Shown here piece by piece: positions 1 through 54,423 of a stretch of 54,423 nt of DNA; position 1 is the stretch's first letter; every line of letters starts with the position of its first letter. The notes beneath the pieces were generated by a model that worked only from the letters and a program-made list of their open reading frames with translations, made no database searches and had not been told where the DNA came from. Origin of the DNA: Candidatus Levyibacteriota bacterium (GTDB lineage Bacteria > Patescibacteriota > Microgenomatia > Levybacterales > GWA1-39-11); assembly GCA_030645455.1 (NCBI GenBank), contig JAUSNA010000018.1, positions 1 to 54,423 on the forward strand. The letters run 5' to 3'. The position numbers and the translations under genes were made by a program.

Positions 1-2
1 TT

Positions 3-248
3 TCCGGTTCTTTCAAAAGTTTTAAAAAAGACGGAGAAGATGGAAGAAGTTATGATTTAGCATACCTTTTGGGCGCGACATTAAAAGGCACTATGCTCGT
101 TCCCGGTCAGCTAAAAAAGGGTATGTCGGCAGAAATGTCTATACCTTCAGAAACTCCAGGAATACCTGCCTCTAACTATTCTTCATCAGCAGTTAAAGAA
201 TTAGGAGTAATGATACACGAGAAGATTCCTCCTACTCCCACTCCATAG
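3..248 (+). CDS. C-terminal fragment of an unidentified protein (CDS enters from upstream of the window; no start in window)
   Basis: Frame 3 is open for 81 codons from the window edge to TAG 246-248 (...GATLKGTMLVPGQLKKGMSAEMSIPSETPGIPASNYSSSAVKELGVMIHEKIPPTPTP*), which is unusual in AT-rich DNA. It is absent from the ORF track because it has no long Met-initiated stretch. It converges on guaA with a 17-nt overlap. No family motif recognised. Confidence 0.35.
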   Translation, partial: SGSFKSFKKDGEDGRSYDLAYLLGATLKGTMLVPGQLKKGMSAEMSIPSETPGIPASNYSSSAVKELGVMIHEKIPPTPTP

Positions 249-1761
249 TGGCTGGAGGTTTTGTAGAGATATCGTATACGACGCGGGAGACGTCGGGAAC
301 TTCGTTGACTATCCGGGAAGAAATTGTTTGTAAAACGTCGTATGGTAATTTAGCCCAAGTTGAAGTCATAATATCTGCAGACTCAACAACTCTTAAGGCC
401 ACAACTTCTGAAAAACTCCGCCCATCTCCCTTGACGGCTGTTGACATCGCACCGGTAAGTACGGGAAATGAGATGAAAATTTTATCAAGCAATTTTGCCC
501 TACCCAATTCCTCCATTACAATTCTATCTGCTTGCTCTTCCATGGCCAATCTTTTCTCGGTTACAAAACCTCGGATTCTGACAGCATAACCCGGTCCCGG
601 AAATGGTTGCTTGTAAATAAATTCTTTCGGCAAATTCATTTTAAGTCCAATTGCCCGCACCTCATCTTTGTAAAATTCTCGAAGAGGCTCAAGCAGTTTC
701 ATTTTCATGTGCTTTGGAAGACCTCCAACATTATGGTGGGACTTTATTTTGGCTGAGTGTCTTGTGCCTTTACTCTCTATAACATCGCTATAAATTGTTC
801 CCTGCATAAGAAATTGCGGATTTATCCCTTTTTTCTCGAGGCGATCTAACTCATCTTCAAAAACCCTGACATAATGCCTCCCAATAATTTTTCTTTTCTC
901 CTCGCTATCTTTAACCCCCGACAAAAGAGCAAGCATTTCTTTTTTTGCTTCAATAATGATTGGCTTGATTCCAATATGTTCAAATATTTTCTCAACGTGA
1001 TCGCGTGCGTCATGACGCATCAAACCATTGTCAACATAAATGGGAAAAAACCTATCTCCAATTGCCTTGGCGGTCAGAACCGCTGCGACCGTACTATCCA
1101 CTCCCCCGCTTACAGCCCCAATTACATAATTTTCTCCGACCGTTTCTTTGATGTCTTCAACAAGACTTGGTGCAGATATTGTTGTAGAGCCTGTTTTGAG
1201 ATTGCAAATTGCCAAGAAATTGCGCAAGATTTCAAGTCCAAAATCGGTATGCTCCACTTCGGGGTGGAATTGAAGGCCGTATTGTTTTTTTTTGACATCC
1301 CCAACTATTGCAAATTTCATGTTGCGGGTTGTACCAAACACTTTCATACCCGTAGGCGCTTTAACAATTTCATCTCCATGGCTCATCCATACGGTAAATT
1401 CTGGTAAAATATTTTTTGCAATTAAAGATTCTTTTCCCCTAATTGTGAGGCTTGCCTTTACCGGTCCGTATTCACGCCTTCCCATTACAACCTTACCGCC
1501 GTTGAGATGCGACATTAACTGCAGGCCGTAACAAATGCCCAAAATTGGTATCCCAAGTGAAAAAATTACAGGATCAATGGTCGGAGCACCTGGCTCATAC
1601 ACGGACGAGGGTCCACCCGAAAGAATTATTCCTTGAGGCTCAGGAACCATGACAGGGCGGAATTTTTTTGGCTCAACTATTTGCACGGGAACACCAAGAT
1701 CTTTTATTCTCCTGGCAATTAAATGCGTCGTTTGTGAACCGAAATCAATGATAACAATCAT
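232..1761 (-). CDS. guaA: GMP synthase (glutamine-hydrolysing)
   Basis: 509 aa. N-terminal class-I amidotransferase with catalytic Cys in GICYGLQ, ATP-pyrophosphatase P-loop AVSGGVDST, and the typical C-terminal end PPATMEWE. Confidence 0.95.
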   Translation of the reverse strand: MIVIIDFGSQTTHLIARRIKDLGVPVQIVEPKKFRPVMVPEPQGIILSGGPSSVYEPGAPTIDPVIFSLGIPILGICYGLQLMSHLNGGKVVMGRREYGPVKASLTIRGKESLIAKNILPEFTVWMSHGDEIVKAPTGMKVFGTTRNMKFAIVGDVKKKQYGLQFHPEVEHTDFGLEILRNFLAICNLKTGSTTISAPSLVEDIKETVGENYVIGAVSGGVDSTVAAVLTAKAIGDRFFPIYVDNGLMRHDARDHVEKIFEHIGIKPIIIEAKKEMLALLSGVKDSEEKRKIIGRHYVRVFEDELDRLEKKGINPQFLMQGTIYSDVIESKGTRHSAKIKSHHNVGGLPKHMKMKLLEPLREFYKDEVRAIGLKMNLPKEFIYKQPFPGPGYAVRIRGFVTEKRLAMEEQADRIVMEELGRAKLLDKIFISFPVLTGAMSTAVKGDGRSFSEVVALRVVESADIMTSTWAKLPYDVLQTISSRIVNEVPDVSRVVYDISTKPPATMEWE

Positions 1762-1899
1762 AACTTTAAATTACAAAAAACAAATCACTATCTCCAAATA
1801 GATCTAAATTCATAATGTTTGAAATTTTAATATTGGTACTCGTTTGGAACCTGGAATCTTGAATTTGTAATTTCTGTGAAGTAGGGGTTTTCATACTTT

Positions 1900-1928
1900 A
1901 ATATATTCGAAACTAATAATTGTGTCAA
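1900..1928 (-). promoter_or_regulatory. candidate sigma70-type promoter for guaA
   Basis: The minus strand reads TTGACA (1928-1923), 17 nt, TATATT (1905-1900). This would give a ~130-nt 5' UTR before the guaA ATG at 1761. Confidence 0.4.
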
Positions 1929-1941
1929 TGCTCTTTCAGTC

Positions 1942-1950
1942 TGTTAAAAT
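1942..1950 (+). promoter_or_regulatory. extended -10 element immediately upstream of the M24 peptidase gene (candidate leaderless start)
   Basis: TGtTAAAAT at 1942-1950, only 5 nt before ATG 1956. No Shine-Dalgarno sequence. Confidence 0.35.
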
Positions 1951-1955
1951 AGGCT

Positions 1956-3053
1956 ATGTTTGAAAAAAGAATAAAAAACTTACAGGGATTTCTCTCCGAA
2001 CACGAAATCGATGCATTGCTCATCACCTCTGCCTATAACATTGCGTATCTTACAGGGGTTCATGCTTTTTCAATTGAAGAACGAGAAGCAAGAATTTTGG
2101 TAACAAAACAAAATTGCTATCTTTTTACTGACGCAAGATATTTAGAAATGATAAAAGAAAAAGCGTCATTTGTAACCCTTTGTGAAATTGTGAATTCTAA
2201 CCCCTTGTCAAAACAACTTAAGGCGGTAATTAAGAAAGAAAATATCAAAGAACTTGGGTTTGAGGAAGAAAATATTACCTACAAGGAAGCGAGCGACTTG
2301 GAGGAAACGCTGGCAGATGTTGAATTTATTCCAACGGTTGAAATTGTCGAAAATCTACGAACCATAAAGGATAGTTACGAAATTGAAAATATTAGAAAGG
2401 CATGCGCCCTCACCGACCGCGGATTTGATTATGTTTTGACTATTTTAAAACCAGGGGTTACAGAACTTGAAATTAAGGCAAAACTAGAAAATTTCATAAG
2501 ACTTGAGGGCGGAGATGTCGCTTTTCAATCAATTGTTGCTTTTGGTAAAAATTCTGCAATTCCCCACCATCTCTCTACAAACTACAAACTACAAACTACC
2601 GACTTGATTCTCTTAGATTTTGGTGCAAAAGTTAATGGATATTGCAGTGACATGACAAGAACTGTTTTTCTGGGAAAACCAAACGAGAAATTTCAGAACA
2701 TGTATAATGCTACAAAAGAGGCACAAGAAGTTACAATAGACTATATAAAAACTCACATGAATGATAAATTTGAGCTTAAAAACGCACACTTACTTGCCAA
2801 TAATCATCTCCACACCCTTGGCTTTTCAGACGTTCCACACTCTCTAGGGCATGGCGTGGGCCTTCAAGTTCATGAAATGCCTATGGTATCACCATTTTCT
2901 GACGAAAAACTTTCCCCTGGCATGATAATAACCGTAGAACCTGGAGTTTATATAAATAGTACAGGTGGAGTAAGAATTGAAGATACAGCACTCGTTACTC
3001 CAAATGGCCTTGAGTTACTTACAAAATCTCCTAAAGGGTTGACTGTTATTTAG
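1956..3053 (+). CDS. Xaa-Pro aminopeptidase/dipeptidase, peptidase family M24B
   Basis: 365 aa. Creatinase-like N-domain plus pita-bread metal-ligand motifs: DFGAKVNGYCSDMTRT, HSLGHGVGLQVHE, VEPGVY, GGVRIEDT. Confidence 0.85.
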   Translation: MFEKRIKNLQGFLSEHEIDALLITSAYNIAYLTGVHAFSIEEREARILVTKQNCYLFTDARYLEMIKEKASFVTLCEIVNSNPLSKQLKAVIKKENIKELGFEEENITYKEASDLEETLADVEFIPTVEIVENLRTIKDSYEIENIRKACALTDRGFDYVLTILKPGVTELEIKAKLENFIRLEGGDVAFQSIVAFGKNSAIPHHLSTNYKLQTTDLILLDFGAKVNGYCSDMTRTVFLGKPNEKFQNMYNATKEAQEVTIDYIKTHMNDKFELKNAHLLANNHLHTLGFSDVPHSLGHGVGLQVHEMPMVSPFSDEKLSPGMIITVEPGVYINSTGGVRIEDTALVTPNGLELLTKSPKGLTVI

Positions 3054-3074
3054 AATTGTTGTATTTTAATTGAC

Positions 3075-3755
3075 ATGAATAAAGTTCCGTTCGTTATAAT
3101 CGGCATCCTTTTAATAACTGCAGTTTTTGTTGCTGTTTTTTCGAGTGACGAAGGAAAGAATCCACTGGAAGCGCTGGGAGAGACTACTCCAACACCCTCT
3201 CTGGTTTTTGCAACCGGTAGCCAAGCCGATCCCAATCAACAGCAGGCACAGCAACAAGCTCAACAGAAGCAAACTGTTCCAACGGTCGCACAAAATCAGA
3301 TCATTTCAGCCAAAATGGTCACCATCCAAACAGAAAAGGGAGCTATTGAAATTGAGCTGTATCCTACTGACGCACCCAAAACAGTTGCAAATTTTGCAAC
3401 TCATGCAAAAAATGGATACTACAATGGCCTCACATTTCATCGCGTTGAACCGGGATTTGTAATTCAGGGCGGAGATCCTAATGGTAATGGAAGCGGAGGG
3501 TATTCGATTTTCGGCCCTACGTTTGAAGATGAATTAAATCCCGAGACCGAAAGTTATAAAGCAGGATACCTTGAAGGAGTTGTTGCCATGGCTAACCGTG
3601 GACCGAATACCAACGGTTCCCAATTTTTTATAATGCTTGCCGACAATACTACTCTTCCTAAAAACTACACTATCTTTGGTAAGGTTACAAAAGGCATGGA
3701 TGTAGTCAAGAAAATTACCGTCGGAGACAAAATGACTTCAGTTGAAGCAAAATAA
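3075..3755 (+). CDS. cyclophilin-type peptidyl-prolyl cis-trans isomerase with N-terminal membrane anchor/signal and Q-rich linker
   Basis: 226 aa. Hydrophobic N-terminus ([19 protein letters not shown]), linker [13 protein letters not shown], cyclophilin core [15 protein letters not shown] and GSQFFIM. Confidence 0.9.
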
Positions 3756-3860
3756 CTTCGTAAATTCTTCCAGAATAACTATTTCCAATTCGGTCATATT
3801 CCATTTTTAAGAACTTCTTCGCCTTAGACGGCTATATCTTTCGTGGAAAAAAACATAGGC

Positions 3861-4307
3861 TTATTTTAGCCAAATATAGAAAAAGTAAACCGTTGAAATA
3901 ATAAAAATAACGCTGATACATTGCCAATAAATTTGCATTGCTATCCAAGAAGAATTTCTCTTGAAATACTTTGAAAACCAAAGGGTATGCTCGGGATTTC
4001 TATGATTAACGGCAAACTGTTCCATGAACCAGTACATCTGCTCTCCGATACTTCTTATTGTCCAAAATAATGAAATAGTTAGTAAGAATAATATAAAATC
4101 TTGAATGATAAAAATGGCTGTGGAAACACCAATAAAAAAAGCTCCAAATATAACAGCGTCAGCCCAGACAAACGCTCCAAGAAGATTAAATTCCACGCAG
4201 AGTCCATATGGGTTGTTTTTAGATTTAACCTGCCTCAATCCTCGAATAAATGCAATACACGCATACATTCCCCACAATACTACTATAAGAAGTTGAATCG
4301 AATTCAT
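3861..4307 (-). CDS. integral membrane protein, unknown function
   Basis: 148 aa with four hydrophobic helices, rich in Trp and Phe. No motif recognised. Confidence 0.55.
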   Translation of the reverse strand: MNSIQLLIVVLWGMYACIAFIRGLRQVKSKNNPYGLCVEFNLLGAFVWADAVIFGAFFIGVSTAIFIIQDFILFLLTISLFWTIRSIGEQMYWFMEQFAVNHRNPEHTLWFSKYFKRNSSWIAMQIYWQCISVIFIISTVYFFYIWLK

Positions 4308-4419
4308 AGTACCTTTATACCAGACTCAAGCTAAATTACAACTAAAGTGTGAGCTACCTTACTGAAATAATATTTCAACTCTGCAATATTAAATATGACA
4401 TGAAGGGAGGTGATAAAAT

Positions 4420-4584
4420 ATGCAACTAAACAACTCCAGAGAAAATACAAACAAATTACCGACTACACCTCAGGAAAGTGCCGGATTTGACTTTGATCTC
4501 TGGAAAGAAGAAGTGCAAATGGAAGCAATAAGGTTGCCAAGGCATGTACATCATTGGATATCTGCCGGCACAAATGATTTCTAA
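4420..4584 (+). CDS. small hypothetical protein (54 aa; below ORF-track cutoff)
   Basis: ATG 4420 is preceded by a strong SD, GGGAGGTG (4405-4412). The context AAGGGAGGTGAnAAAtATG is the same as at the secreted-protein genes at 46673 and 48302. Product MQLNNSRENTNKLPTTPQESAGFDFDLWKEEVQMEAIRLPRHVHHWISAGTNDF, stop TAA 4582-4584. Confidence 0.35.
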   Translation: MQLNNSRENTNKLPTTPQESAGFDFDLWKEEVQMEAIRLPRHVHHWISAGTNDF

Positions 4585-4620
4585 TAACGTTTTCTCCCTC
4601 GCTCTCCCTCGAGCCTTATT

Positions 4621-5526
4621 TTATTGACGGAAGAATTTAAATATTACCCAATCGGCAACATGATCCCCGGCCGTAGGGCTATAAATTTCGACCCTTACCG
4701 GCCATCCGGTTGAAGGATCTATTAATCGTGAATTGATGTGTTCACCGGTTGTCTCCTTCAAAGCATTTCCTACAAATCCCGGGTATGCATCACGCTCAAT
4801 TTCTGCAGTTACTTGATTGTTAAGGTGTAATGGAACTGTTTCACCTATCCACAACACTGAGGTTAGCGGATTTGGCCGCGAAGATACGGGTTGCAGGAAC
4901 CTATCAACTTCTTTTCTATATTCTTTTTCAGTTCCACTTATAGAAATAGGTTCGTGGGAAGAGGGTATATATCCCCGCCAATCATCTTTGACTTTTAGGG
5001 CAACCCCAATCACATCCAGCTCACTCCCCTGTCTATTTTTGTGTACAAACTTCCAATCTTTCTCCTCTTTACCGTCTATATGAACTGTTTTATTTCTTAC
5101 AAGTTCCTTTAGCTCTCCATTTTCGATAAATCGGGTTGGGGGAATATAAAACCTTAGTAATTTTGTATCTTTAGGCAGAAAAATTGGAGCTTCCGTAAGG
5201 TTTGTTACAGCAAGCGGGAATTCGAAGGAGTTTATGTCATCTGCCTCCAAATACGCCTCTATAGCATATGTAGTCGCAAAATTAGCTGCATGGAGGCCAC
5301 TTTGAGCGTATCTGCTTCGAAGAGACGCCACAAACCTCTCCTCCTCTTCCTCTGTTAATTCTTCCGGAAAACTTCCGGGAGAACTCACAAGACGCGCAAC
5401 CTCAATACCATGAGGTCTTATAAGAATATTCCTCTTCAACGACACGTCTTCGCCAATCCAAACCCTTTCGTTGGACTGTGACGAACTTGACTCCATTTCG
5501 TTGCTCATAGGTAGAGTATTATACAT
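4621..5526 (-). CDS. hypothetical protein (301 aa); the C-terminal segment faintly resembles the dUTPase/dCTP-deaminase beta-barrel motif
   Basis: Long ORF filling the gap downstream of rpsG. The only family hint is HINSRLIDPSTGWPVRVEIYSPT, which resembles the IDPGF.G.itLE motif of trimeric dUTPase-fold enzymes. Confidence 0.6.
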   Translation of the reverse strand: MYNTLPMSNEMESSSSQSNERVWIGEDVSLKRNILIRPHGIEVARLVSSPGSFPEELTEEEEERFVASLRSRYAQSGLHAANFATTYAIEAYLEADDINSFEFPLAVTNLTEAPIFLPKDTKLLRFYIPPTRFIENGELKELVRNKTVHIDGKEEKDWKFVHKNRQGSELDVIGVALKVKDDWRGYIPSSHEPISISGTEKEYRKEVDRFLQPVSSRPNPLTSVLWIGETVPLHLNNQVTAEIERDAYPGFVGNALKETTGEHINSRLIDPSTGWPVRVEIYSPTAGDHVADWVIFKFFRQ

Positions 5527-5681
5527 CTAACTTTGAGCTTATTCAAGAATTATAGGATATAAATTATGCGGTGATGTAAATTCTAATGCAAATATCACAC
5601 ATCATAACCTGTCAAGGAGATTTATAAAACTAAAATCTGAAGTGGGCCTTCTTTCACCAAGGCTTCGAAATGATAAGAGAA

Positions 5682-6161
5682 CTAGAAGCGAAAATGTGCG
5701 AATGCTTTGTTGGCATCTGCCATTTTGTGGACGCTGTCTCTTTTTCTGATTGCTTCACCTTCGTTATTTACGGCAGAAATGATTTCTGCGGCCAATTTTT
5801 GGGAAAAAGTTTTGAACTCTGAATTGGGTTTTTTTCTAGCTGCCTCGAGTAACCAGCGAATGGAGAGTGAAATCTTTCGTACTCCACGCACCTCCATAGG
5901 AACCTGGTAAGCTGCTCCTCCGACTCTTTTTGCCCTAACTTCTTGTTTTGGAGCAATTGTGTCTAGAGCTTTTTCAAAAGTGGCAATTGGATCCATCCCT
6001 TTTTCTTTAATGATATCTAGTGCATTGTAAACATTTTTCTGGGCAATGGTTTTCTTGCCGTCTTCCATAACATTATTTATGAATTTTGTAAGCAATGTAC
6101 TCCCGTAAATTGGATCGGGTTCCATTTTTCTTTTAGGTATGTTTTTTTGTCCTCTTGGCAT
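5682..6161 (-). CDS. rpsG: 30S ribosomal protein S7
   Basis: 159 aa. MPRGQKNIPKRKMEPDPIYGS..., typical S7 sequence and length, immediately downstream of rpsL. Confidence 0.97.
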   Translation of the reverse strand: MPRGQKNIPKRKMEPDPIYGSTLLTKFINNVMEDGKKTIAQKNVYNALDIIKEKGMDPIATFEKALDTIAPKQEVRAKRVGGAAYQVPMEVRGVRKISLSIRWLLEAARKKPNSEFKTFSQKLAAEIISAVNNEGEAIRKRDSVHKMADANKAFAHFRF

Positions 6162-6165
6162 AAAT

Positions 6166-6197
6166 TAATGATTGATGATTAATGATTGATGATTAAT
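6166..6197. repeat. 14-nt tandem repeat (TAATGATTGATGAT x2 plus TAAT) in the rpsL-rpsG spacer
   Basis: Direct reading of 6162-6236. It is followed by ATTAACC x2. The spacer contains stop codons in all frames on both strands and no SD before the rpsG ATG. Confidence 0.7.
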
Positions 6198-6236
6198 TTT
6201 AACTATTAACCATTAACCATTAGTCATGGCTCAGCA

Positions 6237-6659
6237 TTACGCTGCGGCCGATCCCCCTTTCTTTGCTCCGTATTTTGAACGTGAGGTTTTTCTTCCTTGT
6301 ACTCCTGCAAGGTCAAATTTTCCCCGCACCAAATGGTATTTTACACCCGGCAAATCCTTTACTCTTCCGCCGCGTACCAAAACGATTCCGTGTTCGGCAA
6401 GATTGTGTCCGATTCCCTGAATATAGGCTGTTACTTCTTCACGATTTGAGAGCTTGACGCGGGCAACTTTTCTCAAAGCAGAATTTGGTTTTTTCGGGGT
6501 CATGGTTCTAACCAAAGTTACAACTCCTCTTTTTTGAGGTGAAGGATTCTCGGTATACGCTCTATTTTTAGCATTAAAAATAGTCCGCAAACCTGTTGCT
6601 TTAATTTTCTTATTCTTTTTTGCCCGTCCCTTTTTGACGAGTTGGTTTAGTGTTGGCAT
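6237..6659 (-). CDS. rpsL: 30S ribosomal protein S12
   Basis: 140 aa. [12 protein letters not shown]... and [10 protein letters not shown]. Canonical S12. Confidence 0.97.
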
Positions 6660-6736
6660 AATATTAATTAAAAATTAAAAGTTTTAAATTCAAAGTGACA
6701 ATTCTTAACTTTGCACTTTTAACTTTGGACTTGTAA

Positions 6737-9700
6737 TTATACACTTTCCTCAGCTTCATTTCCAGCTTCATCTGAGGAAACTTCTTCAGAAGGTTTTTCT
6801 TCCGTGGCAGATTTGGTCAATTCCTCAACAGACACTTCAGTTGCAGGCTCACTTGCTTCGGCTTCTTTCATTATTTCACTGTCAACTTCAACCTCAGACG
6901 CAACTTCCTCAACCGGAGGAATATAATTATCCATCAAGTGTTCCCGTACAGGAATAAGACGCCCCACAATGACATTTTCTTTAAGACCAATAAGATCGTC
7001 TACCTTACCCTCCAAAGATGCATCTGTCAGTACCTGGGTTGTCTCCTGGAAAGATGCTGCTGACAACCAAGAATCCGTAACAAGTGCCGCTTTAGTAACA
7101 CCAAGCATGGTTTCTCTAGCAGTTGCAGGCTCTCCGCCTTCAGAGATAACTGCTGCATTTTCATCCTCAAATCTCAGCTTTGAAATAAGATCTCCTGGGA
7201 GAAGCGATGTATCTCCTGCTGTCTCAATCATTACCTTATCAGACATTTTTCTCACAATTGTCTCAAAATGCTTATAGTGAATAGAAATACCCTGAGATTC
7301 ATAAACATATTGGATTTGATCAATAAGATATCTCTGTGCTTTCTCAAGTCCACCAACTTTTAATACATCTTTAGGATCCAAATGTCCTTCACAAAGCTGC
7401 GTTCCGGCAACAACCTGCTCACCGTCTTCGATAAGCAAACTCGAGGCAAGAGGCACGAAATACTCACGCTCTTCAACAGGCTTTACCTTAGTATTCTTTA
7501 TCTTTACAATATATCCGTCTTCTACTTTTTCAACGCTTGCCTTACCGGTGATTTCTGCGACAGGAGCCAAATTCTTAGGTCTTCTTACCTCAAATAGCTC
7601 TTCAACTCTTGGCAAACCTTGGGTAACGTCAGACATAACAACTCCTCCAAAGTGCTTAACCCTCATTGTAAGCTGAGTTCCGGGCTCTCCAATTGTTTGT
7701 GCTGCTATCACTCCAACAGGTGTTCCAAGATCCGCTCTCTTGTAAGAAGAGAGGTCCCATCCGTAACAGGCTGCACACATTCCGTATTTAAGTCTGCAAT
7801 AAATAGGAGTTCGGACCTCTGCTGAAAGTATCGATTCGTCTTTCAAAATTTCATCAAGCTTCTCGTGATCAATATCATCACCCTTCTTAACATATACTTT
7901 CTTGGTTTTCTTAGAAGAAATATCTTTTAATGCAACTCTTCCCAAAAGCATATTAACAAGTGGGGTAATATTCTCACGGTTTTCAAGTGAAACATGATAT
8001 CCCATTGTCGTTCCGCAGTCTGCCTCACGGATAATAACGTCGTGAGTAACGTCCACCAATCTACGTGTCAAGTATCCTGCATCAGCGGTTTTGAGGGCTG
8101 AGTCAGTCAAACCTTTTCTTGATCCGCGAGCTGAGTTGACGTATTCAAAGATGGATAAACCTTCACGGAAATTAGATTTAATAGGAAGCTCAACGATACG
8201 TCCTAGCGGATCGTAAATAAGACCTCTCATAGCAGCTAGCTGCTTGATCTGATCTTTTCCGGCTCTTGCTCCTCCCGAATCGGCAATAATTCTGACGATA
8301 TCGTTCTTCGCAAAGAGATCCCAGGTCAAATTTGCCATCTTCTCAGTAACCTCAAGCCACACATGGTTCATAAGTCTCTTCTGCTCACTCATGGTAACAA
8401 GACCCTGCTGATACTCTTCTTCAATATTCTGGATTTGCTTTTCGGCAGCATCGATAAGCGTGTCTTTGTTATCAAGCATCTTCAAATCAAATGTTGATAC
8501 GGAAATTCCTGAAATTGTAGCGGCATAAAATCCGATTTCTTTAATTTTGTCGATAAGGTTTGCAACCTCAACCTCTGAAATTTCAACCATTGCTTTTGTT
8601 ATAATTTCACGGATTGTTGATGCTTTGATTTCCTCATTTACAAATCTCATTTTTAGAGGCAAAGCTTCATTAAACATTACCCGACCAAGAGTTGTTTCAA
8701 ATGTATTTCCATCAAAACGGATCGTGATAGGCTCTCTAAGCGTTATCATCTTTAATGAAAGTGCCAAATATGCTTCAGACGCGTCTGCAAACATTGGAAG
8801 AGCTTCTTTTCTCTTTGACTCATCAATACTTGTCAGATAGAACATACCCAAAGCCATTTCTTTATTTGGAAGAGTAATTGGGTTACCGTCTGCAGGTTTT
8901 AGTAAATTTGATGCAGGCATCATGAGCTGTATTGCCTCTTCTTGAGCTCTTGCTGACAACGGCACGTGAATGGCCATTTGGTCTCCATCAAAATCCGCAT
9001 TGTAGCCTGCGCAGACACAAGGATGGATCTTAATAGCACTGCCCTCAACCAAAACAGGATAGAATGCCTGGATACCCAATTTATGAAGGGTAGGAGCACG
9101 GTTAAGAAGAACCGGATGATTTTTGGTGATCTCCTCTAAAATATCAAAAACTTCAGGTGGCCTTTTCTCTATATATCTCTTTGCTGCTTTTGCATTTGGA
9201 GTGGTCAATCCCCGAGCAATAATTTCACGGATAACAAATGGTTTGAAAAGTTCTAGAGCCATTTCTTTTGGAAGTCCGCATTGGTTTAGCGACAATTCGG
9301 GTCCGACAATAATAACTGATCGGCCGGAATAATCGACACGCTTTCCAAGAAGATTTTTTCGGAAACGTCCTTGTTTTCCTCTCAAAACATCTGACAATGA
9401 TTTGAATTGTCTTTGAGTTGATGAAGCTCTAATTGATGTATCAATAAGATAATCAACAGACTCCTGAAGCATTCTTTTTTCGTTTCGGAGAATTATTTCA
9501 GGTGCACCTAATGAAATTAAGTGATTTAGCCTGTTATTTCTGTTAATTACTCTTCTATAAAGATCATTAAGATCAGAAGTTGCAAATCTTCCTCCATTTA
9601 ACTGAACCATCGGTCGAAGGTCAGGTGGAAGAACGGGAAGAACCCGCAAAACCATTGATGAAAGATCAAATCCGGCTTCATTTATAGCCTCAATGAGATG

Positions 9701-10684
9701 CAATCTTTTAAGAAGCTTCAATTGCTTTTGCCCTGATGATTTTTGCTCTTCTTCACGAAGTGTTCCAATAATTTTTGGAATGTCCATCTGCTCAATGGCA
9801 TGAAGAATAGCAGAAGCCCCGGTTTCAACCTCAAAGAAAATGATCACATCGTATTCTAGAAGTCTCACATATTCTTCTTCGGATAAAACATCCCAAGTTC
9901 GAAGTCCCTTTACAATATCTCCAATACGCTCAAAAATTTCCTCAATGCGTCCTCCCTCATTTTCAAGTCTCTTATCAAGAGCTGCATTTTTCTGTTTGTA
10001 GTTGACTCTTTGCTCCTCCAAAACCAAGTCTTTTCTTTCCTTTTTCAGGGTACTTTGTGCATCTTGCAACTTTTCCTTTTCCTCCGCTGAAAGTCTTGCT
10101 TTTTCCTCTTCAATTGTTCTTTTAAGCTCATCCAGGCGTGATTGTTTTACTTCTTCAAGTCTACTCTGTGCCTCTTTTCTTTTATCCTCATCAATAGTTG
10201 TAACAAGGTAGGAAGCATAGTAAATAATTGATTCCAGTTCTTTTTGGGATGTTCCAAGAAGAGTTGAAAGCTTTGAAGGTGACCCCTTTGAGAACCATAC
10301 GTGAATAACCGGCGCAGCAAGAGTAATGTGACCCATTCGCTCGCGGCGGACCCTAGAGTATGTGACTTCAACTCCGCATCTGTCACAAACTATCCCCTTA
10401 TATCTTATTCTTTTGTATTTTCCGCAGTAACATTCAAAGTCCCGCGTAGGTCCAAATATTCTTTCGTCAAAGAGTCCGTCTTTTTCTGCTCTAAAAGTTC
10501 TGTAGTTGATGGTTTCAGGCTTTATAACTTCACCATATGACCAGTTTTTAATGTCTTCTGGAGAAGCAACGGTAATTCTCAATCCTTCAAAATCAGAAAT
10601 GTTAATGACATCATTTTTGCGATTTGATGCTTTGGGAGCAAATGCTCCATCTCTGTATTGTTGATTTCCGTCTTGTGGTTCCAT
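6737..10684 (-). CDS. rpoC: DNA-directed RNA polymerase subunit beta prime
   Basis: 1315 aa. Zn-ribbon CYCGKYKRIRYKGIVCDRCGVEV, catalytic YNADFDGDQMAIHVPLS, a coiled-coil insertion after the first ~165 aa and an acidic 60-aa C-terminal tail. Confidence 0.98.
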   Translation of the reverse strand: MEPQDGNQQYRDGAFAPKASNRKNDVINISDFEGLRITVASPEDIKNWSYGEVIKPETINYRTFRAEKDGLFDERIFGPTRDFECYCGKYKRIRYKGIVCDRCGVEVTYSRVRRERMGHITLAAPVIHVWFSKGSPSKLSTLLGTSQKELESIIYYASYLVTTIDEDKRKEAQSRLEEVKQSRLDELKRTIEEEKARLSAEEKEKLQDAQSTLKKERKDLVLEEQRVNYKQKNAALDKRLENEGGRIEEIFERIGDIVKGLRTWDVLSEEEYVRLLEYDVIIFFEVETGASAILHAIEQMDIPKIIGTLREEEQKSSGQKQLKLLKRLHLIEAINEAGFDLSSMVLRVLPVLPPDLRPMVQLNGGRFATSDLNDLYRRVINRNNRLNHLISLGAPEIILRNEKRMLQESVDYLIDTSIRASSTQRQFKSLSDVLRGKQGRFRKNLLGKRVDYSGRSVIIVGPELSLNQCGLPKEMALELFKPFVIREIIARGLTTPNAKAAKRYIEKRPPEVFDILEEITKNHPVLLNRAPTLHKLGIQAFYPVLVEGSAIKIHPCVCAGYNADFDGDQMAIHVPLSARAQEEAIQLMMPASNLLKPADGNPITLPNKEMALGMFYLTSIDESKRKEALPMFADASEAYLALSLKMITLREPITIRFDGNTFETTLGRVMFNEALPLKMRFVNEEIKASTIREIITKAMVEISEVEVANLIDKIKEIGFYAATISGISVSTFDLKMLDNKDTLIDAAEKQIQNIEEEYQQGLVTMSEQKRLMNHVWLEVTEKMANLTWDLFAKNDIVRIIADSGGARAGKDQIKQLAAMRGLIYDPLGRIVELPIKSNFREGLSIFEYVNSARGSRKGLTDSALKTADAGYLTRRLVDVTHDVIIREADCGTTMGYHVSLENRENITPLVNMLLGRVALKDISSKKTKKVYVKKGDDIDHEKLDEILKDESILSAEVRTPIYCRLKYGMCAACYGWDLSSYKRADLGTPVGVIAAQTIGEPGTQLTMRVKHFGGVVMSDVTQGLPRVEELFEVRRPKNLAPVAEITGKASVEKVEDGYIVKIKNTKVKPVEEREYFVPLASSLLIEDGEQVVAGTQLCEGHLDPKDVLKVGGLEKAQRYLIDQIQYVYESQGISIHYKHFETIVRKMSDKVMIETAGDTSLLPGDLISKLRFEDENAAVISEGGEPATARETMLGVTKAALVTDSWLSAASFQETTQVLTDASLEGKVDDLIGLKENVIVGRLIPVREHLMDNYIPPVEEVASEVEVDSEIMKEAEASEPATEVSVEELTKSATEEKPSEEVSSDEAGNEAEESV

Positions 10685-10733
10685 ATATTTTAGACAAGGC
10701 CTTATTATACTATCCCCTGGGGAATAGGTCTAC

Positions 10734-13700
10734 TTAAGCCTTAGGCATTTCCTCCTTTTCGAGATCTTCCTCAGTCGGCTCAGCTTGTTCAGCCGGCTCG
10801 GTTACTAATTCAGCTTCAGGAATAACTACTTGATCCGCTTCATTTGTCTCAACATCCTCACCCTCTAAAGCTTCCTTTAATTCTTCCGCTTCTTTTTTCA
10901 CTTCCTCTGACATCTCACTTATTTCTTCTTCTTCAGCTATAACTGCGTGTGTAGGCTGTATATTCATACCCAATGATTGAAGTTCTCGGATCAAAACTTT
11001 AAATGATTCCGGAACCTTTGGAGTCGGAATATCAACACCTTTGATAATTGCTTCAAATGCCTTTGCTCTACCTGCTACATCATCGGATTTGATTGTTAAC
11101 ATCTCCTGAAGTGTATATGCAGCTCTATGTGCTTCAAGTGCCCAAACTTCCATCTCCCCAAGTCTTTGTCCTCCCATTTGCGCTTTTCCGCCGAGCGGCT
11201 GTTGGGTAACCAATGAGTATGGACCTGTCGATCGTGCGTGAGTTTTATCCTCAACCATGTGAATAAGTTTCATGATGTATCCGATACCAACGACGACGTT
11301 GTTTTCGTATGCATCACCAGTTCGAGCATCGTATAGTTTTACCTTCGCATCGGCCGGAATTCCAGCCTCTTTCATAAGTGCAAAAAGCCGTTCTTCTTCT
11401 GTTTTTTCAAAAACAGGCACTGCAATTTTATCTCCAAGTCTTTTTGCTGCCCAACCTGCATGAGCCTCCAAGAGCTGACCTAGATTCATACGTCCAAGTA
11501 CTGAAATCGGAGAAATTATAATATCAATCGGTGTTCCGTCTTCAAGGTATGGCATATCAGATGCCGGAACTATCTTTGAGATTACACCTTTATTTCCGTG
11601 TCTACCTGCAAGCTTATCTCCAACAACCACGTGACGGAGCTGGGCAACTTCAATTTGAAGCTTTCTAATTGTACCGGGCTCCAATTCGTCGCCTTTTTCC
11701 CGGTCAAGAACCTGAATAGAGGTAACAATTCCGTGCTCTCCATGAGGCATTCTCAAAGACGTATCTCTTACTTCTCGAGCTTTTTCTCCAAAAATAGCTC
11801 TCAATAATCTTTCTTCCGCAGTAAGCTCAGTCTCACCTTTTGGAGCAATTTTTCCGACCAATATATCTCCGGGAATTACCTCAGATCCAACAACAACAAT
11901 TCCATCCTCATCAAGGTTTGCCAAGTCTTCCTCGGCAACGTTTGGAATATCTCTCGTTGTTTCCTCAGGTCCCAATTTTGTGTCAACAACCGTTGCTTCA
12001 TATTTTTCGATATGAACTGAGGTTAGCTCGTCGTCCTTAACAAGTCTGTCTGAAATAACAATTGCATCCTCATATCCGAGTCCATCATATGATGCATATG
12101 CAATAAGAAGATTTTTACCAAGAGCCAATTCCCCATTATCTGTTGCCGGTCCGTCGACCAAAACGTCACCTTTTTTGACTTTTTGACCGGTAAATACAAC
12201 AGGTTTTTCAGAAAAATACGTATTCTGAGCTGTTCTTTTGAATTTTTCAATTTCAAACTCTACTTTTCCGTCTTTACCTGTCAGTTCAACCTTATTTGCA
12301 TCTACAAAACTGATTTCCCCATCAAAAGGAGCCTTTACAACTCTTCCCATAGCCTCAGCAACGGTTGCCTCCATTCCGGTTCCGACAACCGGTGATTCCG
12401 TTTTTACCAATGGTACGGCCTGACATTGCATGTGGGTTCCCATAAGTGCACGATTTGCTTCGTCGTGGTCAACGAATGGAATAAGAGATGCTGATGTCCC
12501 GACCACCTGACGTGGAATAACGTCAATATATTGAATTTTACCTCTTTCAACCTCAAGATATTCTCCACGGTGTCTGGCCGGAACTAAATCGTCAACGATA
12601 TATCCCTGTTGATCAACGGAAATATCGGCATGTGTAATGAATTGATCGGATTCAACATCCGCGTCAAGGTATACAATTTCTTCTGTCACTTTGGATAACA
12701 TTTTGTTTCCTTTTTTCTCCTGAACAACTACTCTGTACGGTGCCTCAAGAAAACCGAATGCATTTACCCGTGAATAGAGAGCAAGATACGTAACAAGTCC
12801 GATATTAGGACCTTCAGGACTTCTTACGGGACAAATCTTTGAGTACTGAGATGCATTGATATCGCGAATTGAGAATGATGCTCTTTCCCGTGAGATACCA
12901 CCTGTTCCCATAACGGTTAGGCGTCTTAAGTTATCGATTTCTGCTAGAGGATTTGTCTGATCTAAAATTGCTGAAAGTTGAGAAGTTCTAAAGAATTCGT
13001 TAATTGCAGCAATTATTGGGTGCGCATTTATAAAATGTGAGGGCGAATAAACTTCTTCGGTTGAGGTCAAAGACATTTTTTCCTTGATTATTCTTTCAAG
13101 TCTCAATGCTCCAACCCTAAAAGCAGTAGTTTGGACCAACTCGCCGACAGAACGCACACGTCTATTTGCCAAATGGTCGATATCATCAACCTTTCCTTTC
13201 CCTTGAGAAAGACCGATAAGGTATTTAATAATTCCAATGATGTCATCGACAGCCAATGTTGCAACCGCAGAATCCACGTTTTGATTTAGTCCATTTAATT
13301 TCTTGTTGATTTTGTATCTTCCAACCATTGAGAGGTCATATCTTCTTCTGTCAAAAAATGTATCTCTGAAGTTTTGTCTAATTGTATCGATAACTACCGG
13401 TTCTCCTGGATTTAATTTTTTGAAAATTTCAATAAGAGCATCTGTAGATCCTTTTGCTTCGTCTTTCTCAAGAGTATTTTTGATAATAATGTCTGCTCCT
13501 TCGGTATCAGCAAATTTTTCATAAATTTCCTCATTTGTTTCAATTCCTAATGCCTTCAAAAATACGGTTCCTAAGAATTTTTTGCGTCTGTCAATTCTGA
13601 CAACAATCATGTCAGTTCTGGTTGTTGAAATTTCGAGCCATGATCCATGTACTGGTCTGAGTTCTGCGGTATAAAGGGTTTTGCCGGTGATTGGATCCTC

Positions 13701-14132
13701 AGATCCGGTGAAAAATACGCCTGGAGAACGGACAATCTGATTAACAATAACTCTTTCGATTCCGTTCACAATAAATGTCGCACGATCGGTCATTTTTGGT
13801 ACTTCGCCCAAGAAAACTTCTTGTGTAACTTTTTTACCTGTTTTTTTATTAAGGAGGGTTGCTTCTACTGTTAGGGGGGTAAAATACGTAAGTCCTTTCC
13901 TCATTGCCAACTCTTCGGTTATTTTTGGTTCTCCAAGTCTGTATTCGCCTAGAGATAGTTCCCAATTCTTACCGGTAAAATCTTCAATCGGAGAAATTTC
14001 TTCTATTACTTCATGTATTCCTTCACGGATAAACCAATCATAAGACTCCTTCTGAATCCCCAAAAGATCCATTTCGGGCAACTTGTCCACCTGCTTGCCC
14101 CAATATTGTCTCAATTTATTTTGCTTTGCCAT
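10734..14132 (-). CDS. rpoB: DNA-directed RNA polymerase subunit beta
   Basis: GGQRLGEMEVWALEA and many other conserved beta blocks. I moved the start to ATG 14132 (MAKQNKLRQYWGK) because the 20 upstream codons of the track ORF cover a terminator-like hairpin. Acidic ~66-aa C-terminal tail. Confidence 0.97.
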   Translation of the reverse strand: MAKQNKLRQYWGKQVDKLPEMDLLGIQKESYDWFIREGIHEVIEEISPIEDFTGKNWELSLGEYRLGEPKITEELAMRKGLTYFTPLTVEATLLNKKTGKKVTQEVFLGEVPKMTDRATFIVNGIERVIVNQIVRSPGVFFTGSEDPITGKTLYTAELRPVHGSWLEISTTRTDMIVVRIDRRKKFLGTVFLKALGIETNEEIYEKFADTEGADIIIKNTLEKDEAKGSTDALIEIFKKLNPGEPVVIDTIRQNFRDTFFDRRRYDLSMVGRYKINKKLNGLNQNVDSAVATLAVDDIIGIIKYLIGLSQGKGKVDDIDHLANRRVRSVGELVQTTAFRVGALRLERIIKEKMSLTSTEEVYSPSHFINAHPIIAAINEFFRTSQLSAILDQTNPLAEIDNLRRLTVMGTGGISRERASFSIRDINASQYSKICPVRSPEGPNIGLVTYLALYSRVNAFGFLEAPYRVVVQEKKGNKMLSKVTEEIVYLDADVESDQFITHADISVDQQGYIVDDLVPARHRGEYLEVERGKIQYIDVIPRQVVGTSASLIPFVDHDEANRALMGTHMQCQAVPLVKTESPVVGTGMEATVAEAMGRVVKAPFDGEISFVDANKVELTGKDGKVEFEIEKFKRTAQNTYFSEKPVVFTGQKVKKGDVLVDGPATDNGELALGKNLLIAYASYDGLGYEDAIVISDRLVKDDELTSVHIEKYEATVVDTKLGPEETTRDIPNVAEEDLANLDEDGIVVVGSEVIPGDILVGKIAPKGETELTAEERLLRAIFGEKAREVRDTSLRMPHGEHGIVTSIQVLDREKGDELEPGTIRKLQIEVAQLRHVVVGDKLAGRHGNKGVISKIVPASDMPYLEDGTPIDIIISPISVLGRMNLGQLLEAHAGWAAKRLGDKIAVPVFEKTEEERLFALMKEAGIPADAKVKLYDARTGDAYENNVVVGIGYIMKLIHMVEDKTHARSTGPYSLVTQQPLGGKAQMGGQRLGEMEVWALEAHRAAYTLQEMLTIKSDDVAGRAKAFEAIIKGVDIPTPKVPESFKVLIRELQSLGMNIQPTHAVIAEEEEISEMSEEVKKEAEELKEALEGEDVETNEADQVVIPEAELVTEPAEQAEPTEEDLEKEEMPKA

Positions 14133-14166
14133 CGGAAATAAAATAGAAGTTGTCTCCCAACTCACG

Positions 14167-14204
14167 AAAAAAAAGGATGAGCGTCCAAACACCCATCTTT
14201 TTTT
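14167..14204 (-). terminator. intrinsic terminator-like hairpin in the mltG-rpoB spacer (possible rpoB leader attenuator)
   Basis: Minus-strand RNA reads A7-GAUGGGUG-UUUGGA-CGCUCAUC-U8: an 8-bp stem (2 G-U pairs) at 14175-14197 followed by a U8 tract. It ends 34 nt before the rpoB ATG. Confidence 0.55.
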
Positions 14205-14216
14205 ACATGTTGTTTA

Positions 14217-14245
14217 CATATACAGTATTTGAATTTTCTTGTCAA
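14217..14245 (-). promoter_or_regulatory. candidate sigma70-type promoter upstream of rpoB
   Basis: The minus strand reads TTGACA (14245-14240), 17 nt, TATATG (14222-14217). It lies between the mltG stop (14273) and the hairpin at 14175-14197. Confidence 0.45.
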
Positions 14246-14272
14246 TACCCTATTTGCAACACACGCTCAAAT

Positions 14273-15223
14273 TTAGTTTAGATAATTTGCAATATTCTCG
14301 TTATGCTTCATAAGTGTTTCTGCAAAGTGCACATTTCCTTTGAGGTCATGAATATAAAAATAATAACCGCTTTTTGCGGGATTTGCTGCAGCCCGAATTG
14401 CCTCAAGTCCCGGATTTGCAATGGGCCCCGGTGGAATACCCGGATTTTTATAGGTGTTGTATGGTGAATTTAGAGCCTTGTCGGCGCTTGTCGGCACGCT
14501 CCACCATTTACCTTGCGCGTCTTTACCTTTTATATATTGAAGAGTTGCGTCTATGTCCAAAGCCATTCCGTCATTTAACCTGTTTGCAATAACGGATGAG
14601 ATCATTACTTTTTCGTCGTCCCTTAACGCCTCGCGCTCGATTAATGAGGCAATTGTTATAATCCGCAGAAGATCTGAATCAACAGGAGATATTCCTATGC
14701 TCTGGATTTTTGAATTGAATGTATTTCTCATGATAGATACTACTGTTTCAACATCCGCATCCCTGGGAATAAGGTACGTATCAGGGAACAAGTAGCCTTC
14801 ATTAGCTTCGAGTACGGTGACCCAATTACTATTATATGTTCCAATGTTTTTTTGCAGAACCTGTGCAACCTCAGCCGCCCGGTATCCTTCGGGGATTGTT
14901 ATCCACACGTCAACCGACCCGTGCCCTAAAGTATCCATGATCTTTGTTAAATCCATTGAAGGCGATAACTTATAAGAACCTGCCTGCACGTCACGGTCTA
15001 ACTTATTAAGCTTAGTGTAGAGAAAAAATACAACAGGATCCTTGATAAGACCAACTTCTTTGAGGTCATTTCCTATTGTTCGCACTGCAGATCCCTTAGG
15101 TATGACAAAGCTTTTTTGTGTCGTGTCTTTAGGATCAACAGCAGACATTCCATTGTTCCACCAAAGTACCGTTCCAAGCACAATTACGATTAAAATGATC
15201 CCAACAACCAGAGGCTTTCGCAT
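14273..15223 (-). CDS. mltG: endolytic murein transglycosylase MltG (YceG-like)
   Basis: 316 aa. N-terminal TM helix, YceG-like domain with catalytic-Glu block ASLIEREA and the C-terminal YNTY...PGLPPGPI-type motif (YNTYKNPGIPPGPIANPG). Confidence 0.85.
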   Translation of the reverse strand: MRKPLVVGIILIVIVLGTVLWWNNGMSAVDPKDTTQKSFVIPKGSAVRTIGNDLKEVGLIKDPVVFFLYTKLNKLDRDVQAGSYKLSPSMDLTKIMDTLGHGSVDVWITIPEGYRAAEVAQVLQKNIGTYNSNWVTVLEANEGYLFPDTYLIPRDADVETVVSIMRNTFNSKIQSIGISPVDSDLLRIITIASLIEREALRDDEKVMISSVIANRLNDGMALDIDATLQYIKGKDAQGKWWSVPTSADKALNSPYNTYKNPGIPPGPIANPGLEAIRAAANPAKSGYYFYIHDLKGNVHFAETLMKHNENIANYLN

Positions 15224-15258
15224 AATTTCACCTATTGTAACATATGAAAGAAAATGGA

Positions 15259-16527
15259 CTATTCAATATCATAAATGGGGAACATCTCGAGCGAGTCAAC
15301 CGCTTCAGACAACCTGTGATCCGTTTCGCTATACATTTGAAATAACACCTCTTTGTTTGAAACCGTATCATCAACCCTCTTGTGCAAGAAAAGACCAGCT
15401 CTTCTATCCTGCGGTGCTCCCAACACTTTTGCAATTATAGAAACATTATGACTATTAATATGTAGAATTTTTCCGGATTTATCAGAGGGTACTTCCGTAG
15501 TCTTCGGACCCGCGTGAAGCCTATTTGACCTAACTGTCGGGTCTCCTTGCTGTGCCTCGACAATTTCCATCATTTTTTTATGAGCACGGCCGCTTACCAA
15601 AATGTCAGTCGCCCAAGCAAGAGTAGATTCATAAAGCTTTGCTTCCTCCTTTATCTTTTCATCGGCATCAGGCAAACACAATTTTAAAAGTTCTGATGCA
15701 AGAAGCAGTGATTTTTCCTCTAGTGGAAGCGGCCTTGATTCCTCCTGCTCAAGCACTTTTAATGCGTCAACAGCTTCAAGTAACGGCCCTATTCCATTAC
15801 CGGCAGGCTCCTTAGCAAAAGAAAGTACAGTCTCAAGCTTTATATCAAATCTCCTTGCTAAATATTTAAATTTGCGCGCAAGTCCCTCTGCATCTTCTTT
15901 ATGGTGAACTTTCATTGTTTTTCCATAAGGAATATCTATCACCACATGGTTAGAACCAAATGCCACCTTCTTTGCCATTACTGACACTAAAATCTTATCA
16001 AAACTTTCAAGCGCTAAAGGTTCTTCAACGTGAATGATTTCATCATCCGCAGGAGCAATCTTAAAACTTCCACCCCATACTATGCAGGCATTTGTTTTTC
16101 GCACAATTTCATATATTTGTTTCTCATCAAATGTAACTTTGGCTATTGTCTCCATCGAATCAGCAGTTCCTGCAGGAGTAGTAATTGCTCTAGAGGAGCT
16201 TTTGGGGATAAGAAACCCGGCTGAGGCAACAATAGGAACAATTACCATCGTTGCCCGAGTTCCTGGAAGACCGCCAATCGAATGTTTGTCAGCGACAATT
16301 CCTTCAAATTTAAGCTTTTCCCCTGTTTCAACCATAGCTTTTGTAAGAAAATATATTTCGTCATAGCTAAATCCTTTAGAGTATCCTGAGGCCGCAAAAT
16401 AGGTAGTCAAAACATCACCCAACCTATCATTGGCAATTTCATCCATGATTGAGTAAATCTCCTTATAGGAAAGCTTTTTCCCAACTAATTTTTTTTGTAT
16501 TGCCTTTAGAGCTTGTTCGTTTGACAT
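15259..16527 (-). CDS. deoA: thymidine phosphorylase family enzyme, AMP-phosphorylase-like
   Basis: 422 aa. DKHSIGGLPGTRATMVIVPIVASAGFLIPKSSSRAITTPAGTADSME matches the archaeal-type AMP phosphorylase block better than the bacterial DKHSTGGVGD block. Confidence 0.8.
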   Translation of the reverse strand: MSNEQALKAIQKKLVGKKLSYKEIYSIMDEIANDRLGDVLTTYFAASGYSKGFSYDEIYFLTKAMVETGEKLKFEGIVADKHSIGGLPGTRATMVIVPIVASAGFLIPKSSSRAITTPAGTADSMETIAKVTFDEKQIYEIVRKTNACIVWGGSFKIAPADDEIIHVEEPLALESFDKILVSVMAKKVAFGSNHVVIDIPYGKTMKVHHKEDAEGLARKFKYLARRFDIKLETVLSFAKEPAGNGIGPLLEAVDALKVLEQEESRPLPLEEKSLLLASELLKLCLPDADEKIKEEAKLYESTLAWATDILVSGRAHKKMMEIVEAQQGDPTVRSNRLHAGPKTTEVPSDKSGKILHINSHNVSIIAKVLGAPQDRRAGLFLHKRVDDTVSNKEVLFQMYSETDHRLSEAVDSLEMFPIYDIE

Positions 16528-16530
16528 ATT

Positions 16531-16743
16531 TTATCCTCCGCCCTTTATTGACTCGAGTGCTGTTCTAAAAAATCCTCTTATGATTCTCATTAAATGATAG
16601 AAAACAAATGCCAGAGTACGATTTACAGATGGCCAAATATTATAGAAAAATCTGTAAATCCTGTCCTTCCATACCTGCCTTTGATATTGATTTTGCAATT
16701 GCTGCTCGCTTTGAAATTGTGAATTTAATCCATCATTCTCCAT
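16531..16743 (-). CDS. small hypothetical protein (70 aa)
   Basis: Tightly packed: its stop is 3 nt before the deoA start. Q-rich N-terminus, then an aromatic/basic amphipathic segment. No motif recognised. Confidence 0.4.
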   Translation of the reverse strand: MENDGLNSQFQSEQQLQNQYQRQVWKDRIYRFFYNIWPSVNRTLAFVFYHLMRIIRGFFRTALESIKGGG

Positions 16744-16811
16744 ATTTTAAAATCCTAATTATTTTTTTCCTAAAACTAGACGCTATACGCTAGTAACTAA
16801 ACGCTAACTTA

Positions 16812-17546
16812 TCATACCTCCTGTAAGCTTGCCCGCACCACCAATCTTTTCCAGGTAGTACCAGGTGGGGTACAAGTTACAATCGTTATATAACTATTAT
16901 CATAGGCCTGAGAAAAAATATTTGGGTCATCCGAATTCATAACAGAAATTGAATAAACCGAATATTTATAACTGCGTCCATTAACTGTCAAAACAATTTC
17001 ATCACCATCTTTAAGCAGATGCAAATTGGCAAAAATTGCCATATAGTTTTCCGGATCAAACCACTGTGGAAGCGTTGAGTGTCCAAAGATGACCGATGTC
17101 CCCTTTTCTGCCGGACTTTTTGAAGTCGTAAAATATTGTACTAAATGCTTGGATAAATCAAAATCAACAGCTGATACTTTTTTTCCATTTATACCTTGGG
17201 ACGGAATAGAAAATTCGTATTCGGTAACTTTTTGCACAGATCCGTCGCTTCCAATTCTTTGCTGAGGGAACCAATTCCTTGCGTCTTTATAATTTCCGGT
17301 AACATTACTAATACCGCTGCTAAAAAGTCCGGCGATAGAACTTCCCCCATTGAGCACAAACCGCTGTGGAAGTGGAGCCTGGATATTGTTGCCGGCAAAT
17401 GCCGCAGAAAGATAAAGGTGATACGAAACCAATGGGAAAAAAAAATACAAGATCATAATTACCCCCGCACCAACACTAAGTGCGCCTAAAAATTTCTTTT
17501 TTTTCCGCATTAATAAATTGCCTTTTTTATATGAGTATCTATGCAT
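16812..17546 (-). CDS. sortase family transpeptidase (membrane-anchored)
   Basis: 244 aa. N-terminal TM helix, catalytic His in VIFGHST, Cys in ITIVTCTPPG, Arg in KRLVVRA. An alternative start is M13 at 17510. Confidence 0.8.
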   Translation of the reverse strand: MHRYSYKKGNLLMRKKKKFLGALSVGAGVIMILYFFFPLVSYHLYLSAAFAGNNIQAPLPQRFVLNGGSSIAGLFSSGISNVTGNYKDARNWFPQQRIGSDGSVQKVTEYEFSIPSQGINGKKVSAVDFDLSKHLVQYFTTSKSPAEKGTSVIFGHSTLPQWFDPENYMAIFANLHLLKDGDEIVLTVNGRSYKYSVYSISVMNSDDPNIFSQAYDNSYITIVTCTPPGTTWKRLVVRASLQEV

Positions 17547-17552
17547 ATGGGA

Positions 17553-19808
17553 TTATTGACGAGCTTCTTGTTCGATGGATATATTTTTCTGATTTAATGG
17601 CAAAATGAGCGGTAGAAAAGGAATACTTCCGGTAAATTGAATTGTTGCATCGGTAATTCCCGAAATTTCTTTTAATTTACCGATAGCCGCATCACGTCCT
17701 TTACCTGCTATTTCCGATGGTACATTTTTTACATCAAGTTGAGGCTTGAAAATCGCATTAAACGAAAGTTTTGCGCTGATATTATTTCTATTTTGCTTGA
17801 TGTCGGTAATTGTTATTGAGCTATCATCACCGGAAAGCTTAAAATCTTCGGGTACATCAAATTCACTTGAAGAAGAAATAAAGTTGGACAACTCGTCTTT
17901 TTTGTATACGCCAAGAGTATACTCAATTGAAGCATTTAGCGTAATATTTTCAGCTTCTTCATTCTCTTTCTTGTCATATTTCTTTTCCTTAAAATCGACC
18001 GAAAGAAAGGTAGGCATCAATGCTTCATTTTGAGAAATACGTGATTCAGCGTCACTTTTCGCCTTATCAAAGAGTCTTTCAGTCACGGTTTCCTCCAAAG
18101 CAAGCAAATCCTTTTTAGCAACAACCTGAATCTCTTCTTTGCTTCCTCCCGAAAAAGCAGCGTCATTGCGCCCAAAGACGGTGGAAGTTGGCATCCCCTC
18201 GATAGTAAAGTTTGTTTGGGAAGGGAGATTGTACTCTTTCCCGAAATTTGAAGCTGTTACTTTAACCTGTGCGTTTGAAAATGATGTCGCAAAAGAACTG
18301 GTCGAAGCGATATTGACGGCATCATTAAGAGTAAATTTCAAATTATTAGAAGAAGTAATAGTTGTCCCCTTATCAATCTGCCTCGGACTTTCCGATTTGT
18401 TAAAAATTGTAATAGCACCTATTGCCTTCTCGCCTGTATCTTTCTGACCGGTTGTTTCCTGCGATTCTTCTCCTTCAACCTCCTGGACTACAGTTGAGAT
18501 CCGTAATGTTTTATCCTCAAATGATGATTCACCGCTTGTAGTAAGCGTTATTGCCATAGCATTTTCAGCAAATGCTTTTTGATCCGTAAAAATCGTTACT
18601 TTTGCTTTTAATAAAACGGTGTAATAAGCAGTTAGAAGAAGAGCAACGACGAAAAGTGCCGCAAATGGGATTATTAGTCTTCTCCCGTTTCCAACCATTT
18701 TGGGAATGCGGCCAACTGATTGAGGCGTAATAAGACCTGCAAAAAATGTTCCTATTCCGGCAGCTAGTGACTTCCCTTCCTTTCTGTTGGGGTCGGGGGT
18801 ATCTTCTTCAAAAACCTCTTCACCGGCAGCATCACTAGGTTCGTCTTGCCCGTGATGGCGTACGATCGGCTCATGTCCAACCTCTTCTGCAAAATCAAAC
18901 CCCTCGTCAGCAGGTGTTGCAGCAGGGCTTGGAGGCTGCGTGGGCTGAACACTGGCAATATCTTCGTCCATCAGAAATCCAAAAGTATCCTTACTCTCCG
19001 AAACAAACTCCTCATTTTCACCAATTACCTCGCTCGTTGCAATGTTAATATCTCCACTCACGGTAACATTTAATTGAGAAGCAACACCGTTAATTATTGC
19101 CTCATTTTCAAATCCACGGTCGAGAATTGCAACTTGCGGAAGATGCATGAAAGGCAATTCTTTGGTCCAATGATGAGAGAGAAACTTCTGAGATACTTCT
19201 TCTGCTTCTTTATTGTGAAGGAGTATTATTTTTGAGGGTAAAACGTCGAGTTGCGTGACATTACCCAATAAACGTTCGACCGTTTTTTCCACACCATCCT
19301 CAATCGGCCCTTGTTTTATATCGATAATATTCCCGCTTCTTACTATAAAAACACTGAGGTATTTCTCGGATAAATCAACAAAAATTCCGCTTACCGGCAC
19401 CCCTTCTTTCCTTTGAAGTGATGCAATAATCGCCTCAATCGATACTATAAAGCCCATTGGGGTAAGTGCTAATTCCTCACTCACTTTTTTAAGCTGTGAT
19501 AGTCTATTTGCTTTAATTTTTCCCTCCTCAACCCATGAATGAGGAACAGAAAAAATTGTTTTTTCAAGTATTGCACCCTCGGGAAGACTCATTTCAAGGC
19601 GGGAAATAACAGTATCACATGTTGTTACGAAATCCTCTACAGAAGCGTTATCCAAATCAATCGCGGCCTCATAAGATGCCAAAATTACAAGAACTTTTTC
19701 CTGTTCCTTAAAAAGGATAGAAGAAATTTTTTCCGACTCAAAAATAAGAGACAGAAAAAAATCAGTTGAAACAGTCTTGGTTAAAAATGGTATAGCAGGC
19801 AGCTTCAT
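17553..19808 (-). CDS. large single-pass membrane protein: cytoplasmic actin/FtsA-like N-domain, acidic Pro-rich linker, TM helix, extracytoplasmic domain tentatively baseplate-J-like
   Basis: I placed the start at ATG 19808 (MKLPAIPFLTK), because the upstream TTG-initiated 14 codons are AT-rich word-repeat spacer. TM helix LIIPFAALFVVALLLTAYYTVLL. The C-terminal block GEKAIGAITIFNKSE...GTTITSSNNLKFTLNDAV...VKVTASNFGKEYNL resembles proteins annotated as baseplate J family in CPR genomes (from memory, unverified). Confidence 0.7.
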   Translation of the reverse strand: MKLPAIPFLTKTVSTDFFLSLIFESEKISSILFKEQEKVLVILASYEAAIDLDNASVEDFVTTCDTVISRLEMSLPEGAILEKTIFSVPHSWVEEGKIKANRLSQLKKVSEELALTPMGFIVSIEAIIASLQRKEGVPVSGIFVDLSEKYLSVFIVRSGNIIDIKQGPIEDGVEKTVERLLGNVTQLDVLPSKIILLHNKEAEEVSQKFLSHHWTKELPFMHLPQVAILDRGFENEAIINGVASQLNVTVSGDINIATSEVIGENEEFVSESKDTFGFLMDEDIASVQPTQPPSPAATPADEGFDFAEEVGHEPIVRHHGQDEPSDAAGEEVFEEDTPDPNRKEGKSLAAGIGTFFAGLITPQSVGRIPKMVGNGRRLIIPFAALFVVALLLTAYYTVLLKAKVTIFTDQKAFAENAMAITLTTSGESSFEDKTLRISTVVQEVEGEESQETTGQKDTGEKAIGAITIFNKSESPRQIDKGTTITSSNNLKFTLNDAVNIASTSSFATSFSNAQVKVTASNFGKEYNLPSQTNFTIEGMPTSTVFGRNDAAFSGGSKEEIQVVAKKDLLALEETVTERLFDKAKSDAESRISQNEALMPTFLSVDFKEKKYDKKENEEAENITLNASIEYTLGVYKKDELSNFISSSSEFDVPEDFKLSGDDSSITITDIKQNRNNISAKLSFNAIFKPQLDVKNVPSEIAGKGRDAAIGKLKEISGITDATIQFTGSIPFLPLILPLNQKNISIEQEARQ

Positions 19809-19892
19809 GAGTAATTGATTAATGATAAATGATTTATGATTAATGAACAAAGATTAATTTCTATTAATCATTAGCTATTAGCCATCAACCAT

Positions 19893-21773
19893 TTACGTTA
19901 CCTTCACATAGATACGTCTTACCCCACGGGCAACGCCTTCTTCTTTTAGTATAGCAAAACTTTTAATATGAGATGTTTTTTCAACATGCGGTCCCCCGCA
20001 AAACTCGACCGAATAGTCCCCTACAAAATATATTTTTACTTCTTCTGCATATTTATCATTAAAAAGCCCAATCGCGCCTAAATCTCGGGCTTTTTGGAGC
20101 GGCATGATTTCAAAGTGAACAGGTAAGTCATTTTTTATTTTCGAGTTTACAATATCTGTTACTTTTTGTATTTCTTCGTCAGTAACCTTTCTGTCAAAGG
20201 CGAAATCAAACCTCACCCTCTCCTCAGTTATATTACTTCCTGTCTGATGAACAGAATTTCCCAAAACATCCCTCAACGCCTGATGCATCAAATGCGTAGC
20301 CGTATGTCCTTTTACTGTCAACTCGGAATGGTCAGCTAGCCCCCCGGCAAATTTTTGCGCTGCACCTTTGCGCGATAATTCCTGATGCTCTTTGATTTTT
20401 TGAGCCAATTCCTGATCATCGAATATGTACCCAAGACTTTTGAGCTGGGTCGGTCCAAGTCCAAACGAAGTGATTGCCTTAAAAGCAACGTCTGCTGAAA
20501 TTTGAGTTACACCCATCAACTCGTCGCCAACAGTTACTTCATCGGAAATCTTTGCAATTTCACGCTCAATCATCTTTTTTCCACCTGAAAGCGCTTTCTG
20601 ATACGTTGACTCCTCTTCAAGAATGGTATTTTTTATTTCCTCAAATTTCTCAACAAGAATAGGGTCTGTTTCCTTGTATTGGTTAACTATCGTTTCTAAA
20701 ATCGGTGAAATATCGGATCCGGAAAGTAGGTAAAAATTATCCAAACCACGCCGGATAAGACGGCGTAAAAGGTATCCCTGTTCTTTATTTGAAGGCTTAA
20801 CGTTATTTGAAGAAATGAATATTGAGCCGAGGAAGTGATCTAGCACAATTCTCATTTCACGGGCATTATTTTTATATTCTTTTTTAGTATTTGATACTAT
20901 TGATTCGATAATTGGATAGAAAAGTGATGTTTCAAAAACATCCTGTTTGTTCTCGGTTGCAGCAACAAGCCGTTCAAGCCCGCCTCCAAAATCCACATTT
21001 TGCTTTGGCAATTTTTCAAATCCACTATCACGCTTTATATACTGCATAAAAACAGAATTCCCTATCTCCATATACCTCCCACAATCACAATTGACGTGAC
21101 AGGGTTCCACCCTTTCAACTGTTTTTTCATATATTTCGTGCGAACCTAAATCCTCACCAAAATCGTAAAATACTTCGCTGTCTGGTCCACCAGGCTCACC
21201 AATTGGCATTTTATCGGGAGTACCGCTTCTACTCCACCAATTTTTCTCAACTCCATACTTAAAAATTCTATTTTCCGAATTTATTCCTTTTTCCTCAAAT
21301 AAATTTTTCCAAATCTCCAGACTCTCCTTGTCTTCCTCAATTCCATCAAAACCTGAGAAAACAGTAACGTAAAGTTTGGATGGATCAAGACCTAGGCCTT
21401 CTGTTTTGCTAGTCAAAAACTCGAAAAACCATGAGATTTGTTCTTTCTTGAAATACCCGCCTAGACTAGCCGTATCTCCAGGCGAGGCTGGGTCACCCAA
21501 ACTCCAATTTCCAAGCATTCTAAAAAATGTAGTATGTCTGTTGTCTCCAATTTCATCGATATCCTGTGCTCGAAAACAATTCTGTGCGTTAACTAGACGC
21601 AGTCCTTGTGGATGCTGTTCCCCCAAAAGAAACGGGACTAAAGGCTGCATTCCTGAAGAAGTAAACAAAGTTGTAGGATCATTTAAAGGGACAAGAGATG
21701 AGTTCTCAATTCTAACATGACCTCGTTTTTCGAAAAATTGGATATATCTATTTAGAATTTCTGAAGCTGTCAT
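19893..21773 (-). CDS. alaS: alanine--tRNA ligase (short form lacking the C-Ala/DHHA1 domain)
   Basis: 626 aa. Class II core FTSSGMQP and RAQDIDEIGDNRHTTFFRMLGNWSLG. Editing-domain Zn ligands HTATHLMHQALR and CGGPHV. The protein ends right after the editing domain. Confidence 0.95.
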   Translation of the reverse strand: MTASEILNRYIQFFEKRGHVRIENSSLVPLNDPTTLFTSSGMQPLVPFLLGEQHPQGLRLVNAQNCFRAQDIDEIGDNRHTTFFRMLGNWSLGDPASPGDTASLGGYFKKEQISWFFEFLTSKTEGLGLDPSKLYVTVFSGFDGIEEDKESLEIWKNLFEEKGINSENRIFKYGVEKNWWSRSGTPDKMPIGEPGGPDSEVFYDFGEDLGSHEIYEKTVERVEPCHVNCDCGRYMEIGNSVFMQYIKRDSGFEKLPKQNVDFGGGLERLVAATENKQDVFETSLFYPIIESIVSNTKKEYKNNAREMRIVLDHFLGSIFISSNNVKPSNKEQGYLLRRLIRRGLDNFYLLSGSDISPILETIVNQYKETDPILVEKFEEIKNTILEEESTYQKALSGGKKMIEREIAKISDEVTVGDELMGVTQISADVAFKAITSFGLGPTQLKSLGYIFDDQELAQKIKEHQELSRKGAAQKFAGGLADHSELTVKGHTATHLMHQALRDVLGNSVHQTGSNITEERVRFDFAFDRKVTDEEIQKVTDIVNSKIKNDLPVHFEIMPLQKARDLGAIGLFNDKYAEEVKIYFVGDYSVEFCGGPHVEKTSHIKSFAILKEEGVARGVRRIYVKVT

Positions 21774-21817
21774 TATAGGACCAATTGTAGCAGATTATCC
21801 TCAAAAACTCGAGGTAA

Positions 21818-22153
21818 TTACTCTTGGAGTGATGAGGGTTGTTCAGGTGTATATTTTAATTGAAGACTAACGTTTGGGTCCATTGTTCTCATAAATGAAT
21901 ACCCTGAACCATTAATTTCCCCTGCTCTTAAGTATTTTGCTTCTTCATGACGATTTTTTCCATCATATTGGAAAGAGGAAAAACCAAATATTTCATCATC
22001 ATCAGTTACTTTCACGACGTGTCCTTGCACATAATGACCATCCGGAGTTTTACCCTCGTGAATATGAGAAAAAACACTTCCCACCTCAACGGGTTCTTTT
22101 TTTACAACTTCGAAATCCTGATCAGGTCGATAATAGATAGCTTCAATTGCCAT
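21818..22153 (-). CDS. hypothetical protein (111 aa)
   Basis: The ORF has its own near-consensus promoter (see 22160-22187). No motif recognised. Confidence 0.6.
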   Translation of the reverse strand: MAIEAIYYRPDQDFEVVKKEPVEVGSVFSHIHEGKTPDGHYVQGHVVKVTDDDEIFGFSSFQYDGKNRHEEAKYLRAGEINGSGYSFMRTMDPNVSLQLKYTPEQPSSLQE

Positions 22154-22159
22154 ATTGGT

Positions 22160-22187
22160 AATATACCACTAGTCAACTTAATGTCAA
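22160..22187 (-). promoter_or_regulatory. near-consensus sigma70 promoter abutting the start codon of the 111-aa gene (leaderless candidate)
   Basis: The minus strand reads TTGACA (22187-22182), 16 nt, TATATT (22165-22160), 6 nt, ATG 22153. Confidence 0.55.
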
Positions 22188-22223
22188 TAGTAAAATTTGC
22201 CACGACACCGGAAACAAAACAGA

Positions 22224-22703
22224 CTAGAAAAGTTTTCTTAATCTTTCATCAAAGTCATTGGAATCATTATTTACGAATTCGGCATGGACAACATTTACCT
22301 TTTCCCATTTCTTCTTATAATCTTCCAAAAGATCTATAGTAAAAAAATGCTTTTTCCTATTTGAAATGCGTTTTATGTGTGTTCTATCATCTGTTGTTAC
22401 AAGAATGAGTTTTACTTTTCCGGAAAAAGAATTAATTATCAAACCCCTTGAGACATTATCGGGAAGACTGTCTGCAACAGCAATATTTTCGTGATGTTTT
22501 TGCATTTGTTTGAGGTGTTGAATTATCCGACCCAATTTTAAAAGTCTATCCTCAACAGAAAAAGATTTATTCAACAATTTTTCCCGATCTTCATCTGTCA
22601 AAAAATCATCAGCATCAATGTGGGGAAAGTGTCCAATTCGCGCCAAGTGAGAAGCGCAATAATCTTTGCCAATTCCGGGATATCCAAAAAACCAATATAT
22701 CAT
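22224..22703 (-). CDS. small P-loop kinase, gluconokinase (GntK)-like
   Basis: 159 aa. Walker A GYPGIGKD (Asp where Ser/Thr is usual), DADDFL...EDR block, and RISNRKKHFFTIDLLEDY resembling GntK RLKARKGHFFKTQMLVTQF. Confidence 0.55.
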   Translation of the reverse strand: MIYWFFGYPGIGKDYCASHLARIGHFPHIDADDFLTDEDREKLLNKSFSVEDRLLKLGRIIQHLKQMQKHHENIAVADSLPDNVSRGLIINSFSGKVKLILVTTDDRTHIKRISNRKKHFFTIDLLEDYKKKWEKVNVVHAEFVNNDSNDFDERLRKLF

Positions 22704-22987
22704 GATTTAACTGAAAGTTCGTGTAAAACTCCTTCCCTTAACACACCGTCTTCCAGAGGACGAAAAATGTGCTCGGCATCAACAAACTCAAAGCTATCTC
22801 CTACCGGTTCAAAAAAAGTAGTTCTCAAACACTTTTTACCATCATCAATCGTTGATATTGAAAAATCTTTTGCTGCCATCCTTACAATCGTAGGATTTTG
22901 ACCAAAAATATCTTCTTGCTCCAAAAGTCGCGAGGCTGCGATAAAAAAATCTCTTCTCTTGTACTGTATGTCATCAATTTCTACCAT
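22700..22987 (-). CDS. hypothetical protein (95 aa)
   Basis: 4-nt ATGA overlap with the downstream kinase gene, and a start 3 nt after the nth stop, which suggests translational coupling. No motif recognised. Confidence 0.55.
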   Translation of the reverse strand: MVEIDDIQYKRRDFFIAASRLLEQEDIFGQNPTIVRMAAKDFSISTIDDGKKCLRTTFFEPVGDSFEFVDAEHIFRPLEDGVLREGVLHELSVKS

Positions 22988-22990
22988 CTT

Positions 22991-23605
22991 TTATATGAAT
23001 TTCCGAAGTGAACACTCCACGTGCTTACATGATGCTTTACAGTATTCGCGTCCATAATATATAAGACCCAAACCAAATTCCCGCCAGTCTTTCTGAGGGA
23101 CTATCTCCATTAAATCGCGTTCAATTTTTACCGGATCTTTTTGACTACTCAAACCAAACAAATTTGCAAGTCGCTTGACGTGGGTATCAACAACTATTCC
23201 CTCTGATTTTCCAAAAGCCTCCTGCAAAATTACATTTGCTGTTTTGCGACCAATAAATGGAAGCTTTAAGAGATCATCCATATTCTCGGGCATCTTGCCT
23301 TTGTATTCGGTTGAAACAATATCCGCTGCTTTTTTTATAGCTTTTGCTTTTCCTTTATAAAAATTTATCGAATGAATATCTGTCTCAAATTCTTGTAATG
23401 AAACTTTAGTATAGTCATTTAAAGTTTTGTATTTTCGAAACAATATATCGGTTACTTTATTGACTCCAACATCCGTTTGCTGAGCGGAAAGTGCAACAGC
23501 AACATACAGTTCCCAAGGGTTTGAGTGATTGAGTGGCGTCTTAGGATTGGGAAACAATTCTTTAAGTTTTGAAACAATATCTTTCGCCTTTTGATTATTA
23601 TTCAT
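22991..23605 (-). CDS. nth: endonuclease III (HhH-GPD DNA glycosylase/AP lyase)
   Basis: 204 aa. HhH motif LPFIGRKTANVIL, VDTHVKRL, and a C-terminal Cys cluster CKASCKHVEC. TATAAT (23617-23612) lies 6 nt upstream of the ATG. Confidence 0.9.
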   Translation of the reverse strand: MNNNQKAKDIVSKLKELFPNPKTPLNHSNPWELYVAVALSAQQTDVGVNKVTDILFRKYKTLNDYTKVSLQEFETDIHSINFYKGKAKAIKKAADIVSTEYKGKMPENMDDLLKLPFIGRKTANVILQEAFGKSEGIVVDTHVKRLANLFGLSSQKDPVKIERDLMEIVPQKDWREFGLGLIYYGREYCKASCKHVECSLRKFI

Positions 23606-23837
23606 AATTTAATTATATATTACTCTATATTTAATAATTTGCCATTCTGTGCGTAGCGTATGAAAAATTAACGAGCAAACGTTAAGAAAAAGAAAAGTCG
23701 AATACGCACCGCTTGCATATGAGATGCTTTTCTTTTTTAGTTTGGCGAGAGAGTTTTAAATACTCGGAGCACGGCATGGCAGAGGCTTTACTACTTTCCC
23801 CGGCAGGAAAGTACAAGAAAAAACGAAGGAATACTAG

Positions 23838-23858
23838 ATCCCGGATCAAATCCGGGAT
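23838..23858 (-). terminator. REP-like perfect hairpin downstream of yvcK
   Basis: ATCCCGGA-TCAAA-TCCGGGAT (8-bp arms, 5-nt loop), 10 nt past the yvcK stop. On the minus strand a T-rich run (TTCGTTTTTTC) follows ~12 nt later, so it is not a textbook terminator. Confidence 0.4.
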
Positions 23859-23867
23859 GACAATACT

Positions 23868-24803
23868 TTATTCAATTATCTTACTCAAAACTTTAGCCAA
23901 TTTTTCTGGATCGTGCCGCAAAAACATACCTTCTCTTAAGAAATCGGCAGCAATTATATTTGAATCTTTCAAATCATTTTTTACAAATTCTACATTCTCC
24001 TTTTCATAACGTTTTACAATTTCACCTGTTGGTTTTTCCGTATTTACCGTCACGCAGTCAATTATATTTTTTCCCAAATATTCCTCCATCTTCTCAACAA
24101 AATCGGAGGCTAAAAATCCATTGGTTTCACCGAATTTTGTCATGATGTTTACGTTATAAATAATTTTTGCTTTGGTATTTTTTAAAGCCGAGACAATCCC
24201 CTCAACAACAAGATTTGGCAAGATGGAAGTATAAACATCCCCGGGTCCTAAAATAATTGCATCAGCTTTTTTGATAGCTTCAAGGGCCTTAGGGTTTGCT
24301 TTTGCATTCGGTTTTAAAAAAATATTTTTGATACTTATTGTCCCATCATGCTTTGGAATATCAATATTTGTCTCTCCTTCAACAACTTTTCCATTAGAAA
24401 GCGTTGCAAAAAGTTTGGTTCTGGTTAAAGTCACAGGAATTACTTCTCCCTTTATATTGAGCACGTCTCCTGCCTCCGCTATCGCGCTTCCAAAATCCCC
24501 TGTTATTTTTTCAAGAGCTGTCAGAAGTAAATTTCCCATACTGTGTCCTTTGAGCGACGTCTCTTCACCAAACCTGAAATTGAAAAGCTCGGACAGTACT
24601 TTTTTATTAGAATCGGACAAAGCAATTAAAGCCCGCCTGATATCTCCTGCCGGAAGAGTACCAAATTCTTCACGAAGTAACCCAGTCGACCCTCCATCAT
24701 CAGCCATAGATACTATTGCGCAAAGCTCAAAAGGGTAATCCTTAAGTCCCGTCAAAACCGTAAAAACACCCGTTCCTCCCCCAATTACAACAACTTTTTT
24801 CAT
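23868..24803 (-). CDS. yvcK: YvcK/CofD-like family protein (gluconeogenesis factor, UPF0052)
   Basis: 311 aa. MKKVVVIGGGTG..., MADDGGSTGLLREEFG, PGDIRRALIAL. Confidence 0.85.
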   Translation of the reverse strand: MKKVVVIGGGTGVFTVLTGLKDYPFELCAIVSMADDGGSTGLLREEFGTLPAGDIRRALIALSDSNKKVLSELFNFRFGEETSLKGHSMGNLLLTALEKITGDFGSAIAEAGDVLNIKGEVIPVTLTRTKLFATLSNGKVVEGETNIDIPKHDGTISIKNIFLKPNAKANPKALEAIKKADAIILGPGDVYTSILPNLVVEGIVSALKNTKAKIIYNVNIMTKFGETNGFLASDFVEKMEEYLGKNIIDCVTVNTEKPTGEIVKRYEKENVEFVKNDLKDSNIIAADFLREGMFLRHDPEKLAKVLSKIIE

Positions 24804-24854
24804 AAACTTAGAAGAATTGTATACTTCTTTTTTCTAACATTCAAACCCATTTAT

Positions 24855-24886
24855 TTATGTATCATATATTGATATATGATACATAA
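24855..24886. promoter_or_regulatory. 32-bp perfect palindrome (15-bp arms, 2-nt centre) in the yvcK/pyrE divergent region; candidate operator
   Basis: TTATGTATCATATAT-TG-ATATATGATACATAA read directly. A related half-site, CATCATATA, lies at 24914-24922 just before the pyrE ATG (24924). Confidence 0.5.
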
Positions 24887-24923
24887 TATTATTGATAAAT
24901 TTATGATATAGTACATCATATAA

Positions 24924-25568
24924 ATGGACTCGTCACGAAGAATTGCAAAATTGCTGCTTTCAATTGACGCCGTAACCATTTCTCCTGATAACCCGTACCG
25001 TTATTCATCCGGAATTCTATCTCCCGTCTATTCGGACATGAGACTGCTTGTTTCTTATCCAACAGAGCGCAAAATTGTCATAAATGAATTGGCAAATATT
25101 ATTAAAGGTCTTGGCAAGTGCGATATACTGGCAGGAACTTCAACTGCGGGAATTCCTCATGCTGCATTTTTAGCAATGAAACTTGATATGCCAATGGTTT
25201 ATGTAAGGGGCAAAGCAAAAGACCACGGTAAAAAATCCCAGATTGAAGGTCTCTTTAAAAAAGGACAAAGGGCAATAATAATTGAAGACCTTATATCAAC
25301 CGGAGGGAGTTCTCTTGAAACTTTAGAAGCGTTGAAACATGCAGGAGGAAAAGTAAAAAATATTGTCGCAATTTTTACCTACACAATGCCTATCTCAGTT
25401 GCCAATATGAAAAAGGCGGGAATAAAACTTACAACACTTACAACGTTTCCCCAGGTAGTTGATATGGCGGTCAAAATGGGAAAAATGAAGGAAAAAGACA
25501 AACAAACCGTTCTTGACTGGCTCAAGGACCCCGCAGGTTGGGGAAAGAAAATGGGATTTGAGAAATAA
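24924..25568 (+). CDS. pyrE: orotate phosphoribosyltransferase
   Basis: 214 aa. PRPP-binding loop RAIIIEDLISTGGSS. Typical PyrE length and N-terminal orotate-binding region. Confidence 0.92.
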   Translation: MDSSRRIAKLLLSIDAVTISPDNPYRYSSGILSPVYSDMRLLVSYPTERKIVINELANIIKGLGKCDILAGTSTAGIPHAAFLAMKLDMPMVYVRGKAKDHGKKSQIEGLFKKGQRAIIIEDLISTGGSSLETLEALKHAGGKVKNIVAIFTYTMPISVANMKKAGIKLTTLTTFPQVVDMAVKMGKMKEKDKQTVLDWLKDPAGWGKKMGFEK

Positions 25569-25570
25569 GT

Positions 25571-26371
25571 TTATAGAGTTGCCAAACTTTGACCAATTTG
25601 GTTATGTAATTTTTCAGCTTCAGCTTTTGCAGCTGCCGCAAAATCCTCACCATTTGACGCAAAAATAATTCCACGAGACGAACTTATCAAGAAATTTTTC
25701 TGCACAGCTTTCACCGTTTCCTCAACGTCTCCACCCTGAGCACCCACTCCTGGAATAAGAATCGGGATACTGCCATCGATATTTCTAACCTTCAAAAGTT
25801 CCTCCGGGTAAGTCGCTCCAACTACAAGTCCAACGTTACCATTTTGATTCCAATTTACAGAGACCTTCTGAGCAACCGCTTGATAAAGAGGAATATCATT
25901 TGACAGTATATCCTGAAATTCCCCTGCTCCGGGATTTGAAGTTCTGCATAAAACAAATACCCCTTTATCTTTTTTTTGTAAAAAAGGCTCTAGTGCTTCA
26001 CGACCCAAATATGGATGAACGGTAATTGCATCTGAGTAAAGATAATCAAATGCAAATTTTACGTAACCCTCATTAGTATTTCCGATATCTGCTCTTTTTG
26101 CATCAAGAATAACTACAATTTCTGGATATTTTGACTTTATATATTCAGTTGTTTTTTGTAATTGTTCAATGCCCTTAACACCTAGTGCCTCGTAAAAAGC
26201 GGAATTGGGCTTATATGCGGCAACCAGATCACCGGTCGCATCCACTATCTCTTTGTTAAATTCAAAAAAATTGTTAACGCCCCGGGGGAGTTTTTCAGAT
26301 ACAGGATCGAGGCCAATACAAACAAACTTATTTTCGGTCCACTTTTTTTGAAGCTTTGATATAAAATCCAT
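25571..26371 (-). CDS. pyrF: orotidine 5'-phosphate decarboxylase (type 2)
   Basis: 266 aa. FVCIGLDP, LDAKRADIGNT, and PGVGAQGG phosphate-binding loop. Confidence 0.9.
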   Translation of the reverse strand: MDFISKLQKKWTENKFVCIGLDPVSEKLPRGVNNFFEFNKEIVDATGDLVAAYKPNSAFYEALGVKGIEQLQKTTEYIKSKYPEIVVILDAKRADIGNTNEGYVKFAFDYLYSDAITVHPYLGREALEPFLQKKDKGVFVLCRTSNPGAGEFQDILSNDIPLYQAVAQKVSVNWNQNGNVGLVVGATYPEELLKVRNIDGSIPILIPGVGAQGGDVEETVKAVQKNFLISSSRGIIFASNGEDFAAAAKAEAEKLHNQIGQSLATL

Positions 26372-26378
26372 GCCCTAT

Positions 26379-26402
26379 AAAAAAACTGCCAGTTGGCAGT
26401 CC
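26379..26402 (-). terminator. intrinsic terminator 7 nt upstream of the pyrF start codon
   Basis: Minus-strand RNA reads GG-ACUGCC-AACU-GGCAGU-U7, then AUAGGGC-AUG(pyrF). It lies 36 nt downstream of the YtxH-like gene stop. Confidence 0.6.
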
Positions 26403-26437
26403 TTATTCTACAACCTGCGAACATCAATCCACAAGGT

Positions 26438-26734
26438 CTACTTCTTTCGAATTCCCCTAAATAGTCTGCGCCTAACAGGCTCGGGCTTTGGGGATTCTGT
26501 TTTTTGAGATTGCGCTTTTTCGACATCAACCTCACCACTCATCATCTCTTCCTCATCATCGTTAAGTATGGTCTCGATGTCATCCATATTGATGGTATTT
26601 CCAACATACTCGAGTCCATAGTCTGCGATATCCTTAAGAATTTTACGCCCTTTTTTTGTGCTAAGCAGAGCTCCAATAGCACCACCAATGATAAGTCCTA
26701 CCAGAAGTCCGCTTGGTCCCTTTTTTTCTTGCAT
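26438..26734 (-). CDS. YtxH-like protein
   Basis: 98 aa. N-terminal glycine-zipper helix GLLVGLIIGGAIGALLSTKKGRK, acidic middle, basic C-terminus. Confidence 0.7.
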   Translation of the reverse strand: MQEKKGPSGLLVGLIIGGAIGALLSTKKGRKILKDIADYGLEYVGNTINMDDIETILNDDEEEMMSGEVDVEKAQSQKTESPKPEPVRRRLFRGIRKK

Positions 26735-26735
26735 G

Positions 26736-26999
26736 TCATTCCTTCTTTCTTTTGAATAATGAGATTATACTTGCAATTGACCCTAAAGCTGACGCTCCAC
26801 CAAACATATTCGTAAAAGAATTGAGAGAATTCGTGACGTTATCGGAAACATTTTCAGCATCTTCAAGGATATTATTGGTGCGTCTGATTGTCTGACGAAG
26901 ATCACGGAGTATGTAAAAAACCTGAATACCAAGAATTACAAAGAGAATAGTAAGAAGTACGATAACGAATAAAAGAACAGCCTGGACAGTATCTATCAT
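26736..26999 (-). CDS. DUF948-like small membrane protein
   Basis: 87 aa. One N-terminal TM helix followed by a helical region. It sits 1 nt upstream of the YtxH-like gene, a pairing common in Firmicutes. Confidence 0.55.
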   Translation of the reverse strand: MIDTVQAVLLFVIVLLTILFVILGIQVFYILRDLRQTIRRTNNILEDAENVSDNVTNSLNSFTNMFGGASALGSIASIISLFKRKKE

Positions 27000-27084
27000 A
27001 GTTTAACAAACGTACCACGTGAAAATTTTAAAATCAATATAACAAAGTATATAGAAGATGAGAAAAGTACTGCACTCTGAGGTT

Positions 27085-27093
27085 TGATATACT
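27085..27093 (+). promoter_or_regulatory. extended -10 element 7 nt upstream of the ABC ATPase start (leaderless candidate)
   Basis: TGaTATACT at 27085-27093, then TAATTTT, then ATG 27101. No SD. Confidence 0.35.
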
Positions 27094-27100
27094 TAATTTT

Positions 27101-28021
27101 ATGTCTGTACTAAAAGTTGACGACTTAACAAAAAAATTTGGACAATTTGTAGCAGTTAACGATATTTCATTTGAACTTGAGGAAGGTGAAATACTGGGCT
27201 TCTTAGGTCCGAATGGTGCCGGAAAAACGACTACACTGCAAATGCTAGTTGGTTCACTGACCCCGACATCAGGCGAAATTACCTATTTTGGAAAATCGCT
27301 TTTCAAAAAACGTGAGGAAATTTTAGATCAGATTAATTACTCTACAACCTACACTAGTCTTCCCTGGAATTTATCAGTAAAAGAAAACCTTACCTTCATC
27401 TCATATCTATATACTATCTCTAACCGGAAAAAGAGACTTGGTGAAATAATCGAAATCTTTAAATTGCAAGACTTACTGAAGCAAACAGTAGGGAGTCTTT
27501 CTGCGGGACAAAAAACCAGAGTCAATCTCGCAAAATCATTCCTAAACTATCCAAAAGTGCTTCTTCTCGATGAACCAACTGCCTCACTTGATCCGGATAT
27601 AGCAAAATATTTACGTGATTTTATTCTCGAAGAAAGAAAAGAATATAAAGTTTCGATCCTGTTTACTTCTCACAATATGAAAGAAGTGGAAGAAATTTGC
27701 GATAGAGTGATCTTTATAAATGGAGGCTCAATTATTTCAAATGATACTCCGATAAATCTTGCGAAGAAAATCAATATGACTCAAATAGAGCTTCTCCCGG
27801 AAAATCCAAAACAATTAACCGATTTTTGCTTAGTAAATAAAAATAAATATACTCAGACTAAAAAATACGTAACAATTTCCTTGGAAGAACATGAAATACC
27901 TAAATTTCTACAACAACTTGCCGAAAACAAGATCCTTTATTATGAAATCAGCATTAATAAGCCAACGCTGGAAGACTATTTTCTGAAAGCATCAAAAGGA
28001 GGATTCGATGAAACCACATAG
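27101..28021 (+). CDS. ABC transporter ATP-binding protein (ABC-2/DrrA-like)
   Basis: 306 aa. Walker A GPNGAGKTT, signature LSAGQKTR, Walker B LLLDEPTASLD, H-loop TSHNM. Confidence 0.9.
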   Translation: MSVLKVDDLTKKFGQFVAVNDISFELEEGEILGFLGPNGAGKTTTLQMLVGSLTPTSGEITYFGKSLFKKREEILDQINYSTTYTSLPWNLSVKENLTFISYLYTISNRKKRLGEIIEIFKLQDLLKQTVGSLSAGQKTRVNLAKSFLNYPKVLLLDEPTASLDPDIAKYLRDFILEERKEYKVSILFTSHNMKEVEEICDRVIFINGGSIISNDTPINLAKKINMTQIELLPENPKQLTDFCLVNKNKYTQTKKYVTISLEEHEIPKFLQQLAENKILYYEISINKPTLEDYFLKASKGGFDETT

Positions 28022-28793
28022 AATATTTGCAATTTTTTTAAGACATATATTTAATTTTAGACGCAGTTTTGACAGACTCAGCGATGCATTTTACTGGCCT
28101 ACAATCGACCTTATTATATGGGGTCTTACAAGCTCCTATTTTGTTTCCCTTGCACCAAATACAGGAAAGGTCATGCTGGCAGTAATTGGTGGAATAATCT
28201 TTTGGGTTATTCCCTGGAGAGCGCAATACGAAATTACCGTAAATGTATTAGTAGAGCTATGGGATAAAAATCTAACAAATATTTTTGTTGCTCCTCTAAA
28301 ATTTTCAGAATGGATAACTTCTCTTATTTTAGTTGGATTAGCAAAAGCGCTAGTAAGCGTTGCTTTCGCAGCATTAGTTGCCTATGTTCTTTATAAGGTA
28401 AATATATTTTCGTATGGATTTTACCTTCTCCCATTCCTTTTTCTTTTACTCATGTTTGGGTGGTGGGTTGGTTTTTTGGTTGCAGCAATTCTTATGCGCT
28501 ATGGCTCCCGGGTGCAAACACTTGCTTGGACAGTAACGTGGGCGGCAGCTCCATTCTCTGCAATATATTTTCCTGTTTCAATCCTACCGGATTGGGCGCA
28601 ACTCATTGCCCGGGCTCTTCCCTCAAGTTACGTTTTTGAAGGAGGAAGACAAGTCATCTTTGAACACACACTTAATTGGAGTTACGTTTGGATAAGTCTC
28701 TTTCTAAATATTTTATATCTTACAATCTCGATTGTTTTATTTAGAAATAGCTTCAAAAAAGCTCTTGAAAGGGGACTGCAAGGAATTAATTAA
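28008..28793 (+). CDS. ABC-2 type transporter permease
   Basis: 261 aa with six hydrophobic helices. 14-nt overlap with the ATPase gene. Confidence 0.8.
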   Translation: MKPHRIFAIFLRHIFNFRRSFDRLSDAFYWPTIDLIIWGLTSSYFVSLAPNTGKVMLAVIGGIIFWVIPWRAQYEITVNVLVELWDKNLTNIFVAPLKFSEWITSLILVGLAKALVSVAFAALVAYVLYKVNIFSYGFYLLPFLFLLLMFGWWVGFLVAAILMRYGSRVQTLAWTVTWAAAPFSAIYFPVSILPDWAQLIARALPSSYVFEGGRQVIFEHTLNWSYVWISLFLNILYLTISIVLFRNSFKKALERGLQGIN

Positions 28794-29416
28794 CGCACTG
28801 ATACGTGAATTGTTTTTCTTGTATTCTTCCCGTTCCTGTTCTTTGAATCAATAGTAATTTGCCGTTCTCCTTCAAAGAGATATAGTGTTTTTCTAAATGT
28901 GCCATCAAGCTGCACATACGATTCTTCGTTATTAATAAGAACCGTTGCATACGGATCGGTCTTTCCTGCAACTTCAACAATATTATTTTTAACAACTGTA
29001 TTATTTTTAGGCTCTACTATCTCAAGCCGTGGTCCGAAAAAATAAGAACTATACTGAAAAGCTATATAGCCCAAAATTGCAAGAACAGTAAGCCCTATTA
29101 CAAAATTTCGTGGAGTGAAAATAACAATCCTTCTTATTGTCTTGTCTTTACTCTTAAAAGTTGGGAGTATCTTTCCCTGTACTCCTTCGTATTCGCGCCT
29201 GAATAACGCAGCAGCCTTATTCTTATCCACACCGATATATGTGGCATAATTCTTAATAAAACCCAATGCGTAACTCTCCGACGGAAGGGCGTCGTAACGG
29301 CCGTCTTCAATTGCCATCAGAAATTGTTTTTTTATTTTTGTTGCTTTTACAACTGTTTCGAGGCTATAACCGCGCTCCAATCGGGCATCTTTAAGAATTT
29401 CGGATATTTTACGCAT
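28790..29416 (-). CDS. RodZ-like cytoskeleton-associated protein (HTH domain, TM helix, extracytoplasmic beta domain)
   Basis: 208 aa. N-terminal XRE-type HTH (LKDARLERGYSLETVVKATKIKKQFLMAIEDGRYDALPSESYALGFIKNYA), one TM helix, C-terminal domain. Confidence 0.7.
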   Translation of the reverse strand: MRKISEILKDARLERGYSLETVVKATKIKKQFLMAIEDGRYDALPSESYALGFIKNYATYIGVDKNKAAALFRREYEGVQGKILPTFKSKDKTIRRIVIFTPRNFVIGLTVLAILGYIAFQYSSYFFGPRLEIVEPKNNTVVKNNIVEVAGKTDPYATVLINNEESYVQLDGTFRKTLYLFEGERQITIDSKNRNGKNTRKTIHVSVR

Positions 29417-29498
29417 AATAATAACAAAATATTGCTAAATTGTTCTATTGTTAAAATGAATTGTTTGGAAGTTTTTAGCAATGAAGCAATCTAACAAT

Positions 29499-31676
29499 TT
29501 ATATTTCCTCTGATGCAACTGGACCATTTAAAAATTCGTCTGCATTTCTGACCAGTACGTCACGGGGCTTTGATCCATCAGCGGGTCCGACAACTCCTGC
29601 CTCTTCAAGTTGCTCCAAAAGGCGGGCGGCTCGGTTGAACCCGATCTGAAGTCTCCTTTGTAAGAGAGATGCTGACGCACGATCGTGCTGAGTGATCATC
29701 CTAACCGCCTGGTCAAATAGCTCATCATGTCCACCATCCCCACCTACACCTGTCGCCATAATTCCACCCCTTCCTTTAATATTAACAGCCTGTTCTATAA
29801 CTTCAGATGTATATTCAACAGGAATCCCCTTAGATTTAATGAAATTAACGAGTCTCTTGACATCCTGGTCGCTTACAAATGTACCCTGAATTCTTGTAGG
29901 TTTTGCCTGATCCGGAGGGACATATAGCATGTCTCCTTTTCCAAGCAATTTTTCGGCACCCGGTCCGTCAATAATAACTTTAGAGTCGATACCGGACGAA
30001 ACATTAAATGCAATACGGCACGGAATATTGGCTTTAATAAGTCCGGTAATAACATCAACCGATGGACGCTGCGTTGCCAAAACCAAATGAATACCGGTTG
30101 CTCTGGCCATCTGGGCGAGACGGGCTATACTGTCCTCAACCTCAACGGGAGCCAAAGCCATAAGGTCCGCCAATTCGTCCATAACAATTACAATATAGGG
30201 AATTGCCTGAAATCCTGCGAGTTCATTATAACTGTCGATATTTTTAACTCCTGCTTCTGCAAATTTTGAGTACCTCTTATCCATTTCCTTAAGCGCCCAC
30301 TTAAGAGCGGAAACAGACTGATCTGCCTCAACTATTACGGGAGATAAAAGATGAGGAATACCGTTATATCCTGTTAACTCAACTCTTTTAGGATCGATCA
30401 TGATAAATTTTACCTCAGATGGAGACGCTCTGAATAAAATTGATGAAATAAATGCATTTACCATAACCGATTTTCCCGAACCGGTCGTACCTGCTATTAA
30501 TGTGTGCGGCATTTTAGTAATATCGGCAACAATCGGATCTCCCGATACATTAAGTCCCAAGGGCACCGCAAGTTTTGATTTGGTTTCCTGCATTTTTTTG
30601 GACTCAAGCATTGTCCGGAGAGAAACAAATTCCAATGACTTATTTGGTATCTCTATCCCAACCAAATTACGGCCAGGAATTGGAGCCTCAATTCTAATTT
30701 GCCCTCCAGGAGCTTCCGTATTAAGCGCCAAATCATTGGATAGGGTTGTTATTTTCGTAAGTTTTGTACCTTGAGGTATACGGATGGCGTATTGTGTGAC
30801 AGACGGACCAACATTTATCTCGGCAACTTGTGCTTTTACATTAAAACTTTGCAATGTGCTCTCAATTGTCGCAGCAATTCTCTTAACATCTCCCGTATCT
30901 CGCTTTTTCTCCTTGTTCTCGGCAAGAAGTGAAAATGGGGGATATTCCCACATACCCATCTCTAACTGTTTGTTAAGAATCATTTCTTCAGGTAGAACAC
31001 CTTTTCTAGCAGGAGGCATAAGAGGTGCTGCTGACTTTGCAGGAGTTGTAACAGTTTCGACCTTTGCCTCCGAAATTTTCAGGTCATCATCCAATCCCTT
31101 TATTTTCATAGGCTGCATATCGGTTGCAAATTTATCTTTTGTTTTGAGAAGTGGCACAACACCTTTCCCCACTCCACTTCCCGCCCCCTTCAACGTGGAA
31201 AAAATAAACATTCCAATTTCTGTAAAAGACATATTCATGCAAACCACAAAACCAATAAATGCACCTAAAGCAAAAAGTAATACGGTGAGAAGTGATCCAA
31301 GGATATTACTGATATAAAAGAATAAATCGTGCCCTACCATTCCGCTTTGGAACAATCCTAAAATAGAAATGGTAAATACTATAAATCCGATTGAAATATT
31401 TGGTCGGGACAGACTATTTTTCATTTGCAGAATAAAAAGCGCGACCAATATGCAAACGACTGGTATCAGAAAGGAGAAAAATCCAAAGAAATTAATCAAA
31501 AAATCATTGAGCTGTATGAGGGCCGAACCGCTCCTTGTATATGAAAGGGCACTTGCAATAGCTAAAAACACTAAAGCAATTGCTGAAAGCGTATAAACCG
31601 TTCCTTTCCGAAGCTTAAAACCTCCGCTTCTTCTTTTATATGTACCTCTTTTTTTTGCTTTTCTTTTCTTTGCCAT
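29499..31676 (-). CDS. ftsK: DNA translocase FtsK
   Basis: 725 aa. Four N-terminal TM helices, Walker A GTTGSGKSV, Walker B IVIVMDELADLM, C-terminal gamma winged helix ASASLLQRRLQIGFNRAARLLEQLEEAGVVGP. Confidence 0.93.
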   Translation of the reverse strand: MAKKRKAKKRGTYKRRSGGFKLRKGTVYTLSAIALVFLAIASALSYTRSGSALIQLNDFLINFFGFFSFLIPVVCILVALFILQMKNSLSRPNISIGFIVFTISILGLFQSGMVGHDLFFYISNILGSLLTVLLFALGAFIGFVVCMNMSFTEIGMFIFSTLKGAGSGVGKGVVPLLKTKDKFATDMQPMKIKGLDDDLKISEAKVETVTTPAKSAAPLMPPARKGVLPEEMILNKQLEMGMWEYPPFSLLAENKEKKRDTGDVKRIAATIESTLQSFNVKAQVAEINVGPSVTQYAIRIPQGTKLTKITTLSNDLALNTEAPGGQIRIEAPIPGRNLVGIEIPNKSLEFVSLRTMLESKKMQETKSKLAVPLGLNVSGDPIVADITKMPHTLIAGTTGSGKSVMVNAFISSILFRASPSEVKFIMIDPKRVELTGYNGIPHLLSPVIVEADQSVSALKWALKEMDKRYSKFAEAGVKNIDSYNELAGFQAIPYIVIVMDELADLMALAPVEVEDSIARLAQMARATGIHLVLATQRPSVDVITGLIKANIPCRIAFNVSSGIDSKVIIDGPGAEKLLGKGDMLYVPPDQAKPTRIQGTFVSDQDVKRLVNFIKSKGIPVEYTSEVIEQAVNIKGRGGIMATGVGGDGGHDELFDQAVRMITQHDRASASLLQRRLQIGFNRAARLLEQLEEAGVVGPADGSKPRDVLVRNADEFLNGPVASEEI

Positions 31677-31788
31677 AAATTAATTTGTATCGAAGCAATA
31701 CTTGCCCATAGATGACCCATTATAGCAATAACCAAGCTTTATATTCCAATTCCCAAAAACGGTTTTAACAATACCCAAAGGCTATACC

Positions 31789-33507
31789 CTATTTATTCCA
31801 AGCCATTGACCGGTATTCCTCGATGCACCTGTGTGTATTAAAATATGCACCCAAAGTGATAGCGTGCTTCATTCTGCTTATCCAATCCTTCTTGTTGTTG
31901 TAGTAGAGTGGGATAATCTCATTTTGCAATTTATTATACATATCATCAATATCCTGCTTGTCATCATTTGCAGGACTAACACTTGTATCCATTGGCCCAA
32001 TTGAAAATCCCGACTCGGTATCCATTTTATATCCCTCAATCCACCATCCGTCTAATACTGAGAAATTCAAAACTCCATTCATGGCAGCCTTCATACCGCT
32101 TGTTCCTGATGCTTCAAGCGGTCGCCTTGGGGTATTTAGCCACACATCCGACCCGCGCACTAATTGACGGGCAATAAGTGGTGAGTAATTTTCCAGATAC
32201 ACAACTTTTATTCGTCCCCGTAATTGTTTTGAGATATCTATGATCTGCTTTACAAAATTTTTTGCTCCTTCATCTCCTGGAGCAGCTTTCCCACACTGGA
32301 TGATTTGAAGCTTTCCTTCCCCAATTGACAAGAGTCTTTCAAGATCCGAATACAACAAAAGCGGACGCTTGTATGGAACAAGTCTTCGGGCTAAAGAAAT
32401 AGTTAGGATATCTATATCAAATTGTTCAGGCTCGGGAGGATTTTCTCGCTCCTCAACACTGCTGACAGAGGTCAAGTGGTTGTTAACATGATCCAGCAAT
32501 TTTCTTTTTTCCGCTTGGTGCGCACGCCACAATTCATCATCCGGTATCTTCTCAACTGCCTCAGATAAAACTTTTGGGTCCTGGAACCATTCGGGTATAA
32601 ACTTGTCATATAAATTCGCAAGCTCTGTACCTACCCAAGTCCTGTGATGAACCCCATTTGTAATTGAATTTATCTTAAATTGAGGAAACATCGCAGAGCT
32701 TACCTCCCCGTGTTTTTGTGATACACCAAAAATATAGTGACTCTCTGACATACCAAGTATTGTCATATGCAATTCTTTTTCGCTAGCGATTTTTTTAATA
32801 TGCCAAGGCAGAATATCCCCGGCCACTTTATGCGCATAGTCATAATCAAATCTGTCATGACCTTCAGGAATCGGTGTGTGCGTTGTAAAAACACATAGTT
32901 TTTTTACTTGCTCATCGTCAAAATTCTTCTCTTGCAAAAGACCAAGCGGAACAAATGAAGCATGCCCCTCATTCATGTGGAACGTTTTTACATCATGATA
33001 GCCCAATTGTCTCAACATCTTGACTCCTCCAACACCTAAAAGAACCTCTTGTGCCAACCTCACATTGCCTTCATATAACGATTTAGTGAGACTTCTTGCA
33101 TAATCAGAGTTATCAAGAAAATCGGTATCTAAAAGATACACCGGTACAACAAATCCTGTTGATCCTACAAAATCATATCTCCAAACACCAACTATCACTT
33201 TTTCGTTTTGAATTGTGATCTCAATCCGTTCAGGAAGTTTTGTGAGCTGGTCATTTTTGTGCCACACGAGTGCTTCGTAATTCTGAGATCCGTCGGAAGA
33301 GATAATTTGTCTGTATGTCCTGTCGTTATATACTAGTGAAACTCCAACAACCGGAACCTCCATGTCAGCGCATGACCGGAGAAGATCACCTGCCAAAATC
33401 CCAAGTCCGCCGGCATAAGTCGGAATATCCGACTCAAGCATTATTTCCATGGAAAAGTACGCACACTCAAGTGGCGATCTTGAAATATTCATAGGCAGTA
33501 GAATCAT
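31789..33507 (-). CDS. glgP: alpha-glucan (glycogen/maltodextrin) phosphorylase, GT35 short form
   Basis: 572 aa. AYFSMEI...YAGGLGILAGD at the N-terminus and the PLP-lysine block EASGTSGMKAAMNG. The start may instead be M6 (33492). Confidence 0.9.
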   Translation of the reverse strand: MILLPMNISRSPLECAYFSMEIMLESDIPTYAGGLGILAGDLLRSCADMEVPVVGVSLVYNDRTYRQIISSDGSQNYEALVWHKNDQLTKLPERIEITIQNEKVIVGVWRYDFVGSTGFVVPVYLLDTDFLDNSDYARSLTKSLYEGNVRLAQEVLLGVGGVKMLRQLGYHDVKTFHMNEGHASFVPLGLLQEKNFDDEQVKKLCVFTTHTPIPEGHDRFDYDYAHKVAGDILPWHIKKIASEKELHMTILGMSESHYIFGVSQKHGEVSSAMFPQFKINSITNGVHHRTWVGTELANLYDKFIPEWFQDPKVLSEAVEKIPDDELWRAHQAEKRKLLDHVNNHLTSVSSVEERENPPEPEQFDIDILTISLARRLVPYKRPLLLYSDLERLLSIGEGKLQIIQCGKAAPGDEGAKNFVKQIIDISKQLRGRIKVVYLENYSPLIARQLVRGSDVWLNTPRRPLEASGTSGMKAAMNGVLNFSVLDGWWIEGYKMDTESGFSIGPMDTSVSPANDDKQDIDDMYNKLQNEIIPLYYNNKKDWISRMKHAITLGAYFNTHRCIEEYRSMAWNK

Positions 33508-33582
33508 TGTAAAGCATTTAAGTACAACTAAACAACTGTACTATCCCGAATTAATAACAACATGAATATAATTAACAAAAGT

Positions 33583-33588
33583 TATAAT
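33583..33588 (+). promoter_or_regulatory. TATAAT box 8 nt upstream of the HD-domain gene start (leaderless candidate)
   Basis: gtTATAATattgcattATG, with ATG at 33597. No SD. Confidence 0.3.
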
Positions 33589-33596
33589 ATTGCATT

Positions 33597-34247
33597 ATGA
33601 ATAATAAAAAAATATCAAGAATTCAAAAGTATGTTAAAGAAAAAATGGAGGGTGAATCAACCGGACACGATTGGTTTCATGTAGAAAGAGTCCTGAAGAC
33701 TTCACTTCTCATTGCAAAAAAAGAAGGGAAAGTGAATCTTTTTATAATAATAACAGCAGCCCTCCTGCATGACCTGGGAGATTGGAAAATTAATAACACC
33801 AATAAAACCGAGGAGGAAATTCTAGAAGAAACAATGAACAAATTTGAATTATCAGAATCCGAAAAAAAATCTATTAAAGAAATTATTTTAAATATGTCTT
33901 TTAGCAAAAATATCGACACCAAAAAAATCCTTAGCAAGGAGGGACAGATAGTCCAAGATGCAGATAGACTCGAAGCGTTGGGCGCTATTGGAATTGCAAG
34001 GGCTTTTGCTTATGGAGGCAAAAAGAACAGAGAAATTTACAACCCAAATATAAAACCAAAGTTTTTCAAGTCCATCAATGAATATAGAAACTCAGAAGGC
34101 CACACCATAAATCATTTTTACGAAAAACTTTTCAAAATCCGAAAAAATTTGAATACAAAAACAGCAAAAATGATAGCTTTAGAAAGAGAAAAATTTATGA
34201 AAACTTTTTTGAAAGAATTTTATGCCGAATGGGATGGAAAAGCATGA
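33597..34247 (+). CDS. HD-domain phosphohydrolase
   Basis: 216 aa. GHDWFHVERV and LLHDLGDW (the H...HD signature), plus DADRLEALGAIG. Confidence 0.8.
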   Translation: MNNKKISRIQKYVKEKMEGESTGHDWFHVERVLKTSLLIAKKEGKVNLFIIITAALLHDLGDWKINNTNKTEEEILEETMNKFELSESEKKSIKEIILNMSFSKNIDTKKILSKEGQIVQDADRLEALGAIGIARAFAYGGKKNREIYNPNIKPKFFKSINEYRNSEGHTINHFYEKLFKIRKNLNTKTAKMIALEREKFMKTFLKEFYAEWDGKA

Positions 34248-34274
34248 AATATAAATAACTCAGATCTCTAATCT

Positions 34275-35951
34275 CTACACCTCAATAACAATTGGAATAA
34301 CTAGGGGTTCTCTTTTCATGCGGTACAAAATGTTTTCTGCTGCTCTTTGAATTGATTTTCTGTGTACCGCAAAGTTAGTTGCCTTCGTATCTTTTTGCCC
34401 AAAGGATCTCTTCAATTCATCTGATAATTTCTTGGAGAAAGCCTCTTTTTCAGGGAAAGCAACACCCCGGACAATTATATCCGGCTCATTTAATACCTTT
34501 CCTGTTTCTCCCTGTACCTCGACCATCACGATCATAATTCCCTCTTTTATAATTTTTTGCCTGTCCAAAAGTACATATTTTTCCATTTCCTCACCCGTTA
34601 TCTCATCAACATATACAGTTGCCAATGGCACCTTAGCACCATATCTAAAAGAATTGGGAGTAAAAATAACTTCTTGACCGTATTCCGGAATAACAATATC
34701 CCGCTCATGCATACCCAATTCCGTCATAAGCCCCCTAAATGCAAGCATGTGTCTGAAATTTCCGCCTATCGGAAAAGCAAATTTTGGCTGTGTCAAAGTC
34801 GCCAAAAGTTTTATATCATTTTGCGCACCGTGTCCCGATACGTGGAATTCATCCGTCATGTCACTATGTATAACCTTTGCTCCTTTTTTAGAAAGGGTAT
34901 CTATTAGGTTATAAATATTTACCTCATTCCCCGGAATTGGATCTGCAGAGAAAATCACCGTATCATTTTTATCAATTCTAAGATCCTTGTGGTCATCATT
35001 TGCAACACGCACTAGAGCCGATTCTTCCTGAGCTTGGCTTCCGGGAATAAGTATCATAACTTTTGTCGGATCCATTCCCATTACCTGCTGGGGTTTTACT
35101 TCCATATTTGGCGGCAATTTCATATATCCCAATTGCCGTCCGATATCCCGGGCTTTTATAAAAGACCTGCCGATAAAACAGATTTTTTTATTGAATTTTA
35201 ATGCAACCTCTATCGCCTGGTTCATCCTCGAAAGGTTGGAAGAGTAGGTTGATACATAAATTCTACCTTTTGCGCGTCTGAATTCCGATTCAAAACTATC
35301 TGAAATTTTCCGCTCGGACTTTGAATGACCTTCACGCTCGGCACCCAAGCAGTCTGAAAGCATACACAATACTCCTTCACGTGCCGTATCGGCTATACCA
35401 TGGATGTCGGAAGGTTTGTCGTCAGGGGGAGTAAGATCAAATTTATAATCACTTCCATGATAGAAATTCCCTACAGGACTTTTTATAAAAATATTTGAAG
35501 TATCCATAACAGAGTGGGTAATATGCAAAAAACGGACTTTAAAACTTCCTAGCACTATTTCCTTTTTGAATTCAACGTCGTTGACTCTTCTATTGAGTCC
35601 AAAATCCCTTAATTTCTCGTTGGTAAAAGCAGCCGTCAATGCCGTTGCGTAGATAGGAAATTCGGGCAATTGGTCAAGAACAAATGGTACTCCTCCGATA
35701 TGATCCTCGTGTCCGTGTGTCAAAAGGAGCCCTACAATTCTTTTCCCTTGTGTTACTAATTTCTTAAGGTGGGTGATATCTGGTATCAGAAAATCAACGC
35801 CCGGAGTCGAAGCATCGGGAAATCCCATTCCGCAATCAACTATAAGAATATCGTTCCCATAAATATAGAGGTACATATTTTTGGTAACGTTTCCAATGCC
35901 ACCTAAAGGAATGAGAGTTAATGAATTCTGGGGATTTATAATATTATCCAT
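34275..35951 (-). CDS. rnj: ribonuclease J
   Basis: 558 aa. Metallo-beta-lactamase motif LTHGHEDHIGG, beta-CASP region, C-terminal domain. TATAAT (35964-35959) lies 7 nt upstream of the ATG. Confidence 0.92.
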   Translation of the reverse strand: MDNIINPQNSLTLIPLGGIGNVTKNMYLYIYGNDILIVDCGMGFPDASTPGVDFLIPDITHLKKLVTQGKRIVGLLLTHGHEDHIGGVPFVLDQLPEFPIYATALTAAFTNEKLRDFGLNRRVNDVEFKKEIVLGSFKVRFLHITHSVMDTSNIFIKSPVGNFYHGSDYKFDLTPPDDKPSDIHGIADTAREGVLCMLSDCLGAEREGHSKSERKISDSFESEFRRAKGRIYVSTYSSNLSRMNQAIEVALKFNKKICFIGRSFIKARDIGRQLGYMKLPPNMEVKPQQVMGMDPTKVMILIPGSQAQEESALVRVANDDHKDLRIDKNDTVIFSADPIPGNEVNIYNLIDTLSKKGAKVIHSDMTDEFHVSGHGAQNDIKLLATLTQPKFAFPIGGNFRHMLAFRGLMTELGMHERDIVIPEYGQEVIFTPNSFRYGAKVPLATVYVDEITGEEMEKYVLLDRQKIIKEGIMIVMVEVQGETGKVLNEPDIIVRGVAFPEKEAFSKKLSDELKRSFGQKDTKATNFAVHRKSIQRAAENILYRMKREPLVIPIVIEV

Positions 35952-36014
35952 TGTGCCAATTATAACGCATAAAACGAAAAATGAAATTCTTTTTTAATTT
36001 CAGTAAAAAACACC

Positions 36015-37124
36015 CTACCACGCGGAGATAAATGATTTAATATTTTCATTTGTAACAACAAATTTTTGTCCTTGGGGAATTTTTCCCAACATCATGTAAT
36101 ATACTGTTTTTCTCACAATTCCCTGAAGTACCCGCTGAAGACCTCTGATTCCCGGATCGTACCCGAGGGGTCTGACAATAGCCTCAGGCCATACGTCATC
36201 CGCAATCGCAAAATCATTTGCTGTTAACCCCGCCTCCTTCATAGCATGTGGGAGTACATACGTTTTACCAATAACCGTCTTTTCCTCATCGGTGTAAGAG
36301 GGCATTTGTATGATTTCAAGCCTATCAACAACTGCTGTTGAAATATCTTTTGTGTTATTACTCGTTGCGATAAATAGAACCTGAGAAAGGTCTACCGGAA
36401 AATCAATAAAATGATCAGTAAAAGCCTTATTTTGCATCGGGTCAAGAAGTTCAACTAAAACCCCCATTATGTCTGCTCTGCCCTCTGTTGAAACCCTGTC
36501 AATCTCATCAAGCAAAATAACCGGGTTCGATGTACCAGCGCGTCTTAGCGCTTTTATTACATATCCCGGCTCGCTATCAGAATAAAGCCTGGACTTTCCC
36601 CGAAGCTGGGCGGCACTCCCCATGCCCCCAAATGGAATACGCTCAATTTTGCGCCCTAAAGCCTCCGCGATTGAATACGCAATTGTCGTTTTTCCAACTC
36701 CGGCAAGACCAACTAGCGACAAAATCGGCGCCCGGGCGGTAATTCCACTTCCAGCAACACCAGCCCGTTGTCTGGTTAAGATCATGACCGATAAGAATTC
36801 CAAAATTTGCTCCTTGACGACACCAAGACCATAATGATTTGCATCCAAAACTTTTTTTGCGTGAGCAAGGTCCAAAATATCTTGAGACGGCCTATTCCAA
36901 GGAAGAGCTGTTATCCATGTTATGTAGCGGGAAATAATGTCATACTCCGTGTAAAAAGAGGGCTGATCACGGACAATCTTGAGCCTAGCAACCATAGCTT
37001 TTGCAGATTGCGCAAGTTCCTCGGGAAGTTTCGCCGCAAGAATAAGATCATCGAGCTTTTTTATTTGGCTGGAAGAATCCGAAACTTGTTCGGGCACGCC
37101 AGGTGGAGTTTGGGCAGTATCCAT
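36015..37124 (-). CDS. Lon-type AAA+ ATPase module without LAN N-domain and without S16 protease domain
   Basis: 369 aa. LPWNRPS...DANHYGLGVVKEQILEFLSV, Walker A GLAGVGKTT, Walker B ILLDEIDRV, LRGKSRLY (the Lon RGHRRTY position), VELLDPMQNKAFTDHF. The protein ends ~25 aa after the AAA+ lid, with no Ser-Lys dyad region. Confidence 0.8.
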   Translation of the reverse strand: MDTAQTPPGVPEQVSDSSSQIKKLDDLILAAKLPEELAQSAKAMVARLKIVRDQPSFYTEYDIISRYITWITALPWNRPSQDILDLAHAKKVLDANHYGLGVVKEQILEFLSVMILTRQRAGVAGSGITARAPILSLVGLAGVGKTTIAYSIAEALGRKIERIPFGGMGSAAQLRGKSRLYSDSEPGYVIKALRRAGTSNPVILLDEIDRVSTEGRADIMGVLVELLDPMQNKAFTDHFIDFPVDLSQVLFIATSNNTKDISTAVVDRLEIIQMPSYTDEEKTVIGKTYVLPHAMKEAGLTANDFAIADDVWPEAIVRPLGYDPGIRGLQRVLQGIVRKTVYYMMLGKIPQGQKFVVTNENIKSFISAW

Positions 37125-37132
37125 ATATATCT

Positions 37133-37141
37133 AGTATAGCA
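37133..37141 (-). promoter_or_regulatory. extended -10 element 8 nt upstream of the Lon-like gene start (leaderless candidate)
   Basis: The minus strand reads TGcTATACT (37141-37133), then AGATATAT, then ATG 37124. Confidence 0.35.
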
Positions 37142-37275
37142 AACCAGAGGTAGTATAATGACTCTTAAATGCCGCTCCGGACAAAATAAAAGAATTTAAC
37201 GAAAAATTTAACAGGGTAATGGAAAAAGCGTGCGAACTAATTTAGTCTCTCCAATCGTCGCTTTTGCTAAACAGT

Positions 37276-37851
37276 TTATGTTTTATAATAAATCTCTCTT
37301 AACCGTTGCCTGTCATCATTATTTACATCGGATACAATGGGCACGTCAACTGGCATAACCAGCCCAAATTTTATTGCACTGAATTCTTTGTCATTTTCTA
37401 CCTGCCTAATATTGTCAATCCTTATTCCCCCACCATTGTCCATATCAAAGATAAAGTCTTGGGTTAGTTTATGTAACCCGCTGTCGGGTACAACAAATAC
37501 CCATGGAACTTCTGTGTCACCATAATAGGACTTTCCTATTCCTCGACCACCAAGAGAAATCTCTACAAATTTTTTGTCATATATCTGTGAGCTAACGAAA
37601 ATTTCAGTAGGTCCGAAAAGATGATAACCTTCGCGTATTCGCATTATTAAATCTCTAACGATGGATAAATTGTCCTGTAATTCTTGATTGCTATGGTCGA
37701 TAGCTCGAGTAGCAAGTTCAAGTCTTATTTCGGAGGCAATATTCTTCGGATACTCGGTTCTTCCTTTTGCAAAAACTTCAAACACAGAAGGTGCGGGTTG
37801 TTTTGATTCATGGGGCTGCACTGAACTTTCTAAAGAGGTGTCATCAGGCAT
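37276..37851 (-). CDS. hypothetical protein (191 aa)
   Basis: Long ORF between pnp and the Lon-like gene. No motif recognised. Confidence 0.6.
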   Translation of the reverse strand: MPDDTSLESSVQPHESKQPAPSVFEVFAKGRTEYPKNIASEIRLELATRAIDHSNQELQDNLSIVRDLIMRIREGYHLFGPTEIFVSSQIYDKKFVEISLGGRGIGKSYYGDTEVPWVFVVPDSGLHKLTQDFIFDMDNGGGIRIDNIRQVENDKEFSAIKFGLVMPVDVPIVSDVNNDDRQRLREIYYKT

Positions 37852-37907
37852 GGATTTAATATAAATTAAACGTATTACTATTGCAAGAAATTTAAAACCT
37901 GGGAATT

Positions 37908-37937
37908 CTATTACCTATTCACTAATTACTATTACCT
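37908..37937 (-). repeat. copy 1 of a ~30-nt stop-codon-rich intergenic element (AGGTAATAGTAATTAGTGAATAGGTAATAG)
   Basis: 27/30 identical to 50329-50358 (plus strand). It lies just downstream of the pnp stop. Confidence 0.6.
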
Positions 37938-37941
37938 AAAC

Positions 37942-40317
37942 CTAGCCTCTCCACTCTTCTCTTTTTCCTCCCTGATAGGTAGGTTTTTTGTCAGAAGTGC
38001 TACTTGTACGTCTTCCACCTGAAAAACTTCTAGATGGCCCACTGCTCCTGCTACCTGTACCGCCGCCAAAATCACGTCTTGGTCCACTTCGAAAACCTCC
38101 TCCACCGGCACCTCCGCGTGGTGGTCCTCCACGGAATCCTCCGCCTGATCCTCCTCTTGGCCCACGATCTCCACCCCTGTCTCCACCATCACCGCTTCCT
38201 TCAGGTCTCTTTGATGGTTTATCAGCGTCTTCTCCAAATTTCATGGAAAGATTGATTCTTCCCATATCATCAATTTCTTTAACCCTAACCTTTACTTTTT
38301 GCCCCAACTTAACAACGTCTGCCGGATCCTGAACATAATCAGTCGACATTTCGGATACATGAACAAGTCCTTCTTTACCCGGTAAAATTTCGACAAATGC
38401 TCCAAAATTCATCATTCTTTTTACAGTTCCCTCGTATACCTCACCAGGCTCTACATCATGAGTCAAGCCTTCAACCCATTCAACTGCTTTTTTGACTGCT
38501 TCTTCATCAACCGCTGAAATGCTGACAGATCCATCGTCTTCGATATCAACCTGAGCACCGGTTGTAGCAATAATGTTCTTGATGACTTTTCCGCCTGATC
38601 CAATCACTCCTCCAATTTTTTCAGGATCAATTTTAATCATCTTGATCTTTGGTGCGTATACACTTACATCGGATCTGTTCTCGGGAAGTGCTTTGAGCAT
38701 TACATCAAGTATTTGAAGACGAGCCTTCTTTGCTCTATCAAATACTTCAGCAATCATGTCATCCGTCAGCGCATCAACTTTTACGTCTAATTGAATTGCA
38801 GTAATTCCGTCTTTTGTTCCGGCTACTTTAAAGTCCATATCTCCTGCAAAATCTTCCATTCCGATAATATCGGTCAAAATTTTGTATTTATCACCCAAAG
38901 TCATGAGCCCTATTGCAATTCCTGCAACTGGAGCCTTGATTGGGACACCTGCATCCATAAGAGCAAGAGTTGATCCGCATGTTGAAGCCATTGATGTTGA
39001 TCCGTTTGAACTTAATACTTCTGAAACAACTCTAATTGCATAGGGGAATTCTTCTTCAGTTGGCAATACCGCTTCAATTGCGCGCTCGGCAAGCGCTCCA
39101 TGACCGATTTCCCGTCTTGAGGGACTTCCGATTCTACCAGTCTCTCCAACTGAAAATGGAGGAAATGTGTAATGATGCATATAACGCTTGGTTTCCTCAC
39201 CACCAAGTGTCTCAATAAGTTGTCCAAATGAGCTTGAAGCAAGTGTTGCGATTGAAAGTACCTGGGTCTGTCCTCTTGAGAAAAGAGCCGATCCATGAAC
39301 TCTGGGAATAAAACTTACTTGAGCTGAAAGATCCCGGATCTCATCAATTTTTCTACCGTCAAACCTTTTTTCTTTTTCAACGATATTTTCTCGGATAATT
39401 TTTTTGAAAACGTAGTCAACTGCTTCAAATATTTTCTTTTTGTCAACTGTTGCTCCTTCTTTTGCTGTTTTTGATTCAGCTTCAACTATAATATCGGCTA
39501 TCTTCATAAGATCCCCAGATACATTTTCTCCAAGCTCTCCTTCAAGAACTTCAACAACATTTTTCTTGTAGGACTTTTCGACAAGATCAACGTATTTCTG
39601 CTTTTCTTCATCCTTAGTAAGCTCAATTTTTGTCTCGCCAATTTCTTTTACCAAATCATTAATAAATTTAACAATTGTGGCATTGGTATCTTTTGCTAGT
39701 TTGACTGCCTTAAGAGCAACGTCTTCACCAACTTGGCTTGCACCCGCTTCAACCATAACGGTATTTCCATTATTTGAAGCTGTCAAAACGAAATCTAAGT
39801 CAATAGCAATTGTTGAATCGGGATTAACAGCTAATTCTTTTGTGTCAGAAATAACGCCAACCCTTGTTGCAGCAACCGGTCCGTTCCATGGAATTTTTGA
39901 TATAGCAATCGCTGCACTAACTGCATTTATAGATAATATGTCAGGATCATTAACACCATCAACCGATAGGACATTAATAATAACCTGAACGTCTTTCTTA
40001 AGTTCTTTTGGAAATAGGGGACGGATAGAACGGTCAATAAGTCTTCCTGTAAGAACGGCGTCATCGGATGGTCGTCCTTCTCTTTTAACCCATCGTGATC
40101 CTTTTATTTTTCCGCCTGCATATAGATGCTCAACGTATTCAACTGAAAGAGGGAAATAATCAAGTGTGGTGTCATTCCTTCCCATCGTAACTGTTGCAAG
40201 TACGACAGTTTCACCCATTCGAGCAAGAACACTTGAGGTCGCAAGCGACGCGAGAGTCCCTGTCTCAAGAATGAGAGTTTTACCGTTAATGTCAAACGAC
40301 TTTGAAATTTTTTTCAT
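37942..40317 (-). CDS. pnp: polyribonucleotide nucleotidyltransferase (PNPase) with ~95-aa RGG/Gly-Arg-rich C-terminal tail
   Basis: 791 aa. Two RNase PH domains, KH domain, S1 domain (FGAFVEILPGKEGLVHVSE), then the tail GDGGDRGGDRGPRGGSGGGFRGGPPRGGAGGGGFRSGPRRDFGGG... Confidence 0.95.
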   Translation of the reverse strand: MKKISKSFDINGKTLILETGTLASLATSSVLARMGETVVLATVTMGRNDTTLDYFPLSVEYVEHLYAGGKIKGSRWVKREGRPSDDAVLTGRLIDRSIRPLFPKELKKDVQVIINVLSVDGVNDPDILSINAVSAAIAISKIPWNGPVAATRVGVISDTKELAVNPDSTIAIDLDFVLTASNNGNTVMVEAGASQVGEDVALKAVKLAKDTNATIVKFINDLVKEIGETKIELTKDEEKQKYVDLVEKSYKKNVVEVLEGELGENVSGDLMKIADIIVEAESKTAKEGATVDKKKIFEAVDYVFKKIIRENIVEKEKRFDGRKIDEIRDLSAQVSFIPRVHGSALFSRGQTQVLSIATLASSSFGQLIETLGGEETKRYMHHYTFPPFSVGETGRIGSPSRREIGHGALAERAIEAVLPTEEEFPYAIRVVSEVLSSNGSTSMASTCGSTLALMDAGVPIKAPVAGIAIGLMTLGDKYKILTDIIGMEDFAGDMDFKVAGTKDGITAIQLDVKVDALTDDMIAEVFDRAKKARLQILDVMLKALPENRSDVSVYAPKIKMIKIDPEKIGGVIGSGGKVIKNIIATTGAQVDIEDDGSVSISAVDEEAVKKAVEWVEGLTHDVEPGEVYEGTVKRMMNFGAFVEILPGKEGLVHVSEMSTDYVQDPADVVKLGQKVKVRVKEIDDMGRINLSMKFGEDADKPSKRPEGSGDGGDRGGDRGPRGGSGGGFRGGPPRGGAGGGGFRSGPRRDFGGGTGSRSSGPSRSFSGGRRTSSTSDKKPTYQGGKREEWRG

Positions 40318-40375
40318 TTAATTTTTATTTTTGCTCCCCCGTACCACCAACAAGTTATTGTAGATTATAAAGGAA

Positions 40376-40645
40376 TTATTTAGCGAGGCCAACTTTCTGC
40401 CCGATGCCTTCGGCCCGGGTTTTATCAACTTTAATTAAAAAGTTAAAAAGCCTTCTTCTCTTTGATAACATATTTAAAAGTCCACGTCTACTATGAAAAT
40501 CTTTTTGATGGATTTTTAGATGATCTGTTAATTTTTGTATTTTGTGAGTAAGAAGAGCAATCTGCACTTCAGGTGATCCGGTGTCTCCTTCAATAACAGC
40601 ATTGTCTTTAATAATAACTGTTTTTTCGTCGGTCGTTAATGGCAT
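40376..40645 (-). CDS. rpsO: 30S ribosomal protein S15
   Basis: 89 aa from M7 of the track ORF (MPLTTDEK...). HLKIHQKDFHSRRGLL signature. Confidence 0.95.
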   Translation of the reverse strand: MPLTTDEKTVIIKDNAVIEGDTGSPEVQIALLTHKIQKLTDHLKIHQKDFHSRRGLLNMLSKRRRLFNFLIKVDKTRAEGIGQKVGLAK

Positions 40646-40682
40646 AGATAGGTATTTTAACAAATCTGAGGCAAATTTACAA

Positions 40683-41987
40683 CTAATTGTTATTTTTGGA
40701 GCTTTTGAAGACTTTTGGCATCAGCCAGTCATCAGGAATATCCTCATTATTTTCTGGAACAAAAGGTTGATCTTCAGGCGTCTGCACATCTTCTATTGGC
40801 TGACTCATTTGTGGTTGATCCTCGATAATTTGAGCTTCCTGGACATCATCAATAGGCGATTGGAACTGAGCCTGCGGATTTTTTACTTCTTCCATAATTT
40901 TATTGCGGATATCATCAACATTTCTATTCTGCCCAAATTGTTGATTGGGACGGGGAGCATTACTTGAAACACTTCTATTAGGATTTGGCATACGCCTATT
41001 ATCATTGATTTGTCCTCTGTCCTGCTTGACCTGAGTATCGCCGTAAGGATTTTGGTTTTGAGTTTGGCTCTGTGATGGGTGAGGTTGCATATGCATTGCC
41101 GGAAAATCATTATCAGATACTCTTTGAGATGGTCTTGAACTTTGTGATCGTCCCTGATCACGGTTACCTCTGTTCTGCCCCTGATCACGACCTAAACGTT
41201 CTTGAGCTTGTCTAGCATTGGAACCTCCAAGCCCTTGTTCCCGATGAGATTCTTCTTTTCTCTTAGCACCTTGGTACATTGCAGCTGATGCTGCTTCAAA
41301 AGCTAATGGTGAGGTATTACTTCTTGTGAAATTTCTGGTTGCATAAAGGACCCCATCTAAAATATTCTGTGCTATATCAACGTCCATCGGAAGACTTATA
41401 TCTTTTATAATTTTACCTACGACCTCCGAAAGTGATGAAAAACTTTCCTCAACCAAAACGACATCTCCAAATCTGGTATTGCCTTGATAATTATCGATAT
41501 TTATCACTTTTAAAGTAGACGGATCTGCAACAGCTGACAATTCATCAATTGTGCCTACCCCAACTGTGATAACAACTTGAGGTGCACCACCCTCCCACAT
41601 GAGTTTTACATCGGAAAGCTCAAAAGGAGTAATACTTCGGTCTTGAGCTGCAGTTAGATGAAAATTAATAGTATTGGGAGCCTCAGTAAAAAGAACTTTT
41701 TCTACTTCACCTTTTATGTAGGGAAGTGCAACAACAAGCTTTTTTGTACTTCCTATAAAATTTTCCTTAACGCGGTCTACTCCTACTAAATTGCTCACTT
41801 CGACTGTCGGTTGTTTTTTGGAAATTATCTGTACTTTTTTGCCTGCCTGAGTGAGCGAAAGATACAAAGAAAGGGCTGCGGCATATGTATCGGTATTTTG
41901 ATGGCTTCCGATAAGAATGCCAAGCTCATTTTCCCGATCCAAAAAATCTCTTAAAAGCGTTAATTCTTGATTGATTGCCGGATTCAT
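40683..41987 (-). CDS. DHH-family (NrnA-like) protein with degenerate catalytic motifs and a ~190-aa Q/N/R/P-rich low-complexity C-terminus
   Basis: 434 aa. The fold-level pattern of NrnA is retained (ILIGSHQNTDTYAAALSL, INIDNYQGNTRFG, IAQNILDGVLYATRNFT). However DGD is replaced by DTY and DHH by DNY, and no GGGH/DHHA1 motif is present. The gene occupies the rbfA/nrnA/truB position of the nusA-infB operon. Confidence 0.6.
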   Translation of the reverse strand: MNPAINQELTLLRDFLDRENELGILIGSHQNTDTYAAALSLYLSLTQAGKKVQIISKKQPTVEVSNLVGVDRVKENFIGSTKKLVVALPYIKGEVEKVLFTEAPNTINFHLTAAQDRSITPFELSDVKLMWEGGAPQVVITVGVGTIDELSAVADPSTLKVINIDNYQGNTRFGDVVLVEESFSSLSEVVGKIIKDISLPMDVDIAQNILDGVLYATRNFTRSNTSPLAFEAASAAMYQGAKRKEESHREQGLGGSNARQAQERLGRDQGQNRGNRDQGRSQSSRPSQRVSDNDFPAMHMQPHPSQSQTQNQNPYGDTQVKQDRGQINDNRRMPNPNRSVSSNAPRPNQQFGQNRNVDDIRNKIMEEVKNPQAQFQSPIDDVQEAQIIEDQPQMSQPIEDVQTPEDQPFVPENNEDIPDDWLMPKVFKSSKNNN

Positions 41988-42041
41988 AAAAGTTTTTTGT
42001 TTTTTTGTGACTGATTTGAGCTCAAATGCTCTCGCACAAAG

Positions 42042-43499
42042 TTAGCTATAGGATATTATCATATCACCTATAGTAAAGTCAACTTGAGGGTCAATCATAA
42101 TTCCGCACTCATTTCCTTTCCCCAGTTCTTTTACGTCTTTTTTCCCTTGCTTGAGGGAAATAATGCTACTTTCAGGTGTTTCTGCTTCTCCTCGGGTTAT
42201 AATCATTTTATCTCCAACAGCGAGTCTTCCCTCTATTATCCTTACCCCTAATATTCGTCCTTCATTACCCTCAAATAAAGCCAAGATCTGAGCTTTCCCA
42301 AATATTTTCCTTTGCGCCCTTTCGTGAATAAGAGTCACAGCGTCAATTAATTCGTCGAGCAAATTATAAATGATATTGTACGTCCTATAGAAAGTCTTAA
42401 TTGATTCTGCCAGGATTTTTGCCTGTTTTTCGATATCAACATTAAATCCAACAACAATTGCACCAAAATCCCGCGCCATCAAAATATCAGACACGGAAAT
42501 TTCTCCCCTACCCTCATACACAACCTCAACATCGGCAGGTAGTGACTGCAGAATAGCTTCAAATTCTCCACTGGTTTGGGTTTTTATAATAACCGGCAGT
42601 TTTTCGTTTTGCTTTGTTTGCAATATTTTCATCAAATCCACGGTTGAATGGGAAATAACTTCTTTCGGCTGCTGCAATGCGCTAAACCCTTTAATATTTA
42701 CAACGCTTCCCGCAGGAAGTACTTCAGTAAAACCCATCACCTCAACAGCGTCTCCCGGAAGAGCTACCTTTACTTGTGATCCCGTGGTGTCAACGAGTGC
42801 CTTTGTCTTTCCTACTTCTTTTTCTACGGTATAAATTTTTTCGCCCACGGAAATCTTTCCGTTATTAACGATTAGGGAAGCCAAAATACCTCTCCTTTTA
42901 TCAAGTTTTGCCTCAATAACAACTCCTGTGAATTCTGCATTTTGATCCTTGTTAATATCTGAAAGGTCGTACACAATTACAATGAGATCCAAAAGGTCCG
43001 TTATCTTATCTCCTGTCTTGGCACTTACCCCAATAAATGGTACGTCTCCACCCATTCCCTCCAAAAGCACCCCTTCTTTAGCAAGTTCCTGCTTGACCTT
43101 TGCGATATTTGCACCCGGAGCGTCGGTTTTTGTGATTACTACTATAAATGGGAGCTTTGAGGCAATAATCTTTTCGATAGATTCTTTTGTCTGGGGTTTT
43201 ATCCCATCGTCCGCGGCAACAACCAGCAATACGATATCGGAGGCCGATACTCCGTGAGAACGCATATTTGAGAATGCTTCATGACCGGGAGTATCAATAA
43301 ATGTAATAAAACGCTCTTTCCCCTCATGCTTAATTGCAATTTTTGAAGCACCAATTGCTTGAGTTATGCCTCCGGCTTCGCCGGTTGCGACGTTACTTTT
43401 CCGGATGGTGTCTAAAAGAGTGGTTTTACCGTGATCAACGTGACCTAGAACTGATACGACAGGAGGATAGATTTTGGTTTGTACATTTGTTTTTTCCAT
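42042..43499 (-). CDS. infB: translation initiation factor IF-2 (minimal form starting at the G domain)
   Basis: 485 aa. GHVDHGKTTLLD, DTPGHEAF, TKTD. No N-terminal extension. Confidence 0.93.
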   Translation of the reverse strand: MEKTNVQTKIYPPVVSVLGHVDHGKTTLLDTIRKSNVATGEAGGITQAIGASKIAIKHEGKERFITFIDTPGHEAFSNMRSHGVSASDIVLLVVAADDGIKPQTKESIEKIIASKLPFIVVITKTDAPGANIAKVKQELAKEGVLLEGMGGDVPFIGVSAKTGDKITDLLDLIVIVYDLSDINKDQNAEFTGVVIEAKLDKRRGILASLIVNNGKISVGEKIYTVEKEVGKTKALVDTTGSQVKVALPGDAVEVMGFTEVLPAGSVVNIKGFSALQQPKEVISHSTVDLMKILQTKQNEKLPVIIKTQTSGEFEAILQSLPADVEVVYEGRGEISVSDILMARDFGAIVVGFNVDIEKQAKILAESIKTFYRTYNIIYNLLDELIDAVTLIHERAQRKIFGKAQILALFEGNEGRILGVRIIEGRLAVGDKMIITRGEAETPESSIISLKQGKKDVKELGKGNECGIMIDPQVDFTIGDMIISYS

Positions 43500-43523
43500 A
43501 AGTGTAAGGCTAAAGCTCTCATG

Positions 43524-44546
43524 TTATGCGGCAATTTCCGGTTGTACTTCAACCGGTGCATCGATCCCCTCAACCTCAATATTGTAACCGGTGAGTTTTG
43601 AAGCGAGTCTGACATTTTGACCTTCTTTACCTATAATAAGCGGGAGTTCTTCTTTCGGAGCTTTGACAATCGCCAACTTTTCCTTTTCCTTAAGTTCAAC
43701 TGTAATATTCTTTGCAGGAGAAAGAGCATTTGCTATAAATCTTGCATGGTCATTGCTCCATTGAATGACATCTATTTTTTCAAGGCCGTCAACAGCATCT
43801 ATAACTGCCTGAATTCTAACTCCCTTTTGACCGACACATGACCCTACAGGATCAATTCCCGATTGATCAGATGACACTGCTATTTTTGCTCTGGATCCCG
43901 GTTCACGTATAATTGCTTTAATAACCACACTTCCTGCCGCAACCTCAGGCACTTCACGTCGCAAAAGACCTTCTAAAAGCCCATTATGGGTGCGCGATAC
44001 CATAATTTCCCGCCCTCTTTTTTCATCATCAATAATTTCAACGATGTAGACTGCAAGTTTTTTATTAAGGTAATAATTCTCATTTTGGATTCTGTGAGAA
44101 GGCGTAATGACGGCTTCGGATTTGCCAATATCTACAATAATAGAGCTTCCTGCAAACCGTAATATCATGCCATTTACTACTGTTCCTATCCTTTTTGTAT
44201 ACTCAGCCATGATAGCGTCTTTTTCCCGCTCTCGGATTTTTTGGAGCAATACTTGTTTTGCAGTCTGTGTTGCAATTCTTCCAAACCCCGGAGGAGTTAC
44301 ATCTTTTCCTTCATATGCTATTTTTGTTTCGCCGGTATTTGAATTGATTTCAGCCGTATACTTTGCAGCCTCTTTTTCAGCATCTTCTTCGGCAAGCGCT
44401 TCGATAACAGGAACTACATGATCCTTCTTGTAAGCTGCCAAAATTGCAGTCTTGATGCTCTCAAGAATTATTTCAGGATCAACACCCCGCTCTGTCGCTA
44501 TTTGGTTGAGTGCGAGCGCAAACTCGCTTCTTTGTATTGCCGGCAT
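43524..44546 (-). CDS. nusA: transcription termination/antitermination factor NusA
   Basis: 340 aa with NTD, S1 and two KH domains (VGSCVGQKGVRIQ). No C-terminal AR repeats. Confidence 0.93.
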   Translation of the reverse strand: MPAIQRSEFALALNQIATERGVDPEIILESIKTAILAAYKKDHVVPVIEALAEEDAEKEAAKYTAEINSNTGETKIAYEGKDVTPPGFGRIATQTAKQVLLQKIREREKDAIMAEYTKRIGTVVNGMILRFAGSSIIVDIGKSEAVITPSHRIQNENYYLNKKLAVYIVEIIDDEKRGREIMVSRTHNGLLEGLLRREVPEVAAGSVVIKAIIREPGSRAKIAVSSDQSGIDPVGSCVGQKGVRIQAVIDAVDGLEKIDVIQWSNDHARFIANALSPAKNITVELKEKEKLAIVKAPKEELPLIIGKEGQNVRLASKLTGYNIEVEGIDAPVEVQPEIAA

Positions 44547-44584
44547 AGTTTTAATTGCTCAACTTTGCTTTCTGGCAAAGTTGT

Positions 44585-44617
44585 AAAAAAAAAGGTGGGC
44601 ACTTTCAGATTCCCACC
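44585..44617 (-). terminator. intrinsic terminator 38 nt upstream of nusA
   Basis: Minus-strand RNA reads GGUGGG-AAUCUGAAAGUG-CCCACC-U9 (stem 44594-44599/44612-44617, U-tract 44593-44585). Confidence 0.7.
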
Positions 44618-44668
44618 AAAGACTTAATGTATAGGCAAGCTCTCAAATCTGAAAGCTTAGTTTAGGTC

Positions 44669-44698
44669 ATTTTAACAGAAATAGGACCTCCAAGTCAA
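44669..44698 (-). promoter_or_regulatory. candidate promoter between the S8 peptidase stop and the nusA-proximal terminator
   Basis: The minus strand reads TTGACT (44698-44693), 18 nt, TGtTAAAAT (extended -10; hexamer 44674-44669). Confidence 0.5.
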
Positions 44699-44709
44699 GG
44701 ATTTTGAAC

Positions 44710-46317
44710 TTATTGAACAAGCAGAGTGGTAGAAGTATTGGTTGGTGTGTATGTAAATCCGGATTTTACAATATTTGTAACGGTTGCTGTAAATATCCCT
44801 TTTTCTTTCGAACGGACTGAAACTTGAACCTCACCCGTTGATGAAGTATTTTTGGTAAATGCTGTCATCTTTCCTGAAGGTGAAGTAATAGACATTGATA
44901 CCGTAGCTGAGGAAACTACAGCGTTTGTTGAAGTATCGGCTATTCTAGCTTTTGCATAAATTGTTTTGGTGGATGTAAACCCTGTGAAGCGCATAGTAAG
45001 GGCTGTAACAGTCATTTCCTTAGAAACCGGCGTGGATGTAGGAGTGGGGGTAGGACTTGAAATCACGGTTGGAGTAGGAGTAATCGCATCAACTAAAACA
45101 ACCGACTTGTAAGCATTAATTTTTCCCTTTTGCCAATAAGTACCCGTTCCGGCAATCCCATCCGCATTTGATTCAATTTTTTCTCTCACGCATACATTTG
45201 TGGTACAGTCCCCCTTGCCCCATACAAGACCCGCAAGTCCTGCAACAAATGGTGAGGCCATCGATGTTCCAGAAAGAGATGCATACGAATTTCCCTTGAA
45301 TGATGAATATATTGAAACTCCGGGAGCTGCAACATCTACCCATGACCCATAATTTGACCAGCTTGCTTTATTGTTGTTGCTGTCAATTGCAGCGACTGCT
45401 ATAACATTTGTATAGTACGCTGGGTAATGAGGACTTTGCGAAGAGCTGTTTCCGGCCGCAGCAACAATAACCACTCCCTTTTGCCATGCATAATCTATTG
45501 CGTCTTGAAGTGCGGCTGATGAAGACGTACCTCCCAGACTCATATTAATAACTTGTGCTCCGTTGTCAGCAGCCCATACTATGCCATTTACTATCCATGA
45601 ATAATAACCCGACCCGTCATCACCCAGCACCTTTCCATTCATAAGTGACGCATCATAAGCAGTCCCCCCAATACCAACTCCATTATTTGTCGAGGCAGCA
45701 GCAATTCCTGCCACGTGGGTTCCATGACCGTCAACATCAGCCGACGTTGAGCTGGTTGTAAAATTTGCCGATGCAACTATTTTCCCCTGCAAATCACTGT
45801 GAGATGGATCAATACCCGTATCAAGAACTGCAATCTTTACGCTAGATGAACCGGTTGTAACATCCCACGCACTTGTTCCTCCATTTTCCGCAGCATCTAT
45901 TGAGAAAAGTCCCCATTGAGTTGAAAGGGAAGGATCATTTGTAACCATTGATTTTGCCGCAACAGCGTTGGGTTCTGCATATTCTACGTGTGGACTTCTC
46001 CTATATATCTCCACTAATTTGTCAACCATCCCATCAGGTACTCCTAAAACCTCTACCCGGATGGGGTCAATCTTTAGCTTCACCTTTCCACCCAAATCTT
46101 TTACCACTTTTTCACGTATGGATGTTGCTATTTGCGGCTTGAATTTAACAATTATTTCATTTGTAGAAAATTTTTGAGCTTGTGCTTGCCTTGAGGGAAA
46201 AACGAAGTTAAAAATAACTCCGCCAATAAGAGCAAATAATAATGCGTGAATTACGAATGAATGGAGAGAGAAAAACTTATATCGGAACTTTTTTACAGTT
46301 CTCTTTTTAGATTTCAT
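44710..46317 (-). CDS. secreted subtilisin-like serine peptidase (S8) with I9-type propeptide and C-terminal beta-rich domain
   Basis: 535 aa. N-terminal TM/signal, catalytic triad blocks AVLDTGID, HGTHVAG, SGTSMASP, a PTPTVISSPTPTPTSTP linker and a C-terminal Thr/Ser-rich domain. Confidence 0.9.
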   Translation of the reverse strand: MKSKKRTVKKFRYKFFSLHSFVIHALLFALIGGVIFNFVFPSRQAQAQKFSTNEIIVKFKPQIATSIREKVVKDLGGKVKLKIDPIRVEVLGVPDGMVDKLVEIYRRSPHVEYAEPNAVAAKSMVTNDPSLSTQWGLFSIDAAENGGTSAWDVTTGSSSVKIAVLDTGIDPSHSDLQGKIVASANFTTSSTSADVDGHGTHVAGIAAASTNNGVGIGGTAYDASLMNGKVLGDDGSGYYSWIVNGIVWAADNGAQVINMSLGGTSSSAALQDAIDYAWQKGVVIVAAAGNSSSQSPHYPAYYTNVIAVAAIDSNNNKASWSNYGSWVDVAAPGVSIYSSFKGNSYASLSGTSMASPFVAGLAGLVWGKGDCTTNVCVREKIESNADGIAGTGTYWQKGKINAYKSVVLVDAITPTPTVISSPTPTPTSTPVSKEMTVTALTMRFTGFTSTKTIYAKARIADTSTNAVVSSATVSMSITSPSGKMTAFTKNTSSTGEVQVSVRSKEKGIFTATVTNIVKSGFTYTPTNTSTTLLVQ

Positions 46318-46329
46318 TGAATGTACTCT

Positions 46330-46359
46330 ACTTTAAACCGTTTTCAAAAGTAATGTCAA
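46330..46359 (-). promoter_or_regulatory. candidate promoter for the S8 peptidase gene
   Basis: The minus strand reads TTGACA (46359-46354), 18 nt, TAAAGT (46335-46330). The ATG is at 46317, giving a very short 5' UTR. Confidence 0.3.
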
Positions 46360-46402
46360 GAGTAAATACCAGTACTATACAAAAGTATCCACTTTGTCTC
46401 TC

Positions 46403-46432
46403 TTGACGCCCTTGCAGGGGGGGTGTCTATAA
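46403..46432 (+). promoter_or_regulatory. candidate promoter for the RTX-like/repeat-protein transcription unit
   Basis: TTGACG (46403-46408), 18 nt, TATAAT (46427-46432). It diverges from the S8 promoter; both are embedded in CTCTTGAC. Confidence 0.5.
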
Positions 46433-46585
46433 TGGCTTACGTTTGTTTTCTTTGCATTCTGCCCGCGCAAAGAAAAGATTTTATCCTTGCCCGATTATTC
46501 TTGAACCTGCCTGTATTTTATATTTTGAAATGAGGTAGGAAATAACATAGACCTGCCATGAAAAAAAAATTTAGTCTGCCAATCT

Positions 46586-46610
46586 AACAACCGCATGTCG
46601 GTTGTTTTTT
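46586..46610 (+). terminator. intrinsic terminator inside the ~230-nt leader of the RTX-like gene
   Basis: AACAACCG-CATGT-CGGTTGTT followed by TTTT (8-bp stem, 5-nt loop). It ends 62 nt before ATG 46673. Confidence 0.6.
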
Positions 46611-46672
46611 GATGGAATAAAACTAATTCAATGGTTGGCAGGATATCTTAAGGGAATGGGGGTGAAATAAAT

Positions 46673-48241
46673 ATGAATAAACTAAAAAGATTTTTAATAG
46701 GAGCAACAGCAGGAGTAGCAATACTTGCAAGAGTAGTGCTTCCTGCAGGTGCTGATAGCACAGTAGTAATCTCTGGTAATACCTCAGCTGGTGAAAATCA
46801 GCCTGGATGGTTATTTAACAGAGACATTTCTACAACCACTCCATTCGAGTTCAATTCGGCTCAACCTAGTATTGGTACAGGAAGTTTATACGTTATGCCA
46901 ATTGGTGCGAATGCATCAGACAAGTTCATAGCTGAGAACTTTGTAAATACTCCAATTGCAAACGTTAATTCTATTTCTTACGACTTCCGAATAGGAAGTG
47001 GCGGGGATGCGAATGATGATGAACACTTCTATATGAATGTGTATGCAAATTTTGGATCATCACCAGATAACAAGTTTTATGATTGTCGCTATAACGTAGT
47101 GCCAACAACAGGCTCAACTGCCAGTTTTACAACTGTAACATTTAATCCTTCTTTGGCTTATCCCGTAACACAAAGTGGCTCATCACCATTTACGTGTCCG
47201 TCGATACCTAATGATATGAATACTTCAAGCCCTATCTCAACCATAAGAGTTTTTACTCTTAATGTTGGTGACACATCGGTAAATGATCAGGGTTTGGATG
47301 GGTATCTGGATAAAGTTGTAGTTAATCTTGATGATTCATCGGGTATTACTACCTATGATTTTGAACCACTTCCAGAGACGGTCACTGTGACCATTGATAA
47401 ATATATTGATGGTACAAAGGCTACAGCGACAACCGCTGACAACTCAGCTTTTCCGATGAGTGCGACATGGAACGCAACAAATATCGGAGCGGGTTCTGGT
47501 AATTATGATTTGGATGCTGATGGATTCAACAATATCCCAACACCATATCAGGCAATTACTTCAGAAATGACAGCTGGAGCTGATTACACTACGAATGAAG
47601 TAACTGGCGGCTCAGTTGTGGGAGCTAGTTGTTCTACTGGTCAACCATATGCATTGGTTGGGTATACGACTGGGGATACTTTCTCAGAAGCCCAAAGCGG
47701 TACACCAAGTTCTACTATTCCAAGTTTCACAGATCTTGACAGTGATAAATATGTGATTGTCTGGAACATGACTTGTCCAGATGTTACACCAACTCCAAAT
47801 CCTTTTGCTATTCCTGCAGAATGCAGTGCAATAACAGGACTTGGTGCTCCAATCGTTGGTACGAATGGCAGCGAGGTCATCAATGGAACTAATGGAAACG
47901 ACCTCATTTTCGCACTAGGCGGAAGTGATGTAGTCAATGGTAAAGAAGGCAACGACTGTATAGTCGGAGGAGATGGAAGTGATTCTCTCCATGGACAAGG
48001 TGGAAATGACGTAATTCTTGGAGGAAATGGCAGCGATGCCATCCAAGGAGATGCCGGTAATGATTGGCTTTACGGCCAAGATGGAAGCGACTCCGTAAAG
48101 GGAGCTTCCGGCAACGATCATCTTTTCGGAGGAAATGGATCCGACTCTCTCAAGGGAGATGGAGGAACAGATAGCGCTGATGGAGGCGCAAATAGCGATT
48201 CATGCAACGCAGAAACTGAAGATGTTTCCTGCGAAGCATAA
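46673..48241 (+). CDS. secreted protein with C-terminal hemolysin-type (RTX) calcium-binding nonapeptide repeats
   Basis: 522 aa. Sec-type signal MNKLKRFLIGATAGVAILARVVLPAGA. About 11 consecutive 9-residue repeats (GGSDVVNGK EGNDCIVGG DGSDSLHGQ GGNDVILGG NGSDAIQGD AGNDWLYGQ DGSDSVKGA SGNDHLFGG NGSDSLKGD GGTDSADGG). SD GGGGGTGA. Confidence 0.85.
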   Translation: MNKLKRFLIGATAGVAILARVVLPAGADSTVVISGNTSAGENQPGWLFNRDISTTTPFEFNSAQPSIGTGSLYVMPIGANASDKFIAENFVNTPIANVNSISYDFRIGSGGDANDDEHFYMNVYANFGSSPDNKFYDCRYNVVPTTGSTASFTTVTFNPSLAYPVTQSGSSPFTCPSIPNDMNTSSPISTIRVFTLNVGDTSVNDQGLDGYLDKVVVNLDDSSGITTYDFEPLPETVTVTIDKYIDGTKATATTADNSAFPMSATWNATNIGAGSGNYDLDADGFNNIPTPYQAITSEMTAGADYTTNEVTGGSVVGASCSTGQPYALVGYTTGDTFSEAQSGTPSSTIPSFTDLDSDKYVIVWNMTCPDVTPTPNPFAIPAECSAITGLGAPIVGTNGSEVINGTNGNDLIFALGGSDVVNGKEGNDCIVGGDGSDSLHGQGGNDVILGGNGSDAIQGDAGNDWLYGQDGSDSVKGASGNDHLFGGNGSDSLKGDGGTDSADGGANSDSCNAETEDVSCEA

Positions 48242-48301
48242 AAATGCGTTTGCCGAAACGTAGATCGGAGAAAAAGATAGCTTGAAGGGAGGTGAATAAA
48301 T

Positions 48302-48910
48302 ATGAATATCAAACAAAAATTAACAAGTGCAGCCGTAATAGGTGCAATGATGGCGGCTGTAGTAGCCCCGGCATCATTTGCCGCAACTGTTAAAATCAAG
48401 AAAAACGGTGCAGGTTCTACCAATACAGCAACTGTTGTAAGTAAGAAAAAAACAATAGTTAGCCAATACAATGGAACTGCAGTTGTAAATCTTGTTGGAG
48501 TACTCCAAAATACCGGAGTAAATTCTGCAAATGGTAATACCGGAGATGGCAGCGTAGACGTTAACTCAGGTGCTGCTACATCAACAGTTACCAACACGAC
48601 AACAACCGGAGGAAATAACGCAACCGTTAATCCTTGCGGGTGCGTAGATCCGAGTACTAATGTTGTCATCAAGAAAAACGGTGCAGGTTCTACCAACACT
48701 GTAACAGTTGTAAGCACAAGTAAGACAGAGGTTGAACAAGTTAACGAAACTCTTGTTATCAACGGAGTGCTTGTCGCTCAGAATACCGGCGGAAATTCCG
48801 CAAACGGTAACACCGGTGACGGTGGAGTAAATGTTGACTCTGGCAATGCTACATCAACAGTTACCAACACGACAACAACCGGAGGAAATGCATACACTCC
48901 TACTCTATAA
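48302..48910 (+). CDS. secreted protein made of two copies of the N/T/G-rich GNGAGSTN module
   Basis: 202 aa. Signal peptide ending ASFA-A. Two 91-aa repeats ([10 protein letters not shown]...QNTG.NSANGNTGDG.V.V.SG.ATSTVTNTTTTGGN) separated by PCGC. Strong SD GGGAGGTG. Confidence 0.85.
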   Translation: MNIKQKLTSAAVIGAMMAAVVAPASFAATVKIKKNGAGSTNTATVVSKKKTIVSQYNGTAVVNLVGVLQNTGVNSANGNTGDGSVDVNSGAATSTVTNTTTTGGNNATVNPCGCVDPSTNVVIKKNGAGSTNTVTVVSTSKTEVEQVNETLVINGVLVAQNTGGNSANGNTGDGGVNVDSGNATSTVTNTTTTGGNAYTPTL

Positions 48911-48946
48911 GTAGGCAGGGACATTCCAAAAGTTACTAAGTGTAGA

Positions 48947-48978
48947 AAACCCCCCATTGCCCGGGGGGTTTTTCTTTT
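48947..48978 (+). terminator. intrinsic terminator after the 202-aa repeat-protein gene
   Basis: AAA-CCCCCC-ATTGCCC-GGGGGG-TTTTTCTTTT: a 6 G-C pair stem plus a T-tract. Confidence 0.75.
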
Positions 48979-48994
48979 GTCTAAACCCATAGTT

Positions 48995-49023
48995 TTGACT
49001 TGCGCCCCCATTTCTTATATAAT
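48995..49023 (+). promoter_or_regulatory. near-consensus sigma70 promoter upstream of the GC-enriched cassette
   Basis: TTGACT (48995-49000), 17 nt, TATAAT (49018-49023). Confidence 0.6.
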
Positions 49024-49119
49024 CACACAACTTTTTGCTTAGCTCATACGTTTTAATTTGCTTTAAAACCGATTGGTCTATTTGCTAACTGTAACGCACC
49101 TTTACAACACATTCTTGTA

Positions 49120-49172
49120 GAGTTTTATCTCGCAGAGCCCCGAGTAAATCGGGGTTGTGTGAGATAAAACTC
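49120..49172 (+). promoter_or_regulatory. 53-nt extended hairpin in the cassette leader
   Basis: GAGTTTTATCTC (49120-49131) pairs perfectly with GAGATAAAACTC (49161-49172). There is an inner 6-bp stem CCCCGA/TCGGGG with loop GTAAA. No U-tract follows, so it is not a terminator. Confidence 0.5.
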
Positions 49173-49196
49173 AAATCAACATGAAGGGAAATTACT

Positions 49197-49361
49197 ATGA
49201 AACAGTTAATCATGGACATCGCTGCTGTTCTCATTCTATTTGTAGCTGGACTCATCGAGTTCACCCAATGGAGAAGGGGGTCCCCGCCAAGGGTATGCAT
49301 TATGCTCATTTTAATCAGCATCGCAATAATAATCGTGGTACATATAAGCATCATCACCTAA
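49197..49361 (+). CDS. small two-helix membrane protein (54 aa; below ORF-track cutoff)
   Basis: ATG 49197 is preceded by AAGGGA. Product MKQLIMDIAAVLILFVAGLIEFTQWRRGSPPRVCIMLILISIAIIIVVHISIIT has two hydrophobic helices around a basic loop. I prefer it over the His-rich 86-aa ORF (49181) and the antisense 90-aa ORF. Confidence 0.45.
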   Translation: MKQLIMDIAAVLILFVAGLIEFTQWRRGSPPRVCIMLILISIAIIIVVHISIIT

Positions 49362-49394
49362 GTTCACGACCAGAGTTTGATCTAAGGAGTAGAA

Positions 49395-49589
49395 ATGCCG
49401 GAAGTCACAAGGATCGATATCTTCGAAATGGTTCGGGGTAATTTCCCCAACCTTTCCGAAGAAACACAGCTTGAACTGGCGGATAAAATAAAGTCACTGC
49501 TGGAGTTTGCGGCAAATGATAAGATAACGGACCTTAAATGGGTAAAGAGGGTGATTGATGCCCTGGCCGTATCTGCTCGACTTCAATGA
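49395..49589 (+). CDS. hypothetical protein (64 aa)
   Basis: Strong SD TAAGGAG 5 nt upstream of ATG 49395. Helical-looking, acidic. No motif recognised. Confidence 0.55.
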   Translation: MPEVTRIDIFEMVRGNFPNLSEETQLELADKIKSLLEFAANDKITDLKWVKRVIDALAVSARLQ

Positions 49590-49685
49590 GAGGACTCAGA
49601 ACGAGTCCTAGGACTCTTCTTATCTATCCGAACATCGCATAAATTCACACCCGCGTATAACGCCAGAAGGCCTGAGGAGGCACAG

Positions 49686-50195
49686 TTGAAAAAGATCCTT
49701 GTTCTTATCCTGACCATTGTGGCCGTGTCTTTCACCGCTTGCGGCGACAGACCGGACACTCAAGAACCAAAAGTTCCAACTCAGGCTCCGAGAATTCCAA
49801 CGCCGGCAGCACCCGCTCAGCCAGGCATCACAATGCCTCGTAGTAGTAGTTGCACAAACAGCGCCGTCATACTAACAGGGATTGCCCTGGATCAGACGGT
49901 ATTCGATAGCCAGGTGACTAGTTTCAACCTCTTGGGTTGCTTCACGAGACCGGATATCTTCGTCGAAGCGTCCCCTCAGCTAGGGTACGTCTTGAGTTTG
50001 GCGATTGCCGATCGCAACGCAAAACACCCCTTCAAGGACGTTGAAGAGCTGACGAAGTTCTCCGAGGAATTCCTCACGGATTTCGTAAAAGTCACCCTCG
50101 GTGATTCGTATCTAGTCCTTGAGAACGTCAAAACAACGTACCAATTGAGGCTCTTTCCGGTCATAAAAAAGAAAACGACCGGACCAACTGCCTAA
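49686..50195 (+). CDS. putative lipoprotein (169 aa)
   Basis: TTG start with SD GAGGAGG 5 nt upstream. Signal peptide plus lipobox-like MKKILVLILTIVAVSFTAC-GD, a Pro-rich linker and a globular C-terminus. About 53% GC against a ~39% background. Confidence 0.65.
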   Translation: MKKILVLILTIVAVSFTACGDRPDTQEPKVPTQAPRIPTPAAPAQPGITMPRSSSCTNSAVILTGIALDQTVFDSQVTSFNLLGCFTRPDIFVEASPQLGYVLSLAIADRNAKHPFKDVEELTKFSEEFLTDFVKVTLGDSYLVLENVKTTYQLRLFPVIKKKTTGPTA

Positions 50196-50328
50196 CACAG
50201 GAATGTGGGCCCGCATAGCGGGAAACAAACCCGCCTACGCGAAAGCTACGGCGAGGTAAAGGTGTATCTCGGGGGAGGTGAGGATCAAGCTCTACTTGAT
50301 TTCCTTTCCTCTCCCATACACTAACTCT

Positions 50329-50358
50329 AGGTAATAGTTATTAGTGATTAGGAAATAG
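50329..50358 (+). repeat. copy 2 of the ~30-nt stop-codon-rich intergenic element (AGGTAATAGTTATTAGTGATTAGGAAATAG)
   Basis: 27/30 identical to the reverse complement of 37908-37937. Confidence 0.6.
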
Positions 50359-50374
50359 TAAAGATCAGAAAAAG

Positions 50375-50406
50375 ATTGCTTCTCCCGATTTAATCGGGAT
50401 CGCAAT
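50375..50406. repeat. REP-like nested hairpin between the convergent lipoprotein and sortase genes
   Basis: ATTGC-TTC-TCCCGA-TTTAA-TCGGGA-TC-GCAAT. The outer GATTGCTTC...GCAATGACA flanks resemble a palindromic word element I recall as common in uncultivated-bacteria genomes. Confidence 0.45.
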
Positions 50407-50438
50407 GACATAAATCCACAATACTTAATACGTGATAC

Positions 50439-50993
50439 TTATTCCGGATTTGCAAAAATCAACAATCGTTGCAAGGCTGTACCTATTGGTGTACACGTCT
50501 GCAGAATAAGAACGTCCCCCTGAGGTTCTGTCAAATACTTAACTTCATTTGGCCAAACTGTTTTTTTGTTAATAACTTTATACTTATACTCCTCCCCATT
50601 CATTCTGATAATAATAGGGTCCCCTCTATCTATCAGCTCCAGCTTGAAAAAAGCTGTATTATAACGTGTAATTCTCCACGGAACATCCGATGAATGAGCA
50701 AAGAGAAAGACAGTCTCCCCCTCCCCGGGCAATGCTGAATTTTTTGCGTGTGCTACTCCATTTCTTAGCTCCAGTAAATACTCTTTTTCATTGAATGGAT
50801 CGACACTAGGTATAATTTTTGAAAATACTTTTAGACTTGGGATTTCAATTGAGAAATTTTCTGATATTTTTTGCTCTTCCGTTATTTTTGGAGGAAATAA
50901 TAATTCTTTGAAATACGGGTAATAGATAAAAAGGAATCCTAAAAGAGAAAGCGCCATCAAGGCGCTTCCGGTGTTTTTTTTGAGGTTGTGCAT
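50439..50993 (-). CDS. sortase family transpeptidase (second copy)
   Basis: 184 aa. N-terminal TM helix, His in VFLFAHSS, Cys in LILQTCTPIG, Arg in LQRLLIFA. It starts 27 nt downstream of the LPATG protein gene. Confidence 0.85.
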   Translation of the reverse strand: MHNLKKNTGSALMALSLLGFLFIYYPYFKELLFPPKITEEQKISENFSIEIPSLKVFSKIIPSVDPFNEKEYLLELRNGVAHAKNSALPGEGETVFLFAHSSDVPWRITRYNTAFFKLELIDRGDPIIIRMNGEEYKYKVINKKTVWPNEVKYLTEPQGDVLILQTCTPIGTALQRLLIFANPE

Positions 50994-51020
50994 ACGTAAA
51001 TCGTATCAAGGGGGCTACCT

Positions 51021-52157
51021 TTATGCAATGGTAGGCGGTGGGGCATTGGAACCATGAAACCGCAGATACAGCCCGGAAAGGAACATAAAGAATAAAAGAA
51101 GAGTTGCAATAAGTGTGTATGGAATAGTTGAACCGGTTGCCGGAAGCATTGCACCTACCGCAGGTCCATTAGGGCCAGTGCTTCCTGAAGACGGTTGTAC
51201 ATAGGAATCCCCAGGTTTGACAGTTGGATTTGTAGGGGGTGTTACCGGTGGAGTTACCGGTGGAGTTGGAGGCTCTTCTTTATCCGGATTGCATGTGCCG
51301 CACTCAATTTTTGTGAAATTGCTGTTAATATTCTCGTTATTGATTGTTATGTCGCTTTGTATGTTTCCGGTAACAATAGCAGTGTCTCCCAGATTTTTGA
51401 GTGTTTCATTTCCTCCCGTGTTCAACTGCTGTTCTACATTATTTAATATTTCTGCGATATTAATATTTGTGACTATTATATTTGAGTTATCGTTGATAAC
51501 CGCATTGTTAAATGAATACGCTCCATTTCCTTTTATAATTACCGAATTTCCCCCCATTATATCGACTTGCCCGTCGTAGTAAGAGTTGTTGATATTTTTA
51601 TTATTGATGTTAGTTGTTGCTGATATATTACCCGTTACGATTGTGGAATTACCCCCATTGAATGATGCTTTGTTATATCCCGTATTAGCGTTAACAGTTA
51701 TGTTATTGTTAATTGAAGCGTAGTTATTTTGGCTGACCAAATGTGTCGAAGAACTATTAGCAACTCCTAAATTTGTTGATCCTGCTCCATTCCCACTGAT
51801 ATTTACCGATGTATTGCTGTTGCAGCAACTTGTAGTTGATGCTAGGTTGGAATTAATATTTTCGTTACTAACATTAGTAGTGCTTGCTGTGTCCCCTGTT
51901 GAAATAGCAGTTTCCCCACCGGTATTAAGATTTGCGTCATTATTTCCGGTATCTGCATTTGAATCAACATTGTTGGTAACATTTGCCTCATTACTTTGGG
52001 CAACCTCTGTGGTCGTTTGAGTTTGGACTTGGACTTGATTATTGGAGCTTCCCCCATTGCCTGTGACCTCTATAACTATTTCTTCGGCTTTGGCACTTGA
52101 GGTTATCGAGAGGTTGAGTAGTAGGCAGGTGATAAAAATCGCTGCCTTTTTCATCAT
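51021..52157 (-). CDS. LPXTG-type sortase substrate built from three N/T/G-rich modules
   Basis: 378 aa. Signal peptide ending SSAKA-E, 3 modules (GNG[GA].S.N...Q.N.A.[VI].N...A.TG.N...TG), a PTPPVTPPVTPPTNPT linker, then LPATG (51132-51146), a 23-aa hydrophobic stretch and RFHG. This is a canonical cell-wall sorting signal. Confidence 0.85.
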   Translation of the reverse strand: MMKKAAIFITCLLLNLSITSSAKAEEIVIEVTGNGGSSNNQVQVQTQTTTEVAQSNEANVTNNVDSNADTGNNDANLNTGGETAISTGDTASTTNVSNENINSNLASTTSCCNSNTSVNISGNGAGSTNLGVANSSSTHLVSQNNYASINNNITVNANTGYNKASFNGGNSTIVTGNISATTNINNKNINNSYYDGQVDIMGGNSVIIKGNGAYSFNNAVINDNSNIIVTNINIAEILNNVEQQLNTGGNETLKNLGDTAIVTGNIQSDITINNENINSNFTKIECGTCNPDKEEPPTPPVTPPVTPPTNPTVKPGDSYVQPSSGSTGPNGPAVGAMLPATGSTIPYTLIATLLLFFMFLSGLYLRFHGSNAPPPTIA

Positions 52158-54379
52158 AAGAACATATGTATTCCTCTTACTGCGAGTCTTTGGACAGGAA
52201 CAAATGATTTTTTAGCGAGTAGCACAATTCCAAAAAGTGGAAGCGCAAGAAGTATCCATGCAAGATTAATGGTGAGTTTTTTATCAGCTACTGCTGCAGA
52301 ACCGTCTTGCCCTACGCTTTTTGCAACAGTAGCCTCAAGTGTATTGGTTCCTCCTCCGGATTGTGTTCCTTTTATTGCACCCGCAAGACTGGTATTGCCC
52401 GAATTATTAACAACTACTGTTGATCCTGCACCTGCTTGGTTTCCTGTTGCTGATGCAACTGTAGATGATCCACCACCGGCACCTGAATTTACTTGAGGGC
52501 TCTCGTAATTTGTGTTATTTTCATGCTGTAACGTCCCACCGTCAGCTACATTATTTTTAGTCTGTCCCGGTGCTACAAAGTCACCGAGCCAGCTTCCGAA
52601 TACATTGATGACTGTCACAACCAATTTTCCGCCTCCTGTTATATTATTGTTAACAAAGTTGACAAGATTTGCGATAATTTTTGCGTCTCCCGTTACGATA
52701 TCTGAATTTCCACCTGTATTAAATTTAGAGTCATTTCCTCCGGTATTGGCCGATAAATCAAGTGTATTATTTACAACCGCGTTATTTGTCTGAGTTGTTG
52801 TGTTGTTGGTTGTATTTGATGCGCTTGCCGTATTTGTAGAATTTGCTCCATTAGCGTCATTTACAGCTGTTACTTCGCCTGTTATCGGGTCAACAATGAA
52901 TTCTGTGCCATCAGATCCTGCCATGCTGGACCCATCCGGTGAGCCAAGAATTTTACCTATCCATTTGCCGCCCTCGTTGACAATGACAAGCCACCAATTG
53001 CCTCCCATTATATTGTTGTTAGCGATATTAAGTATATTTGCCGTAAGTGAAGCATCCCCTGTTTCAATCGATGAATTTCCATCGGTATTAAAACTCGTGT
53101 CATTTGCTCCCGTATTTGCATCAATGAGAAGTGTGTTATTTATCTGGGCATCATTTGTCTGAGTTGTTGTATTGTTGGTTGTATTTGTAGCATCGGCTGT
53201 GTTGGTTGAATATGCTCCATTTCCTGTATTTGATGCGGTTGTTGTACCCGTACACGTACCTCCGCAAGCTGCATTCATTGCCTCTTCGGTAAGAATGATG
53301 TCACCGACTAGATCACCGTAGATATTTACTACTCCGAATATAACGTCACCTGCTATATTATTGTTAGCAAAGGTCATAACATTTGCATTTACATTTGCAT
53401 CCCCTGTTGTGATGGATGAATCTCCTCCCGTATTAAAGCTTGCGTCATTATTTCCGCTATCGGCGCCCAGTACTAAAGTGCTACCTACATTTGCATCATT
53501 TGTTTGGGTGGTATTATTGTTGGTTGTGTTGGTCGCGTCTGCAGTATTTGTAGACCCTGCTCCGTTATTTGCATTATTTACATTAAGTGCGGATCCTTCA
53601 CATCCCTGAGTGCAATTGGCACCAAAGTCAAGAACGATGTCTCCTGTGTGATCATCTACCACATTGAATTCACTAACCATTATTCCATCAACATTTGTAT
53701 TAACTGATGTAATAACAGTTGCCGTAGTATTGGCGTCCCCGGTTGTAATAGAAGAGTTGCCAACATTATATGAAGTGTTGTTGCCTCCCGTGACAGTTGC
53801 TTGGTTAAGGTCGTTACTGACAACCGCGCTATTCCCTTGCAATGTGTCGTTATTATTTGTGGTTGTTGCTGATCCGCTATTGGTAGACCCTGCTCCATTT
53901 CCTGTGTTTGCAACTGCTGCACCTGTCCCTGCGCAAGTATTGCATCCTGTTGCCAAATTATTATTCCCCGTTGTATTGATGTTACTATCATTATTTCCAT
54001 CTCCGGTATTTATTGCCGTATCCCCAACATTTCCTGACCCTGACGATCCTTCTTGAGCCGGTTGTTCATCGGTAGATGATGTTGTTACTGGTGCTTCTGG
54101 AGCAGTTGGTGCTGTTGGGGCGATATATGGATTCTCTGGAGCAGTTGGTGCGGTTGGAGCACTTGGCGCTTCTGGAGCAGTTGGTGCTTCTGGAGCAGTT
54201 GGTGCTGTTGGGGCAGTTGGTGCTTCGGGAGCTGTTGGTGCTTCGGGAGCTGTTGGGGCATCGGGAGCTGTTGGGGCATCCTCAGCAAATACTGCTGCCG
54301 GAATTGTGACTAATTTGCCTGATAACAACACCAGTATCAAAAGTGTTGATATTATTTGTTTGATTTTTTTTATATTCAT
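52154..54379 (-). CDS. large surface protein: signal peptide, (A/E)PTAP repeat stalk, four long N/T/G-rich modules, C-terminal TM anchor
   Basis: 741 aa. [32 protein letters not shown] signal, a proline-rich repeat, 4 modules of ~110-120 aa each starting N.GNGA.STN, and a C-terminal TM helix [21 protein letters not shown]. 4-nt ATGA overlap with the LPATG gene. Confidence 0.85.
54089..54283 (-). repeat. in-frame tandem repeat encoding [12 protein letters not shown] units (9/18-nt periodicity)
   Basis: Peptide [66 protein letters not shown]. The plus strand shows reiterated GGAGCAGTTGGTGCTTCT-type units. Confidence 0.8.
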
Positions 54380-54423
54380 ATTTTCCTAAATTTTTAATTT
54401 TCGATTTTAAATTTTTAATTTTC

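Follow-up and report, generated by a model that had tools for sequence, protein, structure and literature searches.

Our analysis revealed that three paralogous secreted proteins, encoded on both strands of a 54,423-nucleotide contig of a Candidatus Levyibacteriota bacterium (hereafter the window), share one module in three anchoring states: free and secreted in p202, wall-anchored by prediction in p378 and membrane-anchored by prediction in p741. The genes are best explained as that portion of a cell-envelope system, conserved in Microgenomatia (CPR), which the window shows. As for the working of this system, we favour, with a probability of about 0.45, a stacked-beta fold with large rungs and one module per layer, in which the secreted two-module subunit would form a polymer that is seeded or held by the anchored paralogs.

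A preliminary description, made from the sequence alone, had proposed open reading frames of 202 aa, 378 aa with an LPATG, and 741 aa, carrying nine copies of a repeat plus a partial one in the longest. All of these were recovered: a nine-copy profile finds two modules in p202, three in p378 and four in p741, and the partial copy is a half module (residues 116-149). The repeat unit had been put at about 75 aa; the repeat exists, but its envelope is 80-85 aa, with a period of 88-91 aa in p202 and p378 and of 110-123 aa in p741. Judged from the sequences, the similarity among modules goes far beyond the expectation from composition. In fact, an HMM built from the four p741 copies only gives 63.4 bits to p378 and 23.6 bits to p202, while the best of 600 residue-shuffled versions reaches -11.3 bits; since the shuffles score so far below the real proteins, the between-protein similarity is not compositional. 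Pairwise BLASTP E-values among the three proteins range from 1e-9 to 4e-5.

The shortest protein, p202 (48302..48910, plus strand), is secreted without an anchor and consists of a signal peptide (residues 1-27, ..ASFA/A) and two modules (residues 29-109, 48386..48628; residues 120-199, 48659..48898). Its gene has its own strong RBS, GGGAGGTG, and is followed on the 3' side by an intrinsic-terminator-like hairpin with a T-run (48945..48973, plus strand). The mature chain starts about 3 residues ahead of the first strand and stops about 3 past the last one, and p202 is therefore without a cap. At least 245 homologs of about 200 aa were found; among the 120 listed, 119 have two modules and none has an LPxTG.

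On the minus strand, p378 (51021..52157) comprises a signal peptide, three modules (residues 29-112, 51822..52073; residues 117-200, 51558..51809; residues 205-289, 51291..51545), a Pro-rich stalk (51213-51272), the LPATG sorting motif (residues 338-342, 51132..51146), a TM segment and a basic tail, and is predicted from these features to be a sortase substrate. Three modules are present in 89 of the 120 homologs listed and an LPxTG-type motif in about 90 of the 120 (47 LPATG, 15 LPVTG), while L338, P339, T341 and G342 are invariant or almost so in 82 homologs. The sortase itself (50439..50993, minus strand; 184 aa, N-terminal TM segment) matches Pfam Sortase with an E-value of 6.7e-20, has the H (LFAHSSD), C (LQTCTP) and R (LQRLL) motifs and scores 49.1 against TIGR01076 (cut-off 39.35); it stays under the cut-offs of the class-specific sortase models. 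Its gene adjoins that of the LPxTG paralog in the window and in the related loci L001-L006 and L010. Sortases are near-ubiquitous in Microgenomates, where their substrates are undescribed (PMC6744442).

The stop of p741 (52154..54379, minus strand) overlaps the start of p378 (ATGA). Behind its signal peptide, p741 has a Pro-rich N-terminal region, (A-P-T-A-P-E)n, the half module (53933..54034), which corresponds to the C-terminal half of a module and is kept in 78 homologs, four modules (residues 156-236, 53672..53914; residues 266-348, 53336..53584; residues 382-465, 52985..53236; residues 505-587, 52619..52867), a G/S/T-rich linker of about 100 aa and a C-terminal membrane anchor of 19 aa (52214..52270), whose INLAW motif the family conserves; it has no LPxTG. 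The hydrophobic extension described after each p741 copy is indeed present and conserved, with the pattern G-x-hhhhhhN-xxG-x-h-x-G-x-hhh, and gives four hairpins (minus strand: residues 230-252, 53624-53692; residues 343-363, 53291-53353; residues 459-479, 52943-53005; residues 582-602, 52574-52636). Homologs of p741 number at least 651, and the type keeps four to five modules with the INLAW TM segment, just as p378-like proteins mostly keep three with LPxTG.

A conserved gene order was found in the window and in L001, L004-L006 and L008-L010, in MAGs named as Levy-, Gottesman- and Amesbacteria, one unclassified Patescibacteria and three titled Gammaproteobacteria: a TM protein of about 200 aa, DUF2292, a four-module protein of about 415 aa, a TM protein of about 720-750 aa with four to five modules, the LPxTG protein (for which no gene is called in L009), the sortase, and a divergent two-module protein of about 200 aa. 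The first three of these genes are lost to the contig end in the window, and a fourth paralog, the four-module protein, whose sequence in the related loci is a strongly acidic one (TGDNDADDNTGGD), is expected just past it. Moreover, a secreted protein of 522 aa that carries RTX Ca-binding repeats at its C-terminus (46673..48241, plus strand; Pfam HemolysinCabind, E-value 5.3e-18) has its gene next to the two-module gene in L001, L004, L005, L007 and L010 as well, and may, from this arrangement, be a partner of the module proteins. Further neighbours also encode secreted proteins, namely an S8 protease and a TasA-like protein, and no obvious assembly machinery is seen among them.

The module belongs to a large and unannotated family. 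No existing Pfam or TIGRFAM repeat corresponds to it, and neither do NCBIfam models or PDB sequences, while it is found at E<=1e-3 in no fewer than 3,121 clusters of proteins (50% identity), mostly named as Microgenomates-group CPR bacteria. The consensus given in the preliminary description proved accurate over 1,281 distinct sequences (1,291 instances, 393 proteins) and reads G6-N7-G8-A9-x-S11-x-N13 ... Q27-x-N29-x-A31-x-V33-x-N35 and then T43-G44-x-N46-x-A48-x-x-N51-T52-G53 ... I57-x-T59-G60-D61-A62 ... V68-x-N70-x-x-N73-x-N75. Its geometry hardly varies: columns 7 and 27 are 20 residues apart in 1253/1291 modules, and columns 27 and 44 are 17 apart in 1271/1291. Across columns 13-41 the mean entropy is 2.0 bits at odd against 3.4 bits at even positions (p = 8e-5), and the inward positions are highly conserved (N29 98%, N13 95%, N35 92%, Q27 77%), so that one strand face alternates V/A with near-invariant Asn/Gln. 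Such a strict two-residue periodicity and such a face are consistent with a stacked or solenoid-type fold having Asn ladders; buried invariant Asn is a hallmark of ladders in parallel stacks such as beta-helices and amyloids.

The AlphaFold2 models are ordered and all-beta, with a mean pLDDT of 72-74 and 10-residue block means of about 79 to 92 in module cores. Every module has one unbroken strand of 31 residues that begins and ends at the same places; from one module to the next it shifts by 91 residues in p202 and by 89 and 88 in p378, and its only equal-length partner is its counterpart in the next module. Nearly every Foldseek neighbour is a parallel beta-helix or a functional amyloid (FapC, CsgA, MpAFP, ice-binding proteins, pectate lyases), and none reaches significance, the best E-values being 0.01 (PDB) and 0.004 (BFVD) with TM-scores <=0.25. 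The beta-solenoid or stacked fold suggested earlier is borne out as to a predicted ordered beta structure and the conserved Asn/Gln face, whereas the stacking of modules in register is something that we infer from the equal 31-residue strands in the DSSP strings, the type of fold-search matches and the concordant indels between modules. In a mean-field DCA of the 1,281 modules, columns 25-48 couple to columns 55-77 along a ladder (i+j of about 103-105) that involves inward columns only, each touching both j and j+2; volume compensation is visible in coupled pairs, for example 39-66 (L-A, A-V, Q-G) and 41-62 (A-A, Q-G). In terms of the sequences, this covariation indicates antiparallel pairing of two arms of about 20 residues inside a module and not a short-rung solenoid, and it suits a hydrogen-bonded long hairpin equally well as a face-to-face arch. 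Strong in-register couplings are also seen between modules, where they are confounded by paralogy.

In the favoured model each module would make up a large, flat layer of its own: an arm of about 31 residues would follow a short strand and the GNGAGSTN turn, and from the TGxN...NTG...TGD tip the chain would return along the arm, the inward faces interdigitating through small or hydrophobic residues that alternate with near-invariant Asn/Gln. Successive modules in register would then build Asn/Gln ladders, and the outcome would be a beta-solenoid, or a stack akin to functional amyloid, whose rungs, at 88-91 residues, are unusually long. All module proteins would be exported via Sec; the adjacent sortase would link the LPATG of p378, which sits at the end of the Pro-rich stalk, to peptidoglycan, p741 would be held in the membrane by its C-terminal helix, and p202, with two uncapped and unanchored layers and its own RBS and terminator, would be released from the cell. 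It is our speculation that p202 polymerises onto the anchored paralogs, adding to the open ends of their stacks through layer-on-layer contacts and so growing a surface fibre or coat; the stacks of two to five layers might instead be stabilised by other partners. This logic resembles that of CsgB/CsgA in curli and of the long anchored and short secreted chaplins, to neither of which the module is related. The likeness to curlin repeats noted before accordingly holds as analogy but not as homology, as no Curlin_rpt match appears at E<=1, Foldseek matches CsgA and FapC fibrils only below significance, and hhalign of the module profile with E. coli CsgA gives a probability of 0.08%.

The same fold evidence would serve non-polymerising surface proteins, each folding alone into a short body of two to five layers, stacked-beta or solenoid, that is displayed or shed as an adhesin, a recognition surface for hosts or particles or a protective coat, the paralogs being independent and sharing the module by common descent only. 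We regard this as possible though rather unlikely. Many LPxTG proteins of Gram-positive bacteria are stand-alone adhesins, the outward-facing columns are hypervariable (3.4 bits) as expected of a recognition or antigenic surface, the hydrophobic hairpins and half module of p741 could serve as caps, and the RTX, S8 protease and TasA-like neighbours come without obvious assembly machinery. However, an uncapped two-layer p202 body of about 1 nm would bare two full beta edges, which is unusual for a stable monomer, and that free, wall-anchored and membrane-anchored forms strictly occur together across Microgenomatia is easier to understand by co-assembly.

It is more doubtful that the modules are independent domains that do not stack, each either a long antiparallel ribbon of two beta-strands or a small, compact beta-sandwich, strung into a beads-on-a-string stalk like Ig-like, CnaB, Rib or DUF11 repeats, the long AlphaFold strands being artefactual. 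Where LPxTG proteins carry tandem beta repeats of about 85-90 aa, these are as a rule independent domains; here the dominant covariation is antiparallel and within the module, model confidence is moderate (pTM 0.50) with inter-module linkers at pLDDT of about 60-67, and weaker local ladders near columns 36-40 and 64-75, as well as couplings of the GNGAGSTN loop with the NTG tip that a flat layer leaves unsatisfied, hint at a more compact fold. On the other hand, near-invariant Asn/Gln on a buried face is atypical of sandwich cores, neither sequence nor fold searches match the modules to Ig-like, CnaB or any other repeat family, the fold-search matches are parallel solenoids almost throughout, and besides the identical strand boundaries, loop-length states agree between the modules of one protein when orthologs are compared. 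For p202 this agreement amounts to 0.76, with 0.37 under permutation, and 0/2000 permutations reach the observed value, though such concordant indels could stem from gene conversion.

Still more improbable is a flat Thr/Asn/Asp-rich beta surface binding a lattice-like ligand (Ca2+/carbonate mineral, ice, or a polysaccharide or peptidoglycan surface), by which the modules are likened to RTX adhesins, antifreeze proteins and ice-nucleation proteins. The non-significant Foldseek matches to Ca-dependent beta-helical antifreeze and ice-binding proteins, the acidity of the four-module paralog, the conserved RTX neighbour and TG-x-N/D turns spaced by 8-9 residues are in line with it; yet the modules match no RTX or ice-nucleation Pfam model, and their variable outward faces are not regular TxT/TxN arrays. 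Finally, low-complexity Asn/Thr-rich disordered linkers with compositional repeats, which an N+T+G+S share of 47-51% of residues might suggest, are at odds with the covariation ladders and ordered beta predictions and are refuted by shuffles that never come near the real HMM scores and by conservation and lengths that hold over 1,291 modules.

A further observation concerns the cysteines. In p202 the inter-module pair P-C-G-C (48632..48643, plus strand) provides C112 and C114, which are invariant or nearly so across the family; in p378 module 1 ends in S-C-C and module 3 in C-G-T-C; and in p741 the half module ends in C-N-T-C, with the pairs CTQGC (53600-53614) and CGGTC (53252-53266), both on the minus strand, lying by modules 1 and 2. 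CPR bacteria show an enrichment of an MdbA-like disulfide oxidoreductase (PMC6744442), which agrees with these conserved inter-module Cys pairs.

The nine copies of an Asn/Thr/Gly-rich module that the preliminary description had aligned by eye are recovered by a profile built from them, with two copies in p202 (48302-48910, plus strand), three in the LPATG protein p378 (51021-52157, minus strand) and four in p741 (52154-54379, minus strand), the last having in addition a conserved half copy at its N-terminus. All three are real open reading frames with a typical Sec signal peptide at each N-terminus, and p202 is 100% identical to an NCBI entry with the locus tag Q7T54_01585. The similarity among the modules is not compositional. 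In fact, an HMM made from the four p741 copies alone gives 63.4 bits for p378 and 23.6 bits for p202, the top score among 600 shuffled versions being -11.3 bits with the same HMM, and pairs of the module proteins match by BLASTP with E-values down to 1e-9. Moreover, the consensus once made by hand agrees almost residue for residue with that of 1,281 distinct modules (1,291 instances in 393 family members), and the hydrophobic extension ascribed to each p741 module proves to be a conserved hairpin-like motif of about 21 residues.

The three proteins belong to three distinct, widely conserved subfamilies. Those like p202 are about 200 aa long, never carry an anchor and have two modules in 119 of the 120 matches listed; those like p378 mostly combine three modules and a Pro-rich stalk with an LPxTG signal, of which LPATG is the most frequent form; and in those like p741 a Pro-rich N-terminus comes with four or five modules that bear hydrophobic hairpins, with a G/S/T linker and with a TM helix whose INLAW... 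is conserved. For p378 itself, the N-terminal signal is MMKKAAIF...SSAKA and the C-terminus runs from LPATG (338-342) through STIPYTLIATLLLFFMFLSGLYL to RFHG..., thereby combining the signal peptide, LPxTG motif, hydrophobic segment and basic tail of a sorting signal, with the motif kept in homologs. In p741 the C-terminal anchor (52214-52270, minus strand) shows INLAW(L/I)xLxxP, conserved in its family in place of LPxTG, which may act simply as a TM anchor or else be recognised as a sorting signal by another enzyme. The stop of p741 overlaps the start of p378; p202, on the opposite strand, has a strong RBS and a terminator to itself. Cys pairs are conserved at several module boundaries (PCGC, SCC, CGTC, CNTC, CTQGC, CGGTC) and could serve as linker staples; an MdbA-like oxidoreductase is enriched in CPR genomes (PMC6744442).

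In an exhaustive profile search with an E-value limit of 1e-3, the module is found in the representatives of at least 3,121 clusters at 50% identity, with 3 to 10 matched stretches per representative, and in 2,026 such representatives at E <= 1e-10. The search with a profile of the repeats, as had been suggested, maps the taxonomic spread, and the named members come mainly from CPR groups, namely Levybacteria, Amesbacteria, Gottesmanbacteria, the Microgenomates group, the Patescibacteria group and one Parcubacteria-group MAG. Four of the related loci (L004-L007; CAYRJZ010000006.1 and others) are titled 'uncultured Gammaproteobacteria', with 41-60% identity to the Levybacteria locus, and one homolog (P0158) is labelled 'Nitrososphaeria archaeon'. 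These labels stand on MAG contigs that are syntenic with the Levybacteria locus and are probably due to mislabelling or mis-binning.

A known Pfam or TIGRFAM repeat, which would have spoken against the preliminary description, was looked for and none was found: scans of p202, p378 and p741 with Pfam-A (2025 copy) and NCBIfam 20.0 gave no relevant match, and the precomputed Pfam column reads '-' for essentially all matches listed. A hit of PF22251 on one homolog scores below threshold and is spurious. Sequence searches of the PDB with profiles of 9 and of 70 module copies returned nothing at E <= 10, and the literature searched, on Patescibacteria in connection with sortase or amyloid and on asparagine-rich beta-helices, yielded no account of the family. 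Being large, without a Pfam or NCBIfam model and without a relative of solved structure, it is a candidate new domain family. Altogether, the module is a new, large, CPR-restricted domain family in a conserved sortase-linked surface system, whose pairing of anchored and secreted beta-repeat surface or fibre proteins is of a known kind.

Among the related loci, obtained by a profile search of genome contigs with 25 close sequences (4 loci) and from contigs encoding homologs, one gene order recurs in MAGs named Levybacteria, Gottesmanbacteria and Amesbacteria, in an unclassified Patescibacteria genome and in three MAGs titled Gammaproteobacteria. The order begins with a TM protein of about 200 aa ending in FPINDxDKN...GKKE, a DUF2292 protein of about 65 aa and a 4-module protein of about 415 aa, often very acidic and with an aromatic C-terminal tail; then follow a p741-like protein, an LPxTG protein with one to three modules (no such gene is called in L009), the sortase and, transcribed in the other direction, the 2-module protein. 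Upstream of the p741 homolog, the first three genes occupy 5208-7669 in L001, 15525-18026 in L004 and 7450-9892 in L010, and they are missing from the window because the contig stops 44 nt upstream of p741 (54380-54423).

The sortase gene adjoins the LPxTG paralog, 27 nt downstream of p378, and this pairing is kept in related loci. Its product matches Pfam Sortase with an E-value of 6.7e-20 and exceeds the TIGR01076 cut-off, and with the class C sortase model it reaches 59.7 bits against a cut-off of 160. A GC-rich hairpin with a T-run is seen at 50947-50969 (minus strand), just 3' of the p378 stop and within the first sortase codons; it may be a transcription attenuator that keeps expression of the structural gene higher than that of the enzyme.

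Next to the cluster, a secreted 522-aa RTX protein (46673-48241, plus strand) carries nonapeptide repeats of the Ca-binding type at its C-terminus and a domain without annotation at its N-terminus, and its homolog adjoins the 2-module gene in L001, L004, L005, L007 and L010. Also beside the surface-protein cluster is a secreted S8 subtilase (44710-46317, minus strand), which has a fervidolysin-like prodomain and, at its C-terminus, an Ig-like region; it might process the surface proteins of the cluster, and the related loci examined do not share it. In L001 (12466-15414) and L007 (6852-9766), genes for TasA/camelysin-like (Peptidase_M73), SipW-like signal peptidase and LTD-domain proteins stand beside the RTX and 2-module genes, which points to a broader set of extracellular fibre or matrix genes. 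After the 2-module gene, several related loci encode a small S/T/N-rich protein (about 150-166 aa), also secreted, whose C-terminus is hydrophobic or aromatic, as in ..SFFSSFFN (L004 10747-11226, L006 10713-11177, L007 10749-11249, L010 14437-14889); the window is without it and has a 169-aa lipoprotein-like ORF (49686-50195) in that place.

As for the fold, the spacing within the module is tightly kept: columns 7 and 27 of the module alignment are 20 residues apart in 1253 of 1291 modules, and columns 27 and 44 are 17 residues apart in 1271 of them. A strict two-residue periodicity is observed, where the odd columns from 13 to 41 are conserved (N13, V15, V17, N21, T23, V25, Q27, N29, A31, V33, N35, V37, V39, A41) and the even columns are hypervariable, with a mean entropy of 2.0 against 3.4 bits (p = 8e-5). 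Mean-field DCA on 1,281 modules revealed one dominant long-range feature, an antiparallel ladder (i+j about 103-105) that pairs columns 25-48 with 55-77, limited to columns of the conserved face, each touching j and j+2, with volume compensation in the pairs; besides it, a small hairpin joins columns 2-4 with 13-15. A short-rung solenoid of 16-17 residues was also considered, prompted by the Asn columns 13, 29 and 46 and Asp 61 at 15-17-residue spacing; it is rejected as the main fold because of the long antiparallel ladder, with separations to 52 residues, and of the 31-residue strands in the models.

Structure prediction, as proposed earlier, gave ordered all-beta AlphaFold2 models for p378 (82-sequence alignment, mean pLDDT 72.3) and p202 (117 sequences, mean 74.0), with 10-residue block means of pLDDT over the module cores from about 79 to 92 and a pTM of 0.50. 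Every module holds an unbroken 31-residue strand, and all strand boundaries are identical from module to module. From these models we infer that the modules stack in register, because the only partner of equal length for that strand is the same strand in the next module, the antiparallel candidates within the module being too short (gapped strands of 7, 10 and 5-8 residues). The beta-solenoid or stacked beta fold of the preliminary description is thus plausible as to its stacked-beta character, with all-beta models and a conserved Asn/Gln face, and its module-on-module stacking is what the models suggest. Foldseek found no significant match for the p202 and p378 models in the PDB, nor for the p202 model in BFVD; the non-significant matches agree in kind with a stacked fold, nearly all of them being parallel beta-helices or functional amyloids, headed by FapC and followed by MpAFP, tapirin, SufBD, ice-binding proteins, CsgA and pectate lyases.

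Curli are the system to which the module had previously been likened. Like p202, the major subunit CsgA and the surface nucleator CsgB are secreted uncapped proteins of imperfect Q/N/G/A-rich repeats, with conserved inward Ser, Gln, Asn and Ala and stacked strand-turn-strand layers, which the putative stacking of the module would resemble; moreover, a cell-bound paralog seeds the free one, as is proposed here for p378/p741 and p202. However, homology is not supported: no Pfam match to Curlin_rpt (PF07012) appears at E <= 1 in the three proteins, and when the module profile is aligned by hhalign to E. coli CsgA (sequence entered by hand), the probability is 0.08%. The Curlin_rpt profile has the form S-x5-Q-x-G-x-G-N-x-A-x3-Q in units of about 22 aa, and a rung takes 19-23 residues in curli but would take 88-91 in the module. 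The module proteins are further distinguished by their predicted anchors, a sorting signal or a TM helix, in a cell that has no outer membrane, and by the absence of secretion genes of CsgG/E/F type; instead of a csgBAC/csgDEFG context, the neighbours are the sortase, RTX protein, S8 protease and lipoprotein, with DUF2292 in related loci.

Another parallel in architecture is FapC of Pseudomonas (PDB 9u4u, 9nqd), whose few long imperfect repeats each form one large cross-beta layer, as is proposed for the module. FapC is the top Foldseek match for both models (E 0.01 and 0.08, TM-score <= 0.17, not significant), yet no sequence similarity was found in the PDB searches with two module profiles at E <= 10, the fapA-F context is absent at the module locus, and taxon and envelope differ. 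In organisation the module proteins are like the chaplins of Streptomyces, where one amyloid domain with Cys pairs occurs in anchored multi-domain and in small free paralogs (long ChpA-C with a sortase signal, short secreted ChpD-H) on a Gram-positive-type envelope. The chaplin domain, however, is a hydrophobic stretch of about 40 aa to which the module is unrelated in sequence; the chaplin profile (PF03777) has no match in p202, p378 or p741, and unlike chaplins the module system has an extra membrane-anchored paralog and a 4-module paralog. Without profile matches or significant fold matches, and with a different gene context, the module system is placed outside curli, Fap and chaplins.

Judging from their signals, Sec would export all the proteins, p378 being a predicted sortase substrate attached to the wall, p741 predicted to be tethered to the membrane and p202 to be released. 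A module would make up one large flattened layer, its end would lead into the first strand of the next module so that the layers wind as a solenoid, and the near-invariant Asn and Gln would be buried and form ladders. p202 may then co-assemble with its anchored paralogs by layer stacking, by the logic of CsgB/CsgA or of the long and short chaplins, a tentative reading to which we give a probability of about 0.45. It is the most economical account because an uncapped two-layer p202 exposes two beta edges and co-occurs strictly with anchored proteins of the same module.

The main rival, that these are surface proteins which do not polymerise, appears rather unlikely to us. Sortase-anchored tandem-repeat adhesins and sortase-assembled pili (CnaB/SpaA, Ig-like, Rib, DUF11) resemble p378 in several respects: the LPxTG substrate is encoded beside a sortase, its beta repeats are in tandem and measure about 85-90 aa, and a Pro-rich stalk spans the wall; none of these repeats matches the module by sequence or fold, and the exposed edges of p202 and its co-occurrence with the anchored paralogs speak for co-assembly. 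Independent repeat domains without stacking are a still poorer candidate. The ladder between the two arms, the stretches of about 20 residues that covary within one module, is also compatible with a long H-bonded hairpin, and couplings that link the GNGAGSTN loop with the NTG tip, for example 10-50 (D-K, F-F pairs), are unexplained by a flat layer; on the other side stand the identical strand boundaries of the models and the loop-length states, which are concordant among the modules of one protein across orthologs, well above permutation. Two-module DCA shows i-to-i' couplings at almost all columns and, being confounded by paralog and subfamily signal, weighs neither for nor against stacking. 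A sortase-assembled pilus of SpaA/FimA type is rejected: Pfam shows no pilin domains (SpaA, CnaB or Ig), p378 has no pilin motif of YPKN type, and the sortase stays below the class C cut-off.

Pam pili (PamA/PamB) are CPR-specific extracellular filaments, found also in Microgenomatia, Sec-exported and with paired cysteines, whose two-domain pilins of 39-55 kDa combine a beta-sandwich with an open Ig-like barrel and assemble by donor-strand exchange (bioRxiv 10.64898/2026.03.03.709456). They are rejected as the same system, since Pam pilins are without Asn-rich repeat modules and not sortase-linked. TasA/TapA/SipW likewise consists of secreted fibre proteins with an anchoring partner, and L001 and L007 have TasA-like and SipW-like genes a few genes off; however, TasA is a jelly-roll assembled by donor-strand exchange, the module has no match to PF12389 (Peptidase_M73), and among the window ORFs scanned, a part of the total, no TasA-like gene was found within the cluster. 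The RTX beta-roll, MpAFP and the ice-binding beta-helices share with the module regular Gly/Asn/Asp turns and flat beta surfaces and are among the non-significant Foldseek matches, but rung length and covariation pattern differ; neither HemolysinCabind (GGxGxDxUx) nor Ice_nucleation 16-mers match in p202, p378 or p741, the RTX match being confined to the neighbouring 522-aa protein.

To our knowledge, the surfaces of CPR bacteria, a large share of bacterial diversity, are hardly known beyond type IV pili and Pam pili, and we know of no described substrates of Microgenomates sortases. Sortase is near-ubiquitous in Microgenomates (PMC6744442), and the locus supplies a conserved, sortase-adjacent predicted LPxTG substrate together with its paralogs. 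If the stacked layers are real, an ultra-small symbiont of Gram-positive type would have a functional-amyloid-like system whose rungs are several times as long as those of any characterised beta-solenoid, and it would be directly testable on a recombinant protein of 175 residues. A more ambitious proposal, doubtful as a whole, is a dedicated fibre or coat of Microgenomatia and some other CPR, either a new functional-amyloid class or a giant-rung beta-solenoid of about 90 residues per layer, in which a sortase-anchored seed, a membrane-anchored base, the secreted 2-layer subunit and the 4-layer acidic paralog would co-assemble in register with the assistance of DUF2292 and the TM protein of about 200 aa. 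Such a fibre or coat would also tell us on which conserved substrate the near-universal sortase of Microgenomates acts.

The window as a whole is a chromosomal contig from an uncultured Candidatus Levybacteria bacterium, has a GC content of about 40% and gives no match in Rfam and tRNA scans; its remaining part carries the core genes rpoB/rpoC, alaS, ftsK, RNase J, PNPase, IF-2 and NusA. Long antisense ORFs, the largest of 214 aa, cross the repeat genes, for example at 48118-48762 (minus strand) and 52269-54056 (plus strand); they result from the codon composition of the repeats and are not genes. Amid the housekeeping genes, a 765-aa ORF (17553-19850, minus strand) contains a Baseplate_J-like stretch (Pfam E-value 3.9e-7), which is unexpected there.

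Follow-up and report, generated by a model that had tools for sequence, protein, structure and literature searches.

A GC-rich three-gene unit in a conserved non-coding frame at a hypervariable locus of a Microgenomates genome

The locus and its genes

The window analyzed here, i.e. the whole stretch of 54,423 nucleotides of contig JAUSNA010000018.1 from a Candidatus Levyibacteriota bacterium, harbors three small plus-strand genes in a wider neighborhood of IF-2, NusA, surface-protein and sortase genes (Table 1). The three open reading frames and their Shine-Dalgarno (SD) sites are found where an earlier sequence-only reading had placed them, and its location of the group between the plus-strand gene of a 202-aa repeat protein and a minus-strand sortase gene is likewise correct.

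Searches of Pfam, PHROGs and PADLOC gave nothing for them beyond one weak PHROG match limited to a signal peptide, and a sequence search of the PDB returned nothing. ORF1 is without a match in Pfam, PHROG or PADLOC, and peptides of 45-55 aa with equal layout are encoded in five other units of the kind described below. ORF2 has no homologue among 5.8 billion proteins, nor in Pfam, PHROG, PADLOC or the PDB. ORF3 consists of a lipobox, a Pro-rich tether of ~35 aa and an alpha/beta domain of ~100 aa; as in bacterial lipoproteins, its signal peptide ends in a lipobox (MKKILVLILTIVAVSFTAC followed by GD), whose Cys is invariant, together with the following GD.PD, across four aligned homologues. Five homologues were found in total, ranging from 58% identity down to remote, and the two of these five with usable contigs, which belong to two other lineages, show frame and locus as in this genome. 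An AF2 model of the ORF3 domain built from four sequences reached a pLDDT of 80-95 (a model from two sequences was useless, with a pLDDT of 41). A Foldseek search with this domain against the PDB and BFVD gave no match with E <0.3, and the low-scoring T-fold-like matches are not meaningful. The cell envelope is the most likely site of action of the three predicted products, which are a membrane peptide with two helices, a soluble protein of small size and a lipoprotein on a tether.

Table 1. Features of the unit and its borders (positions in the window).
Feature	Position	Strand	Remark
Intrinsic terminator of the 202-aa repeat-protein gene	48945..48973	+	terminator scan
Sigma-70-type promoter of the unit, TTGACT-17-TATAAT	48995..49023	+	11/12 consensus positions
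AT-rich leader	49030..49095	+	TTTTAAnnTGCTTnAAAAC-like conserved motif at about 49051-49069
Leader box GCACCTTTACAACACATTCTTG	49096..49117	+	core invariant in all units; complementary to trailer
Half-site A CACCTTTAC	49097-49105	+	within leader box
Half-site B CACATTCTTG	49108-49117	+	within leader box
5' hairpin, about 53 nt	49120..49172	+	~25 nt ahead of first start codon; covariation
ORF1, 54-aa peptide with two hydrophobic helices	49197..49361	+	SD AAGGGA 49184-49189
Junction 1: GTTCACGACC motif, then SD TAAGGAG (49383-49389)	49362..49389	+
ORF2, 64-aa protein without hydrophobic segment	49395..49589	+	orphan
Hairpin GAGGACTC..GAGTCCT	49590-49609	+	after ORF2, ahead of junction 2
Junction 2: AATTCACACC; small hairpin GCGTATAACGC; GCCTGAGGAGGCA	49642-49651; 49653-49663; 49670-49682	+
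ORF3, 169-aa lipoprotein	49686..50195	+	lipobox FTAC followed by GD
Trailer half-site B' CAGGAATGTG	50198..50207	+	complements B
Two small GC hairpins CCCGCATAGCGGG; CGCCTACGCGAAAGCTACGGCG	50210..50254	+	between B' and A'; homologous pair in L111
Trailer half-site A' GTAAAGGTG	50256..50264	+	complements A
3' hairpin GGTGTA-GGGGGAGG..stem-loop..CCTCTCCC-ATACAC	50261..50322	+	without T-run; model R1 82.6 bits
AT-rich, stop-codon-rich short repeat	50328..50358	.	between unit and sortase gene
Terminator-like hairpin of sortase operon	50364..50389	-	host-side right boundary

The genes are embedded in a series of non-coding elements that recur in the same order in every unit: promoter, leader box, 5' hairpin, genes with junction elements between them, trailer and 3' hairpin. 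The terminator of the repeat-protein gene forms the host-side left boundary and is kept in empty and occupied sites; the promoter is missing at empty sites. Other units carry an equivalent TATAAT or TGTATAAT 65-85 nt upstream of the leader box, and the AT-rich leader shares 68% identity between this genome (G000) and a relative (G008). An element of the junction 2 type, composed of a hairpin and a strong ribosome-binding site, precedes internal genes in all units. Outside the unit, the short repeat next to the sortase gene has a 90% copy at 37908-37938 and further copies in sister genomes. As stated in the sequence-only reading, the window has no integrase or transposase gene near the three genes, and they are not flanked by direct repeats; what bounds the island, and went unnoticed in that reading, are conserved hairpins and an inverted complementarity of leader and trailer.

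Base composition

The GC enrichment described in the sequence-only reading is borne out: positions 49197-50300 contain 48.8% GC compared to a window mean of 39.9% (sd 2.7% in 1-kb windows), a value reached by only 0.09% of 1104-bp windows, and the island is the highest-GC stretch of 500-1000 bp in the window. The range of 45-60% given there is too high for the first third, since 200-nt windows yield 40.5-55%. From ORF1 to ORF3 the GC content is 42.4%, 45.6% and 50.6%, so that the lipoprotein gene falls short of the about 53% once assigned to it, while its richness in GC at third codon positions (GC3) is real. It is at these positions that the anomaly of the three genes is strongest, with GC3 values of 0.55, 0.48 and 0.57, respectively, versus 0.32±0.034 (maximum 0.39) for host genes, as judged from the 33 ORFs of at least 200 aa in the window.

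The island is not unique, as the 1.2-Mb genome (38.7% GC) contains ~35 islands with at least 52% GC. Other GC-rich single-gene islands, for example those encoding GAPDH and an FBP aldolase/phosphatase-like protein, have an import-like appearance. A structured RNA gene was not detected behind the GC peak: no Rfam family reached its gathering score, the matches being terminator-like noise with E up to 5, and a tRNA/tmRNA scan found none.

Across all lineages, cargo genes at this locus have GC3 values of 0.47-0.61 versus 0.25-0.39 for the flanking host genes, and cargo stays GC3-rich even where protein identity is only about 34-41%. Because the cargo homologues found all sit at this one locus and are GC3-rich in every lineage, the compositional break is not evidence of a recent import from a GC-rich donor.

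Occupancy and turnover among relatives

The frame with GC-rich cargo is present at the identical locus in 14 independently assembled relatives from different studies. When sister genomes were compared, as had been proposed, the site proved to be variable: 12 relatives have an empty site of 70-136 bp, whereas different small genes are present in the others. Among the ten same-genus genomes with an orthologous sortase, six are occupied, three are empty and one has other content; loci from metagenomes comprise nine empty and five occupied ones, and further occupied loci are L107, L139, L140, L144 and L215. The material behind these figures is restricted to metagenome-assembled genomes and to short contigs from a limited clade.

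The cargo comprises families of two-helix membrane peptides, lipoproteins, RpoA-CTD-like, Zn-ribbon and DUF4177-like proteins. These families were found at this locus only, in that all homologues detected sit there. Searches of viral contigs and PHROGs recovered no cargo, and 58 pattern matches to the frame in IMG/VR viral contigs included none confirmed by the models. A scan of the genome collection with the box pattern retrieved only members of the genus and chance matches.

Exchange of cargo is most evident in the pair G003 and G009, whose left flanks are 95.4% identical over 3743 bp and whose sortase flanks are 83% identical, with unrelated cargo in between. One junction hairpin, GTTCGGGGCAACCCGAAC, is common to G003, L140 and G009 and is followed by three different genes. 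Chimeric frames occur in L140, which joins a leader of the G000 type to a trailer of the G003 type, and in G007. At the level of assembled genomes, these comparisons show a hypervariable locus that is occupied in some relatives and absent in others, cargo replacement between near-identical genomes, and a cargo mosaic whose breakpoints fall at the junction elements. Of the horizontal acquisition suggested earlier, gain, loss and exchange are hence supported by the 12 empty relatives and the swapped cargo of G003 and G009; a recent import from a GC-rich donor is not.

Predicted RNA structure of the frame

Covariation supports two predicted structures, the 5' hairpin and a helix of roughly 18 bp between leader and trailer. 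For the hairpin, 94.6% of the alignment cells are paired in 13 units versus 73.6% in shuffles, and 14 of 20 pairs are changed on both sides, which was matched by none of 500 shuffles. One position shows a G-U pair in nine of the 13 units, indicating that the hairpin folds on the sense strand. A model of box and 5' hairpin (R2) scores 43-94 bits in the 13 units. The model of the 3' hairpin (R1) has matches confined to this locus, once each in five of 49 family genomes; five of the 25 pairs of this hairpin are compensated, and as it lacks a T-run, it is at most a putative terminator. A multi-copy mobile element was rejected as a candidate, given that models R1 and R2 as well as the motif scans match this locus only.

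About 18 nt of the leader are complementary to the trailer, with changes on the two sides that compensate one another; in L112, L111 and L215, both half-sites are present as compensated variants. In this helix, 90.5% of cells are paired versus 84.8% in shuffles and 34-54% in slid controls, and eight pairs are changed on both sides versus 2.7 expected (0 of 500 shuffles), a count that, like that of the hairpin, overstates the number of independent events because of the relatedness of the units. Helix A contains a mismatch at its variable position in three units (L139, L140 and L111), and the mismatches of the long-range helix (about four G-U, two A-C and two transversions) reveal no clear preference for the sense strand. 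Folding of whole units by minimum free energy (MFE) was down-weighted as proof of a closing helix, since at least 12 end pairs also arose by chance in 14 of 60 random genome segments and in five of 13 units with shuffled leaders. Transcript start, transcript 3' end and pairing in the cell are predictions from the sequence; alternatively, a DNA recombinase could make use of the complementary half-sites.

This genome contains at least two further loci whose predicted layout is the same. One, C31, is occupied in G000, G004, G006 and G007 and empty in G011 and G012. Its cargo in G000 is unrelated to that of the other occupied genomes, and its leader/trailer pairs are compensated (AATTGAGATCAC/GTGATCTCAATT, TTAGATCACG/CGTGATCTAA and TTAGGTTATC/GATAACCTAA). 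The C54 and C25 units display inverted matches of 11-12 nt between leader and trailer. Around all GC islands, exact inverted matches of at least 11 nt occur in 20% versus 10% in controls, which is a weak enrichment. No cargo is common to the hotspots within this genome, tblastn matching the true rpoA only.

Interpretation

Taken together, the stretch is probably one allele of a hypervariable accessory locus of a Microgenomates (CPR) genus, namely a self-contained unit with a conserved frame and swapped cargo. It would have been inserted between two host terminators of convergent orientation and would form a transcription unit that reads from the promoter through a structured leader of about 165 nt, one to four small genes and a structured trailer to the 3' hairpin. 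Leader box, 5' hairpin, junction elements, trailer and 3' hairpin would form the conserved non-coding frame, within which genes are exchanged among related lineages, presumably by homologous recombination via the conserved frame and junction sequences in the manner of the PeSL cassettes discussed below. The leader-trailer helix may form in, and thereby close, the mRNA, which could shield the ends from RNases or create a double-stranded processing site. Expression of a cassette might thus become independent of its surroundings and of the genes that it carries. The persistent GC3 excess may stem from frequent recombination (GC-biased gene conversion) or from a separate gene pool rather than from a recent foreign origin.

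A wider reading is conceivable, although we regard it as doubtful. Microgenomates may possess a family of framed, exchangeable cassettes with several hotspots (at least three in this genome), in which the pairing frame closes the mRNA and doubles as recombination arms, through which relatives exchange small genes for envelope and transcription-related proteins, and as an RNA device for end protection or double-strand processing, which renders expression independent of the cargo. The GC3 excess would in that case be a footprint of gene conversion. If so, the cargo would provide an unusually clean bacterial example of GC-biased gene conversion, whose operation in bacteria is a hypothesis of Lassalle et al. 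2015 (PMC4450053). The persistent GC3 excess would allow a direct test of it.

Patescibacteria (CPR) are bacteria with very small genomes that rely on contact with other cells. To our knowledge, the mechanism by which their surface and accessory genes vary is poorly known. The locus would represent a compact and repeatable route to such variation, with a fixed regulatory frame and exchangeable small genes at more than one genomic place. Should the helix operate at the RNA level, it would amount to a natural 'insulated expression cassette' of relevance to RNA biology and engineering. For annotation, the case advises caution, as a sharp GC break in genomes of this group need not signal recent foreign DNA or mis-assembly.

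Alternative explanations

An ordinary recent islet would be a moron-like unit that entered once from a donor of higher GC content (a phage, a plasmid or the host of the episymbiont) and that has not yet drifted in its own GC content. It would account for GC and GC3 values unlike those of the neighbors, for the unit's own promoter and end hairpin, and for the many relatives that lack it. It would also join other import-like GC-rich single-gene islands of this genome (for example GAPDH and FBP aldolase/phosphatase-like) in a group in which horizontal transfer is common (PMC12455944). We nevertheless consider it unlikely: no homologue was found outside the locus and the clade, none was detected in viral collections or PHROGs, and the frame is kept while the cargo changes. 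Moreover, at identities as low as about 34-41%, the lipoprotein family is still at the locus and still GC3-rich, which argues against a single recent import.

Alternatively, the half-sites could be the inverted repeats of an inverton, at which a site-specific recombinase flips the genes, with promoter and end hairpin staying in place, and so switches them on or off. The repeats indeed lie inside promoter and 3' hairpin and bracket all genes, concerted changes of the half-sites are also expected from recombination between repeats, and the genome encodes three tyrosine recombinases and one large serine recombinase. Yet all 14 consensus assemblies show a single orientation and no recombinase gene is nearby. 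In the right-hand copy, hairpins of 10-45 nt separate the two parts, which is unusual for a recombinase core site; furthermore, the repeats tolerate G-U-type mismatches and the adjacent 5' hairpin clearly folds on the sense strand, which renders an inverton quite improbable.

A non-autonomous element moved in trans, either a MIC/MITE-like passenger cassette or an IS200/IS605-type element with hairpin ends, is suggested by hairpins at both ends, by the terminal-looking inverted repeats and by an IS200-like Y1 transposase gene at the same spot in more distant relatives. We deem this very improbable, because the unit is present as a single copy per genome at one locus with motifs unique in G000, the inverted repeats are internal, with promoter and 3' hairpin outside of them, the hairpins at the two ends show no relationship, no target duplication was seen, and no Y1 transposase (Y1_Tnp) was found in G000. 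It is scarcely credible that the unit is an integron-like array devoid of an integrase (CALIN) with junction and end hairpins as attC sites. Small and mostly orphan genes, each with an adjoining conserved element and a variable hairpin, and a gene order shuffled between relatives would fit such an array, and the end of the last ORF, GCCTAA-C, is similar to an inverse core site; however, this GCCTAAC occurs once and without a partner GTTRRRY, inspection by eye found no paired RYYYAAC...GTTRRRY cores around the hairpins, the window has no PF00589 (integrase) match, the three such matches being on other contigs, each gene is preceded by its element along with a ribosome-binding site, and the unit has a dedicated promoter and a fixed end module. 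Finally, the chance of an assembly artefact, the 'chimeric metagenomic join' of DNA from a GC-richer organism once proposed on the basis of the compositional break, is negligible despite the 3.8% estimated contamination of the assembly, given that 14 independent assemblies, produced in different studies, have an equal architecture with GC-rich cargo at this locus, that frame sequences connect host-like and GC-rich parts continuously, and that homologous cargo occurs in the same frame elsewhere.

Comparison with known systems

The unit as read here, an exchangeable cassette in a conserved frame, appears to have its closest known analogues in phage morons and in the PeSL shuffling cassettes of T4-type phages. 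Arbiol et al. 2010 (PMC2839356) and Comeau et al. 2014 (PMC4122927) describe short conserved motifs with promoter and stem-loop on either side of small genes, mostly orphans, in the variable (hyperplastic) regions of T4-type phages; where close relatives differ by an insertion, a deletion or a replacement, the breakpoints are in these motifs. Measured against these descriptions, the 14 units are similar in that a conserved frame and junction motifs border variable genes and in that replacement breakpoints lie in the junction hairpin and the frame, as seen for G003 versus G009 and for the shared hairpin. They differ in residing on a cellular CPR chromosome, in having one promoter for a polycistronic unit with promoter-less junction elements between genes, in the mutual complementarity of leader and trailer and in the GC3 enrichment of the cargo; no counterpart of the PeSL mini-circles is known for the present unit.

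Morons are added transcription units of phage genomes with their own promoter and terminator and a deviating base composition (Cumby, Davidson and Maxwell 2012, PMC3594210). The present unit has a predicted promoter of its own (11/12) and a conserved end hairpin without a T-run. As with morons, its composition differs from that of its neighbors, it is lacking in relatives and it sits between conserved genes; small envelope proteins are typical moron products. Unlike a moron, it lies outside a prophage, with no phage genes nearby, no PHROG match and no confirmed match of its frame in IMG/VR. Its frame is conserved with changing cargo, and its GC difference persists across old lineages.

Integron cassettes and CALINs combine small promoter-less genes with conserved elements that contain variable hairpins, and their order is shuffled. 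An array of small promoter-less genes with variable hairpins, shuffled in order among relatives, is also seen here, but in contrast to integrons, inspection by eye revealed no attC core sites, the window lacks an integrase, the elements are located 5' of the genes with the ribosome-binding site, and the ends are fixed.

Long-range pairing of 5' and 3' RNA regions is known from the fold-back (fbi) element of hok mRNA, from the rRNA-operon stalks cut by RNase III and from the 5'UTR-3'UTR interaction of icaR; it closes the transcript and controls its stability, processing or translation. Here, too, sequences before and after the functional part are complementary and predicted to pair. Unlike in these cases, however, the predicted helix brackets whole exchangeable coding cassettes, and it does so at several loci with different sequences.

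Composition of the stretch and its genome

The sequence-only reading had described a GC-enriched three-gene cassette at 49197-50300, and this observation is confirmed: the stretch has 48.8% GC against a window mean of 39.9%, a value reached by only 0.09% of equal-sized windows, and forms the window's GC maximum at both 500 bp and 1 kb. The three ORFs and their ribosome-binding sites lie where they had been placed, between the genes of a 202-aa repeat protein and a sortase, but the GC values had been put somewhat high, the ORFs having 42%, 46% and 51%. Third codon positions carry most of the excess (GC3 of 0.55, 0.48 and 0.57 versus 0.32±0.03, at most 0.39, in 33 long window ORFs). No Rfam family, tRNA or tmRNA accounting for the peak was found.

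The window's genome (G000; 1.2 Mb, 38.7% GC), of which the window is the entire contig C24, contains about 35 islands with a GC content of 52% or higher (C1:611-1633, C40:3947-5077, C9:16271-17593, C68:18628-20450 and about 30 others). Several consist of one larger gene with 57-59% GC, among them, from N-terminal sequences, GAPDH-like and FBP aldolase/phosphatase-like genes; these resemble independent imports, or else contamination, which is estimated at 3.8%.

A hotspot of gain, loss and replacement

The orthologous sortase gene was located in 10 of the 13 genomes of the genus, and the gap separating it from the repeat-protein gene is empty, differently filled or occupied depending on the genome. 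It measures 76-136 bp with a terminator only in G004, G006 and G010, holds an unrelated low-GC gene in G011, and spans 0.6-1.75 kb at 44-50% GC with differing small plus-strand genes in G000, G002, G003, G008, G009 and G012. Scanning metagenomes with an alignment of the sortase brought a further nine empty sites and five occupied ones, and look-ups of homologues of the exchangeable genes ("cargo") yielded the further loci L107, L139, L140, L144 and L215. G003 and G009 share 95.4% identity across the 3.7 kb that end at the terminator, beyond which they have only pieces of the conserved non-coding frame in common and their sortase genes are 83% identical. Hence, the locus is a hotspot of gain, loss and replacement as well as a recombination breakpoint. 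Horizontal acquisition or a chimeric metagenomic join had been proposed, and this interpretation is partly supported: turnover at the site stands, the join is ruled out by recurrence of the architecture in independent assemblies, and a single recent import does not fit the codon composition (see below).

In the distant relatives L122, L123 and L125, the same gap contains a low-GC IS200-like Y1 transposase gene (PF01797, E=5e-9 and 6e-8), so the site attracts insertions of differing kinds. The interval between NusA and the repeat-protein gene is a second variable spot adjoining the unit: the two genes are direct neighbors in most relatives, a 297-aa RTX-like gene separates them in G008, and two genes do so in the window (see table). 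Some relatives carry a 97-aa GIY-YIG gene between the sortase and LPXTG-protein genes (L139:5097-5390, L144:5042-5335), which is absent from the window. Sister MAGs CAZAJO01, CAZEEU01, CAZEGF01, CAYRKM01 and CAZDED01 (about 1.2 Mb, sortase-rich) are publicly labelled 'uncultured Gammaproteobacteria', a label that looks wrong.

Anatomy of the frame

All occupied sites have the same order of parts (see table). The 3' hairpin touches or overlaps the sortase stop codon in G012, G003 and G008. Within the genus, covariance models of both frame ends match this locus only, once per genome, with no real match in viral contigs, and the frame motifs are unique within G000. The frame is thus locus-specific, and a multi-copy mobile element was rejected.

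Features of the unit and its surroundings in the window
Feature	Position	Sequence or remark
Subtilase gene (PF00082, minus strand) and 522-aa RTX-repeat protein gene	44710-48241	between NusA and 202-aa repeat-protein gene
Promoter	48995-49023	near-consensus
AT-rich leader	downstream of promoter	
Leader box	49096-49117	GCACCTTnAnAA..CACATTCTTG
5' hairpin	49120-49172	about 53 nt
First gene	after 5' hairpin	own ribosome-binding site
Junction element	before every further gene	(A)ATTCACGACC, small GC hairpin (variable sequence), CCAAA.., GCCTGAGGAGGCA, start codon
End of last gene	50181-50207	
Trailer, first motif	50198-50207	CAAGAATGTG, after last gene; then 1-2 small hairpins
Trailer, second motif	50256-50264	nAAGGTG
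Long 3' hairpin	50261-50322	GGTGTA-GGGGGAGG...CCTCCCCC-ATACAC
AT-rich short repeat	50328-50358, 37908-37938	TAATAGTTATTAGTGATTAGG..., stop codons in all frames; also G002:C31, G009:C4, C54:6970-7000
Second AT-rich motif	50410-50440	GATACTTAATAC; also beside the C25 unit

The products of last genes have ..GPTA, ..GSTA or ..NVTA as their C-termini although they are unrelated (the window, G002, G003, G009, P0009, P0011), because the ORF enters, or stops just short of, the trailer's conserved motif CAAGAAyGTGACAGCGTAA, so that the C-terminal residues are set by the frame. The TAATAGTTATTAGTGATTAGG-type repeat recurs next to GC-rich units and elsewhere. In L215, a distant relative, a roughly 190-nt insertion with GTCATTCTGAG...GAAGAATC-type repeats occupies the 5' hairpin loop (2810-2990), and the hairpin arms remain complementary.

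Support for RNA structure

Across 13 units, 94.6% of cells in the 5' hairpin are paired, compared with 73.6% in shuffles and 30-57% in slid controls, and both sides have changed in 14 of 20 pairs, values reached by none of 500 shuffles. At one position, 9 of the 13 have a G-U pair, in line with a fold of the sense strand rather than a double-stranded protein site. In the 3' hairpin, compensation is seen at 5 of 25 pairs (five sequences).

The leader box is the reverse complement of two trailer half-sites. In 11 units, 90.5% of cells pair (84.8% in shuffles, 34-54% in slid controls) and eight pairs carry changes in both partners, where 2.7 would be expected (0/500 shuffles). Compensated leader/trailer variants are GCACATTCA/TGAATGTGC and CATATTCTTG/CAAGAATATG in L112, ATCATTTCTG/CAGAAATGAT in L111 and TGCACTT/AAGTGCA in L215. 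The variable base of half-site A is T:A in G000 and G012, G:C in G002, G003 and G009, and C:G in L107 and L112; it is mismatched in L139, L140 and L111, and the L140 frame looks like a recombinant. When whole units are folded by MFE, the long-range helix is present in all 13, to which we give little weight since chance end-pairing is common in controls. The helix most likely acts in RNA. The complementarity would also fit the inverted repeats of an inversion switch, against which speak the single orientation in 14 assemblies and the lack of a nearby recombinase.

Cargo genes and their persistent GC3 excess

Cargo genes recur in varying combinations: RpoA C-terminal-domain-like proteins (PF03118, E=3.6e-16; G002, G003, L107, L139, L140, L144, fused in L111 and L115), 45-55-aa peptides with two hydrophobic segments (G000, G012, G002, L112, L139, L140), lipoproteins (G000, G003, L107, L215), Zn-ribbon proteins (L112, L139, L140), weakly matching DUF4177-like proteins (G008, G009) and orphans in various units. 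One and the same junction hairpin is followed by different genes, for a lipoprotein in G003, a Zn-ribbon protein in L140 and a 113-aa product in G009, and similarity between the G000 and G003 lipoproteins is limited to the signal peptide and the stretch preceding the start; crossovers thus fall in conserved elements. All placeable cargo homologues map to this same locus. The window's lipoprotein has one close (58%) and four remote homologues among billions of proteins; it has a Pro-rich tether and a beta-beta-alpha-alpha-beta domain, whose confident model gave no structural match. No homologue of the 64-aa protein was found.

Cargo GC3 is 0.47-0.61 in every lineage versus 0.25-0.39 in flanking host genes, and the excess holds among lipoprotein homologues just 34-41% identical. 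A single recent import would not leave such a pattern, and the excess is hence maintained. It could be upheld by one of three causes: GC-biased gene conversion at a recombination hotspot, a process hypothesized for bacteria (PMC4450053), a separate gene pool, or selection.

Other loci of the same design

At contig C31 (19.7-21.1 kb in G000), four genomes hold about 1 kb of cargo at 55-65% GC, that of G000 being unrelated to that of G004, G006 and G007; the locus is empty in G011 and G012. These units have in common a TGTATAAT promoter, a box (TTCTTTGAAAATT..), a 5' hairpin and a terminator, with leader/trailer complementarity and compensation in G000, G004 and G006; the G007 unit is a chimera. 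At the empty site of G011 (L214, G011:C17:8100-8450), a sequence of roughly 24 nt (GCTACGCTAAGCAAAGCTTG...) is repeated about six times in tandem in the position of the GC-rich unit of other genomes. C54 (7.0-9.0 kb) carries, between two tRNA-Thr genes, two tandem units that are absent from sister genomes, and a G001 unit (C35) with an R2-like 5' hairpin, resembling the 5' frame-end model, lies at this hotspot. Leader/trailer inverted matches of 11-12 nt, unrelated in sequence, occur in the C25 and C54 units. Over all GC islands such matches are enriched only about two-fold, and many islands consist of one larger gene of another kind.

Mechanism and relation to known systems

Taken together, a framed, exchangeable mini-operon is the best-supported reading of the unit, whose cargo may be exchanged by homologous recombination via frame and junction sequences. 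Integron cassettes would bring attC cores and an integrase, and neither was seen in the window. A transposon-like or IS200/605-like element does not fit, despite the IS200-like genes at this spot in distant relatives, as the unit is single-locus and single-copy, its repeats are internal and a Y1 transposase is absent from G000.

Genomic islands and horizontal transfer are frequent in Patescibacteria (PMC12455944); no description of such framed cassettes was found in the literature searched. The closest described systems are phage morons and the PeSL cassettes of T4-type phages. The unit differs from these in sitting in a cellular CPR chromosome, in its inter-gene junction elements under a single promoter, in its predicted leader-trailer helix and in the persistent GC3 excess of its cargo.

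Follow-up and report, generated by a model that had tools for sequence, protein, structure and literature searches.

A conserved sortase-linked gene cluster in Microgenomates encoding secreted proteins built from an undescribed repeat module

Gene organisation at the locus

The window (the whole stretch of DNA analysed, 54,423 nucleotides) derives from a CPR bacterium with a reduced genome, a member of the Microgenomates, in agreement with the type of organism that had been proposed from the letters alone. Three minus-strand ORFs occupy positions 50439-54379: gene A (52154-54379, 741 aa), gene B (51021-52157, 378 aa; 491 homologues) and a sortase gene (50439-50993, 184 aa). The stop codon of A and the start codon of B overlap in the sequence ATGA, and a 27-nt spacer separates B from the sortase gene. 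The ORF coordinates were checked and match the original prediction exactly, as did every other detail examined: the overlap, the spacer, the LPATG motif at 51132-51146, the RFHG that follows it and the sortase motifs. The results support a single compact unit made up of A, B and the sortase gene, in which both the sortase and the LPXTG substrate are genuine.

The original prediction had described a unit of three genes, which proved too narrow in both directions. A module search identified gene C (48302-48910, plus strand, 202 aa), whose product contains a signal peptide, two copies (residues 30-107 and 121-199) of the repeat module found in A and B, and no anchor. C is a fourth paralogue of this module family. 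The gene is convergent with the A-B-sortase operon and is directly followed by a G+C-rich hairpin (48945-48973; 11-pair stem with six GC pairs, T-runs on both sides) resembling a bidirectional terminator. At the other end, related loci reveal that the conserved cluster continues upstream past the window edge, and the window holds the 3' half of a larger surface-structure gene cluster that is conserved across Microgenomates. The extended cluster includes a ~420-aa four-module protein (58/60 loci), which in the genome of the window would lie past the edge, together with a DUF2292 protein (56/60 loci) and a ~250-aa protein (56/57 loci). An equivalent of C (~200 aa, two modules, opposite strand, at most 3.6 kb downstream of the sortase) was found at 40/70 GTDB loci and also in contigs L001-L006. 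Because C lies near the sortase in only 40 of the 70 loci, it may be accessory.

A repeat module outside described families

A Sec-type signal peptide is present in each of proteins A, B and C, which share a module of ~75 aa rich in Asn, Thr and Gly. Nine copies with pairwise identities of 28-72% are present. Alignment and hmmsearch placed four copies plus a half copy in A, three in B and two in C, which bears out the claim that A and B are built from the same unit. No match to the module was found in Pfam, NCBIfam or the sequences of the PDB. Foldseek searches of the PDB with AF2 models of A and B likewise returned no significant structural match. These results support the conclusion that the module belongs to no described family, as had been proposed, and it did not hit any characterised adhesin or pilin family. 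Its recurrence goes beyond chance: 673 copies were recovered from 80 independent genomes, and it occurs in about 2,400 of 1.84 billion protein clusters (50% identity).

The invariant columns of the module are almost all Asn, Gly or Gln, and ladders of these residues are typical of beta-solenoids and amyloids. Both AF2 models are all-beta with the same strand pattern in each module. The NTGG...I.TGDA...N.N part is modelled with pLDDT above 90, whereas the models contain unusual strands of 31-33 residues and are of moderate confidence only (mean pLDDT 66-74). For both models the top Foldseek entry was the functional amyloid FapC, at non-significant scores (E=0.008 and 0.24, probability at most 0.11, TM-score at most 0.13), followed by beta-solenoids and CsgA, again all non-significant. 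An internal rung repeat of ~25 residues was not detectable in the module.

Curli (CsgA/CsgB) and Fap (FapC/FapB) resemble the cluster in having strand-turn repeats rich in Asn, Gln and Gly and in combining major and minor paralogues that have the repeat in common. There is no sequence or profile similarity, and the structural likeness is non-significant (E at least 0.008, TM-score at most 0.13). Comparison of CsgA with the module by hhalign gave a probability of 0.1, profile searches of the PDB, which holds CsgA and FapC chains, returned nothing at E<=10, and no match to curlin, Fap or chaplin families was found in Pfam or NCBIfam. Moreover, curli and Fap are systems of diderm bacteria with outer-membrane secretion channels, while the cluster encodes a sortase and no such channel.

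Anchoring of A and B and the class of the sortase

Protein A begins with a signal peptide (residues 1-32, ending VFA/ED) followed by a low-complexity PT-rich segment (residues 33-108; 54056-54283, minus strand). The original prediction had called this segment a PT-repeat stalk; the stretch is N-terminal and distal to the C-terminal anchor, and thus is not a membrane-proximal stalk. A match of this segment to the IgA Fc-binding protein BAC (NCBIfam; 35 bits versus a cutoff of 1700) was rejected, because it covers only the PT-rich segment and so reflects composition, not homology. The module array (52559-54043), which coincides with high-confidence beta segments in the AF2 model, comprises the half module (residues 113-142) and four full modules (residues 156-234, 267-346, 383-461 and 506-584) each with a conserved insert behind it. 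CxxxC pairs occur in the inserts after the first and second modules, and hydrophobic beta-hairpins in those after the second, third and fourth.

The C-terminal membrane anchor of A (52154-52279; helix 597-615 in the AF2 model) consists of KKLTINLAW (K-x-INLAW in the family), a transmembrane helix of ~17 hydrophobic residues with a central Pro, and a polybasic tail. Tabulation of C-termini across the family identified this anchor and found no LPXTG sorting signal in A. The AF2 model of A (mean pLDDT 66, pTM 0.62) is all-beta with a C-terminal helix, and its residues 503-592 (plus 109 for full-length numbering) are disordered. This G/S/T/N-rich stretch, residues ~608-700 of the protein, is likely to be the wall-spanning spacer of A, as judged from the model. 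A has 936 homologues at E<=1e-10, all of them unnamed proteins from Microgenomates lineages, and the invariant columns of the family are N, G, Q, W, F and C.

Protein B combines a signal peptide (residues 1-24, AKA/EE), three modules (residues 29-108, 118-194 and 206-283) and conserved cysteines, a CC pair at 111-112 and a CxxC pair at 286/289. Its AF2 model (mean pLDDT 73.8) consists of three repeats of one all-beta unit. A Pro-rich linker (PTPPVTPPVTPP) precedes the LPATG sortase cleavage motif (51132-51146, minus strand, coordinates verified). Between the motif and RFHG lie 23 residues (STIPYTLIATLLLFFMFLSGLYL), mostly hydrophobic and without charge; the hydrophobic segment and the conserved tail G-L-Y-L-R-F-H-G-S-N-A-P-P together occupy 51021-51131. 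Conservation of the LPXTG tail among orthologues was confirmed, the motif being LP[AVIRMTEDS][TS]G in 68 C-termini with one MPVTG variant. In these 68 C-termini the family tail is an extended G-x-Y-L-R-[FL]-[RHG]-S-G-x-[SA]-P. B thus satisfies the feature-based definition of a sorting signal (LPXTG, hydrophobic segment, positive tail), and the signal is kept in 70/70 evaluable loci. The curated anchor models Pfam Gram_pos_anchor and TIGR01167 did not match B at E<=1, the EF0750 LPXTG subfamily giving the sole anchor-model match, a weak one (16 bits versus a cutoff of 47).

The sortase matched Pfam PF04203 (E=6.7e-20; 71.5 bits versus a cutoff of 26.6) and TIGR01076 (49.1 bits versus 39.35). 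It contains an N-terminal transmembrane segment (about residues 10-27) and a catalytic domain (residues 49-183), with the motifs FAHS, QTCTP and QRLLIF at residues 98, 165 and 175. The triad His100 (FAHSS), Cys167 (LILQTCTP) and Arg176 is invariant in an alignment of seven sequences. GTDB species representatives contain 175 relatives. The enzyme falls into no NCBIfam class A-F, every class-specific model scoring far under its cutoff, those of classes D, E and GN included.

B and the sortase share many features with a generic housekeeping sortase and its MSCRAMM-like adhesin. Like such adhesins, B has a signal peptide, repeats, a Pro-rich wall-spanning linker, LPXTG, a hydrophobic segment and a basic tail; like housekeeping sortases, the enzyme is membrane-anchored with a His-Cys-Arg triad. 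They differ in that the repeat is undescribed, the tail is extended and subfamily-specific, the sortase falls outside NCBIfam classes A-F, and the synteny of substrate and enzyme with three further paralogues is strict.

The original prediction had likened the layout to a copy of Gram-positive pilus loci. The packed unit, the sortase, its LPXTG substrate and the membrane-anchored A all stood, and the locus does resemble sortase pili in being compact and in encoding its own sortase alongside secreted proteins with repeats and an LPXTG signal. Canonical sortase pili (Spa/Fim/RrgB) have a class C sortase and several LPXTG pilins with a conserved lysine in the pilin motif, and enzymes of that class have an N-terminal lid (DP[WFY]) ahead of the catalytic barrel and a C-terminal transmembrane anchor. 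If the cluster encoded such a pilus, the enzyme would act as class C sortases do on Spa or Fim pilins, forming isopeptide bonds that link one B subunit to the next or B to a base formed by A. The dedicated sortase of a compact cluster is compatible with this. By sequence, the solved structures closest to the enzyme belong to class C (E 1.5e-8 to 5e-8), and the best-scoring NCBIfam model is that of class C (NF033745), yet at 59.7 bits versus a cutoff of 160 the assignment was rejected. The gap between the transmembrane segment and the Pfam domain is only about 20 residues, leaving no room for a class C lid; the chain ends eight residues past the catalytic Arg, with no C-terminal transmembrane segment. 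The invariant subfamily signature VDP[FYW]N appears from the sequence to lie inside the domain, after beta1, and not at the lid position.

The substrates also depart from those of a covalent pilus. The 54-kb window encodes no LPXTG protein apart from B, and among 1,971 ORFs in 80 loci the LPXTG-type C-termini were of B type only (69, plus two truncated copies). Mature B has no conserved lysine (best Lys column 57%), while A has no invariant lysine (best column 82%, outside the modules) and no sorting signal. CnaA/CnaB and other pilin domains were not found by Pfam, and the AF2 models gave no significant match to pilins in the PDB. Since only one protein bears LPXTG, the pilin lysine is not conserved and class C features are absent, the pilus analogy is not supported, and we consider a covalently polymerised pilus very improbable.

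Conservation of the cluster and possible assembly of its products

Linkage was surveyed at 80 loci of GTDB species, with the number evaluable differing for each component. A three-module [L/M]PxTG protein lies directly upstream of the sortase subfamily at 70/70 evaluable loci (66 by strict criteria and four near-misses that were individually explained). The original prediction had asked whether the module is linked to sortases in relatives, and such linkage was found at every evaluable locus. An A-type paralogue of at least 550 aa (~750 aa), with four to five modules, is present at 59/62 loci, and the same gene order was observed in 6/6 further contigs examined independently. In the neighbourhood of the sortase, B is the only LPXTG protein in every genome examined. 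At least six candidate phyla retain the paralogues as a group in an unchanged order. A dedicated sortase beside its sole nearby LPXTG substrate and sister module proteins is thus a conserved trait of one major CPR branch, the Microgenomates. Compared with the same genomes, identity is 56-62% for A, 59-65% for the sortase and 44-56% for B; the lower conservation of B would be expected if it is the more exposed component.

By the established sortase pathway, the hydrophobic C-terminal segment would keep exported B in the membrane; the sortase would cut B between Thr and Gly of LPATG and transfer it to an amine of the peptidoglycan precursor, leaving it covalently attached to the wall. A would be retained by its transmembrane helix and would cross the wall on the ~90-residue disordered spacer. 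One module would exist in four anchoring states: at the membrane (A), at the wall (B), and unanchored in both the ~420-aa four-module protein and C. The gene anatomy further suggests that A and B are translationally coupled. The four states and this coupling lead to a model, to which we assign a probability of roughly 0.45, in which the module serves for homotypic beta-sheet assembly and a single surface fibre or coat arises from the paralogues by non-covalent co-assembly. Nucleation or tethering at the cell would then fall to A and B, and the free paralogues would supply the bulk or terminal subunits.

By analogy, the organisational logic appears closest to that of the Streptomyces chaplins and, more loosely, to that of curli CsgB/CsgA. 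Like the cluster, the chaplins (ChpA-H) are secreted paralogues that share one assembly domain in varying copy number, some wall-anchored through LPXTG and sortase and others free. The long chaplins carry sortase signals and tether fibres made by short chaplins with the same domain, the anchored members being thought to tether the polymer of the free ones (PMC5618241). The differences are considerable. The ~75-aa Asn/Thr/Gly-rich module is unrelated to the hydrophobic chaplin domain of ~40 aa and gave no chaplin Pfam match; the sortase is encoded within the cluster and one paralogue is anchored by a transmembrane helix; the host is a CPR bacterium rather than an actinomycete; and amyloid formation by the proteins of the cluster is conjectural.

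The same proteins could instead be independent surface adhesins, B a monomer on the wall and A a monomer in the membrane, the sortase serving only to anchor B. The repeat arrays would then be rigid beta rods or binding surfaces (for host glycans, mineral or ice, for example) and the paralogues duplicates with separate targets. Wall anchoring alone fully explains the sortase and LPXTG, and the module is in rare cases fused to DUF11 and dockerin domains, as would suit a repeat with a generic structural or binding function outside the cell. The non-significant Foldseek matches include flat beta-solenoids rich in Thr and Asn, among them the Ca2+-dependent antifreeze adhesin domain, and the faster evolution of B relative to A is that of exposed adhesins. 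Independent adhesins do not, however, account for the joint, order-preserving retention of four paralogues with four anchoring modes in at least six candidate phyla, they leave the coupling of A and B without explanation, and the conserved positions are backbone-type Asn/Gly/Gln ladders, not a variable binding face. We regard separate adhesins as a rather unlikely, though serious, alternative to co-assembly.

Taken together, the product of the cluster is most likely a cell-surface fibre or coat, and its role is likely to be cell-envelope display, either in attachment to a host cell or substrate or in surface protection. A continuous protective layer that forms part of the basic Microgenomates envelope, S-layer-like or needed for envelope integrity rather than for attachment, is a lesser prospect than separate adhesins. 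Near-universal presence would fit such a housekeeping structural role: the cluster occurs in most sampled Microgenomates species representatives that have this sortase, and a published study reports the sortase family as near-ubiquitous in the group (PMC6744442). Some clusters in other genomes adjoin the dcw division and cell-wall genes, but this adjacency is not conserved; in the window and in contig L005 the cluster neighbours nusA-infB-pnp, and further genomes have different neighbours again. Neither known S-layer proteins nor SLH domains were matched in Pfam or NCBIfam searches. The protective layer overlaps with the co-assembled fibre or coat, differing from it only in geometry (sheet versus fibre) and role.

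Gene layout and conservation of the cluster

Three minus-strand ORFs were found exactly at the coordinates of the original prediction: A (52154-54379), encoding a 741-aa protein with a C-terminal transmembrane (TM) anchor; B (51021-52157), encoding a 378-aa protein that is the only LPXTG protein in the 54-kb window; and a sortase gene (50439-50993; 184 aa). The stop codon of A overlaps the start codon of B (ATGA), 27 nt separate the B stop from the sortase start, and the sorting signal of B consists of LPATG (51132-51146, minus strand) followed by STIPYTLIATLLLFFMFLSGLYL and then RFHG, all of which match the initial reading. The overlapping genes A and B are likely to be translationally coupled. 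While the proposed gene set held for these three operon genes, it left out C (48302-48910, plus strand), which encodes a 202-aa secreted protein with two copies of the Asn/Thr/Gly-rich module that also builds A and B, and the conserved cluster proved to be larger. The flanks carry ordinary chromosomal genes: nusA, infB, pnp and one for a subtilase.

The order ~750-aa protein, ~380-aa LPXTG protein and sortase was preserved in 6/6 independently fetched related contigs, with B orthologues of 37-53% identity. A sortase-alignment scan with one genome per GTDB species identified 175 relatives, and the best 80 of the 175 loci were analysed. A three-module LPxTG protein ended no more than 250 nt upstream of the sortase in 66 of the 70 evaluable loci. 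The four exceptions were all near-misses: the spacing was larger in two, the motif read MPVTG in a third, and in the fourth an ORF with read-through still contained LPATG. The linkage is therefore effectively 70/70 and, together with the six contigs, bears out the expected association of module and sortase in related genomes. A protein of at least 550 aa with four to five modules lay directly upstream at 59/62 loci, the others being two split ORFs and one absence. Among the 1,971 ORFs of the 80 loci, LPXTG-type C-termini occurred only on B-type proteins. Compared with the same genomes, identity was 56-62% for A, 59-65% for the sortase and 44-56% for B, and the lower conservation of B fits a more exposed position.

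Elsewhere, the region upstream of A encodes a ~420-aa secreted paralogue of four modules whose C-terminus is hydrophobic and non-basic (58/60 loci; for example L005:6356-7630, L001:4302-5669 and L003:4356-5615 among the related contigs), a small DUF2292 (PF10055) protein (56/60 GTDB loci; for example L005:5895-6134) and a ~250-aa single-TM membrane protein (56/57 loci). The window stops 44 nt before A on its upstream side, so that these three genes would fall beyond its edge here. The DUF2292 and ~250-aa proteins are conserved almost as strictly upstream as the sortase is downstream, and a two-module gene lies downstream on the opposite strand in 40/70 loci. The analysis defines a conserved cluster of 6-7 genes. 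At its C-terminus the ~420-aa paralogue carries a conserved hydrophobic stretch, ...F-x-F-x-x-A-L-x-A-F-F-G-M-x-x, that no basic residues follow; to our knowledge it resembles no known C-terminal sorting signal, and it could represent a distinct anchoring or docking element. Adjacency of the cluster to dcw was seen in some genomes only and was therefore not used as functional evidence.

The repeat module and its predicted structure

Repeat alignment defined a module of ~75 residues with the consensus I-x-G-N-G-x-x-S-x-N ... Q-x-N-x-A-x-I-x-N-N ... A-N-T-G-x-N-x-A-x-x-N-T-G-x-x-x-I-x-T-G-D-A ... N-x-N. Four full copies plus an N-terminal half are present in A, three in B and two in C. Each module of A is followed by a conserved insert, with hydrophobic hairpins in the second, third and fourth inserts, and conserved Cys pairs (CC, CxxC, CxxxC) lie between modules in both A and B. 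Typical Sec signal peptides can be read in A (VFA/ED) and B (AKA/EE). The PT-rich segment of A, originally taken for a stalk, is N-terminal and so distal to the membrane; modelling indicates that the wall-spanning spacer is probably the disordered G/S/T/N-rich stretch ahead of the C-terminal anchor. This C-terminus comprises K-x-INLAW, a Pro-containing TM helix and a polybasic tail, and is not a sorting signal. A cryptic sortase motif within the TM helix (LPLFG, LPLAG, LPLTG) was considered and rejected, the pentapeptide not being conserved and only its Pro being kept.

The module had no match in Pfam or NCBIfam at E<=1, and searches of PDB sequences (single-protein phmmer and two profile searches) returned nothing at E<=10. 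Alignment by hhalign to CsgA, the curli subunit, gave a probability of 0.1 and no similarity. An NCBIfam match of A to "IgA Fc-binding protein BAC" was compositional, covered the PT-rich segment only and was rejected as homology. Among the 8,000 candidates scored per search, 491 homologues of B and 936 of A were found at E<=1e-10, none with a functional name except for two evidently automatic JGI labels. A profile of the nine modules in the window, searched against 1.84 billion representatives, recovered 2,422 50%-identity clusters (1,534 at E<=1e-10) with 2-10 module copies per protein, a few of them also carrying DUF11 or dockerin domains, both extracellular. These searches define a new extracellular repeat domain family of ~2,400 such clusters without a Pfam entry.

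Where the source states a taxon, homologues belong to Levy-, Davies-, Ames- or Woesebacteria, the "Microgenomates group" or the "Patescibacteria group". The closest relatives of the window are Levybacteria-like MAGs, and the sequence comes from a Microgenomates-group CPR bacterium. Taxon labels derive from record titles, and many cluster-carrying GTDB representative MAGs (L009-L019 and many others) have the title "uncultured Gammaproteobacteria bacterium" (TPA_asm batch); two others are titled as one Saccharimonadales and one Acidiferrales. The MAGs with Gammaproteobacteria titles evidently belong to Microgenomates, and these titles look like placeholder or mistaken taxon labels.

AlphaFold2 models, run with alignments of 87 and 95 sequences, were all-beta both for B (mean pLDDT 73.8, pTM 0.52) and for residues 110-741 of A (mean pLDDT 66, pTM 0.62), with the disordered spacer and a C-terminal helix also present. 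All modules adopted an identical strand pattern with an unusual strand of 31-33 residues, and the NTGG...TGDA...N.N part reached pLDDT >90. Foldseek comparison of both models with the PDB found nothing at E<=0.001, and the absence of Pfam, NCBIfam and PDB sequence matches agrees that the building block lies outside known families. The top match for both models was the functional amyloid FapC, at non-significant values (E=0.008 and 0.24); beta-solenoids and CsgA ranked next, and because all TM-scores were very low (<=0.13), these matches serve as a lead only. An Asn/Gly-ladder beta architecture is plausible for the modelled module. A division into three ~25-residue solenoid rungs was considered, and hhalign self-comparison gave no off-diagonal alignment and no detectable internal sub-repeat.

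Sortase, sorting signal and proposed surface assembly

Curated criteria identify the third protein as a sortase, as predicted: it scores 71.5 bits against Pfam PF04203 (cutoff 26.6) and 49.1 bits against TIGR01076 (cutoff 39.35), with the motifs FAHS at residue 98, QTCTP at 165 and QRLLIF at 175. It is minimal, consisting of an N-terminal TM segment, a ~20-residue linker and a catalytic barrel, with the protein ending 8 residues past the catalytic Arg, and thus has neither a lid nor a C-terminal TM segment. VDP[FYW]N is invariant within the domain. In its substrate, the X position of the LPxTG motif is A (29), V (22), I (6) or another residue. The LPxTG signal is conserved among B orthologues, and in ~70 species the signal runs on into G-x-Y-L-R-[FL]-[RHG]-S-G-x-[SA]-P (window 51021-51131). 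The conservation of this post-TM tail suggests recognition beyond LPxTG, either by this sortase subfamily or by a further factor in the membrane.

The original prediction saw in this layout a copy of Gram-positive pilus loci, which would imply a covalent polymer built by the sortase. Its nearest solved relatives are indeed class C enzymes, at only E~1e-8, but the class C model gives 59.7 bits against a cutoff of 160, and the lid and C-terminal TM segment are absent. Moreover, no lysine is conserved in B (maximum 57%) and none is invariant in A, the C-terminus of A provides no second sorting signal, and pilin domains are lacking. Together these features disfavour a covalent pilus.

The secreted paralogues have one module in common, and one conserved LPXTG substrate is matched with one sortase in synteny across the lineage. 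By the established sortase pathway, B is predicted to be cut at T/G and then joined to peptidoglycan, while A would remain in the membrane with its disordered spacer crossing the wall. The anatomy of these proteins suggests that the module may act as a homotypic assembly unit, such that the paralogues could co-assemble into one surface fibre or coat with A as membrane tether, B as wall tether, and the ~420-aa protein and C as free subunits. We tentatively propose, with a probability of about one in four, a previously unrecognised class of surface polymer in Microgenomates: a fibre or sheath, non-covalent and either amyloid-like or a beta-solenoid, made of four paralogues built on one module. 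Its nucleation at the membrane would fall to the TM-anchored paralogue and its fastening to the wall to the dedicated unclassified sortase, with the free subunits extending it. Ultra-small groundwater bacteria show pilus-like or surface-layer material on their cells; the proposed polymer would be this material and would serve in host attachment. An S-layer-like coat would be a geometric variant of this model, and its main rival is that the proteins are independent monomeric adhesins. The nearest known logic to co-assembly is that of the Streptomyces chaplins, in which long chaplins with sortase signals tether a polymer of short chaplins bearing the same domain (PMC5618241).

Microgenomates are almost entirely uncultured and, type IV pili aside, little has been described of surface construction and host attachment in CPR/Patescibacteria. 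A sortase family is reported to be near-ubiquitous in Microgenomates (PMC6744442), and one Microgenomates genome paper mentions a sortase (PMC7143001); literature searches on sortase/LPXTG in CPR, Patescibacteria and Microgenomates and on Patescibacteria functional amyloids turned up no account of the substrate, module or cluster. An LPXTG repeat protein anchored by a sortase is a known kind of system; the new elements here are the domain family, a minimal, unclassified sortase subfamily that comes with an extended signal, and a multi-paralogue cluster conserved across a large uncultured lineage. From linkage, the Microgenomates sortase subfamily now has a specific, strictly syntenic predicted substrate. 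If the module self-assembles, it would represent a new type of monoderm surface polymer with chaplin-like logic; if not, it would still be the principal family of wall-anchored surface proteins in a large lineage of bacteria. The module family and cluster offer specific starting points for metaproteomics, cryo-ET labelling, heterologous expression and structure determination.

Neighbouring genes and other features of the window

Convergent with the operon lies a gene for a 522-aa secreted protein (46673-48241, plus strand) with C-terminal RTX Ca-binding nonapeptide repeats (PF00353, E=5e-18) and ~380 N-terminal residues without a family match. RTX-type neighbours occurred in only 19/80 loci and the N-terminal domain in only 2/80; the protein was therefore regarded as a loose neighbour and rejected as a member of the system. 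The subtilase gene (44710-46317, minus strand; Peptidase_S8, E=7e-56), whose product has a fervidolysin-like N-terminal prodomain, adjoins the surface-protein genes, and S8 peptidases also lie beside the cluster in L003 and L008. A role in processing surface proteins is possible.

In several related genomes (L001:11505-13414, L002 and L006:12829-14660), the cluster is followed by genes for LTD (lamin-tail) and Peptidase_M73 (camelysin/TasA-like) proteins. Members of the TasA family build biofilm fibres in Bacillus and, in archaea, bundling pili, and a second fibre system, not detected in the window, may be co-located with the cluster in those genomes.

Rfam identified no RNA family in either the whole window or the interval 48900-50450, with sub-threshold matches only on a terminator hairpin, and the window contains no tRNA or tmRNA gene. 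This strong bidirectional terminator-like hairpin (48945-48973) lies 3' of C, and past it is a near-consensus sigma-70-like promoter, TTGACT-17-TATAAT (48995-49023). Small ORFs encode a 54-aa hydrophobic peptide (49197-49361), a 64-aa product preceded by a strong AAGGAG RBS (49395-49589) and a lipoprotein-like protein of 169 aa (49686-50195). Local G+C is raised at 48945-49700 (0.454 vs ~0.40). GC skew runs from -0.07 to -0.24 per 2 kb across the first ~46 kb (1-46000) and is near zero beyond, where plus-strand genes start.
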